64,000 nt of DNA from positions 384,001 through 448,000 of the forward strand of contig CAVSGI010000009.1 in NCBI GenBank assembly GCA_963727445.1, written 5' to 3'. The notes beneath the pieces were generated by a model that was given only the letters and a program-made list of their open reading frames with translations, did no database searches and was not told the DNA's origin. This document shows positions 1 to 64,000 of this stretch, one piece after another. The stretch is from an uncultured delta proteobacterium (GTDB lineage: Bacteria; Myxococcota_A; Polyangia; Polyangiales; B10-G4). Positions within the stretch are counted from its first letter, which is position 1, and every line of letters begins with the position of its first letter. A program made the translations under genes and the position numbers.

Positions 1-833
1 AGGATCAGCGGGACCACCGCCATGTGGGTGATCTCGTACTCCTTCATCGTCCAGTTGATGAACTCGGGGCGGAGCGAGCGCTGATGAATGATCGCCGCGC
101 CGCCGCAGAGCGGACCGACGAAGCCCACCATGAAGTCGATGGCGTGATTCGTCGGCAGGATCGAGAAGTAGCGATCGCCGATGCCCATCGGGAAGAGCGA
201 TCCGAGCGAGCGGTACTGCTCCAGGTAGTTGTCGTGGGTGAGCATGCACCCCTTCGGCCGCCCGCCGGTCCCCGAGGAGTAGACGATGGTCGCGACGTCG
301 TCGCGGGTCCGCGGCACGAAGCCCGGGCTGTGCCCGTTCTCCGCCGCCGGCAGCTCTTCGTAGCGAACCGCGCCTTCTGGCAGCGTCTCCTTCTCCGGAG
401 CCTCGCTCACGACGACCAGGGGGACGGACGCCACGTCGTCCCCGAAGCGCCGCCATAGGGGGTACTCGACGAAGAGGGCCTTGGGCTTGGCGTGGGCGAG
501 GAGGGCGGCCTGGTCGTCGGTCTCGAGCTTGTAGTCGAGAGGGACGAGGATCGCGCCTCGGTACATGGCGGCGTAGGCGCTGATGAGCCAGCGGGGCTGG
601 TTGCTCATCAGGATGGCGACGCGGTCGCCGGCGCCGATGCCCGCATCCTCGAGGAGGCGCGCGACCTTCATCGCTTCGCGCCGGAAGTCGTTGTACGTGT
701 ACGCCGACTTCTCCTTCTTGCGGCTCGCCTCGACGAGCGCGATCTCGCTCTTGTAGGTGAGGAGCGCGTCGGTGAGGAGCTCGCCCAGCGAGTCGTAGCG
801 CTCGGGCGCGATCATCGTGTGCGTCTCGCTCAC
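1..833 (-). CDS. AMP-binding long-chain acyl-CoA synthetase/ligase (5' part; continues off the left edge)
   Basis: Not in the ORF track. Manual translation from GTG at 833 (GTGA overlap with ACP stop) gives MSETHTMIAPERYDSLGELL...GDRVAILMSNQPRW...DDVATIVYSSGTGGRPKGCMLTHDN, the AMP-binding signature. Confidence 0.9.
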   Translation of the reverse strand, partial: MSETHTMIAPERYDSLGELLTDALLTYKSEIALVEASRKKEKSAYTYNDFRREAMKVARLLEDAGIGAGDRVAILMSNQPRWLISAYAAMYRGAILVPLDYKLETDDQAALLAHAKPKALFVEYPLWRRFGDDVASVPLVVVSEAPEKETLPEGAVRYEELPAAENGHSPGFVPRTRDDVATIVYSSGTGGRPKGCMLTHDNYLEQYRSLGSLFPMGIGDRYFSILPTNHAIDFMVGFVGPLCGGAAIIHQRSLRPEFINWTMKEYEITHMAVVPLI

Positions 834-1063
834 AGCCGCCTCCCGATGATCTCGGCCAGGCCGCCGAAGGTGTTGACGCCCTGGACCTCGTAATCCGGAA
901 TCTCGACGTCGAACTCCTCTTCGAGCTCGGTGAGCATGTCCATCGCCTGGTAGCTGTCGATCCCCAGCTTCTCGAAGAAGTCGTCCCCGGCAACCAGGGT
1001 CGACGCGTCCTTGTCGAAGCGCTTGGCTGCGAGCGCGATGAGCTTTTTCTCGATGTCGGTCAT
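830..1063 (-). CDS. Acyl carrier protein
   Basis: 77 aa, acidic, LGIDSYQ phosphopantetheine-Ser motif, ELEEEFDVEIPD; 4-bp overlaps with both neighbours. Confidence 0.92.
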   Translation of the reverse strand: MTDIEKKLIALAAKRFDKDASTLVAGDDFFEKLGIDSYQAMDMLTELEEEFDVEIPDYEVQGVNTFGGLAEIIGRRL

Positions 1064-2028
1064 GGCAGGTACGGCCTCACGTCGTCGGACTCGACGAACT
1101 TCTTCAGCGCCGCCTCGACCACCGGCGAGGCGAAGAGATGAGTGAAGAGGCGCTTCTCGCGGTCCAGGTCGCGGCGCGGCAGCGGCTTGATGAAGGGCTT
1201 GGCGAGGGCGCTGGTGTCGCGGTCGAAGCGCGCCGCCTGCTTGGCGACCTCGATGGCGACGTTCAACGCTTCGCCCCGCGCCACCACCTGAGAGACGAGG
1301 CCCACCTCGTGGGCCCGCGTCGCGCGCAGGCTCCGCCCGGTCAGCAGGAGGTCGCGCACCACGGCGTTGCCGAGATCGCGATTGAGGCGCGGCACTCCGC
1401 CGAAGCCGGGCACCAGACCCAGGCGCAGCTCCGGGAAGCAGAAGCGCGCGCTCTTGTCGGCGATGATCACGTCAGAGGTCAGCGCCAGCTCGAAGCCGCC
1501 GCCGAAGACGAAGCCGTGCACGGCGGCGATGGTGGTGATGGGCACCGTGTCGAAGACGTCGAAGACGCGGTGGATGCGATCGATGAAGCTCCGGAGCTCG
1601 TGCGCCTGGGCGAGGAGCGGCACGCCCGAGGCTTTGCGCTCCTGTATGCCTTCGTAGAGCTCGCGCAGGTCGGCCCCGGCGCTGAAGCCCTTCTCGCGCG
1701 CGCTGTAGAAGACGAGCGCCCGCGCGCCACCGGCCCCGCGCTCGAGGTAGCCGGCGAGCTTCTCGAGCTCGCCCAGCATGACGGTTCCGATCTCGTTGAT
1801 CGGCGCCCGGTCGAGGGTGACCTGGAGCGCTTCGCCGTCGTGCTCCCACCGGATCGCCTCGCCCGCGAAGGCCTCGGGCCGCGCGTTCTTCGCCATCTTG
1901 GAGAACGCCGCCGGGTCCGAGAAGGGCCGCTCCTCACCGCTCAGCACGCGCCCGACCACCGACCGCACGTGCTCCCCGTCGAGCACCGCGCGCGCGATCC
2001 GCGTCTTGAGCTGGTCCTTCTTGCTCAC
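1060..2028 (-). CDS. Enoyl-CoA hydratase/isomerase (crotonase family)
   Basis: FSAGADL, AAVHGFVFGGGFELAL, FCFPELRLGLVPGFGG motifs; start placed at GTG 2028 overlapping the upstream stop. Confidence 0.9.
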   Translation of the reverse strand: MSKKDQLKTRIARAVLDGEHVRSVVGRVLSGEERPFSDPAAFSKMAKNARPEAFAGEAIRWEHDGEALQVTLDRAPINEIGTVMLGELEKLAGYLERGAGGARALVFYSAREKGFSAGADLRELYEGIQERKASGVPLLAQAHELRSFIDRIHRVFDVFDTVPITTIAAVHGFVFGGGFELALTSDVIIADKSARFCFPELRLGLVPGFGGVPRLNRDLGNAVVRDLLLTGRSLRATRAHEVGLVSQVVARGEALNVAIEVAKQAARFDRDTSALAKPFIKPLPRRDLDREKRLFTHLFASPVVEAALKKFVESDDVRPYLP

Positions 2029-3551
2029 GCGTAGAGCTCCTTCAGCTTCGCCACGTTCGGCGGAAGCGCCGGGAGGTGATCCCACGGGTCGCCCCCCGCG
2101 CCGATCCCCTCGCGGAACGGGAACTCTGGATGGTGCGTCTTGACGTGCTCGGCCAGGTCGATGCCCATCTGGCCCATGCGCTCGAGGTTCTTCACCACGC
2201 AGCGCCCGATGCCCTCGCGCATCGTCTCGCCGTCGCGGATCAGCTCGACCAGGACGTCGTAGGTCTTGTCGGCGAGATTCGGGTCGTCCACCTCGAGGGC
2301 GAGGTGCGGTGTCCCGCGGTCCACCATCAGATTGCGGATCCGCTCGTCCATGGTGATCCCCGCCGACGGAACGAGGCCGGGCATCGATGTCACGATGGCG
2401 TGATAGCGGCTCGAGACCATCGCGCTCGCCTGGCGGATCACGCTGACCATCTCGTACATCTCGTGCTCGTCCGAGACGAAGACCGGCATCCCGCCGAAGA
2501 TGTCAGCGAGCATCTCGCAGGCGCCCCGGTCGAGCTGCTCCATGCCCACCGCGATCGGGAAGCACTCGTGCTCGTCGGCGAAGCGGCGCGCCGCCTCGGC
2601 CATCGCCCGTACGTACGTCTTCTGCTTGTCGCGGATCTCGTCGCTCGACGCGTGGAAGTAGACCGACTTGTAGTGGCTCGGGTCGTCCGCTCCGGCGGCG
2701 ACCAGCGCCGCCTTCAACACGTCCGGCTTCACCGGCCACCAGAAGGCGTTGATCGGGCAGAGCGCGATGACCGGCTTCTCCCCGTCCCATCCCGCGTCGC
2801 GGAGGAGCTTCTGCCCCACGGCGTCGGGCGCAGGCGCGAAGGTCCATGCGGTATCGGTCCCGGCCCGCGACGCGACGCCGAGCCGCGACAGCACCTCGCG
2901 GCTCTCGGCGTTGCGCGCGATGATCAGCGCGTCCTGGCAGTACTTGCGGACCAGCTCCTCGAGGGACTCGTCCATCTTGCCCGCCTCGCCGCCGTACCCG
3001 ACGGCGATCTTGCCCTCGGCCGACGCCAGGCCCAGCGAACCCACCATCATCGTCGACAGTGCGTTGGCGAACTTGCTCTTGAACATCGAGCCTTCGCACG
3101 CGATCACGCCGTGCTGCTTGTGCACGGTGTCGAAGAGGAACTTCGGATAGAGCTGGGGAAGCGTCAGCTGCTTCACCGTGCGGAAGTAGCCGCGGCTCAG
3201 CTCGGGATCGATGGTCAGGATCGACAGCTCGACGTGGTCGTCGCCGAAGACGTGTCGGAACTGCCGGATCATCTCCTCCACGCGCACGTCGGCCCCGGTG
3301 TTGCGCGTCCCGGTGTAGCCAGCGAGCAGGAGCCGGAGCGGCCGCCCGGGCGTCCACACCGCGCCCGCATCGAGCGCGTAGCGACTCTTGGCGAGCTCGA
3401 TGAAGCCAGCCATCGTGCCCATCAGCACCTTGTCGGAGTCGACGCCGTCCTTGGTGGACTCGGCGACCTTCTTCACGAAGCGCCGGGCGCTGGCGAAGAG
3501 CCCGTCACCACCCCGCTTCGCGAGCAGCGCGCTGGTCGTCGGGGCGCTCAC
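2025..3551 (-). CDS. Polysaccharide pyruvyl transferase family protein
   Basis: AGYTGTRNTGAD N-terminal motif, IIARNAES, TDTAW, SSRYHAIV C-terminal motif typical of CsaB/WcaK-like proteins. Confidence 0.8.
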   Translation of the reverse strand: MSAPTTSALLAKRGGDGLFASARRFVKKVAESTKDGVDSDKVLMGTMAGFIELAKSRYALDAGAVWTPGRPLRLLLAGYTGTRNTGADVRVEEMIRQFRHVFGDDHVELSILTIDPELSRGYFRTVKQLTLPQLYPKFLFDTVHKQHGVIACEGSMFKSKFANALSTMMVGSLGLASAEGKIAVGYGGEAGKMDESLEELVRKYCQDALIIARNAESREVLSRLGVASRAGTDTAWTFAPAPDAVGQKLLRDAGWDGEKPVIALCPINAFWWPVKPDVLKAALVAAGADDPSHYKSVYFHASSDEIRDKQKTYVRAMAEAARRFADEHECFPIAVGMEQLDRGACEMLADIFGGMPVFVSDEHEMYEMVSVIRQASAMVSSRYHAIVTSMPGLVPSAGITMDERIRNLMVDRGTPHLALEVDDPNLADKTYDVLVELIRDGETMREGIGRCVVKNLERMGQMGIDLAEHVKTHHPEFPFREGIGAGGDPWDHLPALPPNVAKLKELYA

Positions 3552-4708
3552 GCCTGGATCTCCGTCGGGACGTGAACCCGGACCGGTCGGTCGGGGAAGG
3601 GCTTGTAGGGGTACTGGTAGTCGTGATCGCGCACCCAGTGGTAGAGCGGCACGCAGTAGTCGACGAAGGGCACCGGCGCCTCCCCGCGCAGCGCCTCGAC
3701 CGCGCGGCTGTTGTCGAAGACCGTGTCGTAGGTCATGTATGGCCAGAACACCTTGAGCACCGCCGCCAGGCCGGTGACCGCGTTGCGGGCCGGGAACTGG
3801 TCGACGAGGCCGACGAGCGTCGAAAAGCCCTGGTCGAGCGCTGGCACGAAGCGCGCGGGCCGCTGCCCGATCGCTCGCGCCACCACCTGCGTGATCTCGC
3901 GCGCGGTGTTCGACGCCTCGCCCGCGGAGAGGCTGTAGGCGTCGTACTTCGGCTCCGGCGTGAGGAACACCTTGGTGATCACCCGGGACACCCAGTCCAC
4001 GTTCGCGATGTCGATGCGCACGTTGCCGTCCATCGGAAGGATCGGCAGGCCGGCGAGGATGCCCAGCATCTTCGCCATGTCGAAGGCCGTGGTCCGGGGG
4101 TGCCGCGCGTCACCGAAGACGCTCACCGGCCGGTAGACGACCCGCGTCACGTCGGGCAGGAGCTCGTCCACCATGTGCTCGGCGAACTTCTTGGTGCGCG
4201 CGTAGGGGTCGTAGTCCGAACGATCCCACTCGACGGTCTCGTCCTCGGTCAGCACTTCGCCGTGGCGCTTACCCGCCACCGCGGCGGTCGAGATGTGATC
4301 GAAGCGACGAAGGCCGTGATGGTCGCGCGCGTCGCGCGCCATCTCGATGACGGCGAGGGTGCCACGGAGGTTGTGGTTGAAGCAGGCCTTGGCCGACTTG
4401 CGGTTGAGCGACGCCGCGATGTGCAGGAACGACGAAGACCCGCGGACCACGCGATCGTAGGTCTCGTCGTCGAAGCCGAGCCGCGGCTCGGTGAGGTCGC
4501 CGAGGGCGATGTCGATCCGATCGAGCGCGTCGAAGAACTCGGGGCCGTCCATGTGATTCTGGAAGGCGCGCCAGATCTTCTCTTCGGCGGCCTTTCGGCT
4601 GCCGCCGCGGACCAGGAGCGTCAAGCGTTCGTCACTTCGCCGCAGCAGGCGCGCCGCGACGTAGCTGCCGATGAATCCGGTACCACCGGTGACAAAGATG
4701 CTCATCAC
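3548..4708 (-). CDS. Extended SDR / thioester-reductase-like NAD(P)-dependent oxidoreductase
   Basis: VTGGTGFIG Rossmann motif, HIAA, HISTAAV, YARTK (YxxxK), YRP. Confidence 0.88.
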   Translation of the reverse strand: MMSIFVTGGTGFIGSYVAARLLRRSDERLTLLVRGGSRKAAEEKIWRAFQNHMDGPEFFDALDRIDIALGDLTEPRLGFDDETYDRVVRGSSSFLHIAASLNRKSAKACFNHNLRGTLAVIEMARDARDHHGLRRFDHISTAAVAGKRHGEVLTEDETVEWDRSDYDPYARTKKFAEHMVDELLPDVTRVVYRPVSVFGDARHPRTTAFDMAKMLGILAGLPILPMDGNVRIDIANVDWVSRVITKVFLTPEPKYDAYSLSAGEASNTAREITQVVARAIGQRPARFVPALDQGFSTLVGLVDQFPARNAVTGLAAVLKVFWPYMTYDTVFDNSRAVEALRGEAPVPFVDYCVPLYHWVRDHDYQYPYKPFPDRPVRVHVPTEIQA

Positions 4709-6420
4709 GGTTCCTCTCGAAGAAGGGTCGGCTCGGCCGAGGTCGCGCCGGCACTCTGCTGGCGGCGAGCGGAGGCGCTCGAGCCCTTCACCCGCGCCTC
4801 GGGGGCGCCGGCCTCAGCCTGGGAGCGCGCTCTTTCAGGGCGCGGGAAGGGGGGATCCTCGTCGATGCGTTCGTTGCGGAGCAACGGCAGGCACCAGAGC
4901 TCGAGGCCGGGCACGTGGATCTCCATCCAGTAGCGCCGCCAGTCGATCTCTTCGGTGTCGTAGCCGAAGAGCGCGCCCTCTTCCTTCGAGAGCTTCGACG
5001 AGAGCGCTCGAACGTTCTTCGTCATGTAGACGTAGTCGTTGTCGTGGATGAAGGGCTTGTAGAGGCGGAGCATGTCCTCGATCAGCCCGATCTGCCGGTC
5101 GGCGTTCCGGAACTCCATCGACCAGCGCTTCATCTTCGAGTCGATGTCGTCGCCCAGGCGTTCGTGGAGCACGCGGGGCAGGGACTCCGTCGGGCGGAAG
5201 TCCTTGAGCCATTTCCGCCCCTTCTGAGCCGTCCGGCGGAGGAACGGCAGCGAGGGGAAGGGGTCTTCCTGTCCATCGCGCGGGACCGCGTCGAGGAAGC
5301 GGATGAGGAGCTTGTCCAGCGCCGCGGCGCCTTCCTTCTTGTGGATGCGCCGCGCAGCGAGCGCCGTCAGGTCGATCGCGCGATCGAAGAAGAGCGGATT
5401 CGTGTCGGAGGTGCCGAGGTGGTAGACGCGCTCGGCTTCGCCTCGGAGCTGCGCCGCGAGGATCAACATCACCGAGCGCGCGACGGTGTCTACGGGGATC
5501 ACGTCGAAGTGATTGTCGGGATTGCTCGGGAAGCTGCGGAACCAGCTCGAGAGGAGCCACACCAACGGCCCGCTGGTGTTGATGCCCTCGTTCCAGCCCG
5601 CGAAGGGATAGTTGCGGGCCGACTCCACCACCGACGGTCGCACCAGGGTGAGATCGATGTCGTCGCGCAGGGCGTGCAGGTGCTCCGACAGACCCTTGGT
5701 GAAGGTGTAGATGTTCGGCCACCCGAGGGACCAGGCCTTCTCGTTGGTGATGGAGACGCGCTCGCGGCGCGTCTCGACGTGGTCGAGCTTCTCGAAGAGC
5801 TCGCGCACCACCTCCGAGGGGTCGAAACGCGTGCCGTTCGGTGAGACGCCGGCCTCGATCTCCTCCGGGATCTCCCCGGAGACGTTGCCCGCGACGAAGG
5901 CGGTCGAGATGTGGAGGAAACGCGGCACGCGCAGGCGCGCCGCCACGTCGGCGGCGTTTTCACCGCCGAGGGTGTTGGTCTTCAGGCCCAGGATCGGATC
6001 GGGCTCGAAGTCGGTGAGCCCCGCGAAGTGGACGACGGCGTCCAGCGTCTCGGCGAGGCGCGAGACCGTGGCCTCGCCGAGGCCGCAGAGCGGCTTGCCC
6101 ACGTCCCCGTCGAGGACCTCCACCCGCTCTTCGACGAAGGCGTGAAAGCGCTCGCGGCCGAGCTTTTCGCGCAGCGGCCGGAGGGCCGGGCTCCGCTCGG
6201 CGAAACGCCAGAAGCGCTCCTCTGCGCTGCCCTTGCGGTTGCCACGCACGACGACGCTGACCCGCCGGATCTCCGGCACGTGGTCGAGGAGCATCGTCAG
6301 CCAGATCTTGCCGAGGAAGCCGGTGACGCCGGTGACCAGGACGTGCTTGCCGGCCAGGGTCTCGCGCACGCGAAGCTCTGCGCCGCGCCCGTTGCCGTTC
6401 TTCTTGCCGTTCGACGCCAC
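4705..6420 (-). CDS. Fatty acyl-CoA reductase (male-sterility family)
   Basis: VTGVTGFLGK, HISTAFV, GWPNIYTFTKGLSE, VRPSVVESA..PFAGW, DVIPVD, C-terminal IDWRRYW...HVPGL. Confidence 0.88.
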   Translation of the reverse strand: MASNGKKNGNGRGAELRVRETLAGKHVLVTGVTGFLGKIWLTMLLDHVPEIRRVSVVVRGNRKGSAEERFWRFAERSPALRPLREKLGRERFHAFVEERVEVLDGDVGKPLCGLGEATVSRLAETLDAVVHFAGLTDFEPDPILGLKTNTLGGENAADVAARLRVPRFLHISTAFVAGNVSGEIPEEIEAGVSPNGTRFDPSEVVRELFEKLDHVETRRERVSITNEKAWSLGWPNIYTFTKGLSEHLHALRDDIDLTLVRPSVVESARNYPFAGWNEGINTSGPLVWLLSSWFRSFPSNPDNHFDVIPVDTVARSVMLILAAQLRGEAERVYHLGTSDTNPLFFDRAIDLTALAARRIHKKEGAAALDKLLIRFLDAVPRDGQEDPFPSLPFLRRTAQKGRKWLKDFRPTESLPRVLHERLGDDIDSKMKRWSMEFRNADRQIGLIEDMLRLYKPFIHDNDYVYMTKNVRALSSKLSKEEGALFGYDTEEIDWRRYWMEIHVPGLELWCLPLLRNERIDEDPPFPRPERARSQAEAGAPEARVKGSSASARRQQSAGATSAEPTLLREEP

Positions 6421-7083
6421 TCAGCCCTCCAGCACCGGCCAGTCGAGGTCACGCGCCATGGCGCGGAGCTGACGGTCGGGATGAATCGCGCAAGGCTTTC
6501 CGATGGACTCGAGGAGCAGCCCGTCGTCCGCGTCGGAGCCGTAAGCACAGGAGCGCGCGAGATCGATGTCGTGCTCGGCGGCGAAGCTCTTCGCCCAACG
6601 GCTCGCCAGGTTACCGTTGATGACGGGGTCGAGCAGGCGGCCGGTGCACTTCCCGTTCTGGATCTCCATTCGATTGCACACGTAGTCGGCCACCCCGAGA
6701 TGCTGCGCCAGTGGGCGGATCACCACCTCGAGGTTGTCGCTGATCAACACGACCTTCTCCCCGCGCTCACGCGCCTCGTCGAGGAGCTTCACGCCCACGG
6801 TGCGGAGCTTCGGCGCGATGTAGTCGTCGAAATACTCCTCGCCGAGAATGATCAGCCGGTCTTCGCTCATGCCGCAGAGGCCCATCCACGCCATGCGGCT
6901 GCCGACGGTCGCGTCGCGCAGTGGACTGCCGAAGAGGAAAGGGGCTGCGAGTGCCACGCTGGACAAGCGCGCGAAGCGCTCGCCCACGTGTTGCGCGTTG
7001 CCAGCGAACCACGCTGCCGCCGTCAGGGTCGGGCGTACGGAGAGACTTCCCTCCACCCGAAAAAACGCCGCTGTTCGACTCAC
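6421..7083 (-). CDS. HAD-IB (SerB-like) superfamily protein with degenerate catalytic motif
   Basis: HAD-IB layout (AAFFxVxGxL, VVLIS, CTGRL, SCAYG...DDGLLL..IGKPCAIHPD); first gene of the lipid operon. Confidence 0.8.
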   Translation of the reverse strand: MSRTAAFFRVEGSLSVRPTLTAAAWFAGNAQHVGERFARLSSVALAAPFLFGSPLRDATVGSRMAWMGLCGMSEDRLIILGEEYFDDYIAPKLRTVGVKLLDEARERGEKVVLISDNLEVVIRPLAQHLGVADYVCNRMEIQNGKCTGRLLDPVINGNLASRWAKSFAAEHDIDLARSCAYGSDADDGLLLESIGKPCAIHPDRQLRAMARDLDWPVLEG

Positions 7084-7165
7084 CTGGATCTCCCCGTGCG
7101 AGGGCGCCGCGGGTCCCGGAGCAAGGACCTGTCGGCGCGAGAGGGGGGTGGTGTAGCTCAGCTAG

Positions 7166-7179
7166 ACTGACGTGTCAGT
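7166..7179. promoter_or_regulatory. Palindromic operator candidate ACTGAC-GT-GTCAGT upstream of lipid operon
   Basis: Perfect 6-2-6 inverted repeat ~85 bp upstream of the HAD start; overlaps a possible minus-strand -35 (CTGACA-17 nt-TACACC). Confidence 0.45.
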
Positions 7180-7285
7180 GCTTCTTTGCCACTATTGTCG
7201 GAGCTGGCTCTGGTCGTGGCGTCGCCGGCGGCTCATCCCCTCGAAAGCACGGCACTAATCCCAGATGGCCCTGACGGAATTAAGT

Positions 7286-7319
7286 CCACCGGCATCCCGC
7301 TCTCGCGAAATGCCGGTGG
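7286..7319 (-). terminator. GC-rich hairpin, probable terminator or 3' stem
   Basis: CCACCGGCAUUUCGC-GAGA-GCGGGAUGCCGGUGG followed by ACUUAAUU (weak U tract). Confidence 0.5.
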
Positions 7320-7371
7320 TGACGCGTGAATCCACGAAGACCTCCCCCGAAGCCCGAGGAAAACGCGTCAT

Positions 7372-7406
7372 GGTTGGCTCGTGTTTCAGGTCAGGTTGGC
7401 TCGTGT
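7372..7406. repeat. 13-bp direct repeat GGTTGGCTCGTGT x2
   Basis: Exact copies at 7372-7384 and 7394-7406 (22-bp period). Confidence 0.9.
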
Positions 7407-7451
7407 CTCTCCTTCGGTTGAAACCGTCGTGTTGGGAGTGAGCGGTTCCTT

Positions 7452-7467
7452 CGCAAGGCGCGTGCCT
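7452..7467 (-). promoter_or_regulatory. Sigma54 -24/-12 promoter
   Basis: AGGCACG-CGCC-TTGCG on the minus strand, exact GG-N10-GC spacing. Confidence 0.6.
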
Positions 7468-7595
7468 CCTTGTCGCCTCTGAGAATTGCTCGAATAACCG
7501 TCAGCGCGAGCCCGTGATGGCGTCTTCAGTTGGCCACTCGGAGCGTTCCGCGTTCCACCAGCTGTTGCCACCGGTCCGCGGCGCGCTCCAAGCTC

Positions 7596-8222
7596 TCAGG
7601 TCGCGTGCCTTCGAGGGGCCAACAGACCGGTGCTGACGCCAACGACGGCGCCCATCAGGCCACCGGTGATGAGGAGCACACCCAGCGCACCGGGACCATA
7701 AGCCCCGGCAGGCATGGCGTTCGTTCCGAAGTAGGAGACCAACATCGCCAGCGCCCAGCCGATGACGTTGGCGGTGATCCACCGCCGCGCGACCTCGCTG
7801 TGACGGCGGAGCAGCAGCGCTTGGGCAGTTCCGAGGATCGCGCCGAGCCCGACCCCCGAGGCCAGGGCGTAGACGATCATGGTGCCGCTGTTCGGGCTGC
7901 TGAAGTCCTCGCTCCCGCCGGCGACCACCGAGCCCACCGCCCAGCCGGCCGCCATGCCGAGCCCAGTGACGGCGGTGAAGCCCCAGGCCGAGAGCTCGGG
8001 AAAGCGGCGCCGTAAGAGCGCGACCTGTGCACCGCCGACGCACGCACCCTCCACGAAGCCGGCGAAGACCATCAGTCCGCGGATCATCCAGGGCGAGGGC
8101 TCGCCCGCCGCCGGCGCGAAGATCGCGCCCACCAGGCCGGCGACCACCCCGCTGAAGGCGAGGCCCATCGCTTCGCCGACGGCGCAGGCGCCGATCCAGG
8201 AGATGAAGATGCGCGGGGGCAC
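7596..8222 (-). CDS. Hypothetical multi-pass membrane protein
   Basis: Hydrophobic Gly/Ala-rich helices with internal repeat (GGAQVALLRR / GTAQALLLRR); C-terminal third of the artefactual 613-aa ORF; start at GTG 8222 uncertain. Confidence 0.7.
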   Translation of the reverse strand: MPPRIFISWIGACAVGEAMGLAFSGVVAGLVGAIFAPAAGEPSPWMIRGLMVFAGFVEGACVGGAQVALLRRRFPELSAWGFTAVTGLGMAAGWAVGSVVAGGSEDFSSPNSGTMIVYALASGVGLGAILGTAQALLLRRHSEVARRWITANVIGWALAMLVSYFGTNAMPAGAYGPGALGVLLITGGLMGAVVGVSTGLLAPRRHAT

Positions 8223-8271
8223 GAGGGCGTGGGTATACCTGCATGCCCCCGCATGACAATGGGCGAGGGAC

Positions 8272-9437
8272 TCAGGCGTCCGGCGGGCACGGCAGGAACA
8301 TCTCGAAGCGCGCCCCGCCGTCGGGAGCCGAACAGCAGCGGATTCGAGCCGCCCTGGTTGTCGATCAACGCCTTCGCGATGGGCAGGCCGAGACCGAGAC
8401 CGTAGGCCTTGGTGGTGACGAGCGGTTCGAAGAGTCGTTCGCGCTGCTCGTCGTCGATGCCGGTACCTTCGTCCTGGACCGCCAACAGAATCTGCGTGTC
8501 GCATGGCTCCGAGGTGATGGTGACCGTGCCCCCCGCGGGCATCGCGTCGAAGGCGTTCTCCAGGAGATTGCCGATGGCTTCGGTCACCTGAGCCCCGTCC
8601 ACCAGGGCGCGGAGTCCCTCGTCGATCGACACGTCGACTCGGATCTCGCCCACGGAAGCGTGAGTCTCGAGCGCAGCGTCCACGATGTCGCGGACGCTCA
8701 CCACAGCACGTTCGGGTGGACGGACGCGGCCGAAGTCGAGCAGCTCGCGGATGATCGAGTCCGCTCGCTGAACCTCTTCGCGAATGATGTCGACTGCCTG
8801 AATCGCGTGCGGATGAGCGTTCGGGTCCAGGTGACGCCGAAGCACGGCGCCCGCGTTGGCGATGGCCGCGAGCGGGTTGCGGATTCTGATGTGCGACACC
8901 GCCGGCGAGCTGGCCGAGGGCTGCCAGTCGCTCACGGCGAATCAGCCGCTCCTGCGCTTCCTCGAGCTGGTGCGTGCGCTCGGCCACCCGTTGCTCGAGC
9001 TCGTCGTTGGCGCGTTTGAGCGCTTCCTCCACCTCCTTGAGCGGCGTGATGTCCTTGATGATGCCCACCAGGTGGGTGACCTCTCCCTCGGCGTTGGTCA
9101 GCGGGACCTTCGTCGTGGCGAGGACGTGGACGGTGCCGTCCGCGTCGGTGATCGGCTCCTCTTCGATGGTGACCACGGCGCCGGTCCGAAACATCTCCCG
9201 GTCCTTTTGACGAAAGAAGTCCGCCTCTTCCTTCTTGAAGAAGTCGTAGTCCGACTTGCCCAGGAGCTCCTCACGGCCGAACCCCGTCATCTCGGAGAAA
9301 GCGCGGTTGACCAGCACGAAGCAGAAGCTCCGATCCTTCACGAACACCGGGTGGCCGATGTTCTCGACGATCGCCGAAAGGAAGGCGACGGATTCGGCAC
9401 CCCAAGGTGCGACGTCGTCCTCCGGAGCTTCCCCCAT
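8272..9437 (-). CDS. PAS-domain sensor histidine kinase (two +1 frameshifts, probably sequence errors)
   Basis: PAS/PAC, H-box AGGVAHQIRNPL, N-box NLLENAFDAM, DEGTG, FEPLVTTK, GLGLGL. Removing one base at ~8884 and at ~8343 restores a 387-aa protein. Confidence 0.85.
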
Positions 9438-9506
9438 CTCCAGAGCCTCGACCCGCGGAGCGCTCGGAGCAACACCAAAAGGAAACGTTCTGGCCGGAAC
9501 GACGAA

Positions 9507-10307
9507 TCAGCGGCCGAGACGCACGTGGTAGTGGTGCTGGCGCACCCGACCCTCGCGCGTGATCCGGACCACGTGCTCGTCGCGTCCGCCCAACCTGCCG
9601 TAGGCCTCGAGTGCCGCGTCGGGTGTCGCGATGTCGAGGCCGTCGACGCTGCGAACCAGATCGCCGTTCTGAAAGCCGAGGGCGTCCAGCATCGAGCCGG
9701 GGCGGATGCCGAAGACCTTCACACCGACGGTTCGCCCCTCCACCTCGTGAGGGATCACCCTCACCCACCGATCCCGAAAGGGCTCCTCCAGGGTGTCGTG
9801 GACGACGCTCTCGTCCACCTCCCACAGTTGCGGCCCCAGCTTTCGGATGTGCTCAGCGATGCTCGGGGACGGGTTTCCCAACAGGTGCTCGGTCTTGCGC
9901 GGGTCGAGCACACGCGGCCCGGCCGGCGCCGCAGTTGCCGCCGCCGGCATCGCGGGGGCCGGCGCCCTTCTCACCGCGAAGGGTTGCTGGAGCAACAGAA
10001 AATAGGCCAACCAGGCGGTCAGCCCGGCGATGGCCACCAGCCAGATCCCATGGACGAGCCTCTGCCGAGCGCGGTGTGGGTGCACGGCGTCCAGCTCTTC
10101 GAGGGAGGTGAGCGCACGCTGGGCCTCCGCGGCCGCGTTCAGCGCTTCGTCCCGTTGGCGGCGCAGCGCCCGACGGCGTGCCTCGAGCGCTTCGCGAAGG
10201 TCGCGGTAGGGGCCGTCGACAGAGTGTCCAGATGGATGGCCGGCCACTGACGGGTTGTCACTCGCGGTAGAGAAAGCCTTTTCCTTCGGGGCTCGGTGCA
10301 ACTTCAT
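9507..10307 (-). CDS. Membrane protein with C-terminal GspC-like PDZ domain
   Basis: Coiled coil, one TM helix, then GVKVFGIRPGSMLDALGFQNGDLVRSVDG PDZ signature; start uncertain. Confidence 0.7.
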   Translation of the reverse strand: MKLHRAPKEKAFSTASDNPSVAGHPSGHSVDGPYRDLREALEARRRALRRQRDEALNAAAEAQRALTSLEELDAVHPHRARQRLVHGIWLVAIAGLTAWLAYFLLLQQPFAVRRAPAPAMPAAATAAPAGPRVLDPRKTEHLLGNPSPSIAEHIRKLGPQLWEVDESVVHDTLEEPFRDRWVRVIPHEVEGRTVGVKVFGIRPGSMLDALGFQNGDLVRSVDGLDIATPDAALEAYGRLGGRDEHVVRITREGRVRQHHYHVRLGR

Positions 10308-10318
10308 GCCCCGTGTGA

Positions 10319-10334
10319 AGCAGGGCACGTGCCA
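10319..10334 (-). promoter_or_regulatory. Sigma54 -24/-12 promoter
   Basis: TGGCACG-TGCC-CTGCT upstream of the PDZ gene. Confidence 0.6.
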
Positions 10335-10346
10335 CTCGGCGAGCGC

Positions 10347-11024
10347 TCAGCTGCGGATGCGCCGCGCACCCGCGGGCGGGGTGAAGCCGAAGCGGCTCGC
10401 CGGGATCGCGCGGTCGAAGTGCATCCCGCTCATCTCGAACTTGTTCCGGTTCCCTTCGTGATCGTCGATGCGGATCTTGTGAACCAGGCCCGCGCGCGCG
10501 GGATTGGCGTCGACGAAGAGGAGCACCCGGCGGTAGCGGGGATCGGGGCGCCGCGGCCGGAGCTCGAGCACGTAGCCCGACCACCGATAGGTTCGCGGGT
10601 CGAGCAGACGGAAGGTGTAGCTGTCCTCGAGACGACCTTCACCCGTGAGAAAGGAGAAAGCGCCAGGGAGCTGGGCGCGGCTCATCGGGGTGTTCACGTA
10701 TTGGCCCGCGCCACCGTCGTCGCCGGGCTCCCAGACGGTGAGATCGCTGCCGTCGGAGACGATGATCTTTCCGTTGGGTCGCGCGTAGTCGAAGCGCATC
10801 TTGCCAGGCTTGTCGAAGCTCATCCGGCCGTGTGAGCGCTCGTAACGACTGTACATCCGGTTGTAATAGGTCTGGACGAAGCTGGCCTCGAAGCCTTCGC
10901 TCTGGTCGTAGAAGGTCTGCACCTGTGCGGCGACCGTGCGCGCTCGGTCCTGAGCGCTCGCGGGGAGCGCCGCGAGCAGGAGCAGGAGAAAGGGCAGAGC
11001 GAATGCGGTTTTCGTCCGAGTCAT
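10347..11024 (-). CDS. lolA: Outer-membrane lipoprotein carrier protein LolA
   Basis: Signal peptide; ASFVQ, GRMSFDKPGKMRFDY, IVSDG, LELRP, GNRNKFEMS, FGFTPPAGA. Confidence 0.85.
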   Translation of the reverse strand: MTRTKTAFALPFLLLLLAALPASAQDRARTVAAQVQTFYDQSEGFEASFVQTYYNRMYSRYERSHGRMSFDKPGKMRFDYARPNGKIIVSDGSDLTVWEPGDDGGAGQYVNTPMSRAQLPGAFSFLTGEGRLEDSYTFRLLDPRTYRWSGYVLELRPRRPDPRYRRVLLFVDANPARAGLVHKIRIDDHEGNRNKFEMSGMHFDRAIPASRFGFTPPAGARRIRS

Positions 11025-11194
11025 GCTCCTGGGACAGCCCGCCGCCGGGCAGTATTCAGGCGCGCCTCGGGACCTTCAGATTCCGGTAAGAAAGCGCCGG
11101 CACACGGCCGATTGCTGCGAAAGGAGGAAGGATTCCGAAAAGGAGGCCGTAGTTGGGGCGTAACCGGCTGTTCGACCGCCCTTCGGAGCCCCCG

Positions 11195-12178
11195 ATGACC
11201 ACTCAGAGCTTTGGAACCCAGGACCCCCCGAACCCGAGCCAGGCGCTGCCCAGCGCGCCCCCCACGTCGCAGCCGCCCTCCTTCGCGTCGGCGCCAAAGA
11301 AGGCCGACACCACCTGGGTGTGGATCGTGGCTGGGGTGGGCTGCGTCGGGATGCTCGGCCTCGGGATCATGGTCGCCGGGATCGGCGCGCTCGTCGCCTT
11401 CAGCACGGACAGCGGCGACGAGTACGGGGCGGTCTACGCGGATACCTACGACCCGTATGCTGCGGGCGCCTACGATCCCTACGCGGCTCCGACCGTCGAC
11501 CCTCTCGCCGCTCCTGCCGGCGACTCCTTCGGCGGGCTCGGCGCAGCGGGCTATGGCGTACCGGACGAGCCCATCGAGCCCATGCGCTACGTGCCCGTCG
11601 ACGGAAGCCCTTCCGAGGGTCCGGCCGACGCGCTGGTGACCATCGTCGTCTTCGCCGACTACCAGTGTCCCTTCTGCAGCCGCGTTCAGCCCACCCTCGC
11701 GCAGATCCGGGAGACTTATGGAGACGACGTCCGCATCGTCTACAAGAACAACCCGCTTCCCTTCCATCAGAACGCCATGCCCGCGGCGGAGCTCGCGTTC
11801 GAGGCGCGTGCCCAGCGCGGCGACGCCGGCTTTTTCGAGGCGCACGAGCTGCTCTACGATCGCCAGCAGAACCTGAGTCGCTCGGACCTCGAGCGAATCG
11901 CGCGCGATCTCCACCTCGACGCCCGTCGCACACGCCGCGCCCTCGACGACCACACCCATCGCGCCGCCATCCAGACGGAGATGGATCTCGCGACGCGCGT
12001 CGGCGCCACCGGCACGCCGAACTTCTTCATCAACGGTGTCCAGGTGCGAGGCGCACAGCCCTACGAGGAGTTCGCTCGTGTGATCGATCAGCAGCGCATC
12101 GGCGCGACGCTGCTCGTCGCCTCCGGCGTGCCCCGCGCACAGGTGTACGACACGCTGATGCGCGACGCCCTGCGCTGA
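11195..12178 (+). CDS. Membrane-anchored DsbA/thioredoxin-domain protein
   Basis: TM helix, GPADALVTIVVFADYQCPFC (CxxC), GATGTPNFFING, GAQP. Confidence 0.88.
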   Translation: MTTQSFGTQDPPNPSQALPSAPPTSQPPSFASAPKKADTTWVWIVAGVGCVGMLGLGIMVAGIGALVAFSTDSGDEYGAVYADTYDPYAAGAYDPYAAPTVDPLAAPAGDSFGGLGAAGYGVPDEPIEPMRYVPVDGSPSEGPADALVTIVVFADYQCPFCSRVQPTLAQIRETYGDDVRIVYKNNPLPFHQNAMPAAELAFEARAQRGDAGFFEAHELLYDRQQNLSRSDLERIARDLHLDARRTRRALDDHTHRAAIQTEMDLATRVGATGTPNFFINGVQVRGAQPYEEFARVIDQQRIGATLLVASGVPRAQVYDTLMRDALR

Positions 12179-12197
12179 GGGTCCGGCTGGCGCTCGT

Positions 12198-13687
12198 TCA
12201 GCGCCGCCGGCGCAAGCCGAGCAAAGCGAGCAGCGCGAGCACCAGCGCGGCGACCGGTGCCGGCACGCGGCTGTCGCCGCCGACCACGCGGCAGCCGCAG
12301 CCGATCGGTCCCGCGCGTCCGTCGAGCTTCCAGGGGTTGCACTCGAGGTGGGAGCCGTCGCATCTGGAGGCGCCGTCCGGCGCCGAGCCGTCGGGCGGCG
12401 TGCCGCTGTCGGGTACACCCGAGTCGGGCGGTCCCCCATCGGGTCCGGCATCGGGCCCCGCGTCCGGCGGCTCGCACCCGACGAGCGTGTCGTCGACCAG
12501 CCCGTTGCAGTCGTCGTCGATGCCGTTACAGACCTCGGTGCTCGGCATGCCAGGCGTACACGTGCCGGGAACGCCACCAAGGCAGGCCGGCGCCGACGCC
12601 CGGCATGCGCCGACGCCGCACGTCAGGTCGGGGAGGTTGTCGACCACACCGTCGCAGTCGTCGTCGATGAGGTTGCAGAGCTCGGGGCTCGGCGGGAGCG
12701 GGTCGCAGCGCCGAGGACGCCCGCCCACGCAGTTGGGGACGGATGTGATGCAAGCGCCGACGCCGCACATGCTGGTCCCCAGCTCCTCGTCGGTCCGGCC
12801 GTCGCAGTCGTCATCGAGGCCGTTGCATCCCTCGGCGCCCGGCATGACGTTCGCGTCGCACCGCGACTCTTCGGCGCTCACGCAAACGCGCGTGCCCGCG
12901 CGACACACGCCCGGCAGGTCGGTGGTGCAAGGGTCGCCGCGGCCCGGGCACATCACCTCGCCGCCGCGGATCTCGAAGCGCCACACGCCGGGAACACCGA
13001 CGTTCGACGTCGTGCAGAGGTCGAGAACGCTCATCGAGAGCGAGCCCGGTAGCGCGACGTAGTCCATCAGGTTGCCGGCGTCGAAGCCGGCCTGCGCGGG
13101 TGTGCCACCGAAGCCGCCGGAGCCGCTGCTCGCGTCTCCCGTCGTCCACTCGCAACGGTTGTAGCGAAACTCGACGTCGAAGTCTCCGATCCCCGGCGGC
13201 GCCGCCCGGAGGATCATCTGGAAGTCGTTCTGAAGGTCGTCGTGGGTCGAGTAGTAGCCGACGTCGTGCCAGGTCGCGACGAACTGTCCGGGAGTGATCG
13301 ACCAGTAGACACCGTTCTGCATCGGTGCGCCGCCGCCGCGCGTGTCGACGTCACCCCACCACGGGGCGATCATCGGTTGACTCGCGATCGGGAACGGGCT
13401 CGGCGTGAACGTGTAGAGCGCCGCGCCGAAGGAGACGTTCCCGTTGTTGTTCACGTAGAGCGAGGTGTAGGTCGTGCCGAAGAAGCCGAGGCCGTCGGGA
13501 AACGCCGAGCGCACGTCGATCTCGGCGCTCGACCCGTCGTCGTTCGCAGGGAGGTTGCCCGTGCCGTAGCCGCCGGGCCCGCCGAGACCCGAGAGCAGCG
13601 GTGCCGCCGCCGCGGGGGCAGGGGGAGCGCTCCGGCGAGGATGAACGCCGCGACGACCGCGCGAGGGATGAGCGTGTGTGTCTTCAT
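12198..13687 (-). CDS. Nidogen (NIDO)-like surface protein with Cys-rich repeats and MYXO-CTERM tail (one frameshift in a G5 run at ~13621)
   Basis: YVNNNGNVSF, IAPWWGDVDTR, VATWHDVGYY, PAQAGFDAG (NIDO); ExCNxxDDDCxG repeats; GCGCRVV-TM-RRRR tail; signal peptide MKTHTLIPRAVVAAFILA in the adjacent frame. Confidence 0.85.
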
Positions 13688-13835
13688 GTGCCGCTCCCCC
13701 TCTAGGTTGCACGACCCGCGCCGTTCGATGAAGTACCCAGCCATGGATCGCCAAACTGAGCCAAGTTGAGCGGTGGTGTGTCAGCAAGGTCTGGCGAAGC
13801 GCTTCAATTTGCGGAGAAAAGGAGCAATTCCCGGT

Positions 13836-13851
13836 CGGCACGCGCCCTGCT
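13836..13851 (+). promoter_or_regulatory. Possible sigma54 promoter
   Basis: CGGCACG-CGCC-CTGCT; the predicted TSS falls very close to the ATG, so less certain. Confidence 0.35.
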
Positions 13852-13863
13852 TTGGAGGAGGGT

Positions 13864-15717
13864 ATGCGATTCCTCCTCCTCCCCGTCGGCTCCCTCACCC
13901 TTCTCGTCGCGTGCAACAGCGCCTTTCGCGAGCCCGAGATCATCGACGAGTGCTTCGACTGCTGCGAGGACGGGTTCTCCGACTGCGTTCCGCCAGACAT
14001 CGACCCCGAGCGCTCGCTCCCACCACTCGTCCAGGCGGAGACTCCGCCGCCGCCGTTGAGCGGCGGGAGTCTCCTCGTCACGGGCGATCGCGCCATCGTC
14101 GCCGACCCCGACCGCGACGCCGTCCACCTGGTGTCCCTCGCCTCTGGCGAGCCGGCGCGGCGCCTGAACACGACCGTCCTCGAGCCCGGCGACGAGCCGG
14201 GCCGCGTCGTCGAGGACGGAGCGGGGAGCTACTTCGTCGTCCTGCGCGGCGGCGGCGCCATCGCGCGCTTCGATGGCGCCCTCAAGTTGATGGAGCGCTA
14301 CGAGGTCTGCTCCTCACCGCGCGGCGTCGCGGTCTTCGAGACCACGCTCTACGTCGCCTGCCTCGAGGGCGACCTCGTCACCATCGACACCGCCTCCGGC
14401 GAGGAGCTCACGCGGCGGAGCGTGGGCGAGGATCTGCGTGACGTCATCGTCACGCCGGAGCGCGTCTACGTCTCGCACTTCCGAAGCGCATCCGTGTCGG
14501 TCTTCCCCCGAGAGGGTGACACGGAGATGCAGGAGCTCGTGATCCCGCCGGTGGTGGATCCGATCCGCGCCGCGATGACGCCCTCGGTCGCCTACCGGAT
14601 GATCCAGCACGACGGATCGATCCTCGTGCTCCACCAGCTCGCCGCCGCTGAGGCCCCCGTTCAGATCGCGGTCTCGGGTGGATACGGCGGCGTCGATTGC
14701 AGGCCCGGCATCGTCCAGGCCGCGATCACCGTCATCGAGGGCACCGAGATCGTGAACACCACGGCGCTCGGCAACCTGGTCCTGCCGGTCGACGTCGCCC
14801 TCGGCAGCGTCAGCGAGATGTTGATGATCGTCGCGGCTGGAAGCCGGACCGACGCACCCACCTCGGGCGGGTTCGCCCCTTCGTTTCGCGCACCCGCGGT
14901 CGCACAACTGCGCCTCCAGGATGCGAGGACCTCACCGACCGTGCCCCTGGGATGCACCTCGGGCGTCACCTACGACGATGGCCGCCGTCCGACCGCGGTG
15001 GGCTTCACCGACGACGGGCGCGCCGTCGTGCTCACCCGCGCGCCTGTCGAGCTCCACGTGCTCGAGACCGACGAGCACGTCGACCTTCCCGGCCGGGATG
15101 TGTACGACGTGGGCCACGAGCTCTTCTTTGGCGACAGCGGCGGCGGGATCGCGTGCGCGTCCTGTCACGCCGAAGGCGGCGACGACGGTCTGGTGTGGAC
15201 CTTCGAGGGGATCGGCCCCCGCCGCACTCTGGAGATCCGGGGCGGGATCCTGGGAAGCGAGCCCTTCCACTGGGACGGCGACATGGCGGACTTCCGCCAC
15301 CTCGCTCAGCAGGTCTTCTCGACGCGCATGCTCGGACCCGAGCTCCCGGACGAATACGCGGACGCCCTCGCGGCCTACATCGACGGCCTGACCGTCCCCG
15401 CCCACGGCGACCACGTCGATCCTCTCGCGGCCGAGCGCGGGCGCGCGATCTTCGAGAGCGCCGAAGCGCAGTGCAGCGTGTGTCACGGCGGCCCGCGCCT
15501 GTCGACGCCCGGCACCTTCGACGTCGGCACCGGCGGCGCCTTCCAGGTTCCGTCGCTGGTCGGGGTCGGCCTGAGGGCGCCCTACATTCACAACGGCTGC
15601 GCCGACACGCTCGAAGAGCGCTTCTCGCCGAGCTGTGGGGGCACCGCGCATGGCCACGTCGAGGACCTCGCCCCCGAGGAGCTCGACGACCTGATCGCTT
15701 ACCTGCACAGCGTCTGA
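13864..15717 (+). CDS. Lipoprotein with beta-propeller plus di-heme cytochrome c (peroxidase-like) domain
   Basis: Lipobox LLVAC; YncE-like repeats; two CxxCH (CASCH, CSVCH); PFHWDG, VPSLVGV..RAPYIHNG; RBS GGAGGAG. Confidence 0.82.
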   Translation: MRFLLLPVGSLTLLVACNSAFREPEIIDECFDCCEDGFSDCVPPDIDPERSLPPLVQAETPPPPLSGGSLLVTGDRAIVADPDRDAVHLVSLASGEPARRLNTTVLEPGDEPGRVVEDGAGSYFVVLRGGGAIARFDGALKLMERYEVCSSPRGVAVFETTLYVACLEGDLVTIDTASGEELTRRSVGEDLRDVIVTPERVYVSHFRSASVSVFPREGDTEMQELVIPPVVDPIRAAMTPSVAYRMIQHDGSILVLHQLAAAEAPVQIAVSGGYGGVDCRPGIVQAAITVIEGTEIVNTTALGNLVLPVDVALGSVSEMLMIVAAGSRTDAPTSGGFAPSFRAPAVAQLRLQDARTSPTVPLGCTSGVTYDDGRRPTAVGFTDDGRAVVLTRAPVELHVLETDEHVDLPGRDVYDVGHELFFGDSGGGIACASCHAEGGDDGLVWTFEGIGPRRTLEIRGGILGSEPFHWDGDMADFRHLAQQVFSTRMLGPELPDEYADALAAYIDGLTVPAHGDHVDPLAAERGRAIFESAEAQCSVCHGGPRLSTPGTFDVGTGGAFQVPSLVGVGLRAPYIHNGCADTLEERFSPSCGGTAHGHVEDLAPEELDDLIAYLHSV

Positions 15718-15725
15718 CGCTGACC

Positions 15726-16541
15726 TCAGGGCAGCGCCTGCGACCACGCCGACAAGAGCGCCTCTGGCGCATCCACGTGCACCCAATGGCCCGCGCCCGA
15801 GATCACCAGGACGGTGGTTTCGGCGCGGGCCGCGGCGATGGCACGGGCCCGTTCGATGTCTCGTGCCTCGAAGACGTTCGAGGCTCCGCCGACCACGATC
15901 GACACACGGCACCCTTCGGCGGGCTCTTCGAGCGCCTGCCAGAGGTCGACGGCGAAGTAGTCGTCGAGGAGCGCGCCGATCGCGTCGAGATCGAGTCGCA
16001 GCACATAGCCGTCTCCTTCGGCGTCGACGTTCATCGCGAGCCACCGCGCGAGACCGCGGTCGTGTCCGCGCGCCATCACCGCGTCGACGAAGGCTTCGCG
16101 GGACGCCCAGCGTTTGGGGAGCTCGCGCAGCATCGCCACCACCGCGAGTGTGCCTTCGGAGCCTCGGCCATTCGGTCGCGGACCCGGCATCGAGTCCACC
16201 GTGACCAGGCTCGCGAGCGTGCGCCGTCGCGCGTAGGCGAGGGCGACCTTTCCACCGAAGCTGTGGCCGAGCACGCCCGCCACCGGAAGCGGCAGCGCCT
16301 CTTCGAGGGCGACGAGATCCGAGGCCGCCGTCGCGAGGGTGTGCGGCGGCGACAAGCCCTGAGACCCCCCGTGCATTCGAAGGTCGACCAGGCACGCGCC
16401 CCACTCGGGGCGCTCAGCGACCAGCTTGCGCGCGAGGCTTCGCCAGTTGCTCTGGCTGCCGAGGATCCCGTGGAGCACCAGGACCAGGCGCTCTGGCTCG
16501 GCGCCCCGAGCGCTCACCAAGCTGTGTGAGAGAAAGCTCAC
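15726..16541 (-). CDS. Alpha/beta hydrolase (YbfF/ABHD11-like esterase)
   Basis: LHGILGSQSNW, VDLRMHGGS, GHSFGGK, AGHWVHVDAPE; start set at GTG 16541. Confidence 0.88.
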   Translation of the reverse strand: MSFLSHSLVSARGAEPERLVLVLHGILGSQSNWRSLARKLVAERPEWGACLVDLRMHGGSQGLSPPHTLATAASDLVALEEALPLPVAGVLGHSFGGKVALAYARRRTLASLVTVDSMPGPRPNGRGSEGTLAVVAMLRELPKRWASREAFVDAVMARGHDRGLARWLAMNVDAEGDGYVLRLDLDAIGALLDDYFAVDLWQALEEPAEGCRVSIVVGGASNVFEARDIERARAIAAARAETTVLVISGAGHWVHVDAPEALLSAWSQALP

Positions 16542-16564
16542 AAGGCGTCCCGGTTCTCGAATCC

Positions 16565-16645
16565 AAAAGAAGGCCCCCGGCTGCCGCGGCACGATGCAAG
16601 GAGGGGAGGGACTGCACAATACCGAGACTTTGCGGGGGGCCTTCG
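16565..16645 (-). ncRNA. Candidate sRNA A (~80 nt, long hairpin with C/U-rich anti-SD-like loop)
   Basis: Outer stem GAAGGCCCCC/GGGGGCCUUC followed by UUUU; inner stem CGGUAUUGUGCA/UGCAUCGUGCCG with G-U pairs; loop UCCCUCCCCUCC; TTGCGG-17-CACGTT promoter at 16679-16651. Confidence 0.55.
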
Positions 16646-16722
16646 GGTAAAACGTGAGGCTGCTTCAGCTCTGCCGCAAGCCCAGCCTTGCCTTCGGCTT
16701 TTGCGCTGCCGTATACCGGGAT

Positions 16723-16810
16723 CTCCGCGTCGACTGCGAAAATGCGAGGAGGGGATCCTCTGCACGGTCGTAAGCGAAGGCCCCCGAAACCCGGGGGCTT
16801 TCGTGTTTGT
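16723..16810 (+). ncRNA. Candidate sRNA B (~90 nt, complementary to sRNA A)
   Basis: TTGCCT-18-TATACC promoter (16688-16717); stem CGACUG/CGGUCG enclosing the UGC-GAGGA-GGGGA-UCCUC-UGCA hairpin; ends in an intrinsic terminator. Confidence 0.5.
16775..16810 (+). terminator. Rho-independent terminator
   Basis: CGAAGGCCCCC-GAAACCC-GGGGGCTTTCG then TGTTTGT; G-U wobble and U tract favour the + strand; may also terminate the convergent GST gene. Confidence 0.7.
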
Positions 16811-16820
16811 GGCTTCAGCC

Positions 16821-17537
16821 TCACGCGTCGCCGTCTTCATCCAACTCCGGGTAGTGGCGAAAGAGGCCTTTGTCGTTGAAGGGCTGGCGCCGATCGGAGG
16901 CGAGGTACGCGGCGATCCTGGGGAGCGCGGCGACGCGCGCGCGATGCGCCTCGAGCGCCGGGAGCTCCTTCGCGACGCGGGCGTGCGCATGCGGCAGCGC
17001 GTGAGCGATCCCCTCGATCGTCTGAAAGAGCGAGAGATCGGCGTAGCTCATCGTCTCGCCGGCGAGCCAGGGACCGCGCGCGAGCACACGCTCGAAATAG
17101 CGGCCGAACTTCGGCAGGCGATGGGCGATGAAGGCCGCCGCGCGCGCCTTCGCTTCCGCCTTCTGCTCCTCGTAGTAGGCCTGCGGTCCGAGAGGGTGGT
17201 GGGTGTCGTGGGCCTCCACCACCAGGTCCGCGATCGTCAGTTGATAGAGCAGCACGTTCGCTCGGCCGATGGGATCGGCGGGGCAGAGCCCGAGGCGGGG
17301 CCCGAGGTAGTCGAGGATCAGCGAGGTCTGCGAGAGCAGGACGTCACCGTGGACCAGGATGGGGGGCGCGAAGGGCGGCGGAGAGCGGTCGTCGAAGCGG
17401 CCGGGCTCGTAGGGGACATCCTCGAAAGGGGTGCCGGTCGCCTCGAAGGCCAGGCGAACGTACTCCCCGCGGCCAGGCAGGCCCGACCAGTAATGAAGGT
17501 GGTATTCGGCACTCTTCCGATTTTCAGTGGTCGACAT
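16821..17537 (-). CDS. Glutathione S-transferase
   Basis: YWSGLPGRGEYVRLAF, FAPPIL, SQTSLILDYL, LTIADL, SYADLSLFQ; ATG at 17537. Confidence 0.9.
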   Translation of the reverse strand: MSTTENRKSAEYHLHYWSGLPGRGEYVRLAFEATGTPFEDVPYEPGRFDDRSPPPFAPPILVHGDVLLSQTSLILDYLGPRLGLCPADPIGRANVLLYQLTIADLVVEAHDTHHPLGPQAYYEEQKAEAKARAAAFIAHRLPKFGRYFERVLARGPWLAGETMSYADLSLFQTIEGIAHALPHAHARVAKELPALEAHRARVAALPRIAAYLASDRRQPFNDKGLFRHYPELDEDGDA

Positions 17538-17687
17538 ATTCCTCGAATGGGCAGGGCGTCTCGGCGGATTTCTGCTAAGGTGCGACCCCCGCTGCGGAGG
17601 GATGTCTGCGGGTGGGGGCCCGGGGCCCCGTTTTACCAGGATTTTCCGCGCCTGCGAGACTCGATTGGGGCGCCACAGGAGAGCACC

Positions 17688-18644
17688 TTGGATACGTTCA
17701 CCACGACGGACACCATCTACGCCCACACCAAGAAGAAGGACGTGTGGGGTTACGCCATCCTCGCCTTCGAGAGTGACGATTGGCGCGGCTACCAGTTCCA
17801 GGATGGCCGCCTGCGTGTCTTCAAGACGGGTTATTACGACCTGCTCGAGCCGGTGCTTCCCCGCCCCGAGGGCACGCCCCGCATCGTGGCAAACCTCAAG
17901 GCGATGCTCGCCAAGACGGTGGACGAGCGGGTCAAGCCGGCGAAGGCAAACGAGAAGCCCGCGCTCAGCTTCGAGGACCTGCTCACCGTCGCGAAGGACC
18001 TCTTCCCCGAGGGCTTCTCCAGCGAGGACTACCTCACGAAGGTGCGCGGCAAGGACGCCAAGCGCCGCCTGAAGCGTCATCGCGACGCGGCCATCGCCGA
18101 CGCGCAGGAGCGCCTGGCCAAGGCCAGCTTCACCAAGCTCTCGCCCGCCGAGGCGCGCGACACGCTGCGCAGCGTCATCACCTCGACCGATCTGGTCAAC
18201 GCCAAGCAGATCACGCCGATCGATTCGCTGCCCACCGAGCTCCTTCCCGAGCTCCAGAACGCGGTGATGCACATGCTCTACGCGAAGGGTCCCTACGAGG
18301 CGCGCTTCGAGCGTTTCGTGCAGATCCTCGAGCGCTCGGGCGACACGGTCTCCTGGGAGCTCGCCACCACGCCCGCCGCGCTGGTGTTCCCGGACGAGCA
18401 CATGTGGGTGAAGGTCACGCCGATGAAGCGTTTCCTCGCCCGCTTCTCCCCCTCGCTCTCGCTCACGCCGCGCGCGACCGGCTTCAGCTACTCGCGCCTC
18501 GTGTCCATGGGCGGCAGCCTCGTCGAAGGCCTCAACGGCGCGGGCCTCGAGCCCAGCGACTTCTTCGACGTGGCGCACCTGCTCTCGGAGATCACCAAGC
18601 CGCCCAGCCTCTCGCGCCTCGACGCGATGGCCGCGGACGCCTGA
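17688..18644 (+). CDS. Conserved-looking hypothetical protein
   Basis: TTG start after AGGAGA RBS; strong GC3 codon bias; globular composition; no recognised family. Confidence 0.75.
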   Translation: MDTFTTTDTIYAHTKKKDVWGYAILAFESDDWRGYQFQDGRLRVFKTGYYDLLEPVLPRPEGTPRIVANLKAMLAKTVDERVKPAKANEKPALSFEDLLTVAKDLFPEGFSSEDYLTKVRGKDAKRRLKRHRDAAIADAQERLAKASFTKLSPAEARDTLRSVITSTDLVNAKQITPIDSLPTELLPELQNAVMHMLYAKGPYEARFERFVQILERSGDTVSWELATTPAALVFPDEHMWVKVTPMKRFLARFSPSLSLTPRATGFSYSRLVSMGGSLVEGLNGAGLEPSDFFDVAHLLSEITKPPSLSRLDAMAADA

Positions 18645-18663
18645 TCCTCGGTCGGGGTACAGC

Positions 18664-19359
18664 GTGCCCCGAGGTTCGGCACTGCTCCTACTCGGCGCGG
18701 CCGTCGCTCTGACGGCCTGCGCGCCGATCCGTCGGGTCAAGCCCGTGGAGGTCGGCGAGCACGTCGTGTCCGTGGGCTTCGGCGGGCCCATCACCGAGGT
18801 CGGCCGCGACACGGGCGCGTTCGTGCCCGCGCCGATCCTCAGCGCGGGTTGGGGCTACGGCGTGCACCGCATGGTCGACGTCGACGTCGGCTTGCAGATG
18901 AGCGAGCTGATCGTGGGCGGCCTCGCCCTCGATGCGGGGGTGAACGTGCGGCCGCTCCGGCCAGACGGGGCGCGGCCGGCGTTGATCATCCCGGTCAAGC
19001 TGCACTACCTGCTGCCGTTTCGCGGCGACCCCGGCAAGACCATGCGGCTCTACCCCGAGCTGGGCGCCACCGCGGCGTGGCAGCTCGGCGCGCGGCCCTT
19101 CTACACCTACGTCGGCTTTCAGCTCTGGTTCGATCTGGCGTCGCGCGGTGACGGCAACGACGTCGCCACGCGGGTGCTGCCCTCCTTTCACATCGGACAG
19201 ACCGTGGGAACCGAGGTGTGGCAGCTCTCCCTCGAGCTCCGCTACTACACGCCGAACGTGAGCGATCAGTTTCGTCTGGTCGACGTCGCCGATCTCGGCG
19301 GCGCCGGGAGCCTGGGAGTCTTGATCGGTTTCAGCGTCGGCTTCGGGGGTGACGCGTGA
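18664..19359 (+). CDS. Hypothetical lipoprotein, probable outer-membrane beta-barrel
   Basis: Lipobox LTAC; alternating amphipathic beta-strands; translationally coupled to the next gene. Confidence 0.7.
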   Translation: MPRGSALLLLGAAVALTACAPIRRVKPVEVGEHVVSVGFGGPITEVGRDTGAFVPAPILSAGWGYGVHRMVDVDVGLQMSELIVGGLALDAGVNVRPLRPDGARPALIIPVKLHYLLPFRGDPGKTMRLYPELGATAAWQLGARPFYTYVGFQLWFDLASRGDGNDVATRVLPSFHIGQTVGTEVWQLSLELRYYTPNVSDQFRLVDVADLGGAGSLGVLIGFSVGFGGDA

Positions 19360-20222
19360 CGCGGCGATCATGGCACCTGGGGCTCGCGGCTCTCGTGCTC
19401 GTCTCAGCGTGCGCGGTGGATTTCGTCCTGTGGAACGGCCAGCACCTCGACGCGTACGGTTTCGACGACTTCAGCGGTGAGCGTCTCGACGACGAGGCCT
19501 TCGACACCCTCGCGCCCATCGATCCGGCCGCGATCCGTGAGCTCCGTGTCACCAGCGGCAGTGAGACGCTCGGGGCGGTGCTGGTCTCGGAGACCGAGGT
19601 CGGACCTTCGGACACGCTCATCGTCTACTTTCACGGGAGCGCCCGTCACCTCGACTACTACTGGGCGCGCGTGCGCCTGCTCCACGCCACCGGCTATCCG
19701 GTGCTGGCGATCGACTATCGGGGTTACGGCGTGAGCACCGGCCGGTCGAGCGTGCCGAGCGTCCTCGAAGATGCCCGCGCCGCGATGCGCTACGTACAGA
19801 GCGAGCTCGGCGGGCCGCGGGTCGTCATCTACGGCAACTCGTTGGGGACGACGGCGGCCGGGCGGATGGCGGCGGAGAGCTCGATCGCCGGCCTCGTGCT
19901 CGAGGTGCCGATCAACTCTCTCGAGACAGCGGTCGCCGATCAGTTCGGCGCGAGCGTCCCGCCCGAGTCGCTCTTCGAGCAGAACGTCAGCGTGCGTGAC
20001 GACGCCGCGGCCAGCGGCGCGCCCCTCCTCGTCTTCGCGGCCGATACCGATGCGCTCTTCCCGCCGGCGCATCACGCCGAGAAGGTCTTCGAGCACCACC
20101 AGGAGGCGACCAGCGCGCCGGGCACCATCATCCACGTCCCCGGAGGGCACGACGACGTGCCGAGCGACCTCGGCTACGACGCCTATGCACGCACGGTTGG
20201 CGACTTCGTCGACGGGCTGTGA
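19356..20222 (+). CDS. Secreted alpha/beta hydrolase (ABHD/Bem46-like)
   Basis: Lipobox VSAC; YFHGSA, DYRGYG, GNSLG, GGHDD. Confidence 0.85.
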   Translation: MTRRSWHLGLAALVLVSACAVDFVLWNGQHLDAYGFDDFSGERLDDEAFDTLAPIDPAAIRELRVTSGSETLGAVLVSETEVGPSDTLIVYFHGSARHLDYYWARVRLLHATGYPVLAIDYRGYGVSTGRSSVPSVLEDARAAMRYVQSELGGPRVVIYGNSLGTTAAGRMAAESSIAGLVLEVPINSLETAVADQFGASVPPESLFEQNVSVRDDAAASGAPLLVFAADTDALFPPAHHAEKVFEHHQEATSAPGTIIHVPGGHDDVPSDLGYDAYARTVGDFVDGL

Positions 20223-20306
20223 CCGGGCGCGGGCAGAGGCGTCACCTCTCGATACAGGGGTTGCCGTCGGCGCAGCTACCGATCCATGAGCGCGCGAGCG
20301 CCGCGC

Positions 20307-20909
20307 CTACTGGACGTTCAAGGTCGCGAGGATCTCGTTGCACTGCGCGCGGACCGACTCGAAGTCTCCGAGGGAGCCCGAGCAGGTGAAGGCGTAGCCG
20401 GTGCCGCCCGACGCGGTGAAGCGCTGGAGCGTGTGGGTGGGCGGGGCGTTCGTCGGCCACTGCGCCTCGATGTCGAGGCCGGGGAGCGCGCCCACGGTCG
20501 AGGGGGTCTGCGAAATGATCGTGACCGTGCCGACCGATTGAAGGAGCGCGACGTTCGACGCGCCATACGACGCCGGGTCACCGTAGAACGGCTCGGTGAC
20601 GAGGTTCACGTTCGTGAGAAAGCCGTTCGCACTGCTCGTCGCCCGCGCGCTCGAGACCACAGGCGCCGGCAGCGAGATGTCCTCCCACCCCATCGGGACG
20701 GCGAAGGACCACGTCGGTCCGCTCACGGTGCGGTAGCCCGGCGGGGTCGCGGACGCCGACGTCGGCGTGCCCACCGCCACTGGGCCCGGCGCTTCGGACC
20801 GAGCCGTGAAGAAGAAGACCGCCGCGCCCCCGCCCACACACAACCCGAGCAGTGCGAGCGCGCCGCATCCGAGCCCCACGAAGAGCATTGTCTTGTTGCC
20901 TTCTGCCAC
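20307..20909 (-). CDS. Membrane-anchored PsbP/DcrB-like fold protein
   Basis: N-terminal TM with Cys, WSFAVPMGW, TNVNLV, YAFTC, ILATL pattern; start GTG 20909. Confidence 0.6.
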   Translation of the reverse strand: MAEGNKTMLFVGLGCGALALLGLCVGGGAAVFFFTARSEAPGPVAVGTPTSASATPPGYRTVSGPTWSFAVPMGWEDISLPAPVVSSARATSSANGFLTNVNLVTEPFYGDPASYGASNVALLQSVGTVTIISQTPSTVGALPGLDIEAQWPTNAPPTHTLQRFTASGGTGYAFTCSGSLGDFESVRAQCNEILATLNVQ

Positions 20910-20934
20910 CGATCCACCTCTGTTCTCAGAACGT

Positions 20935-22611
20935 TCAGCTCGGGCCGAGCACACGCATCGGCATGGTCACCGGGTCCGGGGTGGTCGACCCGATGCCGAC
21001 CTCTCCGCTCCCGTTGGTCCCCCAACAATAGACGATGCCGCCCGCGAGGGCGCATACATGCGTCGCTCCGCCGCCCCCACCCAGGGTGATGGCCGTGGGC
21101 GCTTCACCGGCCGGGATCTCTCCCCGAAGGACCCGCGTCGGCGGCTGCTCGTTGGGCTCGACTCCGACCCCCAGCGCGCCCCCGTTGCTCCACCCCCAAC
21201 ACCATAGCGCGCCGCTTCGGATGCCGCACGTCTGCTGGTAGCCGGCGCCGACCGCGGTCCATTCGGCCGGACCCGCCGGTTGAACCATCGCGTAGTAGAC
21301 GTCCATGGTGCCGGCGCCGAGCTCGCCGAGGCCGCCCGAGCCCGCGCAATGGATCTCGCCGGCGACGTTGAGAACGCAGGTATGCGAGAGCCCGGTCGCG
21401 ATCGCCGTCACGTCGTCGGTGATCTCGTCCATCGCGTAGAGCACGCTGGCGGTATTCGGATGTGCGGCGCCCGACGTTCCGTCTCCCAGCCGACCTGCAT
21501 CCGATTCGCCCCAGCAGACGGCGCGTTGGCCGTCCATGATGAAGCACGAGTGCTGATCACCGGCCTCGAGGGCGGTGATGTCGACGTACGACACGCCATT
21601 GTCGAACGCGTACTGGTTGACGGCACTCGGGGCCAGCGAGCCGAGCTGCCCGGAGTCGTTGTTCCCCGTGCACAGGATCTCGTCCCCCACGGGCCCGTCG
21701 TTGATGACGCAGGTGTGCTGTCCGCCGGCGGCGACGAGTGGGATGGCCGTCAGCCCGTCGAGCCCTTCCGCCCGCGCCGGCGTCGGCTGCGTCGAACCCC
21801 CGGAGCTGCCGAGCTGCCCGTCCGAGTTGTCGCCCCAGCACCAGACCTCGTCCTCGTCTTCGGGGCTCCCGCCCCGCGTGCCCGCGGCGCAGGTGTGCTG
21901 CAGGCCGGCGCTCACGCAGGTCACGCGAAGCGCGTCGGGGAGCATCACCGCGGTCGGGCTCAGCACGTCGTCCAAAGAGCCGTCTCCGACCTGGCCGGAA
22001 TCGTTCCTCCCCCAGCAGTAGAGATCGCCCGCGGCGGTGAGGGCGCAGCTGTGCTCGCCCCCCGCGGTGAGCTGGACGACCGGATCACAGGGCTGATCGG
22101 CGCTGCAGCCCTCCCAGCAGGTCTCGGGATCGCAGATGCCGGCGGGCTCGATGCCGTCCGGGTCGGTCCCGCCATAGCCCTCCCCGTTGCGCCCGACGGG
22201 GATGCACGCGCCGTCGTTGCAGGTCTGTCCTTCGGCGCAGGTCACTGCCACGGACGTGCACGACGCGTAGAGATACATCCGCAGAAAGAGGATCTGACCG
22301 CTCTCGAAGCGCGTCTCCGCGCGTTGGGTGAGCACGTCTGCTCCCCCGGCGTCCCGGCCGGTCACCGTCAAAGTGAAGGGCCCCGGCTCTCCCGCCGGCA
22401 CCAACGTCAGCCGCGCGGGTCGTGGCTGCATCTGGAAGTCGCCCATGGTCTCGGTGGTGATGGGGGTGCCGTCGCGTCCGATCACCTCGACGTAGACCGT
22501 CTGGATCGAGGAAATGTCGGTGTCGACGAAGACCAGCATGGCCGTTTCTTCGCGACAGCCCGTCACGCAGATCATGGCGCTGAGCCCGAACAGAACGGAG
22601 AGGCGCCTCAT
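20935..22611 (-). CDS. RCC1-repeat lipoprotein
   Basis: Lipobox VTGC; repeated AGxxHxCA...CWGxNxxGQLG; ATG 22611 overlaps the upstream stop. Confidence 0.88.
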   Translation of the reverse strand: MRRLSVLFGLSAMICVTGCREETAMLVFVDTDISSIQTVYVEVIGRDGTPITTETMGDFQMQPRPARLTLVPAGEPGPFTLTVTGRDAGGADVLTQRAETRFESGQILFLRMYLYASCTSVAVTCAEGQTCNDGACIPVGRNGEGYGGTDPDGIEPAGICDPETCWEGCSADQPCDPVVQLTAGGEHSCALTAAGDLYCWGRNDSGQVGDGSLDDVLSPTAVMLPDALRVTCVSAGLQHTCAAGTRGGSPEDEDEVWCWGDNSDGQLGSSGGSTQPTPARAEGLDGLTAIPLVAAGGQHTCVINDGPVGDEILCTGNNDSGQLGSLAPSAVNQYAFDNGVSYVDITALEAGDQHSCFIMDGQRAVCWGESDAGRLGDGTSGAAHPNTASVLYAMDEITDDVTAIATGLSHTCVLNVAGEIHCAGSGGLGELGAGTMDVYYAMVQPAGPAEWTAVGAGYQQTCGIRSGALWCWGWSNGGALGVGVEPNEQPPTRVLRGEIPAGEAPTAITLGGGGGATHVCALAGGIVYCWGTNGSGEVGIGSTTPDPVTMPMRVLGPS

Positions 22612-23480
22612 GGGATCTCCAGTGGGCCGCCGGGAAAAGCTCGGTTCGGTGGCGGCTGGGCGGGGGGAACCGCGAAGTAGATGCCGACGGCGAGGAGTGC
22701 GACGGCGGCGACCCCCACGATCGTCCAGAACCACCACTGGCCGAGGATAGAGCCGCTCGCTTCCTCGTCCGCTTGGGGCGCCGGCGACAGAGGCGGCTGA
22801 GTCTCGGCGGGCGTGGGGGAGGGCTCGGGGAGAGTGGGTTCCGCCAGCGTCGGCTCCTCCGAGGGGATCGGCTCTTCGGGGATCAACGGTGCGTCGAGGC
22901 TCAGCTCGAGCGCTTGTCCTTCGGCCAGCGTCGCGGAGGCTTCGGCGACTTCGCTTTCGTCTCGCACGACGGCGACGCGCCGGCTTCCGGGATCGACGGG
23001 GATCGGCCCTTCGAGGAGAGCCGGATTCAACGCTTCGCCGTCGAGCGTCACCACGTCACCCTCGACGACGCCCGTGAGTCGGAGCGTGAGTGTCGGGATG
23101 CGCGGCTCGATCTCGGCGAGCTTCGCCTCGGCGGCGGCGCGGCTCCGGTGCCCCTCCTCGATCACGCCGAGGTACTCCCGGTAGCTCTCGGCGCTGTCGA
23201 CGAGGTGGCCGGTCTGCGCTTGTGCGCCAGCCAGGTTCAACAGGGCCGAGGGCCTGGCGTTGAGCGCGTACGAGTGCGCGAAGCGCTCCCGCGCGGTCTC
23301 CCAGTCACCGGCGCGGGCGGCGCGGACACCCTCCTGAAACGCCTGGCGCGCCACGGTGACGTCGGCCGCATTCGGCTGAGCCGCGGCGGGCGTCGGCATC
23401 CAGACGAGGCATCCGAGAAGGAGCGCGGTCGCGATCACCGGCGCGAGCGTAGCCGAGCCGAGGCGGCCCTCCCAGGACAA
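22608..23480 (-). CDS. TPR/PEGA-like membrane-anchored protein
   Basis: Signal peptide, ARQAFQEG..AGDW TPR, LLNLA, PVDPG beta domain, Pro linker, QWWFWT TM anchor. Confidence 0.8.
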   Translation of the reverse strand: MSWEGRLGSATLAPVIATALLLGCLVWMPTPAAAQPNAADVTVARQAFQEGVRAARAGDWETARERFAHSYALNARPSALLNLAGAQAQTGHLVDSAESYREYLGVIEEGHRSRAAAEAKLAEIEPRIPTLTLRLTGVVEGDVVTLDGEALNPALLEGPIPVDPGSRRVAVVRDESEVAEASATLAEGQALELSLDAPLIPEEPIPSEEPTLAEPTLPEPSPTPAETQPPLSPAPQADEEASGSILGQWWFWTIVGVAAVALLAVGIYFAVPPAQPPPNRAFPGGPLEIP

Positions 23481-23527
23481 CCTCGGGGCAGAGGCGCGGC
23501 CGCCCCAAAGCTGTTAGCGTGTGCGCG

Positions 23528-24925
23528 GTGTCGGACCCCGAGGAACCCGAGGCCGAAGACCCGTATCTGGGTCGCGTGCTCGACGGTCGCTACCAGCTGT
23601 TGCGCCGGCTGGGTCGGGGCGGCATGGGATCCGTCTACGAGGCCGAGCACACGACCATCGGGCGACGCCTGGCGATCAAGATCCTCTTCATGCACCTCGC
23701 TTCGGACGCCGACGCCGTCCGACGCTTCAAGAACGAAGCGCGGGCGAGCGGCACCCTCGGCCACCCGAACATCGTGGAGTCGGTCGACTTCGGGCGGACA
23801 CGAGACGGCGCCCCGTACATCGCGATGGAGCTGCTCTCGGGGCGTAGCCTCGCAGACGCGGTGCGTGAGGACGGGCCCTTCGCCATCGACCGCGCCGTCC
23901 GGGTCGTCGATTCGATCGCGGCGGCCCTGAGCGCCGCGCACGACAAGGGTATCTACCATCGGGACATCAAGCCCGAGAACGTCTTTCTCTGCGGTGAGGA
24001 GGAGCGGGTGAAGGTGCTCGACTTCGGCATCTCGAAGTTCGCCCAGGGAGGCGTGAGCGTGGCCACGCAGACCGGGGCGATCATGGGCTCACCGCGCTAC
24101 ATGGCGCCCGAACAACTCACGGACTCGAGCAGCACCGATGCCCGAACCGACGTCTATCAGCTCGGGGCGGTGCTCTTCGAGCTGCTCACGACGCGGCTGC
24201 CTTTCGAGCAGAACACGCTGCCCGCGCTCTACGTCGCCATCGCGCAGACCGATCCGCCATCGGTCGGTGACACGCGCGCGGACGTGCCGGAGGCGCTCGC
24301 GAGCCTCGTGGCCTCGATGCTCGGTAAGTCGCCCGACGACCGACCCCAGAGCATGGCCGAGGTCCGCGAGCGCATCGCCGCGTTCAGCTCGCTGTCGGGG
24401 CCGCCGCGGCTCTCGGCGCCGGCACCGGCACCCAGCGCGACCGAGGCGACGCCCTTCGCCACCGAAATGGCGGACACGGGGGTCGAGCTGCCGATGCGCT
24501 CCACGGGGGCTCGCCTGCTTCTGGGGCTGGTCGCCGTGTTGCTCTTCGTCGGTGGCGCGGCGTGGCTCAGCGCGGACGACCAGGCGAGTCCGGCCGCCTC
24601 TCCGGCGGCTGCGGTGCCGGTAGCCATGCCCGCCGCGAGCGAAGAAGCGGAGCCGGTGGCGCCGCCCGCTGCGAGCGAGCCCGCGCAGCCGGCGGCGGAG
24701 GAGGAGCCGCCAGCGAGCCCTCCCCACGTCGCCCCGATGGATCGCGTGGAAGCGCCGGATGCTCCTGCGTCGCCCGCGATGGAGACCGCCACTCGCATGG
24801 ATGGCCGCCATCGAGCCGTGGCGATGCGCACGGCCCTGCCGATGGAGGAGCCCACGCCGGTCACGACCATGGCGCCCGAACCGACGATGGAGATCGACGG
24901 GGTGCCTTTCGAGGCGGACTACTGA
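23528..24925 (+). CDS. Serine/threonine protein kinase, membrane-anchored
   Basis: LGRGGMGSVY, AIK, HRDIKPEN, DFG, GSPRYMAPEQ, DVYQLG; TM helix and Pro/Met-rich tail. Confidence 0.95.
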   Translation: MSDPEEPEAEDPYLGRVLDGRYQLLRRLGRGGMGSVYEAEHTTIGRRLAIKILFMHLASDADAVRRFKNEARASGTLGHPNIVESVDFGRTRDGAPYIAMELLSGRSLADAVREDGPFAIDRAVRVVDSIAAALSAAHDKGIYHRDIKPENVFLCGEEERVKVLDFGISKFAQGGVSVATQTGAIMGSPRYMAPEQLTDSSSTDARTDVYQLGAVLFELLTTRLPFEQNTLPALYVAIAQTDPPSVGDTRADVPEALASLVASMLGKSPDDRPQSMAEVRERIAAFSSLSGPPRLSAPAPAPSATEATPFATEMADTGVELPMRSTGARLLLGLVAVLLFVGGAAWLSADDQASPAASPAAAVPVAMPAASEEAEPVAPPAASEPAQPAAEEEPPASPPHVAPMDRVEAPDAPASPAMETATRMDGRHRAVAMRTALPMEEPTPVTTMAPEPTMEIDGVPFEADY

Positions 24926-24982
24926 AGCAACCAAACCGAGCAGGCGCGGACACCGTCGACTCCATCGTGTAGCTTTCGGGCC

Positions 24983-27076
24983 GTGACCCACACGTTCGGC
25001 CCCGTCTCGACATCCATCTTCGTGCTCGCCGTGGCTGGGTGCGGCGCCGGTCGACCTGCGTCGGGGGACGCCACGCTCGATGCCATCGTCGAGAGCGGCA
25101 CCACCGCCCAGCCGATAGTGGAGTCGGTGCCTGACGATCTGCTCGCGACAGTGGAAGCGCAACCCGAGGCCGAAAGCGAAGCGCTTCTCGAGAGGCTCAT
25201 GGAGGACGGCCCGTCTCTGGACGTGGAGCTCATGGAGCTCTTGCCGCTGCTCCGGGCCGTCGTCGATCGGGAGCGGAGCGAGTGTGAACGGACGATCCGC
25301 TGCGTGAAGGAGCTCGGTCGCGCCTATCTCGTGATCGCGGCCCTGGGGCGAAACCCCATCGGGGACGCCACGACCTGGGCGCAGAGCTCGGGCGGGCAGG
25401 AGGTCGCCGAGGTCTTGCGGAGCCTGCCTCCGCTCGCGGTGGCGCGGCAGGCCTGGGTCGTGGCGCGCCTGCGCACGCTCGGCGCGGCGGGCGCAACCGT
25501 CGCGGAATCGCTGAGGTGGGCGCGCGAGGGGGCGAGCGTCGCGGGGGAGCACCAGGCGGCGGCCGATCGTGCGCTCGCCGTGGTGCGTCTGGCTGGAGAC
25601 GAGAGCGCGGATAACGACTGGGAGCGGGCCGCGGCGCTCTGCTACACGGCTTCGAGGATCGCATGCGGCGACGCCTCGCGCGACGAGCTCGCACGGCGCG
25701 GCGCGAGCCCAGAGACTCTCGCAGAGCTCGCCGCACTGCGCCGGTACGGGGATTTGGCCCAGGCCCGCGAAGGACGGACGAGCGTGGATGACGAGGTCGC
25801 TCGCATCGAGGCCCTCCTCGCTCTCGAGCGCTACGCGGACGCGCAGCGCGTCGCGGCCAGCGCGCTTCGAGACAATCCTCGGGACGCGCGGCTGCGCCTC
25901 GCCGCGATTCGAGCCGATGTGCCGCGCTTGATGCGTGCGGGGGAGGCGGACCGGGTTTGGGACAGCTACTTCGGCGACCTCGAGAACCTCGAGCACGTGG
26001 AGGCCGACTTCCTGGAGGTGGGCATCGTCATCTGGCAGTTCCGTGTCCTGCTGGGCTCCATGACCAGTGGTTCGGCGGGTGGTCCGGCGAGCATGGACCC
26101 CGACACGGCGCGACGAGAGCTCGCGCTGCTCACCACCGAGCTGACGCGTCATCGGCCGGCGCGCGCGCTCGCCCTGGAGGCAGCGACCGGGCTTTCGCTC
26201 ATGTCTTTGCTCGAGAACACACCACGTCACGTCATCCGCGAGCGCGCCACCGTTCAGCTCGCTCGGCTCCTCGAGGCGCTCCCCGAGCACCCCGAAGAGC
26301 CGATGCTCTATCGAGCGATCTTCTTCCTCTCGACCATGGCCCAGGACCATGCGCTCCGCATGCGGGCCGTGGGGGTGGAGCTGCCATCCTCGCTGGGTGA
26401 GGCGCGCGAGGCGCTGCGAGCCGATCGCGAACGTTTGCGCGTGGCCCTCACGCTGCGGAAGGGCGACGAGCGATACCTCCTCGAGCCCGTGCGCAACGAG
26501 GACTTCGCCGCTTTCGTCGGCGCGCTTCGTGCCGAGCGCCCCGAGGAGTGGGAAGCGCTGATCCCGGCGTTCGAGCGCATGCTGGCGAACGCCGACGAGA
26601 GCGCGCGACCGCGCGCGATGAACAATCTGGGGGTCGTCTTGCGAGCGGCGGGTCGCGACGGAGCGATCGCGTACATTCGCGCCGCCTGGGACGACAGCAA
26701 CGATCCGAGTCCCGCACTGAATCTCTCGAGCATCACCCCGGCCCAGGAGCGCGACTCCCGCTGGAGAGAGGCCCTCGAAAGTCTCGTCGTCTCCGCACGC
26801 CGGGCACCTCAGCGGTGGCAGGCGGCGGCGCTCCTCACGACCGTCGAGCCCTTCGAAGACATGTCCGACGAAGCGCGCCAAGCGATCCAACGAGACTTCG
26901 AGGCAGGCGACCTGGTTGTTGGCGATCCGAACGAGTTCGTCTTCGATCGAGGCACGAGCTTCGGCCTCAGCATGCAGAGCCGGGGCGGCGGCGCCATCGG
27001 CACCTTCGAGCTCCCGATCACCGCGTGGCTTCTGGCAGATCCGATCCCGGTTCGAACGCTCGAGGCGGCGAACTGA
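24983..27076 (+). CDS. Hypothetical alpha-helical (TPR-like) lipoprotein
   Basis: Lipobox VAGC; helical repeats (AMNNLGVVL); no family recognised. Confidence 0.65.
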   Translation: MTHTFGPVSTSIFVLAVAGCGAGRPASGDATLDAIVESGTTAQPIVESVPDDLLATVEAQPEAESEALLERLMEDGPSLDVELMELLPLLRAVVDRERSECERTIRCVKELGRAYLVIAALGRNPIGDATTWAQSSGGQEVAEVLRSLPPLAVARQAWVVARLRTLGAAGATVAESLRWAREGASVAGEHQAAADRALAVVRLAGDESADNDWERAAALCYTASRIACGDASRDELARRGASPETLAELAALRRYGDLAQAREGRTSVDDEVARIEALLALERYADAQRVAASALRDNPRDARLRLAAIRADVPRLMRAGEADRVWDSYFGDLENLEHVEADFLEVGIVIWQFRVLLGSMTSGSAGGPASMDPDTARRELALLTTELTRHRPARALALEAATGLSLMSLLENTPRHVIRERATVQLARLLEALPEHPEEPMLYRAIFFLSTMAQDHALRMRAVGVELPSSLGEAREALRADRERLRVALTLRKGDERYLLEPVRNEDFAAFVGALRAERPEEWEALIPAFERMLANADESARPRAMNNLGVVLRAAGRDGAIAYIRAAWDDSNDPSPALNLSSITPAQERDSRWREALESLVVSARRAPQRWQAAALLTTVEPFEDMSDEARQAIQRDFEAGDLVVGDPNEFVFDRGTSFGLSMQSRGGGAIGTFELPITAWLLADPIPVRTLEAAN

Positions 27077-27103
27077 CTTCCGCCCGCGCTGCGGATCTCT
27101 GCC

Positions 27104-27649
27104 TCAGTCTCTGGTCGAGGCGCCGTCGTCCGTCTCGGCGCGCGATCGGATGAAGGAGATCAGTCCTGCGAGGATCGAGACGAAAGCGCCGCCGAGGATC
27201 ATCCAGAGGCCGAAGCCGGTCTTCTGAAAGAAGAAGATCACGACCATCACCATCCCGTAGCCGACGATGAGGATCCCGAGCACGGCGGCGATGCGATCGG
27301 AGTAGCGGATGCCGAGAAAACCGACGGCGGTCAGCGCGATCCCGAAGAGTGGGATGGCGAGCAGGACGTACCGGTTTGCGTCCTGACCCACGAGGGCACG
27401 GACGACCGGATCGCCGGCCATCACCACGTCGAGCCCGGTCACCAGGTTGGTCTGGTTGTCCTGTCCCTCGAGGCGCAGCCACGGCAGGAAGAACCCGATC
27501 AACAGGAGCAGGCCAGCCGCACCGAGAACGATCCGCAAGCCGATGTGCGGGGCCCCAGCCTTGGGCTTCCCCTTCGCCTTGGGCTCGATGTCGAGTGAAC
27601 CCGCGCCCGCCTCGTCGTCCGCCCCGAAGTCCTCTTCATCCTTGGCCAT
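27104..27649 (-). CDS. Hypothetical 4-TM membrane protein
   Basis: GFFLPW and GFGLW motifs; four hydrophobic helices; ATG 27649. Confidence 0.7.
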   Translation of the reverse strand: MAKDEEDFGADDEAGAGSLDIEPKAKGKPKAGAPHIGLRIVLGAAGLLLLIGFFLPWLRLEGQDNQTNLVTGLDVVMAGDPVVRALVGQDANRYVLLAIPLFGIALTAVGFLGIRYSDRIAAVLGILIVGYGMVMVVIFFFQKTGFGLWMILGGAFVSILAGLISFIRSRAETDDGASTRD

Positions 27650-27704
27650 CGCCGCACAATGTAGCAGGGACGACCGATATCCTTCAGCCTCGGCTACTCC
27701 ATCG

Positions 27705-29672
27705 TCAGGGGCAGGAGGGACACACCAGCTGTAGGCCGGGGATGCTGTCGAAGCTCGGCGGTGGCGTGCAGCCGTCCGTACAGCTGGGTCGCATGGATGC
27801 GTCGACGATCGTCCCCAGGGACGCCGGGCAGGGCTCGGGTGCCACACCGTTGATGAAGCACGCGCGCACGGGTGGCGAGACGCCCACGTTGCCGAGGTTG
27901 TCCTCGGCCCGAGCCGCGACGCAGGCCCAGCCTTCGCTGATGTTCGTCTGGAAATCCCATGCGTCGCCCACGCAGGTCATCGCGGCGATTGGAGGCTTGC
28001 CGAAGATCGTTCGGTCGGTGGGGTGGACGACGGCCGGGATGATGCGTGTGACCGGCGAAGTAGCGACGCAGAGAGGAGAGGGCACCGCGGAGGAGCCCGC
28101 GACGCAGCTGTCGAAGGGCGCGGGCGCTCCCGTGAAGTCGAGGGACGGATCGAAGTAGGCAGCGCCACGAGCCCCGACGCCTTCGAGCTCCAGGACGACG
28201 GCCGTGTCCGTTCCGCCAGCGCCCGGCAACACGGCAGGATTGATGTCGTCACAGATGCCGTCGCTGTCGAGGTCCACCAGGAGCGGTACGCTCGTGTTGT
28301 CGAGGATGTAGACATCCACCGTCGTGGCGTCGAGGCCCGCCAGGAAGGCGGCGGTGCCCGTGCCACCGAAGCTGCTGTTCGGCAGGTCCTCCGTCCGCAC
28401 GCGGAACTCGGCTGCCGTCCCGACGACCTCTCCGTCGTCGACGGAATCGTCGCCCACGGGATCGAAGAGCGCAGAGCACTGCATCACCCCACTGGAGATT
28501 CGCGCCTCGCGGATCAGCGGAGGATCGAGGGAGATGTAGGGTGGCGTGCTGTCCAGCTTCGCGTTCAGTGACGCGACGCTCATGTTGCCGGCGACGTCCG
28601 ACGCCGAGACGTTGATGGTGAGCTCCGCGATGGTGCGCGCGAATCCGCTGGCGTCGAAGGTTCGAGAATAGGTGTCTCCGCTCGCCGTCATGGGGAACAT
28701 CATGCCCCCCACACGCAACATCACGGTGGCGGGATCCACGCCTCCAGCGTCGGTGATCTGCGCTTCCACCAAGGTGAGCCCTCCGACGAGCCCCGCCTCC
28801 ATCGGGTTGGTGATCATGATCGTCGGGCCGACCGCGTCCACCGTGAACGCCTGAGTCACCAGACGTTCTCCTGCCTCCGGCGTCCGGTCGTTCCAAGCGC
28901 GAATGCTGAAGCTGCGCGGCCCATCGAGTGGATCGGGGAAGATCGTGCGATCCTCGAGATCGAGGTCGGCCAGGTACTCGCCGGGTGACTCCTCGGTCAT
29001 GGTCGTGATGGTGCGGCCAGCGACGACCAGCTCGTGGCCCGCGATGTCCGCCTCGGTATCCGTGGCGTCGAGGGGCGCGGCGCTCAGCTGGTAGCGGATC
29101 TGGAGGCGTGAAGCGACGACTACGTCCTCGGGTGGCGACACGACGGTGATCGTCGGACCATGGTCGACGAAGGTGGAGACCTCGGCGCTCTTGCAGCGCG
29201 CGGCGGCGCCGTTGTCCCGGGCGGTGCACCGAATGGTGACGGGTCCGTTTTCGACGTCGGTCAGGTCCACCATCGCCTCGTAGCTGTCCGTCGCTCCGAG
29301 CTCGACCATGGGGGTGGCGACGACCGCGCCGTCGGACCCCAGCACCTCGATCGCGACGGATGTGGAGTCCACCGGCAGCGAACCGCGCATCGTGGACTGG
29401 GTCGCCGTGCAGACGACCATCACCGTCGAGGCGGTCAGGACCTCGTCGGTGTTGGGATCGGTTGCGGGCGCGGGTGCGGTGATCTCCACGGTCGGGCCGA
29501 GCGGATCCTCGTTGCAGGCCATGGCCATGGCGTCCCCGAGGGAGGAGTCCATCGCGCCGTCGGCGCCCCCGTCGGAGTGCGGCGGAGGCGGGGCTGGAGG
29601 CGGCATATCATCGCCACATGCCGTGCCGAGCACCATCGTGGCGATGAGCGCGTGACTGAGCAGTCTTCCCAT
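27705..29672 (-). CDS. Cys-rich lipoprotein with Ig-like domains
   Basis: Lipobox GTAC; repeated DxxGPTI/VxITxP Ig-like boundaries; ASDVAGN and AEDNLGN motifs. Confidence 0.78.
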   Translation of the reverse strand: MGRLLSHALIATMVLGTACGDDMPPPAPPPPHSDGGADGAMDSSLGDAMAMACNEDPLGPTVEITAPAPATDPNTDEVLTASTVMVVCTATQSTMRGSLPVDSTSVAIEVLGSDGAVVATPMVELGATDSYEAMVDLTDVENGPVTIRCTARDNGAAARCKSAEVSTFVDHGPTITVVSPPEDVVVASRLQIRYQLSAAPLDATDTEADIAGHELVVAGRTITTMTEESPGEYLADLDLEDRTIFPDPLDGPRSFSIRAWNDRTPEAGERLVTQAFTVDAVGPTIMITNPMEAGLVGGLTLVEAQITDAGGVDPATVMLRVGGMMFPMTASGDTYSRTFDASGFARTIAELTINVSASDVAGNMSVASLNAKLDSTPPYISLDPPLIREARISSGVMQCSALFDPVGDDSVDDGEVVGTAAEFRVRTEDLPNSSFGGTGTAAFLAGLDATTVDVYILDNTSVPLLVDLDSDGICDDINPAVLPGAGGTDTAVVLELEGVGARGAAYFDPSLDFTGAPAPFDSCVAGSSAVPSPLCVATSPVTRIIPAVVHPTDRTIFGKPPIAAMTCVGDAWDFQTNISEGWACVAARAEDNLGNVGVSPPVRACFINGVAPEPCPASLGTIVDASMRPSCTDGCTPPPSFDSIPGLQLVCPSCP

Positions 29673-29791
29673 GTCCCCCTCGCTGGCCTAACCCAACGAA
29701 AAGAGTATCGAAGCGTCGCTCGATAGCAAGCGCTTGGCCGCTCACTCGCCGGGCCGCGTGCGGGCTTGTCACCCCGCCGGGGTGGTCGCCC

Positions 29792-30601
29792 TCACACGTC
29801 GGGGAGCACTTCGCGGGTGGCGCGCTTGGTGCCGCTTCGCACGACCGAAGGCGCGAGACCTCGCATCGCGACGGCGACTTCGAGCTTCTTCGGAACGATG
29901 ATGCGGTCCTTGCCCTTTTGAAGCGCCTTGATGGTCGCGGTGACGACCTCGTTCGCTTCGATCATCATCTTGCGTCCAGCGGCCGGCATGCGCGCGAGCT
30001 CGTCCGCCGGGACGAAGGGTGTGTTCACCGCGCCGGGGCAGACGGTCAGGACGTGGACGCCGCGCGGCTCGAGCTCGATGGAGATGGACTCCGCGAGCCC
30101 GACCATGCCGAACTTGCTGGCGGCGTAGACCGCTTCGCCGGGCACCGGGACCAGGCCGGCCACCGACGCCATGAAGACGAGCCAGCCGCGGCCGCGCTCG
30201 ACCATCGCGCGGGCGAGCGGCTGCGCGCAATAGAGCGCGCCGAGGAGGTTCACCTCGAGGAGCTTCTGCGCGTGGTCGAGCTCGTGTTCGATCAGCGTCT
30301 TGTGGGCGCCGATGCCCGCGTTGATGACGCCGATGTCCACGCCGCCGAGGAGGCGCTCCGCCTCGGTGATCGCGGCCACCGCGCTCTCCCGGTCGCTCAC
30401 GTCCGCCGGGATGGCGTGCGCTTCACCGCCCGCGTCGGAGATCTCCGAGGCGAGCGCCGCGAGCTCTTCGGCGCGCCGCGCCACGAGAGCGACCCGCGCG
30501 CCGCGCCGCGCCGCCTCGAGCGCGAAGGCCCGCCCGATGCCGGACGAAGCCCCGGTGATCAGAACGGCCTTCCCCTGAAACGAGTCGAGGCGTGCTCCCA
30601 T
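29792..30601 (-). CDS. Classical SDR oxidoreductase
   Basis: ITGASSGIG, NAG, MAS, YAASK, CPGAVNT. Confidence 0.92.
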   Translation of the reverse strand: MGARLDSFQGKAVLITGASSGIGRAFALEAARRGARVALVARRAEELAALASEISDAGGEAHAIPADVSDRESAVAAITEAERLLGGVDIGVINAGIGAHKTLIEHELDHAQKLLEVNLLGALYCAQPLARAMVERGRGWLVFMASVAGLVPVPGEAVYAASKFGMVGLAESISIELEPRGVHVLTVCPGAVNTPFVPADELARMPAAGRKMMIEANEVVTATIKALQKGKDRIIVPKKLEVAVAMRGLAPSVVRSGTKRATREVLPDV

Positions 30602-30635
30602 GAGGCGCGGAGGCTAGCAGCGACGAGGCGCTTCG

Positions 30636-31499
30636 TCATTCGCCTGGGCGAAGCGCGTCCCCGAGGAAGCCTTGGACCTCGGCCCACGCCGCGGCGGCGT
30701 TGTCGTGGTCGTAGCGCGCGCCCGAAGGGTTGGCGAAGGCGTGGTCCGCGTCGTAGCGGAGGATGCGGTGCTCGACGCCGGCGGCGGTCAACGCCTCGTC
30801 GAAGCCATCGACCTGTGCGGGAGGGATCGCTCGATCGCGATTGGCGAAGATCCCCAGCAGCGGGGCGTGGATCGACGCCAGCACCTCGGGGTCGGTGACG
30901 ACGTGTCCGTAGTACATCACCACCGCCGCGATCCCAGGAACGTGGATGGCCGTTTGAAGCGCCCATCCGCCCCCGAAGCACCAGCCCATCACCCCGATCC
31001 GCTCGCGATCGACGCGGGGATCTTCGGCGAGGAAGTGGTGGGCGTTTTCGAGGATCGCGAGCGACGCGAGCTCGTCCACGCCGCGCATGAGGGCCATCGC
31101 TCGCTCCGGCTCGGTCGCCACCTCGCCGCCATAGAGATCGACCGCGAGGGCGACGTACCCGAGCTTTGCGAGGCGATCGGCCCAATGCTCGATGTGCGCG
31201 TTCAGCCCCCACCACTCGTGGATGACGATCACCGCCGGGTGCGGCCCCTCACCCTCCGGCAGGCTCAGATAGGCCCGCGACCCGGAGAGATCGATCTCTT
31301 CTCCGAGCAGTGGAGGAGCCTCTGCGTCGGTGTGCGTGTGAAGCGCCGCGAACTCGTCTTCCGCGAGCCACCCCCAGACGCGAGGCTGGTCATCCGGCGC
31401 ATCTGCGTTCGAGTCGCCGCCGACCGGCGTGGGTGTCGCCCCGCCACAGCCGAGGGCGAGGACGACGGCGAGGACGGGGAGGAGGATGCGGGCGTGCAT
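30636..31499 (-). CDS. Dienelactone hydrolase family lipoprotein
   Basis: Lipobox ALGC; IHEWWGLN, GWCFGG, HAFANP; ATG 31499. Confidence 0.9.
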   Translation of the reverse strand: MHARILLPVLAVVLALGCGGATPTPVGGDSNADAPDDQPRVWGWLAEDEFAALHTHTDAEAPPLLGEEIDLSGSRAYLSLPEGEGPHPAVIVIHEWWGLNAHIEHWADRLAKLGYVALAVDLYGGEVATEPERAMALMRGVDELASLAILENAHHFLAEDPRVDRERIGVMGWCFGGGWALQTAIHVPGIAAVVMYYGHVVTDPEVLASIHAPLLGIFANRDRAIPPAQVDGFDEALTAAGVEHRILRYDADHAFANPSGARYDHDNAAAAWAEVQGFLGDALRPGE

Positions 31500-31522
31500 G
31501 GCGCGGGAGGATAGCGAACCCC

Positions 31523-31850
31523 GTGAACTGGCAGTTGGGCTTGGTTGATGTGGATGTTCGGATTGGTCTTGGTGCCGCTGGCGCGGCGGAGGCCCACTTC
31601 CCTCGTGGGCGACTTCAAGGACGAGCTGGCGAAGCTGAGCGGGACGACGAAGGAAGAGCAGGAAGCGCGCGCGAAGAGCGAGCAGGAGAAGGAGCGCGCT
31701 GCGGCTGCGGAGGAGCGCGCGCACGAGCACCTGGCGCGGGCGCCGCGCTATGCGGGGGCGGAGCCGATGACGCTCGTCGAGGACGTGGACCCCTACGACG
31801 AGGGCGGGGTCGCCGAGATCGTCGAAGCGCGTGGGACGCTGCTCGGCTGA
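31523..31850 (+). CDS. Small hypothetical membrane-anchored protein (start uncertain; possible +1 error in GGG at ~31537)
   Basis: Hydrophobic N-terminus followed by a charged coiled coil; good GC3 bias from 31545. Confidence 0.5.
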
Positions 31851-32038
31851 TGACACCGTCGCCCAATCGCTCATCACGTTCCGTAGATCGCTGACAGGCC
31901 GCGTCGAGCAATGGGTGGTCTTGCGTCGCCTCGCAGCGAGCGGAGGGCGAAGCGGCGAGCGCCGGTAGGGGGCGCGTGCTAGCCTCGGTGGTGCTCGCCA
32001 TACCAAAGCGTCCGAACGACCTGGACCATGGCCACGTC

Positions 32039-32842
32039 ATGACGCGGTCGTTCTTCGCCATCTCCTCCGAGCGGCCGGCGCACACGCGAGGCAAGTGCGA
32101 CTGCTGCCATCCCGAGGTGGAGGTAGCCTTCCTTCACGCGGGGGCGACCCATGCGACGATCGGTGGCCGAAGCACGGTGCTCCGGGCCGGCCAGTACTGG
32201 ATCATCTCCGGCGATGTCGAGCACACGACCCACACCGCCGAAGACGGTTCGCGTGGGACGTACCTGCAGCTCCTGCCTTCGTTCCTGGACCGCGTCGCCG
32301 ACGACCTCGGCGTCGCGCGCCGAAGGCGCCGCCACACCGCGCCGGGGCCGATCACTCCCGCCCTCAGAGGCGCGCTGGTCGCACTCGACTCGGAGCTCAC
32401 CTCCGAGCGACCGGCGCCGCTCCTCGTCGAAAGCATCGGCCAGTACATCGCCGGCGTGCTCACGCGCGCTGGTGCGGAAGACGCCCGAGCCTCCGCGCTC
32501 CGGCTCGATCGCCGCGACAGACGCCTCGAGCGAGCGGTGGAGCTGATGCACTCGGCGCCCGCGCAACCACATTCGTTGGAGGTCCTGGCGGGCGTGGCCG
32601 GTCTCAGCAAGTTCCGCTTCGCCCACCTGTTCAAGTCGCGATACGGCGTCTCGCCGCATCGCTACCTCGTCCGCATGCGCACTCGCCTCGCGGCCGAGCG
32701 ACTCCTTCAGAGCCAGCAGTCCGTGACCGCAATCGCGCTCGAGTTCGGCTTCTCTTCCGGGAGCCGATTCGCGCACGAGCTCCGGCGGGAGCATGGCCTC
32801 AGCCCCTCCGAGTATCGGGAGCTCGGGGGCAGCAAGAACTGA
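32039..32842 (+). CDS. AraC family transcriptional regulator
   Basis: Cupin HPEVE, LAGVAGLSKFRFAHLFK, VTAIALEFGFSS..F.......GLSPSEYR. Confidence 0.9.
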   Translation: MTRSFFAISSERPAHTRGKCDCCHPEVEVAFLHAGATHATIGGRSTVLRAGQYWIISGDVEHTTHTAEDGSRGTYLQLLPSFLDRVADDLGVARRRRRHTAPGPITPALRGALVALDSELTSERPAPLLVESIGQYIAGVLTRAGAEDARASALRLDRRDRRLERAVELMHSAPAQPHSLEVLAGVAGLSKFRFAHLFKSRYGVSPHRYLVRMRTRLAAERLLQSQQSVTAIALEFGFSSGSRFAHELRREHGLSPSEYRELGGSKN

Positions 32843-32935
32843 GCGGGCGGTGTCGACAAGAACTGTGTCGCGAAGGCCTCGAGTATCGGACACATGAGCG
32901 TTTCAACGGTTCCACATCCTCGGAAGGTCCCGCCG

Positions 32936-34238
32936 ATGAAACAACTACTCGCCCTGCCTGCGCTCGTCCTCGCCGCCTCCACCTTCGCCGCCGGGTGCGA
33001 CAGCGGTCCTGAACGGCCTCTCGATCCGGATACGGGGCCGGGGCCAGATGCGTCCCCCGTGCACGACGCAGCTCCGGACGCTGTCGACGGAGGCGCGCCC
33101 GACACGGGGACCGGGGTCCCCTCCGACCCGGTCGCCTTCACCGAAGTCGGTCTCCTCTCGACGGGACGCAACGCGCACACAGCGACGCGCCTCAACGACG
33201 GGCGGGTCCTTCTGGTCGGTGGCGAGAACGTCATCGATTCGGACGCCTGTGGACGCGGTAGACCTCTTCGACCCGGCGACCGACTCGCTCCGCGAGGGTG
33301 CTTCGCTGCCCTCGCCACGATCGAATCACGCGGCTGTCCTCCTGGAGGATGGACGGGTTCTCGTCATCGGCGGCGGGCGGAGTGCACCGGTCGGCGCGGG
33401 CGCGGGGCTGGACGTTCTCTCGAGCGCGCTCATCTACGACCCCGCGCTCGATGCCTGGGAGGAGACCGGCTCGCTGCTCGAAGGCCGCAGCCATTTTGCA
33501 GCGGTGCGCCTCGTCGACGGCCGAGTGCTGGTCGCTGGCGGCACGGCGGGCACTCACGAGCACGGTAGCACCTGCACCGGCGCGCCGGATTGCGGTCCGC
33601 TCGGCGATACGCTCGCGTCGACGGAGATCTACGATCCCGCGACAGGCACCTTCACCGGCGCCGGTCCTCTCGCGGAGGCGCGAGCGCTGTTCACCATGGA
33701 GCGGCTCGGTGATGGAAGAGTGCTCGCCATCGCAGGGATGAACGATTACCGCGACGGTTTCGCGTCGACCGAAGTCTTCGATCCCACCACCGGCGAATGG
33801 AGTCCAGGGCCCGACCTCGTCTCCGAGCAGCGCTTCTTTCACGCGAGCGCGCCGCTCCCCTCGGGTCGCGTGCTCGTGGGTGGCGGCAAGCTTCCCGACG
33901 TTCGCTTCCTCACCACCGTCGACGTGGTCGACGTGTCTGCCGGCGAGTCCACCAGCGCCGCCGAGCTCTCGGTGCCGCAGACCCTGCCCCGCTTCGTTCC
34001 GCTCGCCTCCGGACGCGTCCTGACGGTCGGCGGATTCCGCTGTCCGAGTCCCTGCGCGCCCATCGCGGACGCCGCGATCTACGACGAGTCGACGAACGAG
34101 TGGTCTGCCATCGGGAGCCTCGAGACGGCACGCGCTGGTCACTCGGCCACGCGCCTGGCCGACGGTCGCGTGCTGGTCTGCGGTGGTTTCACCTCCCTCG
34201 CCAACACCGCCTCGTGCGAGCTCTCCGCGTCCGAGTGA
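32936..34238 (+). CDS. Kelch-repeat lipoprotein (+1 frameshift at ~33238)
   Basis: Lipobox AAGC; repeated RxxHxAxxLxDGRVLVxGG...EIYDP; removing one T restores 433 aa. Confidence 0.85.
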
Positions 34239-34307
34239 CGGCGGACACCCGCGGTCTGGGTGTGCTTCACGAGAGGGCCGCCGTGACCCCGATCGAGTAG
34301 TGCTAGA

Positions 34308-35951
34308 CTAGGGCACGCCGCGCAATCGGAACGCATCGGTCGTGGTGATGGCGATGATGAGCTCGCGAAGGTCGTCGCCCGAGTCGCGGTAGCGCTGGTA
34401 AGCGGCCTCGAGCGATGGCTCGTCCTGTTCCGCGTCGGAGCGGCCGAGGGCGAAGCGGAACCACTGTCGAGCGACGCAGCGGTGGACGTCTTCGCTCTGT
34501 GCGAGGCGCCCTGCCAGGTCGATCGCCCCATCCACGTCGCCGTCCACGTCCGTCCCCACCACCGTTCCGGATGCGTCGATGGGGTGTGGTCCGTCGAGCT
34601 CGCGAAAAGCGCCCACCACGTCGTAGTGCTCGAAGGGAAAACCGAGGGGATTCATCAGCTGATGGCAGGTCGCGCACGCGGTCGGCGAGGTCTTCTGCTC
34701 GAGCTGTTGCCGCGAGGAAAGCGTCGGGTCCGGCGCGATGATCGTGTTGACGGCCGGGGGCGGCGGCAGCGACAGGCAGAGCAGGCGCTCGCGAATCGCC
34801 TTGCCCCGATGAACGGCCGCCGAGGCGGGATCGTTGCCGTGGGAGGTGATGAAGCTCGCGTGGGTGAGGATTCCGGCGCGCTCGCTCGGATCGAGCATCA
34901 CCTGGCTCATCGTCCCGGGCTCGAGCGCTTCGTCGATCCCGTAGTGCTGGGCGAGCTCCGGCGTCATGAAGGAGTAGGGTGCGGTCAGCAGGGTTTCGAG
35001 GCGCGCGTCGCCGGTACGAAAGACGTGGAGCGCGAAGGTCTCCGTCTCGAGGAGCATGTCGTCCTTGACGTCCTCGAAGGTCGGATAGCGCGTGTCGTCC
35101 ACCCGATGGTTCATCAGGTCGTCGACGCCCAACCATTCGGTGTGGAAGCGGGCGATGGTGAGGTCGGCGCGTGGATCCGAAAGGAGGCGACGCGCCTCGC
35201 TCTCGACGCCCTGTGGGGTGTCGAGGAGGCCGGCCTCGGCCGCGTCGAGCAGGGCCTGATCCGGCCCGGACTTCCACAGGAAGAAGGAGAGCCGCGTCGC
35301 GAGCTCGTACCCCGTGAGCTCACGGACGCCGTCACGCCTGCTCGGCACGCCGACCTCGATCCGGTAAAGGAAGCTCGGCGCCTGCAAGAACGCGGTGATG
35401 ACGAGACGCACCCCGTCGGCGTAGGTGCCTGCCGATGCGGCCTGTTCGAAGAGCGCGCGATACGCGGTGAGCTCCGCGCCGTCGAGGGGCCTTCGATAGA
35501 AGGACGTCCCGAGTCGGGTGAGGAAGAGGTCCACGCAATCGGGGGCCGCACCGTCGCACCCGAGGAGGTCGTCGGCGTGGATCATCACGATCTCGCCGAC
35601 GCTCTCGGCGACCGCACGATACGCCTCGACCCCGTCATCGTTCACGTCGAAGAACGCGTTGCTGGCGAAGGGCCCGGCGGTGCCGTCGGAGGGCAGGTGA
35701 TCGAGGCGCAGCTCGTCGACGATGGCGTCCCCGAGCACCGTACGCAGCGTGCGCTCGTACTCGAGGCGCGTGAGCCGAAGGGTCGGGCTGTCACCGACGC
35801 AGAGCTCGCACGCTTCCTCCGGGGCGTCGCCACCCTCGGGATCGGACACGCCGGGATCCGAGATGAAGCCATTGCAGCCGGCGACGAGGATCGCCGCCGC
35901 CCCGGCCAGGAGCCAGGACGCAGCCGTCACCCTTTGGGCCCCGTCGCTCAA
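34308..35951 (-). CDS. DUF1592/DUF1588-family lipoprotein
   Basis: LRLTRLEYERT, FYRRPL, LQAPSFLYR, ELATRLSFFLW, RAGILTHASF, CATCH, NPLGFPFEHYD. Confidence 0.88.
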   Translation of the reverse strand: MSDGAQRVTAASWLLAGAAAILVAGCNGFISDPGVSDPEGGDAPEEACELCVGDSPTLRLTRLEYERTLRTVLGDAIVDELRLDHLPSDGTAGPFASNAFFDVNDDGVEAYRAVAESVGEIVMIHADDLLGCDGAAPDCVDLFLTRLGTSFYRRPLDGAELTAYRALFEQAASAGTYADGVRLVITAFLQAPSFLYRIEVGVPSRRDGVRELTGYELATRLSFFLWKSGPDQALLDAAEAGLLDTPQGVESEARRLLSDPRADLTIARFHTEWLGVDDLMNHRVDDTRYPTFEDVKDDMLLETETFALHVFRTGDARLETLLTAPYSFMTPELAQHYGIDEALEPGTMSQVMLDPSERAGILTHASFITSHGNDPASAAVHRGKAIRERLLCLSLPPPPAVNTIIAPDPTLSSRQQLEQKTSPTACATCHQLMNPLGFPFEHYDVVGAFRELDGPHPIDASGTVVGTDVDGDVDGAIDLAGRLAQSEDVHRCVARQWFRFALGRSDAEQDEPSLEAAYQRYRDSGDDLRELIIAITTTDAFRLRGVP

Positions 35952-37360
35952 TAGAGCTCCCCCAGCGGCCCGCCCGCGATGCTCGGGTCGCCGACGACGT
36001 TCACGTCCTCGAGCCCCATGGACTGGCAGAGCGAGACGAGGACCTGGTTCATGGGACGGCCCCCGTGCTCGCCGTTGTAGTCCTCGAAGGGGTTCCAGTC
36101 GCCGAACTTCAGGTACCGCCCGGTGCGGAAGGCGCCGTACTCGCTGCCCTGGACCATCACCAGCGGGATGTTGCGGTTCGAGTGCGTACCGCCCTCGCTC
36201 ATCTCCGCGCTCCAAACGACAAGGGTGTTGTCCAGGACGTCGGGCAGCATGTTCTCGAGGAGGTGGTGGACGATCTTCTCGGCGCGCCAACGGGTGAGGT
36301 TCGCCATGTCCTCGCGCGCGGCGATGCGATCGGCGTCGGTCACCACTTCGTCGCCGACCACCTCGTAGCTCATCTGGTGCGCGCGTGCGTGGAAGGACCC
36401 GAAGTCCCGATAACCCTCGGCTTCGAGGAAGTTGCCCGTGCCCTCCGAGTGTGGCCACTGGAAGCACGCGACGCGGGTGAGGTCGCAGGCGAGCGCATGA
36501 GCCATGAGCTGAAACTGGAGCTCGGTGATCTCCGGATGGTTCGAGAAGCTGCGCATCTCGGATTCGCTGAAATCCCGCGGCCGCTCTGGAACCACGCACA
36601 TGGGCGCGAGATCGGCGAGTCGCTCTTCGAGCGAGCGAAAGCCGTGCAGATGTGCGTCCATGCGATCCCGATCGGCCTCGGGGAGCTCTGCCCGCACCCG
36701 GCCCAGCTCGCCGGTCACGAGGTCGAGAACGCTGCGCCGCTCGGCCCGCAGGCGGGCGACCTGAGCCCCGTCACCCGTGATGCCGTCGAAGAGCCGGTCG
36801 AACGCGCGGTCCGGGTAGAGCTCGGGCTCGATCGGTTGGTCCGGACCGCGATGATAGGCGATGCCGTTGGGACCCTGGTTGCCGCCGCTCAGGCTCGCCG
36901 GCCACGTTCCCCAGTAGAACGCATCGAAGCGCGTCTCGCCGCCGACGCGCGCGGCGATCGCCCGATCGATCGACGCGGCCTGGGGCCAGCCCACGCCCTC
37001 GTCCCGCACGGTGCCCTCCGGGATCGGCACGCCGGTCCACAGCGTCGACATGCCGAAGTGACCGCCCGCGACTCCGAGGTACGCGGCCTCGTTGTCGACG
37101 CCGTCGAGCACCAGAAGCCGATCGCGAAACGCCTCGAAGGGGTCGAGGACCGAGCCGAGGGCGAAGTCCGTCTCACCTCCGGTGGGGCGCCACCGCGTCA
37201 TGTCGGTGCCCTGGCCGTTGGTGATGAAGACGATCCGCTTGGGGCCGGTCGCGGCTTCGGCCAGCGGGCGGGGCAGCAGCGAGGCCACCGCCGCGGCCGC
37301 ACCCGAGACCCCTGCCGCCCGGAGGAACGCACGCCGTGACCACCTCGTCTTCCGATGCAT
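35948..37360 (-). CDS. DUF1552-family Tat-exported protein
   Basis: SRRAFL Tat motif, PKRIVFI, SIDRAIA, RRSVLD, ALACDLTRV, LDNTLVVW. Confidence 0.88.
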   Translation of the reverse strand: MHRKTRWSRRAFLRAAGVSGAAAAVASLLPRPLAEAATGPKRIVFITNGQGTDMTRWRPTGGETDFALGSVLDPFEAFRDRLLVLDGVDNEAAYLGVAGGHFGMSTLWTGVPIPEGTVRDEGVGWPQAASIDRAIAARVGGETRFDAFYWGTWPASLSGGNQGPNGIAYHRGPDQPIEPELYPDRAFDRLFDGITGDGAQVARLRAERRSVLDLVTGELGRVRAELPEADRDRMDAHLHGFRSLEERLADLAPMCVVPERPRDFSESEMRSFSNHPEITELQFQLMAHALACDLTRVACFQWPHSEGTGNFLEAEGYRDFGSFHARAHQMSYEVVGDEVVTDADRIAAREDMANLTRWRAEKIVHHLLENMLPDVLDNTLVVWSAEMSEGGTHSNRNIPLVMVQGSEYGAFRTGRYLKFGDWNPFEDYNGEHGGRPMNQVLVSLCQSMGLEDVNVVGDPSIAGGPLGELY

Positions 37361-37463
37361 CTGGATTCAAGCTACGGCATCCAGAGCCCTGTGGCCTGCA
37401 CCTTCCCCTTAGTGGTGCTTACGGCGAAGAGTCTCGTGAATACGGGCGGTTAGCCATGGCCAC

Positions 37464-39509
37464 TCACGAGCGCTCGATCGTCACCGCGATCTTCTCGCGG
37501 CCCTTCTTCACCACCGATGCGTAGGCGTTCGGTCCGAGGGAGAGGTGGCCCTCGTCGTCGACGATCTCACCGATCTGCGCCTGCACCGCGTTCAGCCCGC
37601 CGAGCCACCAGCGGCGGTCGGTGACGTAGACGCGGTCGCCGACCTGGGCGTGGATGTGGGCGGCGAGGTCCCGGCCGACGGCCACCAGGGGCAGCGCCTG
37701 TGCGCCTTCGGCGTAGGCCTCGTCCTCCATGCGCAGGGGGACCGCCTGTGCGCCTTCTTCGGAGGCGAAGCGCACCGAGCGGCGAAAGTCGGAGAGGGCC
37801 TGGGTGACCGTGCCCCACACGAGGCCGCGCTGGCGCTCCTCGCTCTCGGGGCGGGTGAGGAGCGCGACCACGACGCCGAGGGTGAGACTCACGACCACGC
37901 CGAAGAGCGCGCGCATGTACATGTGCTGCTGCATCCCGCCGAGGAAACCATCGCCGCGCTCGCCCATCGGTACGCCCTGCGCGAAGGGCGTGATGATCTC
38001 GGGCACGAAGAGCGAGACGATCACCAGACCGAGGCCGCCGAGGAGCGACGCGAACGCCGCGGGCTTCGTGAAGCGGCGCCAGAACACGCTCAAGAGCAGC
38101 GTCACGGCCAGGGGCGGCGTGACCGCGGCGGTGAACGCGCCGTGCGCGCCGTAGATCGACGCGAACTGCATGAAGACCGGCACCAGCCCGACCCCGAGGA
38201 GGGTCACGGTCACCGAGGACACGCGCGCGATCTTCAGCATGTCCGCTTCGGAGGCGTCGGGGTTGACGTACGGCTTGTACAGGTCGTTCACGGTGATCGC
38301 CGCGACCGCCGTGATCAGCGTGTCCACCGTCGACATCAGCGCCGCGGTCAGCGCCGCGAGCACCAGCCCGAAGACGCCCGGCGCGCTCAACAGCTCGGTG
38401 GCGACGTAGAAGGCGTCGCTCGGCGTCACGGTCTCCGGCAGGTAGCCGGCGTGAACCAGCGCCGCCGCGACCCAGCCGCCGCCGCCCACGACGGCCGCGC
38501 CGACGGTCATCAGCACCAGCACCGTGGCCACCGCCGCCTTGCTCGCCTCCCGCAGGGACCGGGCGGCCATGAAGCGCATCATGATCCCCTGGTTCAGGAA
38601 GTAGAACATCGCCGAATTGGCGATCGCGTCCTGCCAGAAGATGCCCACCGTCGGGAAGGTCGCGCTCTGGTTGAAGTTCGGGAAGGCCAGGCGATGGTCG
38701 CGCGTCAGGTGGCCCCAGACCTGGTCCGCGCCCCCCATGTACGAGGCGCCGAGGTAGAGGATCAGGAGCCCCGTCGCCAGCAGCATCACCCCCTGAAGGA
38801 GGTCGGTCATGATCACGCTGGTCTGGCCGCCGCTGGTCACGTAGCTCGCCGACACCACCGCCACCACCAGCGCCGACCAGAAGATCGGCACGCCGAGCAG
38901 CGCGTGGATCACCTTCCCCATCGTGAAGAGGTTCACGCCGACGTAGCCGATCAGATAGACCAGGATGCAGACGGTGGCCGCGAGGCGTACGCCGCGACCG
39001 AAGCGCCGCCCGAAGTACTCGGGGATCGACGTGATGCGCGAGTAGTAGAGGATCGGGAGCCAGCCGAAGAGCAAGAGCGGCAACCAGATCCAGTCGTTCA
39101 AGTACGACTGACTGCTCGACAGTCCGAACTCGTAGCCCTTGCTGCTGTACTTGACGAAGCTGTAGGAGCCGACGGTGGTGGCGATCAGGCTGAAGGCGAT
39201 CAGCCACCAAGAAAAACGCGAGCCGCCGAAGAAGAAGTCCTTGGTGGTCTTCTGCTGGCGACCGAACCAGGTGCCGACGGCGATGATCGCCAGGAAGTAC
39301 CCGACGACGATCGCGTAGTCGATCCAGGTCCCGCGCGCACCGTCACCGAGGGTCAGGACGTGGTCGGCGCCGCCGTCGTAGGGACGCGCCGGCAGCACGC
39401 TCATCGACGCGTACTGCTGATAGCCCTGCAGCGCCGCGAAGAAGCCGGCGACACCCAGGCAGACGAGGAGGTTTCTCAGCCCCGGGCCCTTCAGCCCGAC
39501 CCAGCCCAT
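37464..39509 (-). CDS. Sodium:solute symporter (SSS) family transporter
   Basis: DFFFGGS, SLIAT, SIPEYFGRRF, YVTSGG..SVIMTD, AALMST; about 14 TM helices. Confidence 0.92.
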   Translation of the reverse strand: MGWVGLKGPGLRNLLVCLGVAGFFAALQGYQQYASMSVLPARPYDGGADHVLTLGDGARGTWIDYAIVVGYFLAIIAVGTWFGRQQKTTKDFFFGGSRFSWWLIAFSLIATTVGSYSFVKYSSKGYEFGLSSSQSYLNDWIWLPLLLFGWLPILYYSRITSIPEYFGRRFGRGVRLAATVCILVYLIGYVGVNLFTMGKVIHALLGVPIFWSALVVAVVSASYVTSGGQTSVIMTDLLQGVMLLATGLLILYLGASYMGGADQVWGHLTRDHRLAFPNFNQSATFPTVGIFWQDAIANSAMFYFLNQGIMMRFMAARSLREASKAAVATVLVLMTVGAAVVGGGGWVAAALVHAGYLPETVTPSDAFYVATELLSAPGVFGLVLAALTAALMSTVDTLITAVAAITVNDLYKPYVNPDASEADMLKIARVSSVTVTLLGVGLVPVFMQFASIYGAHGAFTAAVTPPLAVTLLLSVFWRRFTKPAAFASLLGGLGLVIVSLFVPEIITPFAQGVPMGERGDGFLGGMQQHMYMRALFGVVVSLTLGVVVALLTRPESEERQRGLVWGTVTQALSDFRRSVRFASEEGAQAVPLRMEDEAYAEGAQALPLVAVGRDLAAHIHAQVGDRVYVTDRRWWLGGLNAVQAQIGEIVDDEGHLSLGPNAYASVVKKGREKIAVTIERS

Positions 39510-39590
39510 CCGCGCGGCGTACACGAGCCCCACCACGAATACCGCTCCGCCGACCGTGTATACGTAGACGAAGGGATCGATCGCGGCCGT

Positions 39591-40724
39591 TCAGCGCTCG
39601 AAGCCGTATTTCTCGAAGAGGTCCGAGAGCTCCTCGTAGACCTCGTCCTCGGTGAGCCCGAAGTCCTCGAGGCTGTACTTGTGGGTGCTCTTGAACTTCT
39701 TGCGGGCGGTGCACGCGCTGACCAGCCGCTCGTGAACGTGCGCCGGCATCTCCCAGCCGAAGCGCTCGTAGATGCGCTCCACCTCGCCCTGTGGGTGCGC
39801 CACCAGCTCGTCGAATTGCACCGTGATGAAGCGATCCTCCGAAAGCCGTTCGCCGAGCTCCGCGTAGCGCCGGTAGAACTGCATCATCAAATGGCCGAAA
39901 CGGCGGAACTCGGGGCCGCTCGGATCCCAGTCGGGGAAGATGCTCCGCCACGACATGGTGAGCAGCGAGATCGCCGAGGGGATCGACTGATAGGGGTGTC
40001 GCACCAGGTGGATGACCTTGCCGTCGGGGAACTTCTCGAGCATCGCCTCGGCGCGCGGAGCGGCCAGGACGCTCTTGACCAGGATGGTGCGTCCCTCGCC
40101 CTCGGCGTGGAGGTGACGCTTGAGGCAGTCCTCGTAGAAGTCCATCACTCGCGCCCGCGCTTCGGGGGGCACGTCCTTCATGGACCAGACGCGTGGCATC
40201 TCGTCGATGAAGGGGAACAGAAGGAGCATGGCCGGCGAGATCGCCGTGTAGATGAAGAGCGCCTCTTCCTCTTCCGCTTCGGTCAGCCCCATCGGGTGAA
40301 CGTCGCGAAAGCCGGGGAAGAGCTTCTGATCGAGCGCCAGGAGGCTGTCTCCCACCTTCCCGCGGAAGAGGAGCCGGTCGAGGGCGGCCAGGTGATCGAC
40401 GGCCTTGTACGCGCTCACCGCGGGCACGACGGTCTGGTAGAGCTTGAAGGAGGTGAAGCGCGCCTCGTCGAGGGTCAGCAGGCGGTGAAGGAGCGTGGTG
40501 CCGCTCCGGGCGCCGGCGAAGATGAAGACCGGCTCCTCGACCTTCGTGTCCTTCCACTCGGGATAGAGGACATCATCGATGCGATGGGCGGCCGCCACCG
40601 TCCCCGCCATCATCGCGTAGAGATTGAGGAAGCCCAGGCTCCAGGCCCAGAAGCGAGGCGTCGCCTTTCCCGATGTGACACTGGCGCGAAAAGCGGCTTT
40701 GAGGCTCTGTAGATCGACGTACAT
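39591..40724 (-). CDS. Sulfotransferase (Sulfotransfer_3 type)
   Basis: PVFIFAGARSGTTLLH PAPS-binding loop, EEEE, FPDGKVIHLVRHP..SIPS, HKYSLEDFGL. Confidence 0.88.
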   Translation of the reverse strand: MYVDLQSLKAAFRASVTSGKATPRFWAWSLGFLNLYAMMAGTVAAAHRIDDVLYPEWKDTKVEEPVFIFAGARSGTTLLHRLLTLDEARFTSFKLYQTVVPAVSAYKAVDHLAALDRLLFRGKVGDSLLALDQKLFPGFRDVHPMGLTEAEEEEALFIYTAISPAMLLLFPFIDEMPRVWSMKDVPPEARARVMDFYEDCLKRHLHAEGEGRTILVKSVLAAPRAEAMLEKFPDGKVIHLVRHPYQSIPSAISLLTMSWRSIFPDWDPSGPEFRRFGHLMMQFYRRYAELGERLSEDRFITVQFDELVAHPQGEVERIYERFGWEMPAHVHERLVSACTARKKFKSTHKYSLEDFGLTEDEVYEELSDLFEKYGFER

Positions 40725-40838
40725 CCGGAAGCGGGGAGGGGATTAGCGCCTCCTTCCGAGCAGCACAAGGGTTTGGAGGGCTCCGCTCGGGCCCTGGGGC
40801 TTTGCTCACAGGCTCCGGTCGGGGTAGCGTCCCGCGCC

Positions 40839-41856
40839 ATGTCGAACGACCAGCGCTTCTTCTCCATCTCCGACGTGCCCGAAAACGCCCTCTCTGGCGA
40901 ACGGGTGGCCATTCTCGGTTACGGCAATCTGGGCCGAACGGTCGCTCTGAACCTTCGTGATTCCGGGACCACGGTGCTGATCGGCAACCAGGACGACGAA
41001 TACGCTGCGCAGGCGAAGAAGGAGGGCTTCGAGGTCGTTTCGGTCAGCGAAGCGGCGAAGGCGGACGTGGTCTTCGTGCTCCTGCCGGACGAGGTGATCC
41101 CCGATGTGTGGAAGGACACGATCGCCCCCTCCCTCAGCGACGGCGCCGCGATCGCCTTCGGCTCCGGCTACACCCTCGCGTACGATCTTATCGACGCCCC
41201 CAGCACGGTGGACGTGCTGCTGGTCGCCCCCCGCATGGCCGGTGAGACCGCGCGCGAGCGCTTCGAGCGTGGCGAGGGGTTCTGGGCCTACATCGGCGTG
41301 GAGAACGACGCCTCCGGCAAGGCCGAGCGACGCATGTTGGGTCTGGCCGCGGGGATGGGCTCGCTTCGCGCCGGTCCGGGCGGCAAGGACGCGCCGGGCA
41401 CGGGCGCGCTTCAGATGACCGCCGAGATGGAGGCGACCATCGACCTCTTCATCGAACAGACCGTCGGCCCGCTCCTCGGCGCCGCGGTGATGACCGCATT
41501 CGAGGTGGGCAAGGAGGGCGGCATCCCCGCGCCGGCGCTGGTGCTCGAGATGTACATGTCCGGTGAGTTCGAGACGGTCTTCGCCGCCTTCCGCTCCATG
41601 GGCTTCTTCAAGGCGTCGGAGTCTGCACGGTCCCACCGCGCTCTTCGGCGGCATGATGCGCACCATGGAGGTCGACCGCGCGCCCATGGTCGAGCGCTTC
41701 TCGCGGGTGCTCTCGGAGATCCGCGACGGCGACTTCGCCAAGAAGTTCCAGGAGGAGCGCGCCAACGGCTACCCCATGCTCCAGGCCGCCGAGCTCATGA
41801 TCAAGGCGGACTCGCCCCAGACCCAGGCCGAGGCTCGCGTGCGCGAGCGCCGCTGA
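40839..41856 (+). CDS. ilvC: Ketol-acid reductoisomerase-like protein (+1 frameshift at ~41621)
   Basis: VAILGYGNLG..ALNLRDSG, LLPDE, VAPR, DLFIEQ, IRDGDFAK; the corrected product is 338 aa. Confidence 0.8.
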
Positions 41857-41865
41857 CCTCCCACG

Positions 41866-44286
41866 TTGCCCCGCCGCATCGCCGACTTCGTGACGCGTTA
41901 CCCGAGGGCCATCCTCGTGGTGACGCTCGCGCTGACGATCGCGGTCGCCACCCAGATCCCCGGTATCGAGCGGAATCCTTCGCCGGAGGACATGATCGCG
42001 TCCTTCGCGGATTACGAGGCGATCCGGGATTGCTTCGAAGCGGACTTCGGCAACACCGACCAGGTCGCGCTCCTCCTCGTCGAGGCCAATGACGTCACCG
42101 CGCTGCCGGTGCTGAGCTACGTCGACGAGCTGACGCGGCACTTCGAGAGCGTCGAGGGGATCCGTCGCGTCGAGAGCATCACCAAGACGCCGATTGAGAA
42201 GCCGCCCGCCGAGGAGGTGATGAATCTCGACTCCTTCGAGGAGGAGAGCGAGGAGGACGACCTTCCTCAGGACGTGATGGACGCGATGCTCACCCTCACC
42301 GAGGCCGCGCCCGAGCGGTTTCCCCTGGGGCTGACGAGCATCTCCGAGCGCCGGGACGAGATCGCCCCACGGCCCGTGGTCGAAGGCGACCACGTCACTG
42401 AAGAGGACGTCCGCGATCTGCGCGCCGCCCTCGCGGACATGCCCCTCGTGGTCGGCAAGATCATCAGCGCCGACAAAGAGGTGACCACCGTCGCCCTCTC
42501 GCTGCCCACCGATCACGCCGCGCGCCGCGCCCTCATCGACGAGATCGACATCTGGCTCGACGCGCATCCACCGCCCGAGGGCGTGGAGCTGCACCGCGGG
42601 GGCCTGCCCTACGTGCGCGCGCGCATCGTGGCCAAGATGCAGCGCGACAACCGCGTGCTCCTGCCGCTCACCCTCGTCGTGTGCATGGTCCTGCTCTTCG
42701 TCTCCTTTCGCTCGCTGGCTGGGACGATCTACCCGTTGCTCACGGTCGGCATCACCGCCGCGCTCCTGGTCGGCGGCATGGCGATCGCGCACCAGCCGAT
42801 GACGATCCTCACCAACATCGTCCCGCCTCTGTTGATCATCATCGGCATCAGCGACTCCATCCACATCGTGGGTCGCTTCCGGGACGAGCTCCGCGATCGC
42901 GGCGACCGCAAAGAGGCCCTGCACCACACCGTCCGGGCGATGGCTACCGCCTGCTTCCTCACGTCGCTCACCACAGCCATCGGGATCGCGTCTCTCGTCG
43001 TCTCGAGCACGGTCGGGTTTCGCCACTTCGCGGTGATCGCCTCCATCGGCGTGATGGTCGCTTACCTCGTGACCATCACCTTCTTGCCCTCCGCGCTCGG
43101 CGTCTCGAAGGGCCCAGCGCCCGCGCCACCCCCGAAGGAGGCACGCCTGGAGCGCTTCTTGGGCGGCCTGACCGCATGGGTGATCCGCAAGCGGTGGTGG
43201 GTCCTCGGCGCTGCGGGTGTCCTCACCGTGGCAGCGGCGCTCACCGCGCGCTCCCTGGTCGTCGACCACGCGCTGATGGATCAGTTCGACGCGACCGACC
43301 CGATCCACGTCACCACGCACGTCCTCGAAGAACATCTCGAAGGGGTGCGCCCCCTCGAGGTGAGCATTCGCGTGGACGATCCGGCGACCCTCGAGGACCC
43401 GGCGTTCCTCGCCCAGCTCGACCGGGTCCAGGCCTGGGCGAAGCAGCAGCCCTCGGTCCTCGGCGTCTCTTCGCTGACCAGCGTTCTTCACGAGGCGTGG
43501 CGGCAGATCACCGACGACGCGGCCGCGCGCCAGGAGCCTTTCGTCTCCGCGGCTCAGGTCGGCGCTCTCGAGACCCTGCTCCGGCGGGGCGAGTACGACG
43601 CCCTCGGGCACTACCTCACGGGAGACGGTCGCCACGCGCGGCTTCGCATCATGGTCGCCGACATCGGCGCTCAGGCGACGATGGCGCTCATCGGCCAGCT
43701 CCAGACGGAGCTCGCGCCGCTCGAAGAGCGCGCACGTGTCAGCCTCACCGGCGAGGCGTTCACCGGCTCGGTCGGTACCGAGGCGGTGGTGACGGACATC
43801 ATGCGCAGCCTCGGCGTCGCCATCCTGATCATCTTCGTGGTGCTCACCATCCTCTTCCGAAGCCTGCGCCTCGGGCTCCTCTCCATCCCGCCCAACATCA
43901 TCCCCCTGGTGGGCGCGATGGCCTGGATGGTCATCCGCGGCATTCCCCTGAACATCGCGACCGGCGTCATCTTCTCCATCTCCATCGGCCTCGCCGTCGA
44001 CGGGACGATCCACGTGCTCGCGCGCTTTCGCGAAGAGCGGCACAAGGGGCTCGGCAAGAACGTGTCGCTGATACGCGCGGCCCGCGGCACCGGGCGCGCC
44101 ATCGTCGTCAGCTGCGTCACCCTCATGCTCGGCTTCGGCGCGCTGCTCTTGAGCGGCTTCGTGCCCGTGCGCCACTTCGGCGAGCTGATCGCCGTGACCG
44201 CCTCCTTCTGCCTGATATCGACGGTGCTGGTGCAGCCTGCGCTGCTTCGCGTCGGCGCCGGCGCGCTCTCCGACGTCGACGACTGA
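41866..44286 (+). CDS. MMPL/RND family transporter
   Basis: Two repeats of a TM-bundle (IGISDSIH, LTSLTTAIG; IGLAVDGTIH, GFGALLLS.F...HFG). Confidence 0.92.
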   Translation: MPRRIADFVTRYPRAILVVTLALTIAVATQIPGIERNPSPEDMIASFADYEAIRDCFEADFGNTDQVALLLVEANDVTALPVLSYVDELTRHFESVEGIRRVESITKTPIEKPPAEEVMNLDSFEEESEEDDLPQDVMDAMLTLTEAAPERFPLGLTSISERRDEIAPRPVVEGDHVTEEDVRDLRAALADMPLVVGKIISADKEVTTVALSLPTDHAARRALIDEIDIWLDAHPPPEGVELHRGGLPYVRARIVAKMQRDNRVLLPLTLVVCMVLLFVSFRSLAGTIYPLLTVGITAALLVGGMAIAHQPMTILTNIVPPLLIIIGISDSIHIVGRFRDELRDRGDRKEALHHTVRAMATACFLTSLTTAIGIASLVVSSTVGFRHFAVIASIGVMVAYLVTITFLPSALGVSKGPAPAPPPKEARLERFLGGLTAWVIRKRWWVLGAAGVLTVAAALTARSLVVDHALMDQFDATDPIHVTTHVLEEHLEGVRPLEVSIRVDDPATLEDPAFLAQLDRVQAWAKQQPSVLGVSSLTSVLHEAWRQITDDAAARQEPFVSAAQVGALETLLRRGEYDALGHYLTGDGRHARLRIMVADIGAQATMALIGQLQTELAPLEERARVSLTGEAFTGSVGTEAVVTDIMRSLGVAILIIFVVLTILFRSLRLGLLSIPPNIIPLVGAMAWMVIRGIPLNIATGVIFSISIGLAVDGTIHVLARFREERHKGLGKNVSLIRAARGTGRAIVVSCVTLMLGFGALLLSGFVPVRHFGELIAVTASFCLISTVLVQPALLRVGAGALSDVDD

Positions 44287-44295
44287 GGTCTCGCC

Positions 44296-44737
44296 TCAGC
44301 CCTCGCGGCGCGGCACCTCTTCACCGTTGATGACGAGCACGCTACCGAGCTCGACCGCGGGCGCGAGGGTGGCCCAGATCCCGCAGTACTTGTCCTCGGT
44401 GAGGTCGAGGGCACGCCGAATCTTGTTCAGCGGCAGGTCGTCTCCGTCGATCAGATAGCGAAGCTCGGCCTTCAAGAAACGCTTGGGGTGCTCGTCCGCG
44501 GTCTGACCGCCGGCCTCGACCACCAGCCGCGTGAAGGGCACGCGCATCTTGCCGAGGATGGATGCGACATCCATGGCCGCGCACCCCGACAGGGAAACGA
44601 GCAGAAGCGGCTTCGGGCGCGGCCCGAGCCCGCGTCCCCCGTGCGCCTCCGCCGAGTCGATGGTGAAGTGGTGTCCGTCGAGGTCGACGTCGAAGGCCAG
44701 CCCATCTTTCCAGCTGACCACGGCTTTCAGAATCCAT
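44296..44737 (-). CDS. OsmC/YhfA family protein (+1 frameshift in the first codons)
   Basis: GPRPKPLLL.SL.GC, KYC; corrected start MDLKAVVSW follows a GGAGG RBS. Confidence 0.85.
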
Positions 44738-44860
44738 CTCTGCCTCCAGTCTTGCAGTTAAGCACACCGTCGATGAGGCCAAGCACCCGAAATCCGTGGG
44801 CCCGCGCCGGTCTGTAACTCTGCACCCCGACCCTGGTTGCCGTGGGGATCGGCGGGGTGC

Positions 44861-45610
44861 ATGCTGCGCGGCGTGGAAGGGAACGAGAGCGCCGCACGCG
44901 CCGCCATCCGCCGCATGCGCGACACCCTCGAAGGGGGTCTCGGCCCGGACGATGCCCGGGCGCTCCTCTTCGATGCGCTGACGGAGTGGGGACCTTCGAT
45001 CCCGATCACCTGGGCCGAGCTGAACCAGTTCGTCCACGGCCCTCTCGAGCGCCTCCTCGTCCGCTACATGGATCCCAAGACCGCACCGCGGTTCATGTCC
45101 CAGCTCGACGACGCGCTCGACGTCGCGGGCGACGAGCCGCAGCGGCGCTCCTCGGTCGTTCCCCCACCTTCTTCCCCGCTCACCGCCACGGCGCATCCCG
45201 CCAGCGCGGCGAGCACCTGGACCATGAAGCCGATCCCGGGAAAGGCGGTGCGCGTCCTGCTCGTCTCCTCGCGCGAGTCGATCGGCGACATGCTCGAGTT
45301 GGCGCTCGGTCGCGACCTGGTCAAGCCGGTCCTCGCGGACCCTCCGTCGATGATCTCCGAGTGGGTGAAGAACCACAGCGACGTGGTGGTGGTCGACGGC
45401 GTCAAGCCGCCCGCCATCGCACCCCACGAGCTGGTCGGCCTCCTGGAAGGCGCCTCGCGCGACGTCTGGCTCGCGGTGTGGGGCGCCGACGAGCCCTACG
45501 GCGAGCAGGTCGCCCAGGGGCTCTCGGCCGCGGACGTGCACTGCGTTCCCGTCCCGCGCAAAGAGGGCATCGCGCCCTTCATCGACCTGGTTCGCGCGCG
45601 TCGCGGCTGA
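44861..45610 (+). CDS. Hypothetical protein with C-terminal receiver-like domain
   Basis: VRVLLVS...DVVVVDG...VWLAVWG alpha/beta pattern; start uncertain. Confidence 0.6.
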   Translation: MLRGVEGNESAARAAIRRMRDTLEGGLGPDDARALLFDALTEWGPSIPITWAELNQFVHGPLERLLVRYMDPKTAPRFMSQLDDALDVAGDEPQRRSSVVPPPSSPLTATAHPASAASTWTMKPIPGKAVRVLLVSSRESIGDMLELALGRDLVKPVLADPPSMISEWVKNHSDVVVVDGVKPPAIAPHELVGLLEGASRDVWLAVWGADEPYGEQVAQGLSAADVHCVPVPRKEGIAPFIDLVRARRG

Positions 45611-45631
45611 ATGAGTGCTCTGCGGCGCCGC

Positions 45632-46093
45632 TCACTCCGGCGGCGGAGGCATCATGCTTTCGTGACGCTGCTTCGACAGCGTGGAGATCGCCCAGGCGAC
45701 GACGTCGGCCTCGGTGAGGATGCCGACCAGCTCCTCGCCGTCCACCACCAGCGTGCAGCCGATCTTGCGATCGAGCATGGCGCGCATGGCGTCGTCCGCC
45801 GGGGTGTCCGGCGGGCAGGTGAGGAGGTCCTTCGACATGAACTCGCTCACCCGAACGCGCACCAGGCGCTCCTCGTCGTCGTCAGGCACCTTCGCGGCCT
45901 TGGCGAGGAGCCGGATCTGCGCGCGCATGAAGTCGCGATGGGTCACGAGGCCGACGAGCTTCTTCCCGTTCACCACCGGGACGTGCCGGATGAAGCGGAG
46001 GTCCATGATCTGCTGGGCCGAGATGAAGTCCGCGTCTTCGTTCAGCGTGAACACGTCCCTCGTCATGAGATCGGAAACCGTGGTGATGTTCAT
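45632..46093 (-). CDS. CBS-domain protein
   Basis: VSDLMT, IRHVPVV, LVGLVT, VSEFMS, IGCTLVV, LVGILTE.D. Confidence 0.9.
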   Translation of the reverse strand: MNITTVSDLMTRDVFTLNEDADFISAQQIMDLRFIRHVPVVNGKKLVGLVTHRDFMRAQIRLLAKAAKVPDDDEERLVRVRVSEFMSKDLLTCPPDTPADDAMRAMLDRKIGCTLVVDGEELVGILTEADVVAWAISTLSKQRHESMMPPPPE

Positions 46094-46118
46094 GGCTCGC
46101 TCCCCATTCGAGCATACC

Positions 46119-46928
46119 TCACTCGTTCTCGGCGCCGGGAACCCGGCAGGTGCTGGGCCTCACCGACCCGTCGGGCCACCGCACCGAGGTCGTGCCGACC
46201 TCTCGCCCAGCGATGCGCGCGACCTTCAGCACGGAGGCGTCGGCCTGCTCGTCGCAGCCGAGATCGCGCGCTTCGGTCAGGGCCTGCACGGCGTCGGGGT
46301 CGCGATCCATTCCGCGGTAGCACCGCGCCGTGCGCCACAGGCCGTAGGCGTAGAGCGGGTGGTCGAGCTGCCCCAGGAAGTAGCGGAAAGCCTCGGCGCC
46401 GTCCTGGTAGTGCTGGAGCTCGAGGGCGATCTCTCCGCGGATGGCCCACATCAGCGTGTAGAGCTCGCCCGCGTCGCGATGACGCGTGGTGAAGCGCTCG
46501 GCGAGGCGCCCGGCGTTACGCGCTGCGCTCCGCCACGCGTTGAAGATCTTCACGAACTCCATCAGTGAGTTCTGAAAGTCGTCTCGACTTCCGCTCGCTG
46601 CCCGGTCCGCATAGCGATTCGAGTCTCGCCGCAGGCGCCTCTTCGCGCGCTCGTCGTGCTCCGCTTCGGCGGCGTACATCAGGCCGATGGCTGCATTGCG
46701 CATGGCCTGTCGCCGCTCTTCGCCTGGAGGCGCATCGCGCACCGCCTGGCGAAACGCGTCGGGATCTCCCGCCGGGCGGGCGAGCGCGGGCGTGCGCACG
46801 GCTGCGACCTCGAGGAGGTAGTTCGGTGGGTCGACGTCGTCGGCGCGAACGCGCGTCGTCGTCTCCGCGCCGCCACATGCGCTCGTCATCGAGGCGAGCA
46901 AGAGGGCGACGAGGGCGAGGACCCTCAC
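46119..46928 (-). CDS. Hypothetical helical lipoprotein
   Basis: Lipobox TSAC; TPR-like helices; 4-bp overlap with the upstream gene. Confidence 0.72.
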   Translation of the reverse strand: MRVLALVALLLASMTSACGGAETTTRVRADDVDPPNYLLEVAAVRTPALARPAGDPDAFRQAVRDAPPGEERRQAMRNAAIGLMYAAEAEHDERAKRRLRRDSNRYADRAASGSRDDFQNSLMEFVKIFNAWRSAARNAGRLAERFTTRHRDAGELYTLMWAIRGEIALELQHYQDGAEAFRYFLGQLDHPLYAYGLWRTARCYRGMDRDPDAVQALTEARDLGCDEQADASVLKVARIAGREVGTTSVRWPDGSVRPSTCRVPGAENE

Positions 46929-47179
46929 TCCTCCGCCTCCAGGAGCTCTTGATACTTCTCGCTCATCTCCGGGTCTGCCGCGATCTCGTACATCAGCGCT
47001 TCGAAGTCTTCGATCGACATCTCGTGCTCTTGCAGGATGTCCTCGGCGTGTTCCGGGTCGGCGCGGATCTCCCGTGCGATCGCGGCGCCCCGCTCCGCGA
47101 TGTCCTGCGGCTCGCCGTCATCACCACACCCCGTCGCAACGGCGACGAGGAGCAAGAGCGCCGAAAGGACGCGCGTCAT
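46925..47179 (-). CDS. Small acidic lipoprotein
   Basis: Lipobox ATGC; 84 aa; ATGA overlap. Confidence 0.75.
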   Translation of the reverse strand: MTRVLSALLLLVAVATGCGDDGEPQDIAERGAAIAREIRADPEHAEDILQEHEMSIEDFEALMYEIAADPEMSEKYQELLEAEE

Positions 47180-47868
47180 CGCATGCCCATGCCGCCGCCA
47201 CCGCGGCCACCGCCCATGCCGCCGCCACCATGTCCCCCGCCGTGGAACGCCATGCCCCCACCGCGGACGCGCACACCACCCATCGGGCCGGGCCCATGGA
47301 CACGCACACCGCCCATCGGGCCATGGACACGGACGCCGCCCATCGGGCCGGGCCCGTGGAGTCGAATGCCGCCCATCGGATGGGCGCCCCGAACGATCAC
47401 GCCACCCATGCCGTGGCCCATCCCCATGTAACCGAGGCGGATCTGCCCGGGCGGACCGTGGTGATCCCGATAATGGCCCTTCATGAACCCGCGGCCCGGG
47501 TGCCCCCGACGGCGATGCTCGACCTCGATCACGTCATAGAGCCGCGGCCCGCGAAAGCCGCCACGGATCTTCACGCCGATGAAGGCGCCGAAGTCCGGGA
47601 TCGGACCGTGGACCTCCACCACCGCGCGGCTGCGAACGAGCATCACCTGCACCTCGGGGGCGGGCAGGCGTGCCGTGCGGACCTCGACGATCGCGGCGCG
47701 CACCTGGGGCGCCGGCACGCCGGAGGCTCGCAGCTCGATGGCGGCGGTGGGCACGAGGATCGCGGCCGAGGCGCGTGCGCTGACGCTCAAGGTCTGCGCG
47801 GCAGCGGGCTTGGGGAGGACGAGGGCGAGCAGCGCCGCCCAGAGAGGAAGGGTCTTGGTGAGGGACAT
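47176..47868 (-). CDS. Secreted protein with Gly/His/Met-rich tandem repeats
   Basis: Signal peptide MSLTKTLPLWAALLALVLPKPAAA; repeated HG(PG)PMGGVRV; ATG 47868 after GGAG. Confidence 0.7.
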   Translation of the reverse strand: MSLTKTLPLWAALLALVLPKPAAAQTLSVSARASAAILVPTAAIELRASGVPAPQVRAAIVEVRTARLPAPEVQVMLVRSRAVVEVHGPIPDFGAFIGVKIRGGFRGPRLYDVIEVEHRRRGHPGRGFMKGHYRDHHGPPGQIRLGYMGMGHGMGGVIVRGAHPMGGIRLHGPGPMGGVRVHGPMGGVRVHGPGPMGGVRVRGGGMAFHGGGHGGGGMGGGRGGGGMGMR

Positions 47869-48079
47869 GACAGCTCCGACGTAGGAGAGCATCGCAGATT
47901 CGGTCGGGTGGTCTCCACTCTCAGCATTTCGGGGAAGATCCCGAGGACCTTCGCGCAAGAGTTGCCCAGGACCGCAAGTGCCCACCGAAGTCCTTCGGAT
48001 CCCTTGTGAAATCAGACGGAACGGGACTCGCAAGAACCAATGGCACCTACATGGTGTCCAGTCGGATGAGGAGGTGCGA

Positions 48080-50386
48080 TTGAGGATGTTCGGTGTCGAT
48101 CTTTGGAAGCTCGCTGCGGGCGTGCTCTTCGTGAGCACCGCGTCTCTGACCTATTACGTCGCCCAGGGGGACGGTGACGCCCACGCCGAGACGACGTTGC
48201 CTCGGACCGAAGACGGAGAGCACCTCGCGCTCGCGCAGGCCGACCTGATCCGGCAGATCCGTAGCGTGTCCGCGGGAACGGCGGACGAGCAGGCGCTGCT
48301 CGACGAGCTCCACGAGACCGAGAACCCGACGCGGGTCGCGCGCATCCTCGATCACCTCGGCTACGTGGGAACGGAAGCGGCGGTGGCGGACATCGCGCCG
48401 CTGATCGAGGACCGCCGCCGCGGCGTTGGCGAGGCCGCCGTCGACGCGCTCGGCCACATCGGCGGACCGTCGGCGACGGACGCGCTCATCGATGTGGTGG
48501 AGCACGGACGGATGCGCCTTCAGGGCATCGCCGCCCGCGCCCTCGCCGACGTCGAGGATCCGCGCGGCATGTCGATGCTCATGTCCCTCGCGCAGGATCG
48601 CAGCAGCCGCCTTCGCTTCGAGGCGATCGCGGCGCTCGGCGAGAGCGGGCGCCCCGAAGCGGTCGACGTGCTCATGGGGCTGACCGACGCCGACTCGCCC
48701 CGCGTGGCGAGCTCCGCCGTCAGCGCCCTCGCGGCGAGCGGCTCCCCCGAAGCCGACGAGTTCCTCGAAGGGCTCGCGCGTCACGGGCAGGGCCGACTTC
48801 GCGCCGAGGCGCTGGCGCTCCTCCCCGACACCTCCGACGGCGAGCTGATGGACCTGTTGATCCAGATGCTCGAGGCCGGCTCTGCCGACGACGCGAGCGC
48901 CGCCGCCTACGCGCTCAGTCAGTCCGACAATCCCGAGGCTCTCGCAGCGCTCCAGGGCTGCGCCTTCAGCTCGCCCTCGGGTGCACGGGAGACCTGCATT
49001 CGCTCCCTCGCCCAGTACGGCGGCGCCGAGGCCACCGCGACGCTCGAGGACCTCTTCACCACCGGCGATCAGTCGACGAAGTACTACGCGGCCGGCGGCC
49101 TCGCCGAGCTCGGCAGCCCGGCGGCGATCGACTTCTTGACCCAGCAGCTTCGCGGCGGGGATGCGAACGGGCGCCGGGCCGCGCTCTCGAGCCTGCAGAT
49201 GATCGGCGGGCCCGAGGTCGAGGCCGAGATGCTCGCGCTCCTCGACGAGACCGGCGGCAGCGACCGGATGATGGCGCTCGAGTACCTCCTTCAGACCGGC
49301 AACGAGGAGGCCTTCGCGCAGGTCGTCGAGATGACCGAGGGGGGCGGCATGCAGGCGGGCCAGGGCTTTCAGATGCTCGCTTCGCTCGGCACGCCGGAGG
49401 CGATCGAGGTGCTGAAGGACGTGGCCGAAAACGGCTCCGGCAACTCACGCCTCGAAGCCCTCCGCGCGCTCACGATGGGCCCCATCGATTCGGACACGGT
49501 GGCGCTGCTCGAGGGGTGTATCGAGGGCGGGCGGCCGGCGGAGGTGGAGGTCGCCGCGTACGCGCTGGCGCGCAGCGGCGACCGCGACTCGCGATCGATG
49601 CTCGTCGACCTCGTCCGCTCCGACAATCCGCAGGTGGTGCAGGCCGGGATCGGCGCGCTGTCCCAGATGGCGGGCCAGGACGTGGACGCCGCCCTCACCG
49701 AGGTGGCGCAATCCGGCGACCCGCAGGTGCGGAGCTACGCGCTCAGCATCCTCGGGCAGCGCTCGGGTGAAGACGCGCTCCGCGTCGTCACCGACGCCCT
49801 CGGCGACGAGGACCCGAGCGTGGCGCGCACCGCGGCGCTCACCCTCGCGCAGATGGGCAGCGACGAAGCGCGGAGCGCTCTCGCGGGCGTGGTGCGACAG
49901 GGCGATCCCGAGGTGCGCGCCTCCGCGATCGCGAGCCTGGGGATGTCGGGCTCGACGAACGAAAACGTCGATCTGCTCGTCGAGGTCAGCGGCGACCCGG
50001 AGCCGCGCGTGCGCGCCGCGGCCATGAGCACCCTCGGCTCCATCGGCAGTGACCAGGCGGTCGACGTCCTCCTCGGCGGTATGCGCGACGAGGACCCGGA
50101 GGTGCGGGCGGCGGCGATCTCCGGCCTGTCCATGTCCGCTGGGGATCGCGCCAGCGACGCGATCATCACCGCGGTCGGCAATCGCGATCCCACGGTCGCC
50201 GAGCGCGCCATCTGGGCGAGCCAGAGCCTCGGCGACGTCGCCCTCGACGCGCTCCTGAGCCGCCTCTACGACAACCGCGCGCCCGAGAACATCCGTCGGA
50301 GCTCGGCGATGGCGCTCCAGCGACTCGGCGCCCCGCTGTCGGCGCGGGATCAGTCGTTGATCGAGGAGCTGCTCTCGCCGACCTGA
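48080..50386 (+). CDS. HEAT/PBS-lyase repeat protein with N-terminal TM helix
   Basis: Numerous VRxAAxxALG repeats; GAGGAGG RBS before TTG/ATG. Confidence 0.88.
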   Translation: MRMFGVDLWKLAAGVLFVSTASLTYYVAQGDGDAHAETTLPRTEDGEHLALAQADLIRQIRSVSAGTADEQALLDELHETENPTRVARILDHLGYVGTEAAVADIAPLIEDRRRGVGEAAVDALGHIGGPSATDALIDVVEHGRMRLQGIAARALADVEDPRGMSMLMSLAQDRSSRLRFEAIAALGESGRPEAVDVLMGLTDADSPRVASSAVSALAASGSPEADEFLEGLARHGQGRLRAEALALLPDTSDGELMDLLIQMLEAGSADDASAAAYALSQSDNPEALAALQGCAFSSPSGARETCIRSLAQYGGAEATATLEDLFTTGDQSTKYYAAGGLAELGSPAAIDFLTQQLRGGDANGRRAALSSLQMIGGPEVEAEMLALLDETGGSDRMMALEYLLQTGNEEAFAQVVEMTEGGGMQAGQGFQMLASLGTPEAIEVLKDVAENGSGNSRLEALRALTMGPIDSDTVALLEGCIEGGRPAEVEVAAYALARSGDRDSRSMLVDLVRSDNPQVVQAGIGALSQMAGQDVDAALTEVAQSGDPQVRSYALSILGQRSGEDALRVVTDALGDEDPSVARTAALTLAQMGSDEARSALAGVVRQGDPEVRASAIASLGMSGSTNENVDLLVEVSGDPEPRVRAAAMSTLGSIGSDQAVDVLLGGMRDEDPEVRAAAISGLSMSAGDRASDAIITAVGNRDPTVAERAIWASQSLGDVALDALLSRLYDNRAPENIRRSSAMALQRLGAPLSARDQSLIEELLSPT

Positions 50387-51369
50387 GCTTCCGCCGCCGC
50401 GGGCAGATGGCGGTCCAGGAAGTCGAAGGTGTGGACCCAGCAGGCGCGCGCGTTCTTGCGCATGACGAAGGCGTGGAACGCGTGCACCTCGCCCACGTAG
50501 TAGCGATCTTCCGCCACCGCGCCGAGCGCGCGGTAGGCGCGGCCCAGGCGCCGGGTGTCGTCCAGGAGCGGGTCCTTGGTGCCCACCGGCAGGAACGCGG
50601 GCGGTAGTGGACGCTTCGGGATCTCACCCCGCTCGAGCCAGGGGAGGGGATCGGCGAAGTCGAGGGTGGAGCCGTGACGCGTATGATCGGCACCCAGGTA
50701 GGATTGGTTCACTTCCTCGAGGCGGTCCGCGAGGAAGCGGGGAAACTTCTCCTTGCGTCGCACGAAGCGGCCCGGGTCCGTGACTTGAAAGATCCCACAG
50801 GCCGGAAGGACCACCTTCGGAACCACGCCGGCGTCGAAGGCGCGCCGCGCGAAGGGCTCCTCGCGCTCGTAGACGGTGGACAGGGTGGCGCCGAGCGCGA
50901 GGTTCGCGCCGGCGGACTCTCCGGCGATCACCAGGCGATCGAGATCACCGCCCCAGCGCTCCGCGTGCTGGCGAACCCAATCGAAGGCCAGGGCCACGTC
51001 TTCGACGGCCGTGGGGAAGCGGTGGTCGGGCGCCAGACGGTAGCCCACGTTGAAGACCACGAAGCCGCGCCGTGCGAAGGCCAGGCCCATGATCCAGTGG
51101 GTGTCCTTGCTCAGGATGCGGAAGCCGCCCCCGTGGATGTAGAGCACCACGGGCAACAGGCCCTGGCGATCCTTGGGGCGATAGACGTCGAGGCGATGGG
51201 CGGGGTGGCTGCTCGCATCGTCATAGGAGATGTCTCGGATGACCTCGACCCCGTGGCGGTCCGGCGCGGCCAGGGGGTGGAGCTTGCCGAGGCGGGAGGC
51301 GCCGCGGAAGAAGCCGTCGACCACGGTGGCACCGGCGCGGCGACGCGCCCGATCCAGGGACGTTTTCAT
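50350..51369 (-). CDS. HSL-family esterase/lipase
   Basis: YIHGGGF, YRLAP.HRFP, GESAG, DPLLDD, HAF. Confidence 0.9.
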   Translation of the reverse strand: MKTSLDRARRRAGATVVDGFFRGASRLGKLHPLAAPDRHGVEVIRDISYDDASSHPAHRLDVYRPKDRQGLLPVVLYIHGGGFRILSKDTHWIMGLAFARRGFVVFNVGYRLAPDHRFPTAVEDVALAFDWVRQHAERWGGDLDRLVIAGESAGANLALGATLSTVYEREEPFARRAFDAGVVPKVVLPACGIFQVTDPGRFVRRKEKFPRFLADRLEEVNQSYLGADHTRHGSTLDFADPLPWLERGEIPKRPLPPAFLPVGTKDPLLDDTRRLGRAYRALGAVAEDRYYVGEVHAFHAFVMRKNARACWVHTFDFLDRHLPAAAEAQVGESSSSIND

Positions 51370-51505
51370 CTCCGCGCAGCATGTCGCCTCCGGGAGCGAG
51401 CCTCAACCAGGACGTGTGGACGTTCGGCTACATGGTCTCGGCTGGGATCTGACACGACGTGGCACAGATCCGGGGCTGAGAGCGGGTCCGAGACACCGAT
51501 CCGCG

Positions 51506-51521
51506 TGGCACGACCGCTGCA
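51506..51521 (+). promoter_or_regulatory. Sigma54 -24/-12 promoter
   Basis: TGGCACG-ACCG-CTGCA, 27 bp upstream of the lipoprotein ATG. Confidence 0.62.
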
Positions 51522-51548
51522 AAACCGCCGCGCGGGATGGTGGAAACG

Positions 51549-52571
51549 ATGATCAAACACAGTCTTTTCTTGCTCGTACTCTCGACCCTCGCGCTCGGCT
51601 GCGCCTTCCAGAGCGGCGACCGCGTCGACGGCAGCTGTCCGGCCGGCGAGGTCTGCTCGACCGCGACCGACGGCCTCGACTTCGCCGGCTCGCCGCCGGC
51701 CTCCTATCTCGGCAACATCGTGGCGACCGCCGAAGGCGGAACGCAGCGGATCCGGGTACTCGGCTGGAGCCGCGCCATGAACGCAGACGTCGACGGGCCC
51801 TCCTTCGTGGTGGACCGGATCGAGGGCAGCGACGTGATCATTCGAGGCGTGGACGCCGGCGCTTCGCGGCTCCGGATCGTCGACCCGCTCGATGGGACGC
51901 TCCTCGATCGCACCCGGCTCGAGGTCAAGCGCGTGGCGCGAATGGCCATCGTCGGCCAGTACGCGTTGGGCGCGACCGACGATCCCGCGGAGGATGTCGC
52001 TTTCTTCTCCAGCAGCCGAGCATCGGTGGTCGTGCGTCTCCTCGATCCGGTCGACGACCTCGTCGTCGACGAGGGACTCTCTCTCGAGGTCTCCACCGGC
52101 ACCGCCACACGGAGCGCGTGGGATACATTCGCCATCGAAGCACCCGCGACGGGCAGCGTGGGGATCGATCTCGCGGCTGCCGGTCTCACCGGCTCCTTCG
52201 ACATCCCGGTGGTCGATTCGATCGACGACATCGTGATGACCTCACCCGACGATGGCGCGCCGGTGCAGGTCGAGGTGGGCGAGACGCGGATGCTCTGCTT
52301 CCGCGGTCGCGCGGGCGATCTGCGCGTGATGGGCACGACCTTCGACTTCAGCGCGTCGGGCAACGCCTCCATTCCGGAGAGCGGGACGCTCACCGATTGC
52401 GCCTTCGTCCAGGGTGACGCGGTCGGCGCTGCGCAGCTGATCGCCAGCGGACCCGGTGCCACCATGACCGTGGCACTGGACGTGGTCGCGGCGCGTCCCA
52501 CCGGAGGCACCTCCGGTGGCCTCACCGGTGGCGGCGTCTCCCTCGCCCACCAGCGCGGCGAGCGCCGCTGA
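51549..52571 (+). CDS. Hypothetical beta-rich lipoprotein
   Basis: Lipobox ALGC; CPAGEVCS; Ig-like composition. Confidence 0.72.
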   Translation: MIKHSLFLLVLSTLALGCAFQSGDRVDGSCPAGEVCSTATDGLDFAGSPPASYLGNIVATAEGGTQRIRVLGWSRAMNADVDGPSFVVDRIEGSDVIIRGVDAGASRLRIVDPLDGTLLDRTRLEVKRVARMAIVGQYALGATDDPAEDVAFFSSSRASVVVRLLDPVDDLVVDEGLSLEVSTGTATRSAWDTFAIEAPATGSVGIDLAAAGLTGSFDIPVVDSIDDIVMTSPDDGAPVQVEVGETRMLCFRGRAGDLRVMGTTFDFSASGNASIPESGTLTDCAFVQGDAVGAAQLIASGPGATMTVALDVVAARPTGGTSGGLTGGGVSLAHQRGERR

Positions 52572-52678
52572 GCCGACCCCTCGCGAGATCATCCGAGGAG
52601 CGCGTCGTGGGCCGGGAGTGTATTCTCCCGGCCCGTGAACGTTTTGGCCATCGCGCCGCCAACGTCGACCAGGGTGGC

Positions 52679-54243
52679 GTGAGCGAAACGACGAAGCAGA
52701 GGGGCTCTCCCGCTCGCCGGCGGGTTCGCGATCTGATCGCCGGAGCGAGCGTGGGCGTCGTGCTGATCCCGCAGTCGATGGCCTACGCCGAGCTCGCCGG
52801 CATGCCGCCGGTGCAGGGCCTCTACGCCGCTGCGCTGCCGCCCCTCGCAGCGGCCTTCTTCGCCTCCTCGCCCTATCTGCAGACCGGCCCGACGGCGCTC
52901 ACCAGTCTGCTCACCTTCGGTGCGCTCTCGACCCTCGCCACCCCTGCGAGCCCGGAGTACGTCGCCCTCGGGGCGCTCCTCGCGCTGGTGGTGGGTGTCG
53001 TTCGCGTGGTCATCGGTCGCCTGCGCGCCGGCGCCATCGCGTACCTGATGAGCATGCCGGTGCTGCGCGGCTTCACCGCGGCGGCGGCGATGCTGATCTT
53101 CGCGTCGCAGGTCCCTGCGGTGCTCGGCATCGCGTCCAACGCCGACTCGGTCCTCGCGCGCGCGGTGGATGCATTTCGGCGCGTCTCCGAGTGGAGTCCC
53201 ACCGCCATCGCCATCTCGGGGGCGACTGTGGCGATGCTCCTCGGCGGAAGAAGATCGACCCGATCTTCCCCGGCGTTCTGGTGGCCGTTGCCGGCGGCAT
53301 CGTCTTCGTCATGACGGCCGGCTATTCGGGGCGCGTGGTCGGCGACGTCCCTTCCGCCATCTTTCCGCCGCTGTCCCTCGATCTGCCGTGGGCGACGCTT
53401 CCCTCGCTCCTGGTGTCGGGCGGGATCATCGCCCTCGTCGGTTTCGCCGAGGCGGCGAGCGTGGCGCAGACCTACGCCGAGCAGACGCGCACGGCTTGGG
53501 ATCCCGACGCCGAGTTCGTCGGCCAGGGGGCGGCGAACCTGGTCGCGGGCTTGTTCGGTGGTTTCCCGGTGGGTGGCTCTTTCGGCCGGAGCGCCCTCAA
53601 CCGACACGCCGGAGCGGTGACGCGAGCGAGCGGCGCGGTCACCGGGCTGGTTGCGCTCGCCTTCCTCCCCTTCGCCTGGCTGCTCCGCGACCTGCCGGTA
53701 GCGGTTCTCGGCGGGATCGTCATCGGCGCGGTGCTCAAGCTCCTCGATCCGCGCCCCCTGGTGGAGCTCTACGGAAAGTCCCGACCCCAGGCCGCCATCG
53801 CCTACGGGACCTTCGCCCTCACCCTGATCCTCGCCCCGCACATCGAGTACGCGGTGATCGGCGGCATCGCCCTGGCCCTGGCGATCCACGTTTGGCGCGA
53901 GACGAGCATCGAGGTCGACTCCGAGGTGGAGGGTACCGTGCTGCACCTGCGCCCGCGCGGCGTCATCTGGTTCGCTTCGTCGACCGGCTTCCGCCAGCGC
54001 ATGGCAGAGACCATCGCCGCGCACCCGGAGGTCGACACCGCCGTGATCCATCTGTCGCAACTGGGTCGGGTCGATCTCACGGGCGCCTTCATGTTGCGGG
54101 ACGTGGCCGAGGCGGCGCGCGAGGCCGGGATCGAGGTCTCCTTCGTCGGTGGCCCCAAGCGGGCGGAGACCCTCCTGGCCCGCGTGTGCGGGGACATCCC
54201 CCACGAGACGACGACGCAGCCGTCGCCAGGCGATGACGCCTGA
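52679..54243 (+). CDS. sulP: SulP family anion transporter with STAS domain (one base missing at ~53250)
   Basis: DLIAG.SVG.VLIPQSMAYA.LAG, GPT, QGAANL, GSFGRSALN, STAS VDLTG; adding one A restores 521 aa. Confidence 0.88.
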
Positions 54244-54308
54244 GCCCGCCATCTTTCGTCCTGGCCTCGGCACGCTCTATCGCCGTACAACGTCGAGGTG
54301 AGGCGACG

Positions 54309-55535
54309 ATGACCCGCACGGCGATCGTGCTCAGCGGCGGTGGCGCGCGAGGGGCCTACGAGGCTGGCCTGGTGGCGGGGATCGTCGACGTGCTGGGGCT
54401 CGGGCCAGGCGACCCGGCGCCCTTTCAGATCTTTGCCGGGACCAGCGTCGGCGCGATCAACGCGACCTATCTCGCGGCCAACACCGATCGCGGCGACATG
54501 CGTATCGAGGGGCTCCTCGATGCCTGGGTCAGCCTCTCCCTCGCCGAGCACGTGCGCTTCGATCCGCTCGGCCTCCTCGGCTGGCCGCGCAAGCTCCCGA
54601 TCCTGCGGCGCCGGCATCAACTCGACCCCGAGCACATCGGTCCGCTCTACGGCAAGAGCGTCCTCGATCCGCGTCCCCTGCACGACGTGGTGGGCGAGTC
54701 GATCGACTGGGGACGCCTTCACGAAAACACTCGTCACGGGCGCACGCACGCCCTGGTGATCGCCGCGCTCCACATCGGGAGCGGGCGGACCCACATGTTC
54801 GCTGAGCTCGCCCCCGACGCGGAGTTCGTCCCCTCGAAGGATCCCTTCAGGCGGGGCGTCGAAGAACGCATCACGCGGGATCACGTCCTCGCGTCCGCCG
54901 CCATCCCGATGATCTTTCCAGCGCGCCGCATCGGCCGCGAGTACTTCTGCGACGGAGGCTTGCGCTTCAACACGCCCCTTGCCCCTGCCATCCGCACCGG
55001 CGCAGACCGCATGGTGGTGATCCCGTTGCTCCGCGGCGTGAAGGTGCCGCCGCCTCACGAGGAACAGGAGCGACAGGAGCAGTATCCGAGCGTTGCCTTC
55101 CTCGCCGGCAAGCTCCTGGTCGCGCTCCTGCTCGACCGGATCGACTACGACCTCACGACGCTGCGCCGTTTCAACGAGCTGGTCGCGGTGCTCGAGCAGA
55201 CCATGACGCCTGAGGAGCTCGCGCGCTTTCAGGAGGTAGTGATCGAGGCGCGCGGCGCGCCCTATCGCCAGGTCGAGGTCCTGCACTTCCGCCCCACCAG
55301 CGACATCGGCCGCCTCGCGGGCCGCTTCCTCGAAGAGCGCGGCCCCGAGAGCATCGGCACTTGGCTCTCGGAGCAGGTGATCCGTCGCGCCGCGATGATG
55401 ACCCAGACCGTCGAAGCCGATCTGGTGAGCTTCCTGCTCTTCGACGGCGGCTTCGCCAGGCAGCTCATCGCGCTCGGACGTCGCGACGCCCACGCGCACG
55501 AGGAGAAGATCTGCGCGTTCTTCGGACGCGACTGA
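54309..55535 (+). CDS. Patatin-like phospholipase
   Basis: GGGARG, GTSVG, ASAAIP, DGG. Confidence 0.92.
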   Translation: MTRTAIVLSGGGARGAYEAGLVAGIVDVLGLGPGDPAPFQIFAGTSVGAINATYLAANTDRGDMRIEGLLDAWVSLSLAEHVRFDPLGLLGWPRKLPILRRRHQLDPEHIGPLYGKSVLDPRPLHDVVGESIDWGRLHENTRHGRTHALVIAALHIGSGRTHMFAELAPDAEFVPSKDPFRRGVEERITRDHVLASAAIPMIFPARRIGREYFCDGGLRFNTPLAPAIRTGADRMVVIPLLRGVKVPPPHEEQERQEQYPSVAFLAGKLLVALLLDRIDYDLTTLRRFNELVAVLEQTMTPEELARFQEVVIEARGAPYRQVEVLHFRPTSDIGRLAGRFLEERGPESIGTWLSEQVIRRAAMMTQTVEADLVSFLLFDGGFARQLIALGRRDAHAHEEKICAFFGRD

Positions 55536-55549
55536 CGGAGCTCGTGTGC

Positions 55550-57283
55550 TCAGCGCATGGAGCCGGCGACGCCTGACCAGGCGTCGATGAGGGCACGGAG
55601 CTCCGAGGGGGCTTCCGGACAGGCGTTGGAATCGACGGCGGCCGCCCGAGCCGGGAGGCGCGAGGCTCCGTGGAGCGCTGCGGCTTCGAGGTCCACCAGG
55701 ATCGCCTCGGCGCACGCCGCACCTTCGTCGCGCGGGCCAGCGTCGTCGCGGGGGCCCGGATCGTTCGCGGCGAACCGGGCGATCTCCTGCCGCGGCGGCG
55801 CGCTCCCCATGCGCACCGTGGTCATCACCGTGCGCCCCTGTCGCACCTGAACGCCTTCGACGCGTCCGATCAGCGTAGCGAGCTCGATGACATCGCGGTC
55901 GTTGCCGAGCCGCGTGGCGAGGCGCGGAAAGTCGAGGGCGAGCTCCATGGTCACGCCTTCGTCGAGCTCGGCGGCCTCGAAGCGGAAGAAAGGGCCCGCG
56001 TCGCTCTCGAGCTCCCGCAAGAGCCCGGTCTGATCCGAGAGCGCCCCCAAACCGAAGACGCGCGAGGTGAGCATGTGCAGGTAGCAGGGCGCGCCGCACT
56101 CCTCGACGCGCTCGAGGGCGGCGTCGCTGCTTCGAATGCCGCCGAGGCCGAGCGGCACGCCGGCGACCGCCTGCATCACGTCCACGTTGACTGCACTTCG
56201 GATGACGAGAGGCGCTTCGGGCGGCCCTTCCGGAGCCACCGGCGCGCCACGCCCCGCTTCGTACGCCGCCACGCCGACCTCGGTGAGCCCCTGAACGGCG
56301 GCCAGGGTGGGTCGGTTGCCGGTCATCATGCCGATCGACACGTCGTCGACCTCCGCGCCCACCGGGCTCGTGCGGAGAACCGCGCCCATCAGGTCGACCT
56401 TCGCGCGCGCCGCGTACCGGGCGCGGTCCGCGTCGTCACCTCCGACGGTCACCGCGGAGGCGACCTCGTCGGCGACGAAGAGGAGCGCGGCCGCGCGCAC
56501 TCTCGCGGGCCGGAAGTGGGCGGCCGCCACCACGGGCCCTTCGAAGATCCAGCGCAGGGCCGGGGTCACGATCACCGGCGAGCTCGGGGGCTCTGCGAGC
56601 GTGGGCGGCACGCGCCCATCGTGGATCTCGGCCACACGCACGCGCACGAGATGAGCGCCCGGCTCGAGAACCGCGACGTACCGCATGCCGCAAAGGATGC
56701 TGGTCTCGTCCTCCGGCAGCCCTTCGAGATCGGCCGGCGAATGAGCGCATCCGACGCTTTGGGCGATCTCGACGAGCGCCTGCTTCAGAGCTGCCGGATC
56801 GGTGGCGGGGATGATCAAGCGGTGCGTCACGGGCGAGACCGGGCGCTCTTCGTCCGCGCGCGCGAGGAGATCGGGAACGGAGAGCGCGGGCGATTCGAAG
56901 AGCGCGAGGACGAGGGGTCGCTGGTCGTCCCACCCTTCGAGGGCGCGCGGCAGCGTGATGTCCTCGTCCGCGCCCAGGGCCTGGAGCGCGGGCCAGAGCG
57001 CGCTCGCCGAGAGGATGGGGCGGAGCTCGGGTACGAGCGCGCCGCCCATGCGCAAGAGGTTGCCCCCGAAGGTGGTCCAATGCCCCGGGTACAAGACGAT
57101 GGTCGCCGCCGCATCGCCGCCCGCGGCTTCGAGCAGGCTTCGGTCGCTGCCCGTCATCGTCGACGTGTCGTCCTCGCTGCTCGTCGTCGTCGTGGTCGTG
57201 GACGTGGTCGTCGCGCTTCCTCCGCAGGCGGTGAGCATCGACGAGAGCGATACAGCCACGATGAAGAAGAATAGTGCGCGCAT
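55550..57283 (-). CDS. Hypothetical lipoprotein
   Basis: Lipobox LTAC, poly-Thr linker; ATG 57283 after GGAAGG. Confidence 0.7.
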   Translation of the reverse strand: MRALFFFIVAVSLSSMLTACGGSATTTSTTTTTTSSEDDTSTMTGSDRSLLEAAGGDAAATIVLYPGHWTTFGGNLLRMGGALVPELRPILSASALWPALQALGADEDITLPRALEGWDDQRPLVLALFESPALSVPDLLARADEERPVSPVTHRLIIPATDPAALKQALVEIAQSVGCAHSPADLEGLPEDETSILCGMRYVAVLEPGAHLVRVRVAEIHDGRVPPTLAEPPSSPVIVTPALRWIFEGPVVAAAHFRPARVRAAALLFVADEVASAVTVGGDDADRARYAARAKVDLMGAVLRTSPVGAEVDDVSIGMMTGNRPTLAAVQGLTEVGVAAYEAGRGAPVAPEGPPEAPLVIRSAVNVDVMQAVAGVPLGLGGIRSSDAALERVEECGAPCYLHMLTSRVFGLGALSDQTGLLRELESDAGPFFRFEAAELDEGVTMELALDFPRLATRLGNDRDVIELATLIGRVEGVQVRQGRTVMTTVRMGSAPPRQEIARFAANDPGPRDDAGPRDEGAACAEAILVDLEAAALHGASRLPARAAAVDSNACPEAPSELRALIDAWSGVAGSMR

Positions 57284-57346
57284 CACCGGAGCTTCCTTCC
57301 ATGCTCGTTCGCGCGTCAACCCAGTGAGGGGTATCCTCGGCGCGAC

Positions 57347-58105
57347 ATGGACGAGCTCGACGATATCCGGGGCATGCCGGGCCGGCGCCCCGGGATCTTC
57401 ACGGTGATCCTCTGGGCCATCGTCACCTCGGCGGCGGTCAGCATCGGCATCGCGTACGCGCAGCACTTCGTCGCGCTCCCAGGGCTCGAGCCCCCCGACG
57501 TCCAGGCGCCGGATCTCACCGCCATCTCCGAGGTGGCCGCGCGGCGACTCGCGGACGCATACGGCCTCCAGCTCGAGGTCGGTGAAAGCCAGCAGAGCGA
57601 AGAGGTTCCCGAAGGGCAGGTGATCGAACAGTCCCCCGCGGCGGGCACGTCGATTCATCCCGGCGGCAGCATCACCGTCACCCTCTCGAGCGGTCCGCCT
57701 CTGGTGGAGGTGCCGGACGTGCGCCGTCGCTCCGTCGATGACGCGCGGGTCGCGCTCGAGACCCTCGGTCTTTCGCTGGGCGAGGTCAGCGAAGGGGAGG
57801 GCGGCGAGCCGGGGAAGGTGATCTCCAGCGACCCCGCGGCTGGCGAGCGCGTCACCCGCGGCACTCCGATCGCGATCACCGCCGCGCCCGAGGCGCCGCC
57901 CGGGGTCGAAGTCCCGGACCTCTCTCAGATGCGCGCACACGAGGCGCGCCAGGCGATCGAGGCGGCGGGCCTGACGGTGGGCCGCGTGCGCCGGCGCTAC
58001 GACGATCGCCGCGGCCCGAACGTCGTGCTCTCCCAGGAGCCCGACGCCGGCACGCGCGTCGAGCCGGGGAGCGAGGTCTCCTTCATCGCGAACGAAGGCG
58101 TCTGA
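57347..58105 (+). CDS. Membrane-anchored PASTA-domain protein (3 PASTA)
   Basis: TM helix then three (A/V)PD(L/V)...VIxQxPxAG repeats. Confidence 0.85.
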   Translation: MDELDDIRGMPGRRPGIFTVILWAIVTSAAVSIGIAYAQHFVALPGLEPPDVQAPDLTAISEVAARRLADAYGLQLEVGESQQSEEVPEGQVIEQSPAAGTSIHPGGSITVTLSSGPPLVEVPDVRRRSVDDARVALETLGLSLGEVSEGEGGEPGKVISSDPAAGERVTRGTPIAITAAPEAPPGVEVPDLSQMRAHEARQAIEAAGLTVGRVRRRYDDRRGPNVVLSQEPDAGTRVEPGSEVSFIANEGV

Positions 58106-58175
58106 CCGGCGCTCCGTCCGGGGCGTCAGCGGAAGGCGCCGGAACGCGCGGTCGTCTTGGACCAGGCACTGGCGA

Positions 58176-59480
58176 TCAGGGCTCGGCGCTGAGGCGCGGG
58201 GCCCAGCGGACGTCGAGCGTGCGAGCGACGCCTTCGGGGCTCGCCACGGCGCGCACCTCGTCGGTGGAAGGAACGAGGAGGCTCCAGGCGGGCAGCCCCG
58301 TGAAGTCGCCGGTCAGGATCGTGCTGCCGTCCGGGCTCCACGACGCGCGGTCGCTGGTGGCGGTGGTGATCCGATGGGCCGACCCGTCGCGGGCGACCAC
58401 CCATTCGCCGGTGTCGCAGGTGACGTGGAATCGACTCCCGTCAGGCGACCAGAGGGGAGCGGGATGGACGACGCCGACGACCGGTGCACATGACTCGAGT
58501 GCGGTGTCGGTCGACTCGCCGCTGGGCTCGAAGATGCGGGCGCGCTCGATCACCGCGCCTGCGGCGTCGGTCTCCACGAAGAGCATGGCGCCGTCATCGG
58601 TCACTCCGTCGAAGAACGTGGGCGCGTCGAAGGACGCGAGGTCCGTCGGCGCCGAGCCATCGACCGGCACGAGGCGAACGCTGCTCACCGCGCCGGACGG
58701 GTCAGACTGCCGTGTGACGACGACCAGGCTCGCACGGGACGGATCGTAGGCGTAGACGTCCTCGTCGGCCATCAGCTCGACGGGCTGTGTGGCGCCGCTG
58801 TCGATGTCGAGGAGCACGTGGCTCAGGGTGTCGAGCGTGGGGCCCACCGAGGCGTAGAGACGACCATCGGGAAGCTCCAGGGAGTGCCAGACATTGTCAG
58901 TGCCCACGCGCCGCGCGGTTCCAGCGCGGTCTACGACGAAGGTCGCCACCTCCGTCAGCACCGGCATCCCGCCCACGAGATCCGAGTGGGTGCATCGCAC
59001 CAGCACCCCGTCCTCGTTCACGCGGATGAAGTAGTCGGGGATCGATTCGTCGCACAGACCGTCGTCGACCTCGCTCACGGCCGATGTCACGTCGAGCGTC
59101 AGGTCGGTAGTGACGTCCACCAGATAGGTCCGCACCGAGATGGAGGGCATCCCCGAGAGCGTTGCCGAGATGGAGACGGAGACCAGCGCGAGACGATCCG
59201 ACCCCGGTGTGATCTGGGGCCCCGGGCTCGACTCTTCGGTGGGAAACCCGGCGACCACGCGGCTCGGTCCATCCAGCTGGAACTGGTAGAGCGTGGTCGT
59301 CGTCCCATCGTCGTCCACGGTGAGGAGCCGGGGGAAGCCGTCGTGTGCTTCGCTGCACCCCGCGACCAATGCGCACAGTGCAAACACCGGAGCGAGGCAC
59401 GTGGAGGTCTGCGAAGTCCAACGTCCCGCCGCGGTGATCCGACCCCCGTCAGGCTCGGGCGCGAGGTGACCGTCAATCAT
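58176..59480 (-). CDS. Hypothetical lipoprotein, TolB/WD40-like propeller
   Basis: LVAGC lipobox; WSPDGS repeats; start uncertain. Confidence 0.65.
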   Translation of the reverse strand: MIDGHLAPEPDGGRITAAGRWTSQTSTCLAPVFALCALVAGCSEAHDGFPRLLTVDDDGTTTTLYQFQLDGPSRVVAGFPTEESSPGPQITPGSDRLALVSVSISATLSGMPSISVRTYLVDVTTDLTLDVTSAVSEVDDGLCDESIPDYFIRVNEDGVLVRCTHSDLVGGMPVLTEVATFVVDRAGTARRVGTDNVWHSLELPDGRLYASVGPTLDTLSHVLLDIDSGATQPVELMADEDVYAYDPSRASLVVVTRQSDPSGAVSSVRLVPVDGSAPTDLASFDAPTFFDGVTDDGAMLFVETDAAGAVIERARIFEPSGESTDTALESCAPVVGVVHPAPLWSPDGSRFHVTCDTGEWVVARDGSAHRITTATSDRASWSPDGSTILTGDFTGLPAWSLLVPSTDEVRAVASPEGVARTLDVRWAPRLSAEP

Positions 59481-59578
59481 GTTGTCAGTTTTTTCACGAA
59501 TCGCGACCGATGCGCACGCCCCAAAAGTGCGTTTTGTCGAAGACCGTGAGCGGCCCGGGCCTTGCACAGGGAAGGGTC

Positions 59579-60025
59579 ATGCTGCGGAAGACCCTCTGGC
59601 TCGCATGCGCGGGTCTCGCCCTGTCGTCCGGATGTGGGGACGCTACGATGCTCGAAGTGGTCGCGACGGGATTGCCCCTCGCGGAGGTCGGCCCGGATGC
59701 GGTCGAGCTCGACGACCTGGGCCGGGCTCAGTTCCCGGTGCGGGCCCGCACCGACGCGAACGTTCAACTGCGCATTCAGCGCGGGGACGTGGACATCGTT
59801 CTCGACTCGGTCTGCTTTCCGCCGGTCACCGAACCCACGCCACGGACGGAGGAACCCACCCCCCTCGACGCCATCACCCTCTTCATCCGCCGCGACCGCA
59901 TGACCTCGGAGTGTGTCCTGATCTCCTACGAAGCACGCCGGGGTGACGAGATCCTGCGCGGGGAATACGACCCGACACGCTTCGACGACGAGCCCTGTGG
60001 GCCTTTCGCCGCCCAGGAGCGCTGA
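59579..60025 (+). CDS. Small hypothetical lipoprotein
   Basis: Lipobox SSGC. Confidence 0.55.
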   Translation: MLRKTLWLACAGLALSSGCGDATMLEVVATGLPLAEVGPDAVELDDLGRAQFPVRARTDANVQLRIQRGDVDIVLDSVCFPPVTEPTPRTEEPTPLDAITLFIRRDRMTSECVLISYEARRGDEILRGEYDPTRFDDEPCGPFAAQER

Positions 60026-60095
60026 GCCGAGGACCGCCTCCGTCGCCCGCGAGCGGCTGTGAGATCGTTCTGACAGTCACCGGTAGCGCGACGCC

Positions 60096-62064
60096 TCAGT
60101 GCGGCGCGACCCCGAACCCGGCGCGGATGTAGTTCGCGGCGTTCGGGGCCGTGAGCTCGGGGCGGTAGGTGTGCCGCGAGAGGAGCCGCGCCGAGGCGGC
60201 GTAGTCGGCGAGCGTCGATCCGATGCCGAGGCTCGCGGCGTAGGAGTCGAGGTTGCGCGTCGGCTCGGGCGGATCCGAGTCGGCGGTGATGGCGCTGGCC
60301 TCGGTCGACGACATCCATGCGCCGAGTCCGCTCCGCATGCCGTCCACGCAGAACCAGCTGTCGGCGGCGCCGCTGCTCCGGTATGCGTTGCGCTCGAAGG
60401 TCAGGGCCGACGTGCCACCGTCCACGCTGATCAGGCAATCGTCGCCGCTCGTCGAGACCACCGTGTTGTCGCGGAAGGCGACCGAGTCCCAGCCCGCGTC
60501 GGCGCGCGACCAAAGCGCGCGGCGCCGTACGCCATAGATGACGTTGTCGTGGATGTTCACGCCGCGCTCGCTCCCACCGCTCACCGCGATGCCGTAGCCG
60601 TTGCCGAGGCCGGGCTGGTTCACGAGCAGGTTGCCGACCACTTCGGTCCCGTCGTTGTCGATCAGGTCGATGTACCAGGTCAGCGTTCGTGTCGTCGGCT
60701 GGCTCCGCCCGATGTCGGTGAAGACGTTGTCGCGGATAACCGCGTTGAGGAAGCGGTATTGGCTCGTGTCGTTGCCGCCCATGCTGATGCCGATCTCGCC
60801 CTCGGCGAAGACGTTGTTCTCGATCAGGATGTCGTCCGATGCGCCGCTCGCGTCTGGCGGCCATCTTCACGCCGATGCTCGAGGCGCGCAGGACCAGGTT
60901 GTCGCGTACGACGAGGCGGTTGTTGCCCGACAGGTACATGTCGTGGTCGTAGATGGTGGCGCAGGCCTCGGCGACGTCGGGGTTCCAGCCATTCTCGTCG
61001 AAGACGTTGCCCTCGATGACGAGCCCGTCACACGTGCCCGGCGAAGATGCCCGGAGGGCCGGTAAGTGTTGTCGCCGTTGGGATCGCGCGTCCCGTCCGC
61101 GTTGTAGGCGCAGGTGCCGACGTGATAGCTGCGGTAGACGACGTTGCGGCGGACCTCGACGTTCGGTCACGTTCTGAACGACGAATTCGCCGTACTCGAC
61201 GTAGTTGTCTTCGAGGAGGAGCGAGTGCCCGGTTCCGACGAATCGAAAGGCGCCGCCAGCGGCGCCGTCGAACGCCGGATCGTCCGGCACCTTGGGAAAC
61301 GAGATGAGCGCGAGGCCGACGACGGCGAGGAAGCTCCGGTCGTGCCCGTCGTCGTCGATGAAGGGCTTGTCGATCTCGAGACGCGGACGGTCGGTGGAGT
61401 CGCCGTAGCTGGCGACGACGAGCGGGTGGGTCGCGTCCTGACCGGACTTGAAGCGCCGAACGATGCGATCGCTGCCGATGTCCATGGCGCGCCACGTGTC
61501 TCCGCGGCTGAAGAGCAGGAAGTCGTGCTATCCGTCGCGCACCAGCTCGGCGCCGCGCGCCGGGGTCGCCACCGCGAGTGCCGGGCTCGACCCGTCGTTG
61601 GCGTCGTCGCCCTCGCTCGAGCTCACGTAGACGATGCGGGTGTCGGGGCCGGGATCGAAGGTGAGTAAGCCGCTCTCCTCGGCGCGCGGGCGGGCGGCCT
61701 CGGTCGTGTCCGATGAGCTCCAGCAACCGACATCCATCTGCCAATCGACCAGGCCGTCGCCGTCGTTGTCGATGCCGTCGTTGCACTCCGTGACGACGGG
61801 CTCCTCGCAGGCGCCGCAGTCGACCTCGCAGCTGTCACAGGTCTCGCCCTCGGCGCAGGTCAGATCACCGCAGACCAGCACCGGCCCGCTGTCCATGCCC
61901 CCACCGTCGCGCACGATCGACGAATCACCGCCACTGCCGTCGGCTCCGCCATCGCTGCCTCCACCGTCCGGGGTGCTGGTCGAGTCGCCACACGCCGCGA
62001 GGAGCACCATGGAGGAAAGGAGCAACGACGGGAGCCGCCGAGAGGTGATCCGTGGGACGCGCAT
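60096..62064 (-). pseudogene. Right-handed parallel beta-helix lipoprotein, disrupted in this sequence (in-frame TAG 61528-61530 and about four +1 shifts)
   Basis: Lipobox LAAC; ECNDGIDNDGDGLVD; YVSSSEGDDANDG; xIxxN.. beta-helix ladders across three frames; removing 4 nt restores a ~654-codon frame. Confidence 0.7.
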
Positions 62065-62377
62065 GGAGCGAGTCTACGCGACTCCCGTCCGCCGACTCGA
62101 GCCTCCCGCCGTACATCGCATGTGAGCCGCTCTGTTGCTGAGCATTGGGCCCGCGGTGGCCGAATGTGGAACGCCGACGCCAGCGCGAAGATCGTGTAAT
62201 GACCGCGATCTGTCTTACGATCGCCCCGTGTTCCACCTGCGACGCCCCACCGACGAGGCCCCGCGCTCTGCTCGCCCGCGTCGGCAAGCCCGTCGCCCGC
62301 CGTCTCCAGCGCCGCTTCCATGCGGAGTCGAAGGCACAGATGGTGGAGGCGGTGGACCAGGCACTAGTCAAGTAGTG

Positions 62378-62869
62378 CTAGAGAGTCTCGACCTTGCGCA
62401 GCGCCTCCACGTGCCACTCGGGAAGGCCGTGTGCGAGCGCGCCTTCGATCAACAACCGGAGGTATTCGGCCCGAGGCGGGACGGAAGAAGGCTGTCGGTA
62501 CTCGTCGGTGACGACGTAGAGCCAGGCGTGGGCCGTCTCTTCGTCCGCGAGCCTCACCTCGACGGGATCGGGGCCGCGGCGGTAGCGGCCGGGGTGCCCT
62601 TCCTTGCGATCGATGGCGGCCAGACCACGCGCGTCGACCTCGACCAGCGCGCCGGGAAGGAGGCCGCCCTCTTTCCGCTGCACGTTCGCCGCGCCGCCCT
62701 CGCGCGACGGAGAGCGGTAGTTCCAGACGAGCTCCCATCCGTGCAGCGTCGCGGCGCGCGCCCCCAGGATGCGTGCGTCCCCGAACGCCTTGTCGTCCAT
62801 CCACCGGCGCAGGTCCGCGAGGTGCATGTTGGAGCCGTATGCGAAGACGCGATGGATGTGCTGTCTCAT
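62378..62869 (-). CDS. Gamma-glutamylcyclotransferase family protein
   Basis: VFAYGSNM, GAAN, IDRKEG.P..Y, PRAEY....GA..HGLP. Confidence 0.88.
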   Translation of the reverse strand: MRQHIHRVFAYGSNMHLADLRRWMDDKAFGDARILGARAATLHGWELVWNYRSPSREGGAANVQRKEGGLLPGALVEVDARGLAAIDRKEGHPGRYRRGPDPVEVRLADEETAHAWLYVVTDEYRQPSSVPPRAEYLRLLIEGALAHGLPEWHVEALRKVETL

Positions 62870-63528
62870 CTCAGCATCAGCACGGCGAGCTCCGCCTCGT
62901 CGAGTGGGCGCGCGTAGATCACGAGGTCGTCGATGATTCCAGCGAAGAAGAGGCCGGGGGCGCCCGAGTTCTGGTCGGAGCCGATGAACACATCGTGGTC
63001 GTCGAAGGCCATGGGGCGAGCGATGGTCGTGCGCTCCATTCCGTTCACGTAGAGGCGCTTGTTCGTCCCGTCCCAGACGATGGCCACGTGCACCCACACG
63101 CCTGTCGTCGTGAAGACACCCGGAACCGAGTCGTAGTCGTCCGACGCGCCGTCGGTCGTGGCCGAGCCGAGCTCGTCGCCCCCCGCCATGCCGACTGTCC
63201 ACGAGTTGAAGAACGTGGCCCCGAACGCCTTGCCCGCGACGACCATCGCCGAGTCCGGTGTGACGTCGAGGGAGACCCACGCCGCAACGGTGAGGCCTGC
63301 GGGCGTCGCGAACGCGCTCGCCCGGCCTAAGATGCGGGCGTACTGCGTCGATCCGTCGAAGTGCGCCCCGTCTCCCGTGTGCCCCACGACTTGCGTTGGA
63401 CACGTCACCCCCACCATGCACGTGGCGTCGAGGCCGTTCCCCGACGCGTCGTCGATGACACCGTCGTCGGGCGGGGCGACCCCCAGCGCGAGCAGGGCCA
63501 CCACCGCGCGCGGAAAGGGACGTGGCAT
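62866..63528 (-). CDS. LamG/concanavalin-A-like domain protein
   Basis: DASGNG, FDG, TVAAWV, WVHVAIVWDG...RLYVNG, IG, FAGIIDDLVIYARPL. Confidence 0.82.
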   Translation of the reverse strand: MPRPFPRAVVALLALGVAPPDDGVIDDASGNGLDATCMVGVTCPTQVVGHTGDGAHFDGSTQYARILGRASAFATPAGLTVAAWVSLDVTPDSAMVVAGKAFGATFFNSWTVGMAGGDELGSATTDGASDDYDSVPGVFTTTGVWVHVAIVWDGTNKRLYVNGMERTTIARPMAFDDHDVFIGSDQNSGAPGLFFAGIIDDLVIYARPLDEAELAVLMLR

Positions 63529-63733
63529 TGACGCCAAAACGTAACACGCGCCGCGAAGCCCCAACGCTCGCTGGCGACCCGCTCGCCAACGGTCTCGTGG
63601 CGGCCCTACGAGCGGAGCGCTGTCGGCTCCTCTCCGTGATTGTGAGACAAACCACGTATGAAGGCCGGGGAAAGCATAATTAAATCAACGTGTCCTTGCA
63701 GAATTTGCGAGGTAGACCACGTTCTTGGTCTTC

Positions 63734-64000
63734 ATGAACACGAACGTACATCTCCTTCGCCTCCTTCTTCCTCTACTCGTCGCCCTGAGCGCCGCTGGCT
63801 GCGGTGACGACAGCCGGCGGCCACCTCCCTCGGGCGACAGCGGCGTCGGCGACGGGGGCGACGGGGCCATGCCCGACTCGACGATGCCCGACGCGCCCAT
63901 GGACGCCGGGGACCTCTGTGTCGGCGTCGACTGCTCGGCCATGGACGACGCGTGCAACTCCGGTGTGTGCAACCCGGCCACGGGTGCTTGCATGAAAGAA
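63734..64000 (+). CDS. Cys-rich lipoprotein (5' part; runs off the right edge)
   Basis: Not in the ORF track. MNTNVHLLRLLLPLLVALSAAGCGDD...DLCVGVDCSAMDDACNSGVCNPATGAC. Confidence 0.75.
   Translation, partial: MNTNVHLLRLLLPLLVALSAAGCGDDSRRPPPSGDSGVGDGGDGAMPDSTMPDAPMDAGDLCVGVDCSAMDDACNSGVCNPATGACMKE

Follow-up and report, generated by a model that had tools for sequence, protein, structure and literature searches.

A conserved candidate small RNA with an open C-rich loop in Polyangiales and its adjacent G-rich candidate sponge

Introduction

C-rich regions of bacterial small RNAs (sRNAs) can be masked by a G-rich RNA. In Bacillus subtilis, RoxS and FsrA have their C-rich regions masked by the stand-alone RNA RosA, and in Staphylococcus aureus those of RsaE, RsaG and RsaD are masked by RsaI (PMC8216469, in excerpt). 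The sponge CrfA of Caulobacter crescentus masks the seed shared by the multi-copy siblings SisA-D (PMC12559287, in excerpt). The Cuckoo/RSs0680 family of alphaproteobacteria has C-rich anti-Shine-Dalgarno (anti-SD) loops, variable stems and paralogues (PMC4615179, in excerpt). In Myxococcus xanthus, ncRNAs have been surveyed (as cited in PMC8538405) and the candidate sRNA MXnc1 is described as binding near SD sequences (10.1101/2025.09.11.675593). Pxr (RF01812), a Cystobacterineae sRNA, has three stem-loops and a sigma54 promoter (PMC5568312, PMC5684412), and tandem pxr paralogues exist (PMC5568312). In type VIII toxin-antitoxin systems such as SdsR/RyeA and CreTA, one RNA neutralises the other; SdsR and RyeA overlap in antisense (PMC8610362, PMC12737573).

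Here we analysed a 64-kb stretch of DNA (the window) from a genome of the order Polyangiales. A preliminary description, made from the sequence of the window, had proposed two adjacent, oppositely read and mutually complementary small RNAs between a hydrolase gene and a glutathione S-transferase (GST) gene. RNA A is a hairpin of about 80 nt with a C-rich loop, and RNA B is a G-rich unit of about 90 nt. Outside M. xanthus, our literature search brought up no sRNA regulator described from these myxobacteria. A apparently represents an sRNA family that has not been described before, next to which an antisense-like partner recurs; no published description of the family was found, in a search outside which most subscription papers lie. 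None of the Rfam 15 covariance models reached its gathering score between positions 16000 and 17400 of the window (four chance matches, best E 0.31), and at 12 homologous loci a neighbouring tRNA was the only significant match, in line with the earlier remark that the pair was not recognised as a named family. The Pxr model matched neither in the window nor in the genome, the latter being a weak search whose control matched nowhere.

The following comparisons hold for the available text of the reports cited above. In the reading favoured below, A and B would work in the manner of RoxS/FsrA with RosA, RsaE/RsaG with RsaI and SisA-D with CrfA, but they are members of none of these, nor of the Cuckoo or Pxr families. 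A and B resemble RoxS and RosA in having a C-rich loop and a G-rich partner, and the targets of RoxS include citrate synthase. However, RosA is about 229 nt long with open G-rich regions, whereas B has about 90 nt and a G loop of only 4-5 nt. B also differs from RosA in that it adjoins A and looks A-derived, comes from another phylum and has no Rfam match. CrfA and SisA-D depend on Hfq, whereas Hfq was not found in the genome that carries A and B (86% complete). Unlike SisA-D/CrfA, the lineage in which A is multi-copy is one without an adjacent B. Cuckoo RNAs have two to four hairpins, each with CCUCCUCCC, whereas the one hairpin of A carries UCCCUCCCCUCC above a closing stem that is invariant. 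Pxr and MXnc1 (the latter compared by description only) are, as A would be, myxobacterial sRNAs without Hfq; in contrast to Pxr, A has a predicted single hairpin and a TTG-type promoter pattern. CreT needs a strong RBS with a mini-ORF and is CRISPR-linked, whereas B has no conserved ORF. In contrast to SdsR and RyeA, A and B have no overlap; nor is B an obligate companion of A.

Results and discussion

Organization of the locus

The start of the hydrolase gene (16541) and the stop of the GST gene (16821) are separated by a gap of 279 nt, which was given earlier as about 280 bp. The features in and around it are as follows, by position in the window.

15726..16541, minus strand: alpha/beta hydrolase gene, 271 aa from GTG at 16541; Pfam Abhydrolase_6/_1
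16565..16644, minus strand: RNA A, about 80 nt, a predicted single long hairpin with a stem+UUUU end; fold z -5.7
16596..16615, minus strand: core of RNA A, GCAGUCCCUCCCCUCCUUGC, with a predicted 12-nt open loop at 16611-16600
16651..16679, minus strand: predicted promoter of A, TTGCGG-N17-CACGTT
16688..16717, plus strand: predicted promoter of B, TTGCCT-N18-TATACC
16723..16810, plus strand: RNA B, G-rich candidate sponge of A, about 88 nt, inferred ends
16742..16765, plus strand: segment of B predicted to pair with A (14 + 6 bp)
16746-16760, plus strand: small hairpin of B, GAGGA-GGGGA-UCCUC, with an open G loop, within the A-complementary segment
16774..16804, plus strand: predicted hairpin in B that resembles a terminator and has a U-rich tail
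16821..17534, minus strand: GST gene; Pfam GST_C_3/GST_N

The 5' end of A was placed from the position of its promoter, and its U tract lies 24 nt from the start of the hydrolase gene on the same strand. The -35 boxes of the A and B promoters are back to back, 8 nt apart, with the same spacing in the homologous locus L002. The GST gene converges on the 3' end of B, and the terminator-like hairpin of B may double as a terminator for it. The promoter boxes and the B hairpin reported in the preliminary description are present in the sequence, but a strict consensus scanner called 0 promoters and 0 terminators at the A/B region.

The motif reported twice (16594-16617 and 16742-16765) was located at both places as direct repeats with 19/24 identical positions. 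The whole 9.47-Mb genome contains two exact matches to it and three at two mismatches. With just two exact copies, the motif is not a REP-like repeat, which had been named as one of the findings that would speak against a dedicated RNA pair.

The RNA A family

Homologues of A were searched for by BLAST of 41 related genomes, by scanning genome and metagenome collections for the pattern, and in 401 genomes of the order. This gave 39 distinct matches, from which L063, L075 and L078 were dropped for lack of the GCA/UGC closing stem. The 36 copies counted comprise 17 single-hairpin and 19 paralogue-type copies. The records that carry names are Polyangiales, Sandaracinaceae and Myxococcota MAGs.

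The core of the family is 20 nt long, with 19/20 positions invariant in 35 aligned copies, and in the predicted folds the 12-nt loop is unpaired in all 36. The C-rich strand had the better z score in 32/36 copies. In the window, the minus strand of A folds at -43.2 kcal/mol (z -4.1 to -5.7) and the plus strand has z -0.5; the predicted fold leaves the UCCCUCCCCUCC loop open and ends in the stem+UUUU, as described before. Because alignment A2 yielded only 4 consensus pairs, the 17 single-hairpin copies were used to assess covariation. Two-sided changes were found at 11/16 pairs of the basal stem, a level matched by 0/500 shuffles and not reached by slid controls, in a test that favours the structure because the structure was derived from the very alignment tested. 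At 61-75 nt 5' of the core, the C-rich strand carries a TTG-N19/20-(C/T)A pattern in 30/36 copies, compared with 3/33 on the mirror strand. The U tails vary among copies and are weak in several. Judged from these comparisons, A is a conserved RNA family with a predicted open C-rich loop and a promoter pattern on the same strand, and it is very probably transcribed as an sRNA. The proposal of a minus-strand sRNA with a C-rich loop was thus supported by comparison of the 36 copies.

The range of A is narrow. Its core occurs exactly at 26 places in 15 of the 401 order genomes, all 15 being true positives, with one further match at a single mismatch; the reversed control pattern matched 3 times. 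In a phylum sample, 6/401 genomes matched the core at two or fewer mismatches. Four of these were exact and within the order, and the other two (L099 and L100) were judged by eye to be chance. No convincing A was found beyond the order in the samples of 401 phylum and 150 class genomes, and viral contigs gave 0 matches. Model searches of 150 order and 150 class genomes added the paralogue L031 and a weak variant in genome G023 (L119); the remaining weak matches were read as coding sequence. L119 (1501-1575) is a weak A-like hairpin at a second site in that genome; it ends in a U tail, and its C-rich loop is shortened. In the sole other genome of the genus (86% complete), A is absent at the hydrolase gene.

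In one genus, 3-4 scattered A paralogues occur per genome, mostly with a terminator-like hairpin. L031 is a true tandem paralogue of A with the promoter pattern on its C-rich strand. Copies of one paralogue class are found in or next to tRNA-linked integrative elements: L035 has an integrase gene (2467-3834) and a tRNA-Gly (3848-3921), L039 has a BRO/antirepressor gene (2344-3132), and in L054 and L076 a tRNA-Leu is immediately upstream. The class represented by L036, L038, L068, L069 and L082 has another promoter-like site, TGGACA-N17-TACCTA or similar, and precedes a FabH-like gene where checked. Near position 1500 of L196, a truncated A runs from the 5' half to the loop and continues as unrelated sequence, perhaps an insertion scar.

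RNA B: strand and cassette

Segments resembling B were scanned for within 600 nt of the 36 A copies, 30 of which have at least 400 nt on both sides. They were found beside nine copies, in addition to the true paralogue, and always within about 210 nt of A; the other 27/36 have no adjacent B. The nine all belong to the 17 single-hairpin copies, compared with 0/19 paralogue-type copies.

A direct repeat is most simply a same-strand tandem paralogue, and the strand read by B was therefore examined. In the window, the plus strand of B folds better (z -3.3) than the minus strand (z -1.9), with the GGGGA loop open at 16751-16755 in the predicted fold, in accordance with the preliminary description. 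The C-rich-strand promoter pattern is present in 0/9 B copies, whereas the paralogue L031 has one. On the G-rich strand, TTG-N21-TA was found in 5/9 copies and TATAT/TAATAT in the three marine copies, with neither in L003. TTG-N21-TA occurs in 4/5 loci with divergent B versus 0/27 A copies without B, and its background is 0.8% of intergenic 66-nt windows; the naive count overstates the strength of this pattern, as it was read off the same sequences and the nine loci amount to about six lineages.

The clearest evidence came from locus L094, a metagenome contig on which GST gene, gap and hydrolase gene follow each other as in the window and A is nearly identical. Here the promoter, B and the terminator are inverted jointly, so that B lies on the strand of A and is still G-rich. 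Pairing in its terminator is kept through base changes, and its small hairpin is one pair longer. In the window, a perfect 10-nt inverted repeat (16653-16662 and 16816-16825) flanks the B cassette together with the -35 box of A. It does not coincide with the ends of the inversion that L094 implies and is possibly chance or a relic.

The 3' end of B faces a convergent gene in the window, L002, L009 and L093, so that in these four loci no coding gene is left for the B promoter to transcribe. L003 has a gene on the same strand about 70 nt after B, and B could be the leader of that gene. In the three marine loci, B is downstream of A and points towards it.

Bases at which B is not simply complementary to A tend to form a short stem, and the G run is in a predicted open loop in 6/9 copies. 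The outer stems of the marine copies close via G-U pairs on the G strand. Overall, the compared loci point to B being a movable cassette and, as had been proposed for the window, a transcription unit of its own that reads G-rich on the plus strand. We consider it likely that B is transcribed from the plus strand.

B as a peptide-coding toxin mRNA was considered and rejected, as a start codon at SD distance is present in 1/9 B copies. No convincing distant B was found among 17 extra pattern matches in 10 genomes. Near position 1500 of L203/L201, a G-rich stretch that follows a TATAGA box is able to pair with A over 16 bp. It was rejected as a trans-encoded B because it is found in only two genomes that are 99% identical and is absent from two congeners.

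Predicted pairing of A and B

The 14 + 6 bp duplex described earlier for the window was recovered by the accessibility-corrected calculation. Its energy was -17.7 kcal/mol and that of 30 shuffles -5.7 +/- 2.2, with the shuffles scanned to a maximum of 16 nt and the real pairs to 24 nt; B had been picked for its likeness to A, so that this comparison is not independent. Elsewhere, values of -21.8 to -27.0 were obtained in 6/8 loci, with -13.5 in L094 and -12.1 in L009. In a nested co-fold model, which cannot represent loop-loop contacts, net binding was -4.0 kcal/mol in the window, -2.4 in L094 and -4.1 in L009, all within the shuffles (-2.8 +/- 1.4), and the cognate A ranked 24th (window) and 26th (L094) of 34. 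The same model gave -15 to -25 kcal/mol in L002, L003, L093 and the marine trio. Strong pairing in both models was thus obtained in 6/9 loci.

Complementarity between A and B extends over 18-26 nt in most homologues and 14+6 bp in the window. The A of its own lineage is the best or second-best match for B in 7/9 loci, and the best in four. In two marine loci, only sister marine A copies outscore the own A, and in L003 and L094 one other A copy does so; for the window B, five A copies of other lineages match better. Because of this and the weak nested binding, the window pair is among the weaker examples of its class. The lineage-specific matching of A and B fits both selection for pairing and local duplication, functional or not.

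The upstream-divergent B copies match the loop and the 3' stem strand of A. The marine copies match the loop and the 5' stem strand, not the 3' strand. The GAAGGCCCCC stem that A and B share in the window, formerly taken as a sign of duplication, is present, but it is a weak sign and is not kept in the closest homologue of B. The lineage-specific likeness of A and B in other genomes appears to be better evidence of duplication.

Proposed mechanism and alternative explanations

On balance, we favour a model in which A works as an anti-SD sRNA and is titrated by B, a stand-alone sponge whose G loop makes a first contact with the C loop of A before B covers the seed. A would be a trans-acting sRNA in part of the order, made from its own promoter, which we take to be of the sigma70 type. 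Its invariant C-rich loop, held open atop a variable stem, would pair with G-rich SD regions in two registers, CCCUCC and CCUCCUU, and block translation of several mRNAs, in a genome in which no Hfq was found. B would be a second small RNA with its own promoter, read from the strand opposite to A. Its short G loop may touch the C loop of A first, in what is presumably a kissing loop; its weak hairpin would then open and pair along the loop and top stem of A. The duplex would hide the seed, and B would in this way titrate A in the cell as a sponge. The B hairpin may also keep its own SD-like stretch away from ribosomes. As a candidate independent transcript with predicted complementarity to the A seed, B fits the sponge trait. 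If B works as predicted, A and B form a side-by-side sRNA-sponge pair in a lineage in which we found no Hfq. Both are short enough for in vitro pairing and reporter assays.

It is also conceivable that A is a genuine anti-SD sRNA and that the main job of B lies elsewhere, for example in decoying the 16S anti-SD or a protein or in regulating other C-rich RNAs, with the pairing to A a by-product of its origin. The cassette is conserved as a unit, B contains a strong SD-like run, and the B copies of the window and L094 carry changes that lower their complementarity to A and bind it poorly in the nested model, as such a role would allow. However, most of the SD-like run is hidden in the fold, a start codon at SD distance is rare (1/9), the B-like units stay close to A (about 210 nt), and nested binding is strong in L002, L003, L093 and the marine trio. 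We regard this reading as unlikely.

B might instead be a partial duplicate of A that is silent or in decay, either a paralogue read from the strand of A or a relic, with a plus-strand promoter and terminator that arose by chance or serve neighbours such as GST. That the two motifs are direct repeats, that B occurs patchily and that the marine B units reach weak scores (17.6-25.6 bits) as complete copies of A would agree with this, and A does duplicate, as seen in the L031 tandem and the 3-4 copies per genome in one genus. Yet the C-strand promoter pattern of L031 is missing from all nine B copies, and the cassette inverts as a unit, the hairpin and U tail travelling with B and not with GST. 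Furthermore, B-specific changes create new stems, including the marine outer stems that rely on G-U pairs of the G strand. Such a relic is improbable.

In the sponge model, the B units would go back to local, partial copies of A in which an opposite-strand promoter arose. As a tentative suggestion, which we hold with less confidence than the model itself, sponges may have been born repeatedly from their own target in this way, a few changes having refolded the copied seed into a small hairpin with an open G loop. Duplication with a strand switch would be a testable account of sponge origin, in at least two geometries. If true, it is a simple, repeatable route to Hfq-independent anti-sRNAs, recognisable as a "direct repeat" beside an sRNA.

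Genomic context of RNA A

The usual neighbour of A is the hydrolase gene, which lies downstream on the same strand in 14/36 copies and is divergent in L083; the rest of the copies are elsewhere. Among relatives, the A core was found upstream of the hydrolase in at least 5 of 30 loci, one of the 30 being mis-oriented. We considered whether A acts mainly in cis, as a leader or attenuator of the hydrolase gene whose read-through is tuned by B or by ribosome or SD-like pairing. The 24-nt spacing between the U tract and the gene, together with the 14 upstream copies, suits such a role, and the weak U tails of several copies make read-through plausible as a side effect, including into the hydrolase gene of the window. 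On the other hand, 22/36 copies (the 19 paralogue copies and 3 others) have no same-strand hydrolase downstream, the distance from A to the HG motif of the hydrolase varies from 143 to 396 nt, and the hydrolase gene is present in 50/61 relatives, mostly without A. The stand-alone paralogues away from the hydrolase speak against A being merely an attenuator; a mainly cis-acting A is quite improbable, and attenuation as its main role, offered earlier as an alternative, was set aside.

The citrate synthase gene is divergent from A in 6 loci. In the A-negative relatives L138 and L139, it directly abuts the hydrolase gene, which suggests that A was lost from between the two genes.

An RNA-only, type VIII-like toxin-antitoxin pair, also raised in the preliminary description, in which A would poison translation via many SD sites and B neutralise it, is very improbable: A and B are adjacent, oppositely read and complementary, the A loop is complementary to 7-mers enriched in leaders, and some A paralogues are near an integrase or antirepressor gene, but 27/36 A copies, including those linked to mobile elements, have no adjacent B, distant B candidates were unconvincing in 10 genomes, the units, unlike SdsR and RyeA, are not overlapping, and viral contigs gave no match.

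Candidate targets of RNA A

A has two traits of C-rich anti-SD sRNAs, namely a conserved, predicted single-stranded C-rich loop complementary to SD sequences and, as sequence patterns, its own promoter and 3' end. With its invariant seed, it is a well-conserved candidate sRNA family in Polyangiales. The core contains CCUCCUU, in common with the 3' end of the 16S rRNA of the host genome, and A would repress translation at SD sequences. SD-type 7-mers complementary to the A loop are 2- to 5-fold enriched in the predicted gene leaders of this genome, an enrichment explained by ordinary SD use. No clear target of A stood out among 3160 crudely predicted leaders of the genome.

Complementary leaders of two nucleoid-protein genes (IHF-like and HU-like) were compared in 29 genomes. 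The IHF-like leaders of 13 A-positive genomes paired less well with A than those of 15 A-negative genomes. For HU-like leaders, the energies were equal and the exact match was 7.1 nt in A-positive versus 6.2 nt in A-negative genomes (p 0.01), in a length test that was chosen after the fact and in which kin are not independent and one genome is counted twice. For the HU-family gene L206 (G000:C6 near 167050) and its orthologues L236-L262, many genomes of the order have the word GGAGGGA or AAGGAGGG in the leader, whether or not they carry A.

The citrate synthase leader of this genome has no obvious A site. In L046, the citrate synthase leader, about 297 nt upstream of the A core, contains a 10-nt match to the A loop and is a possible target site of A. 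Two further, shorter matches to the A loop lie within a small tandem repeat of the same leader.

In L128, L134 and L145, which belong to another family, the gene divergent from the hydrolase gene is one that we take, by its sequence, to be cold-shock-protein-like. A conserved G-rich leader is present on this gene in all three loci.
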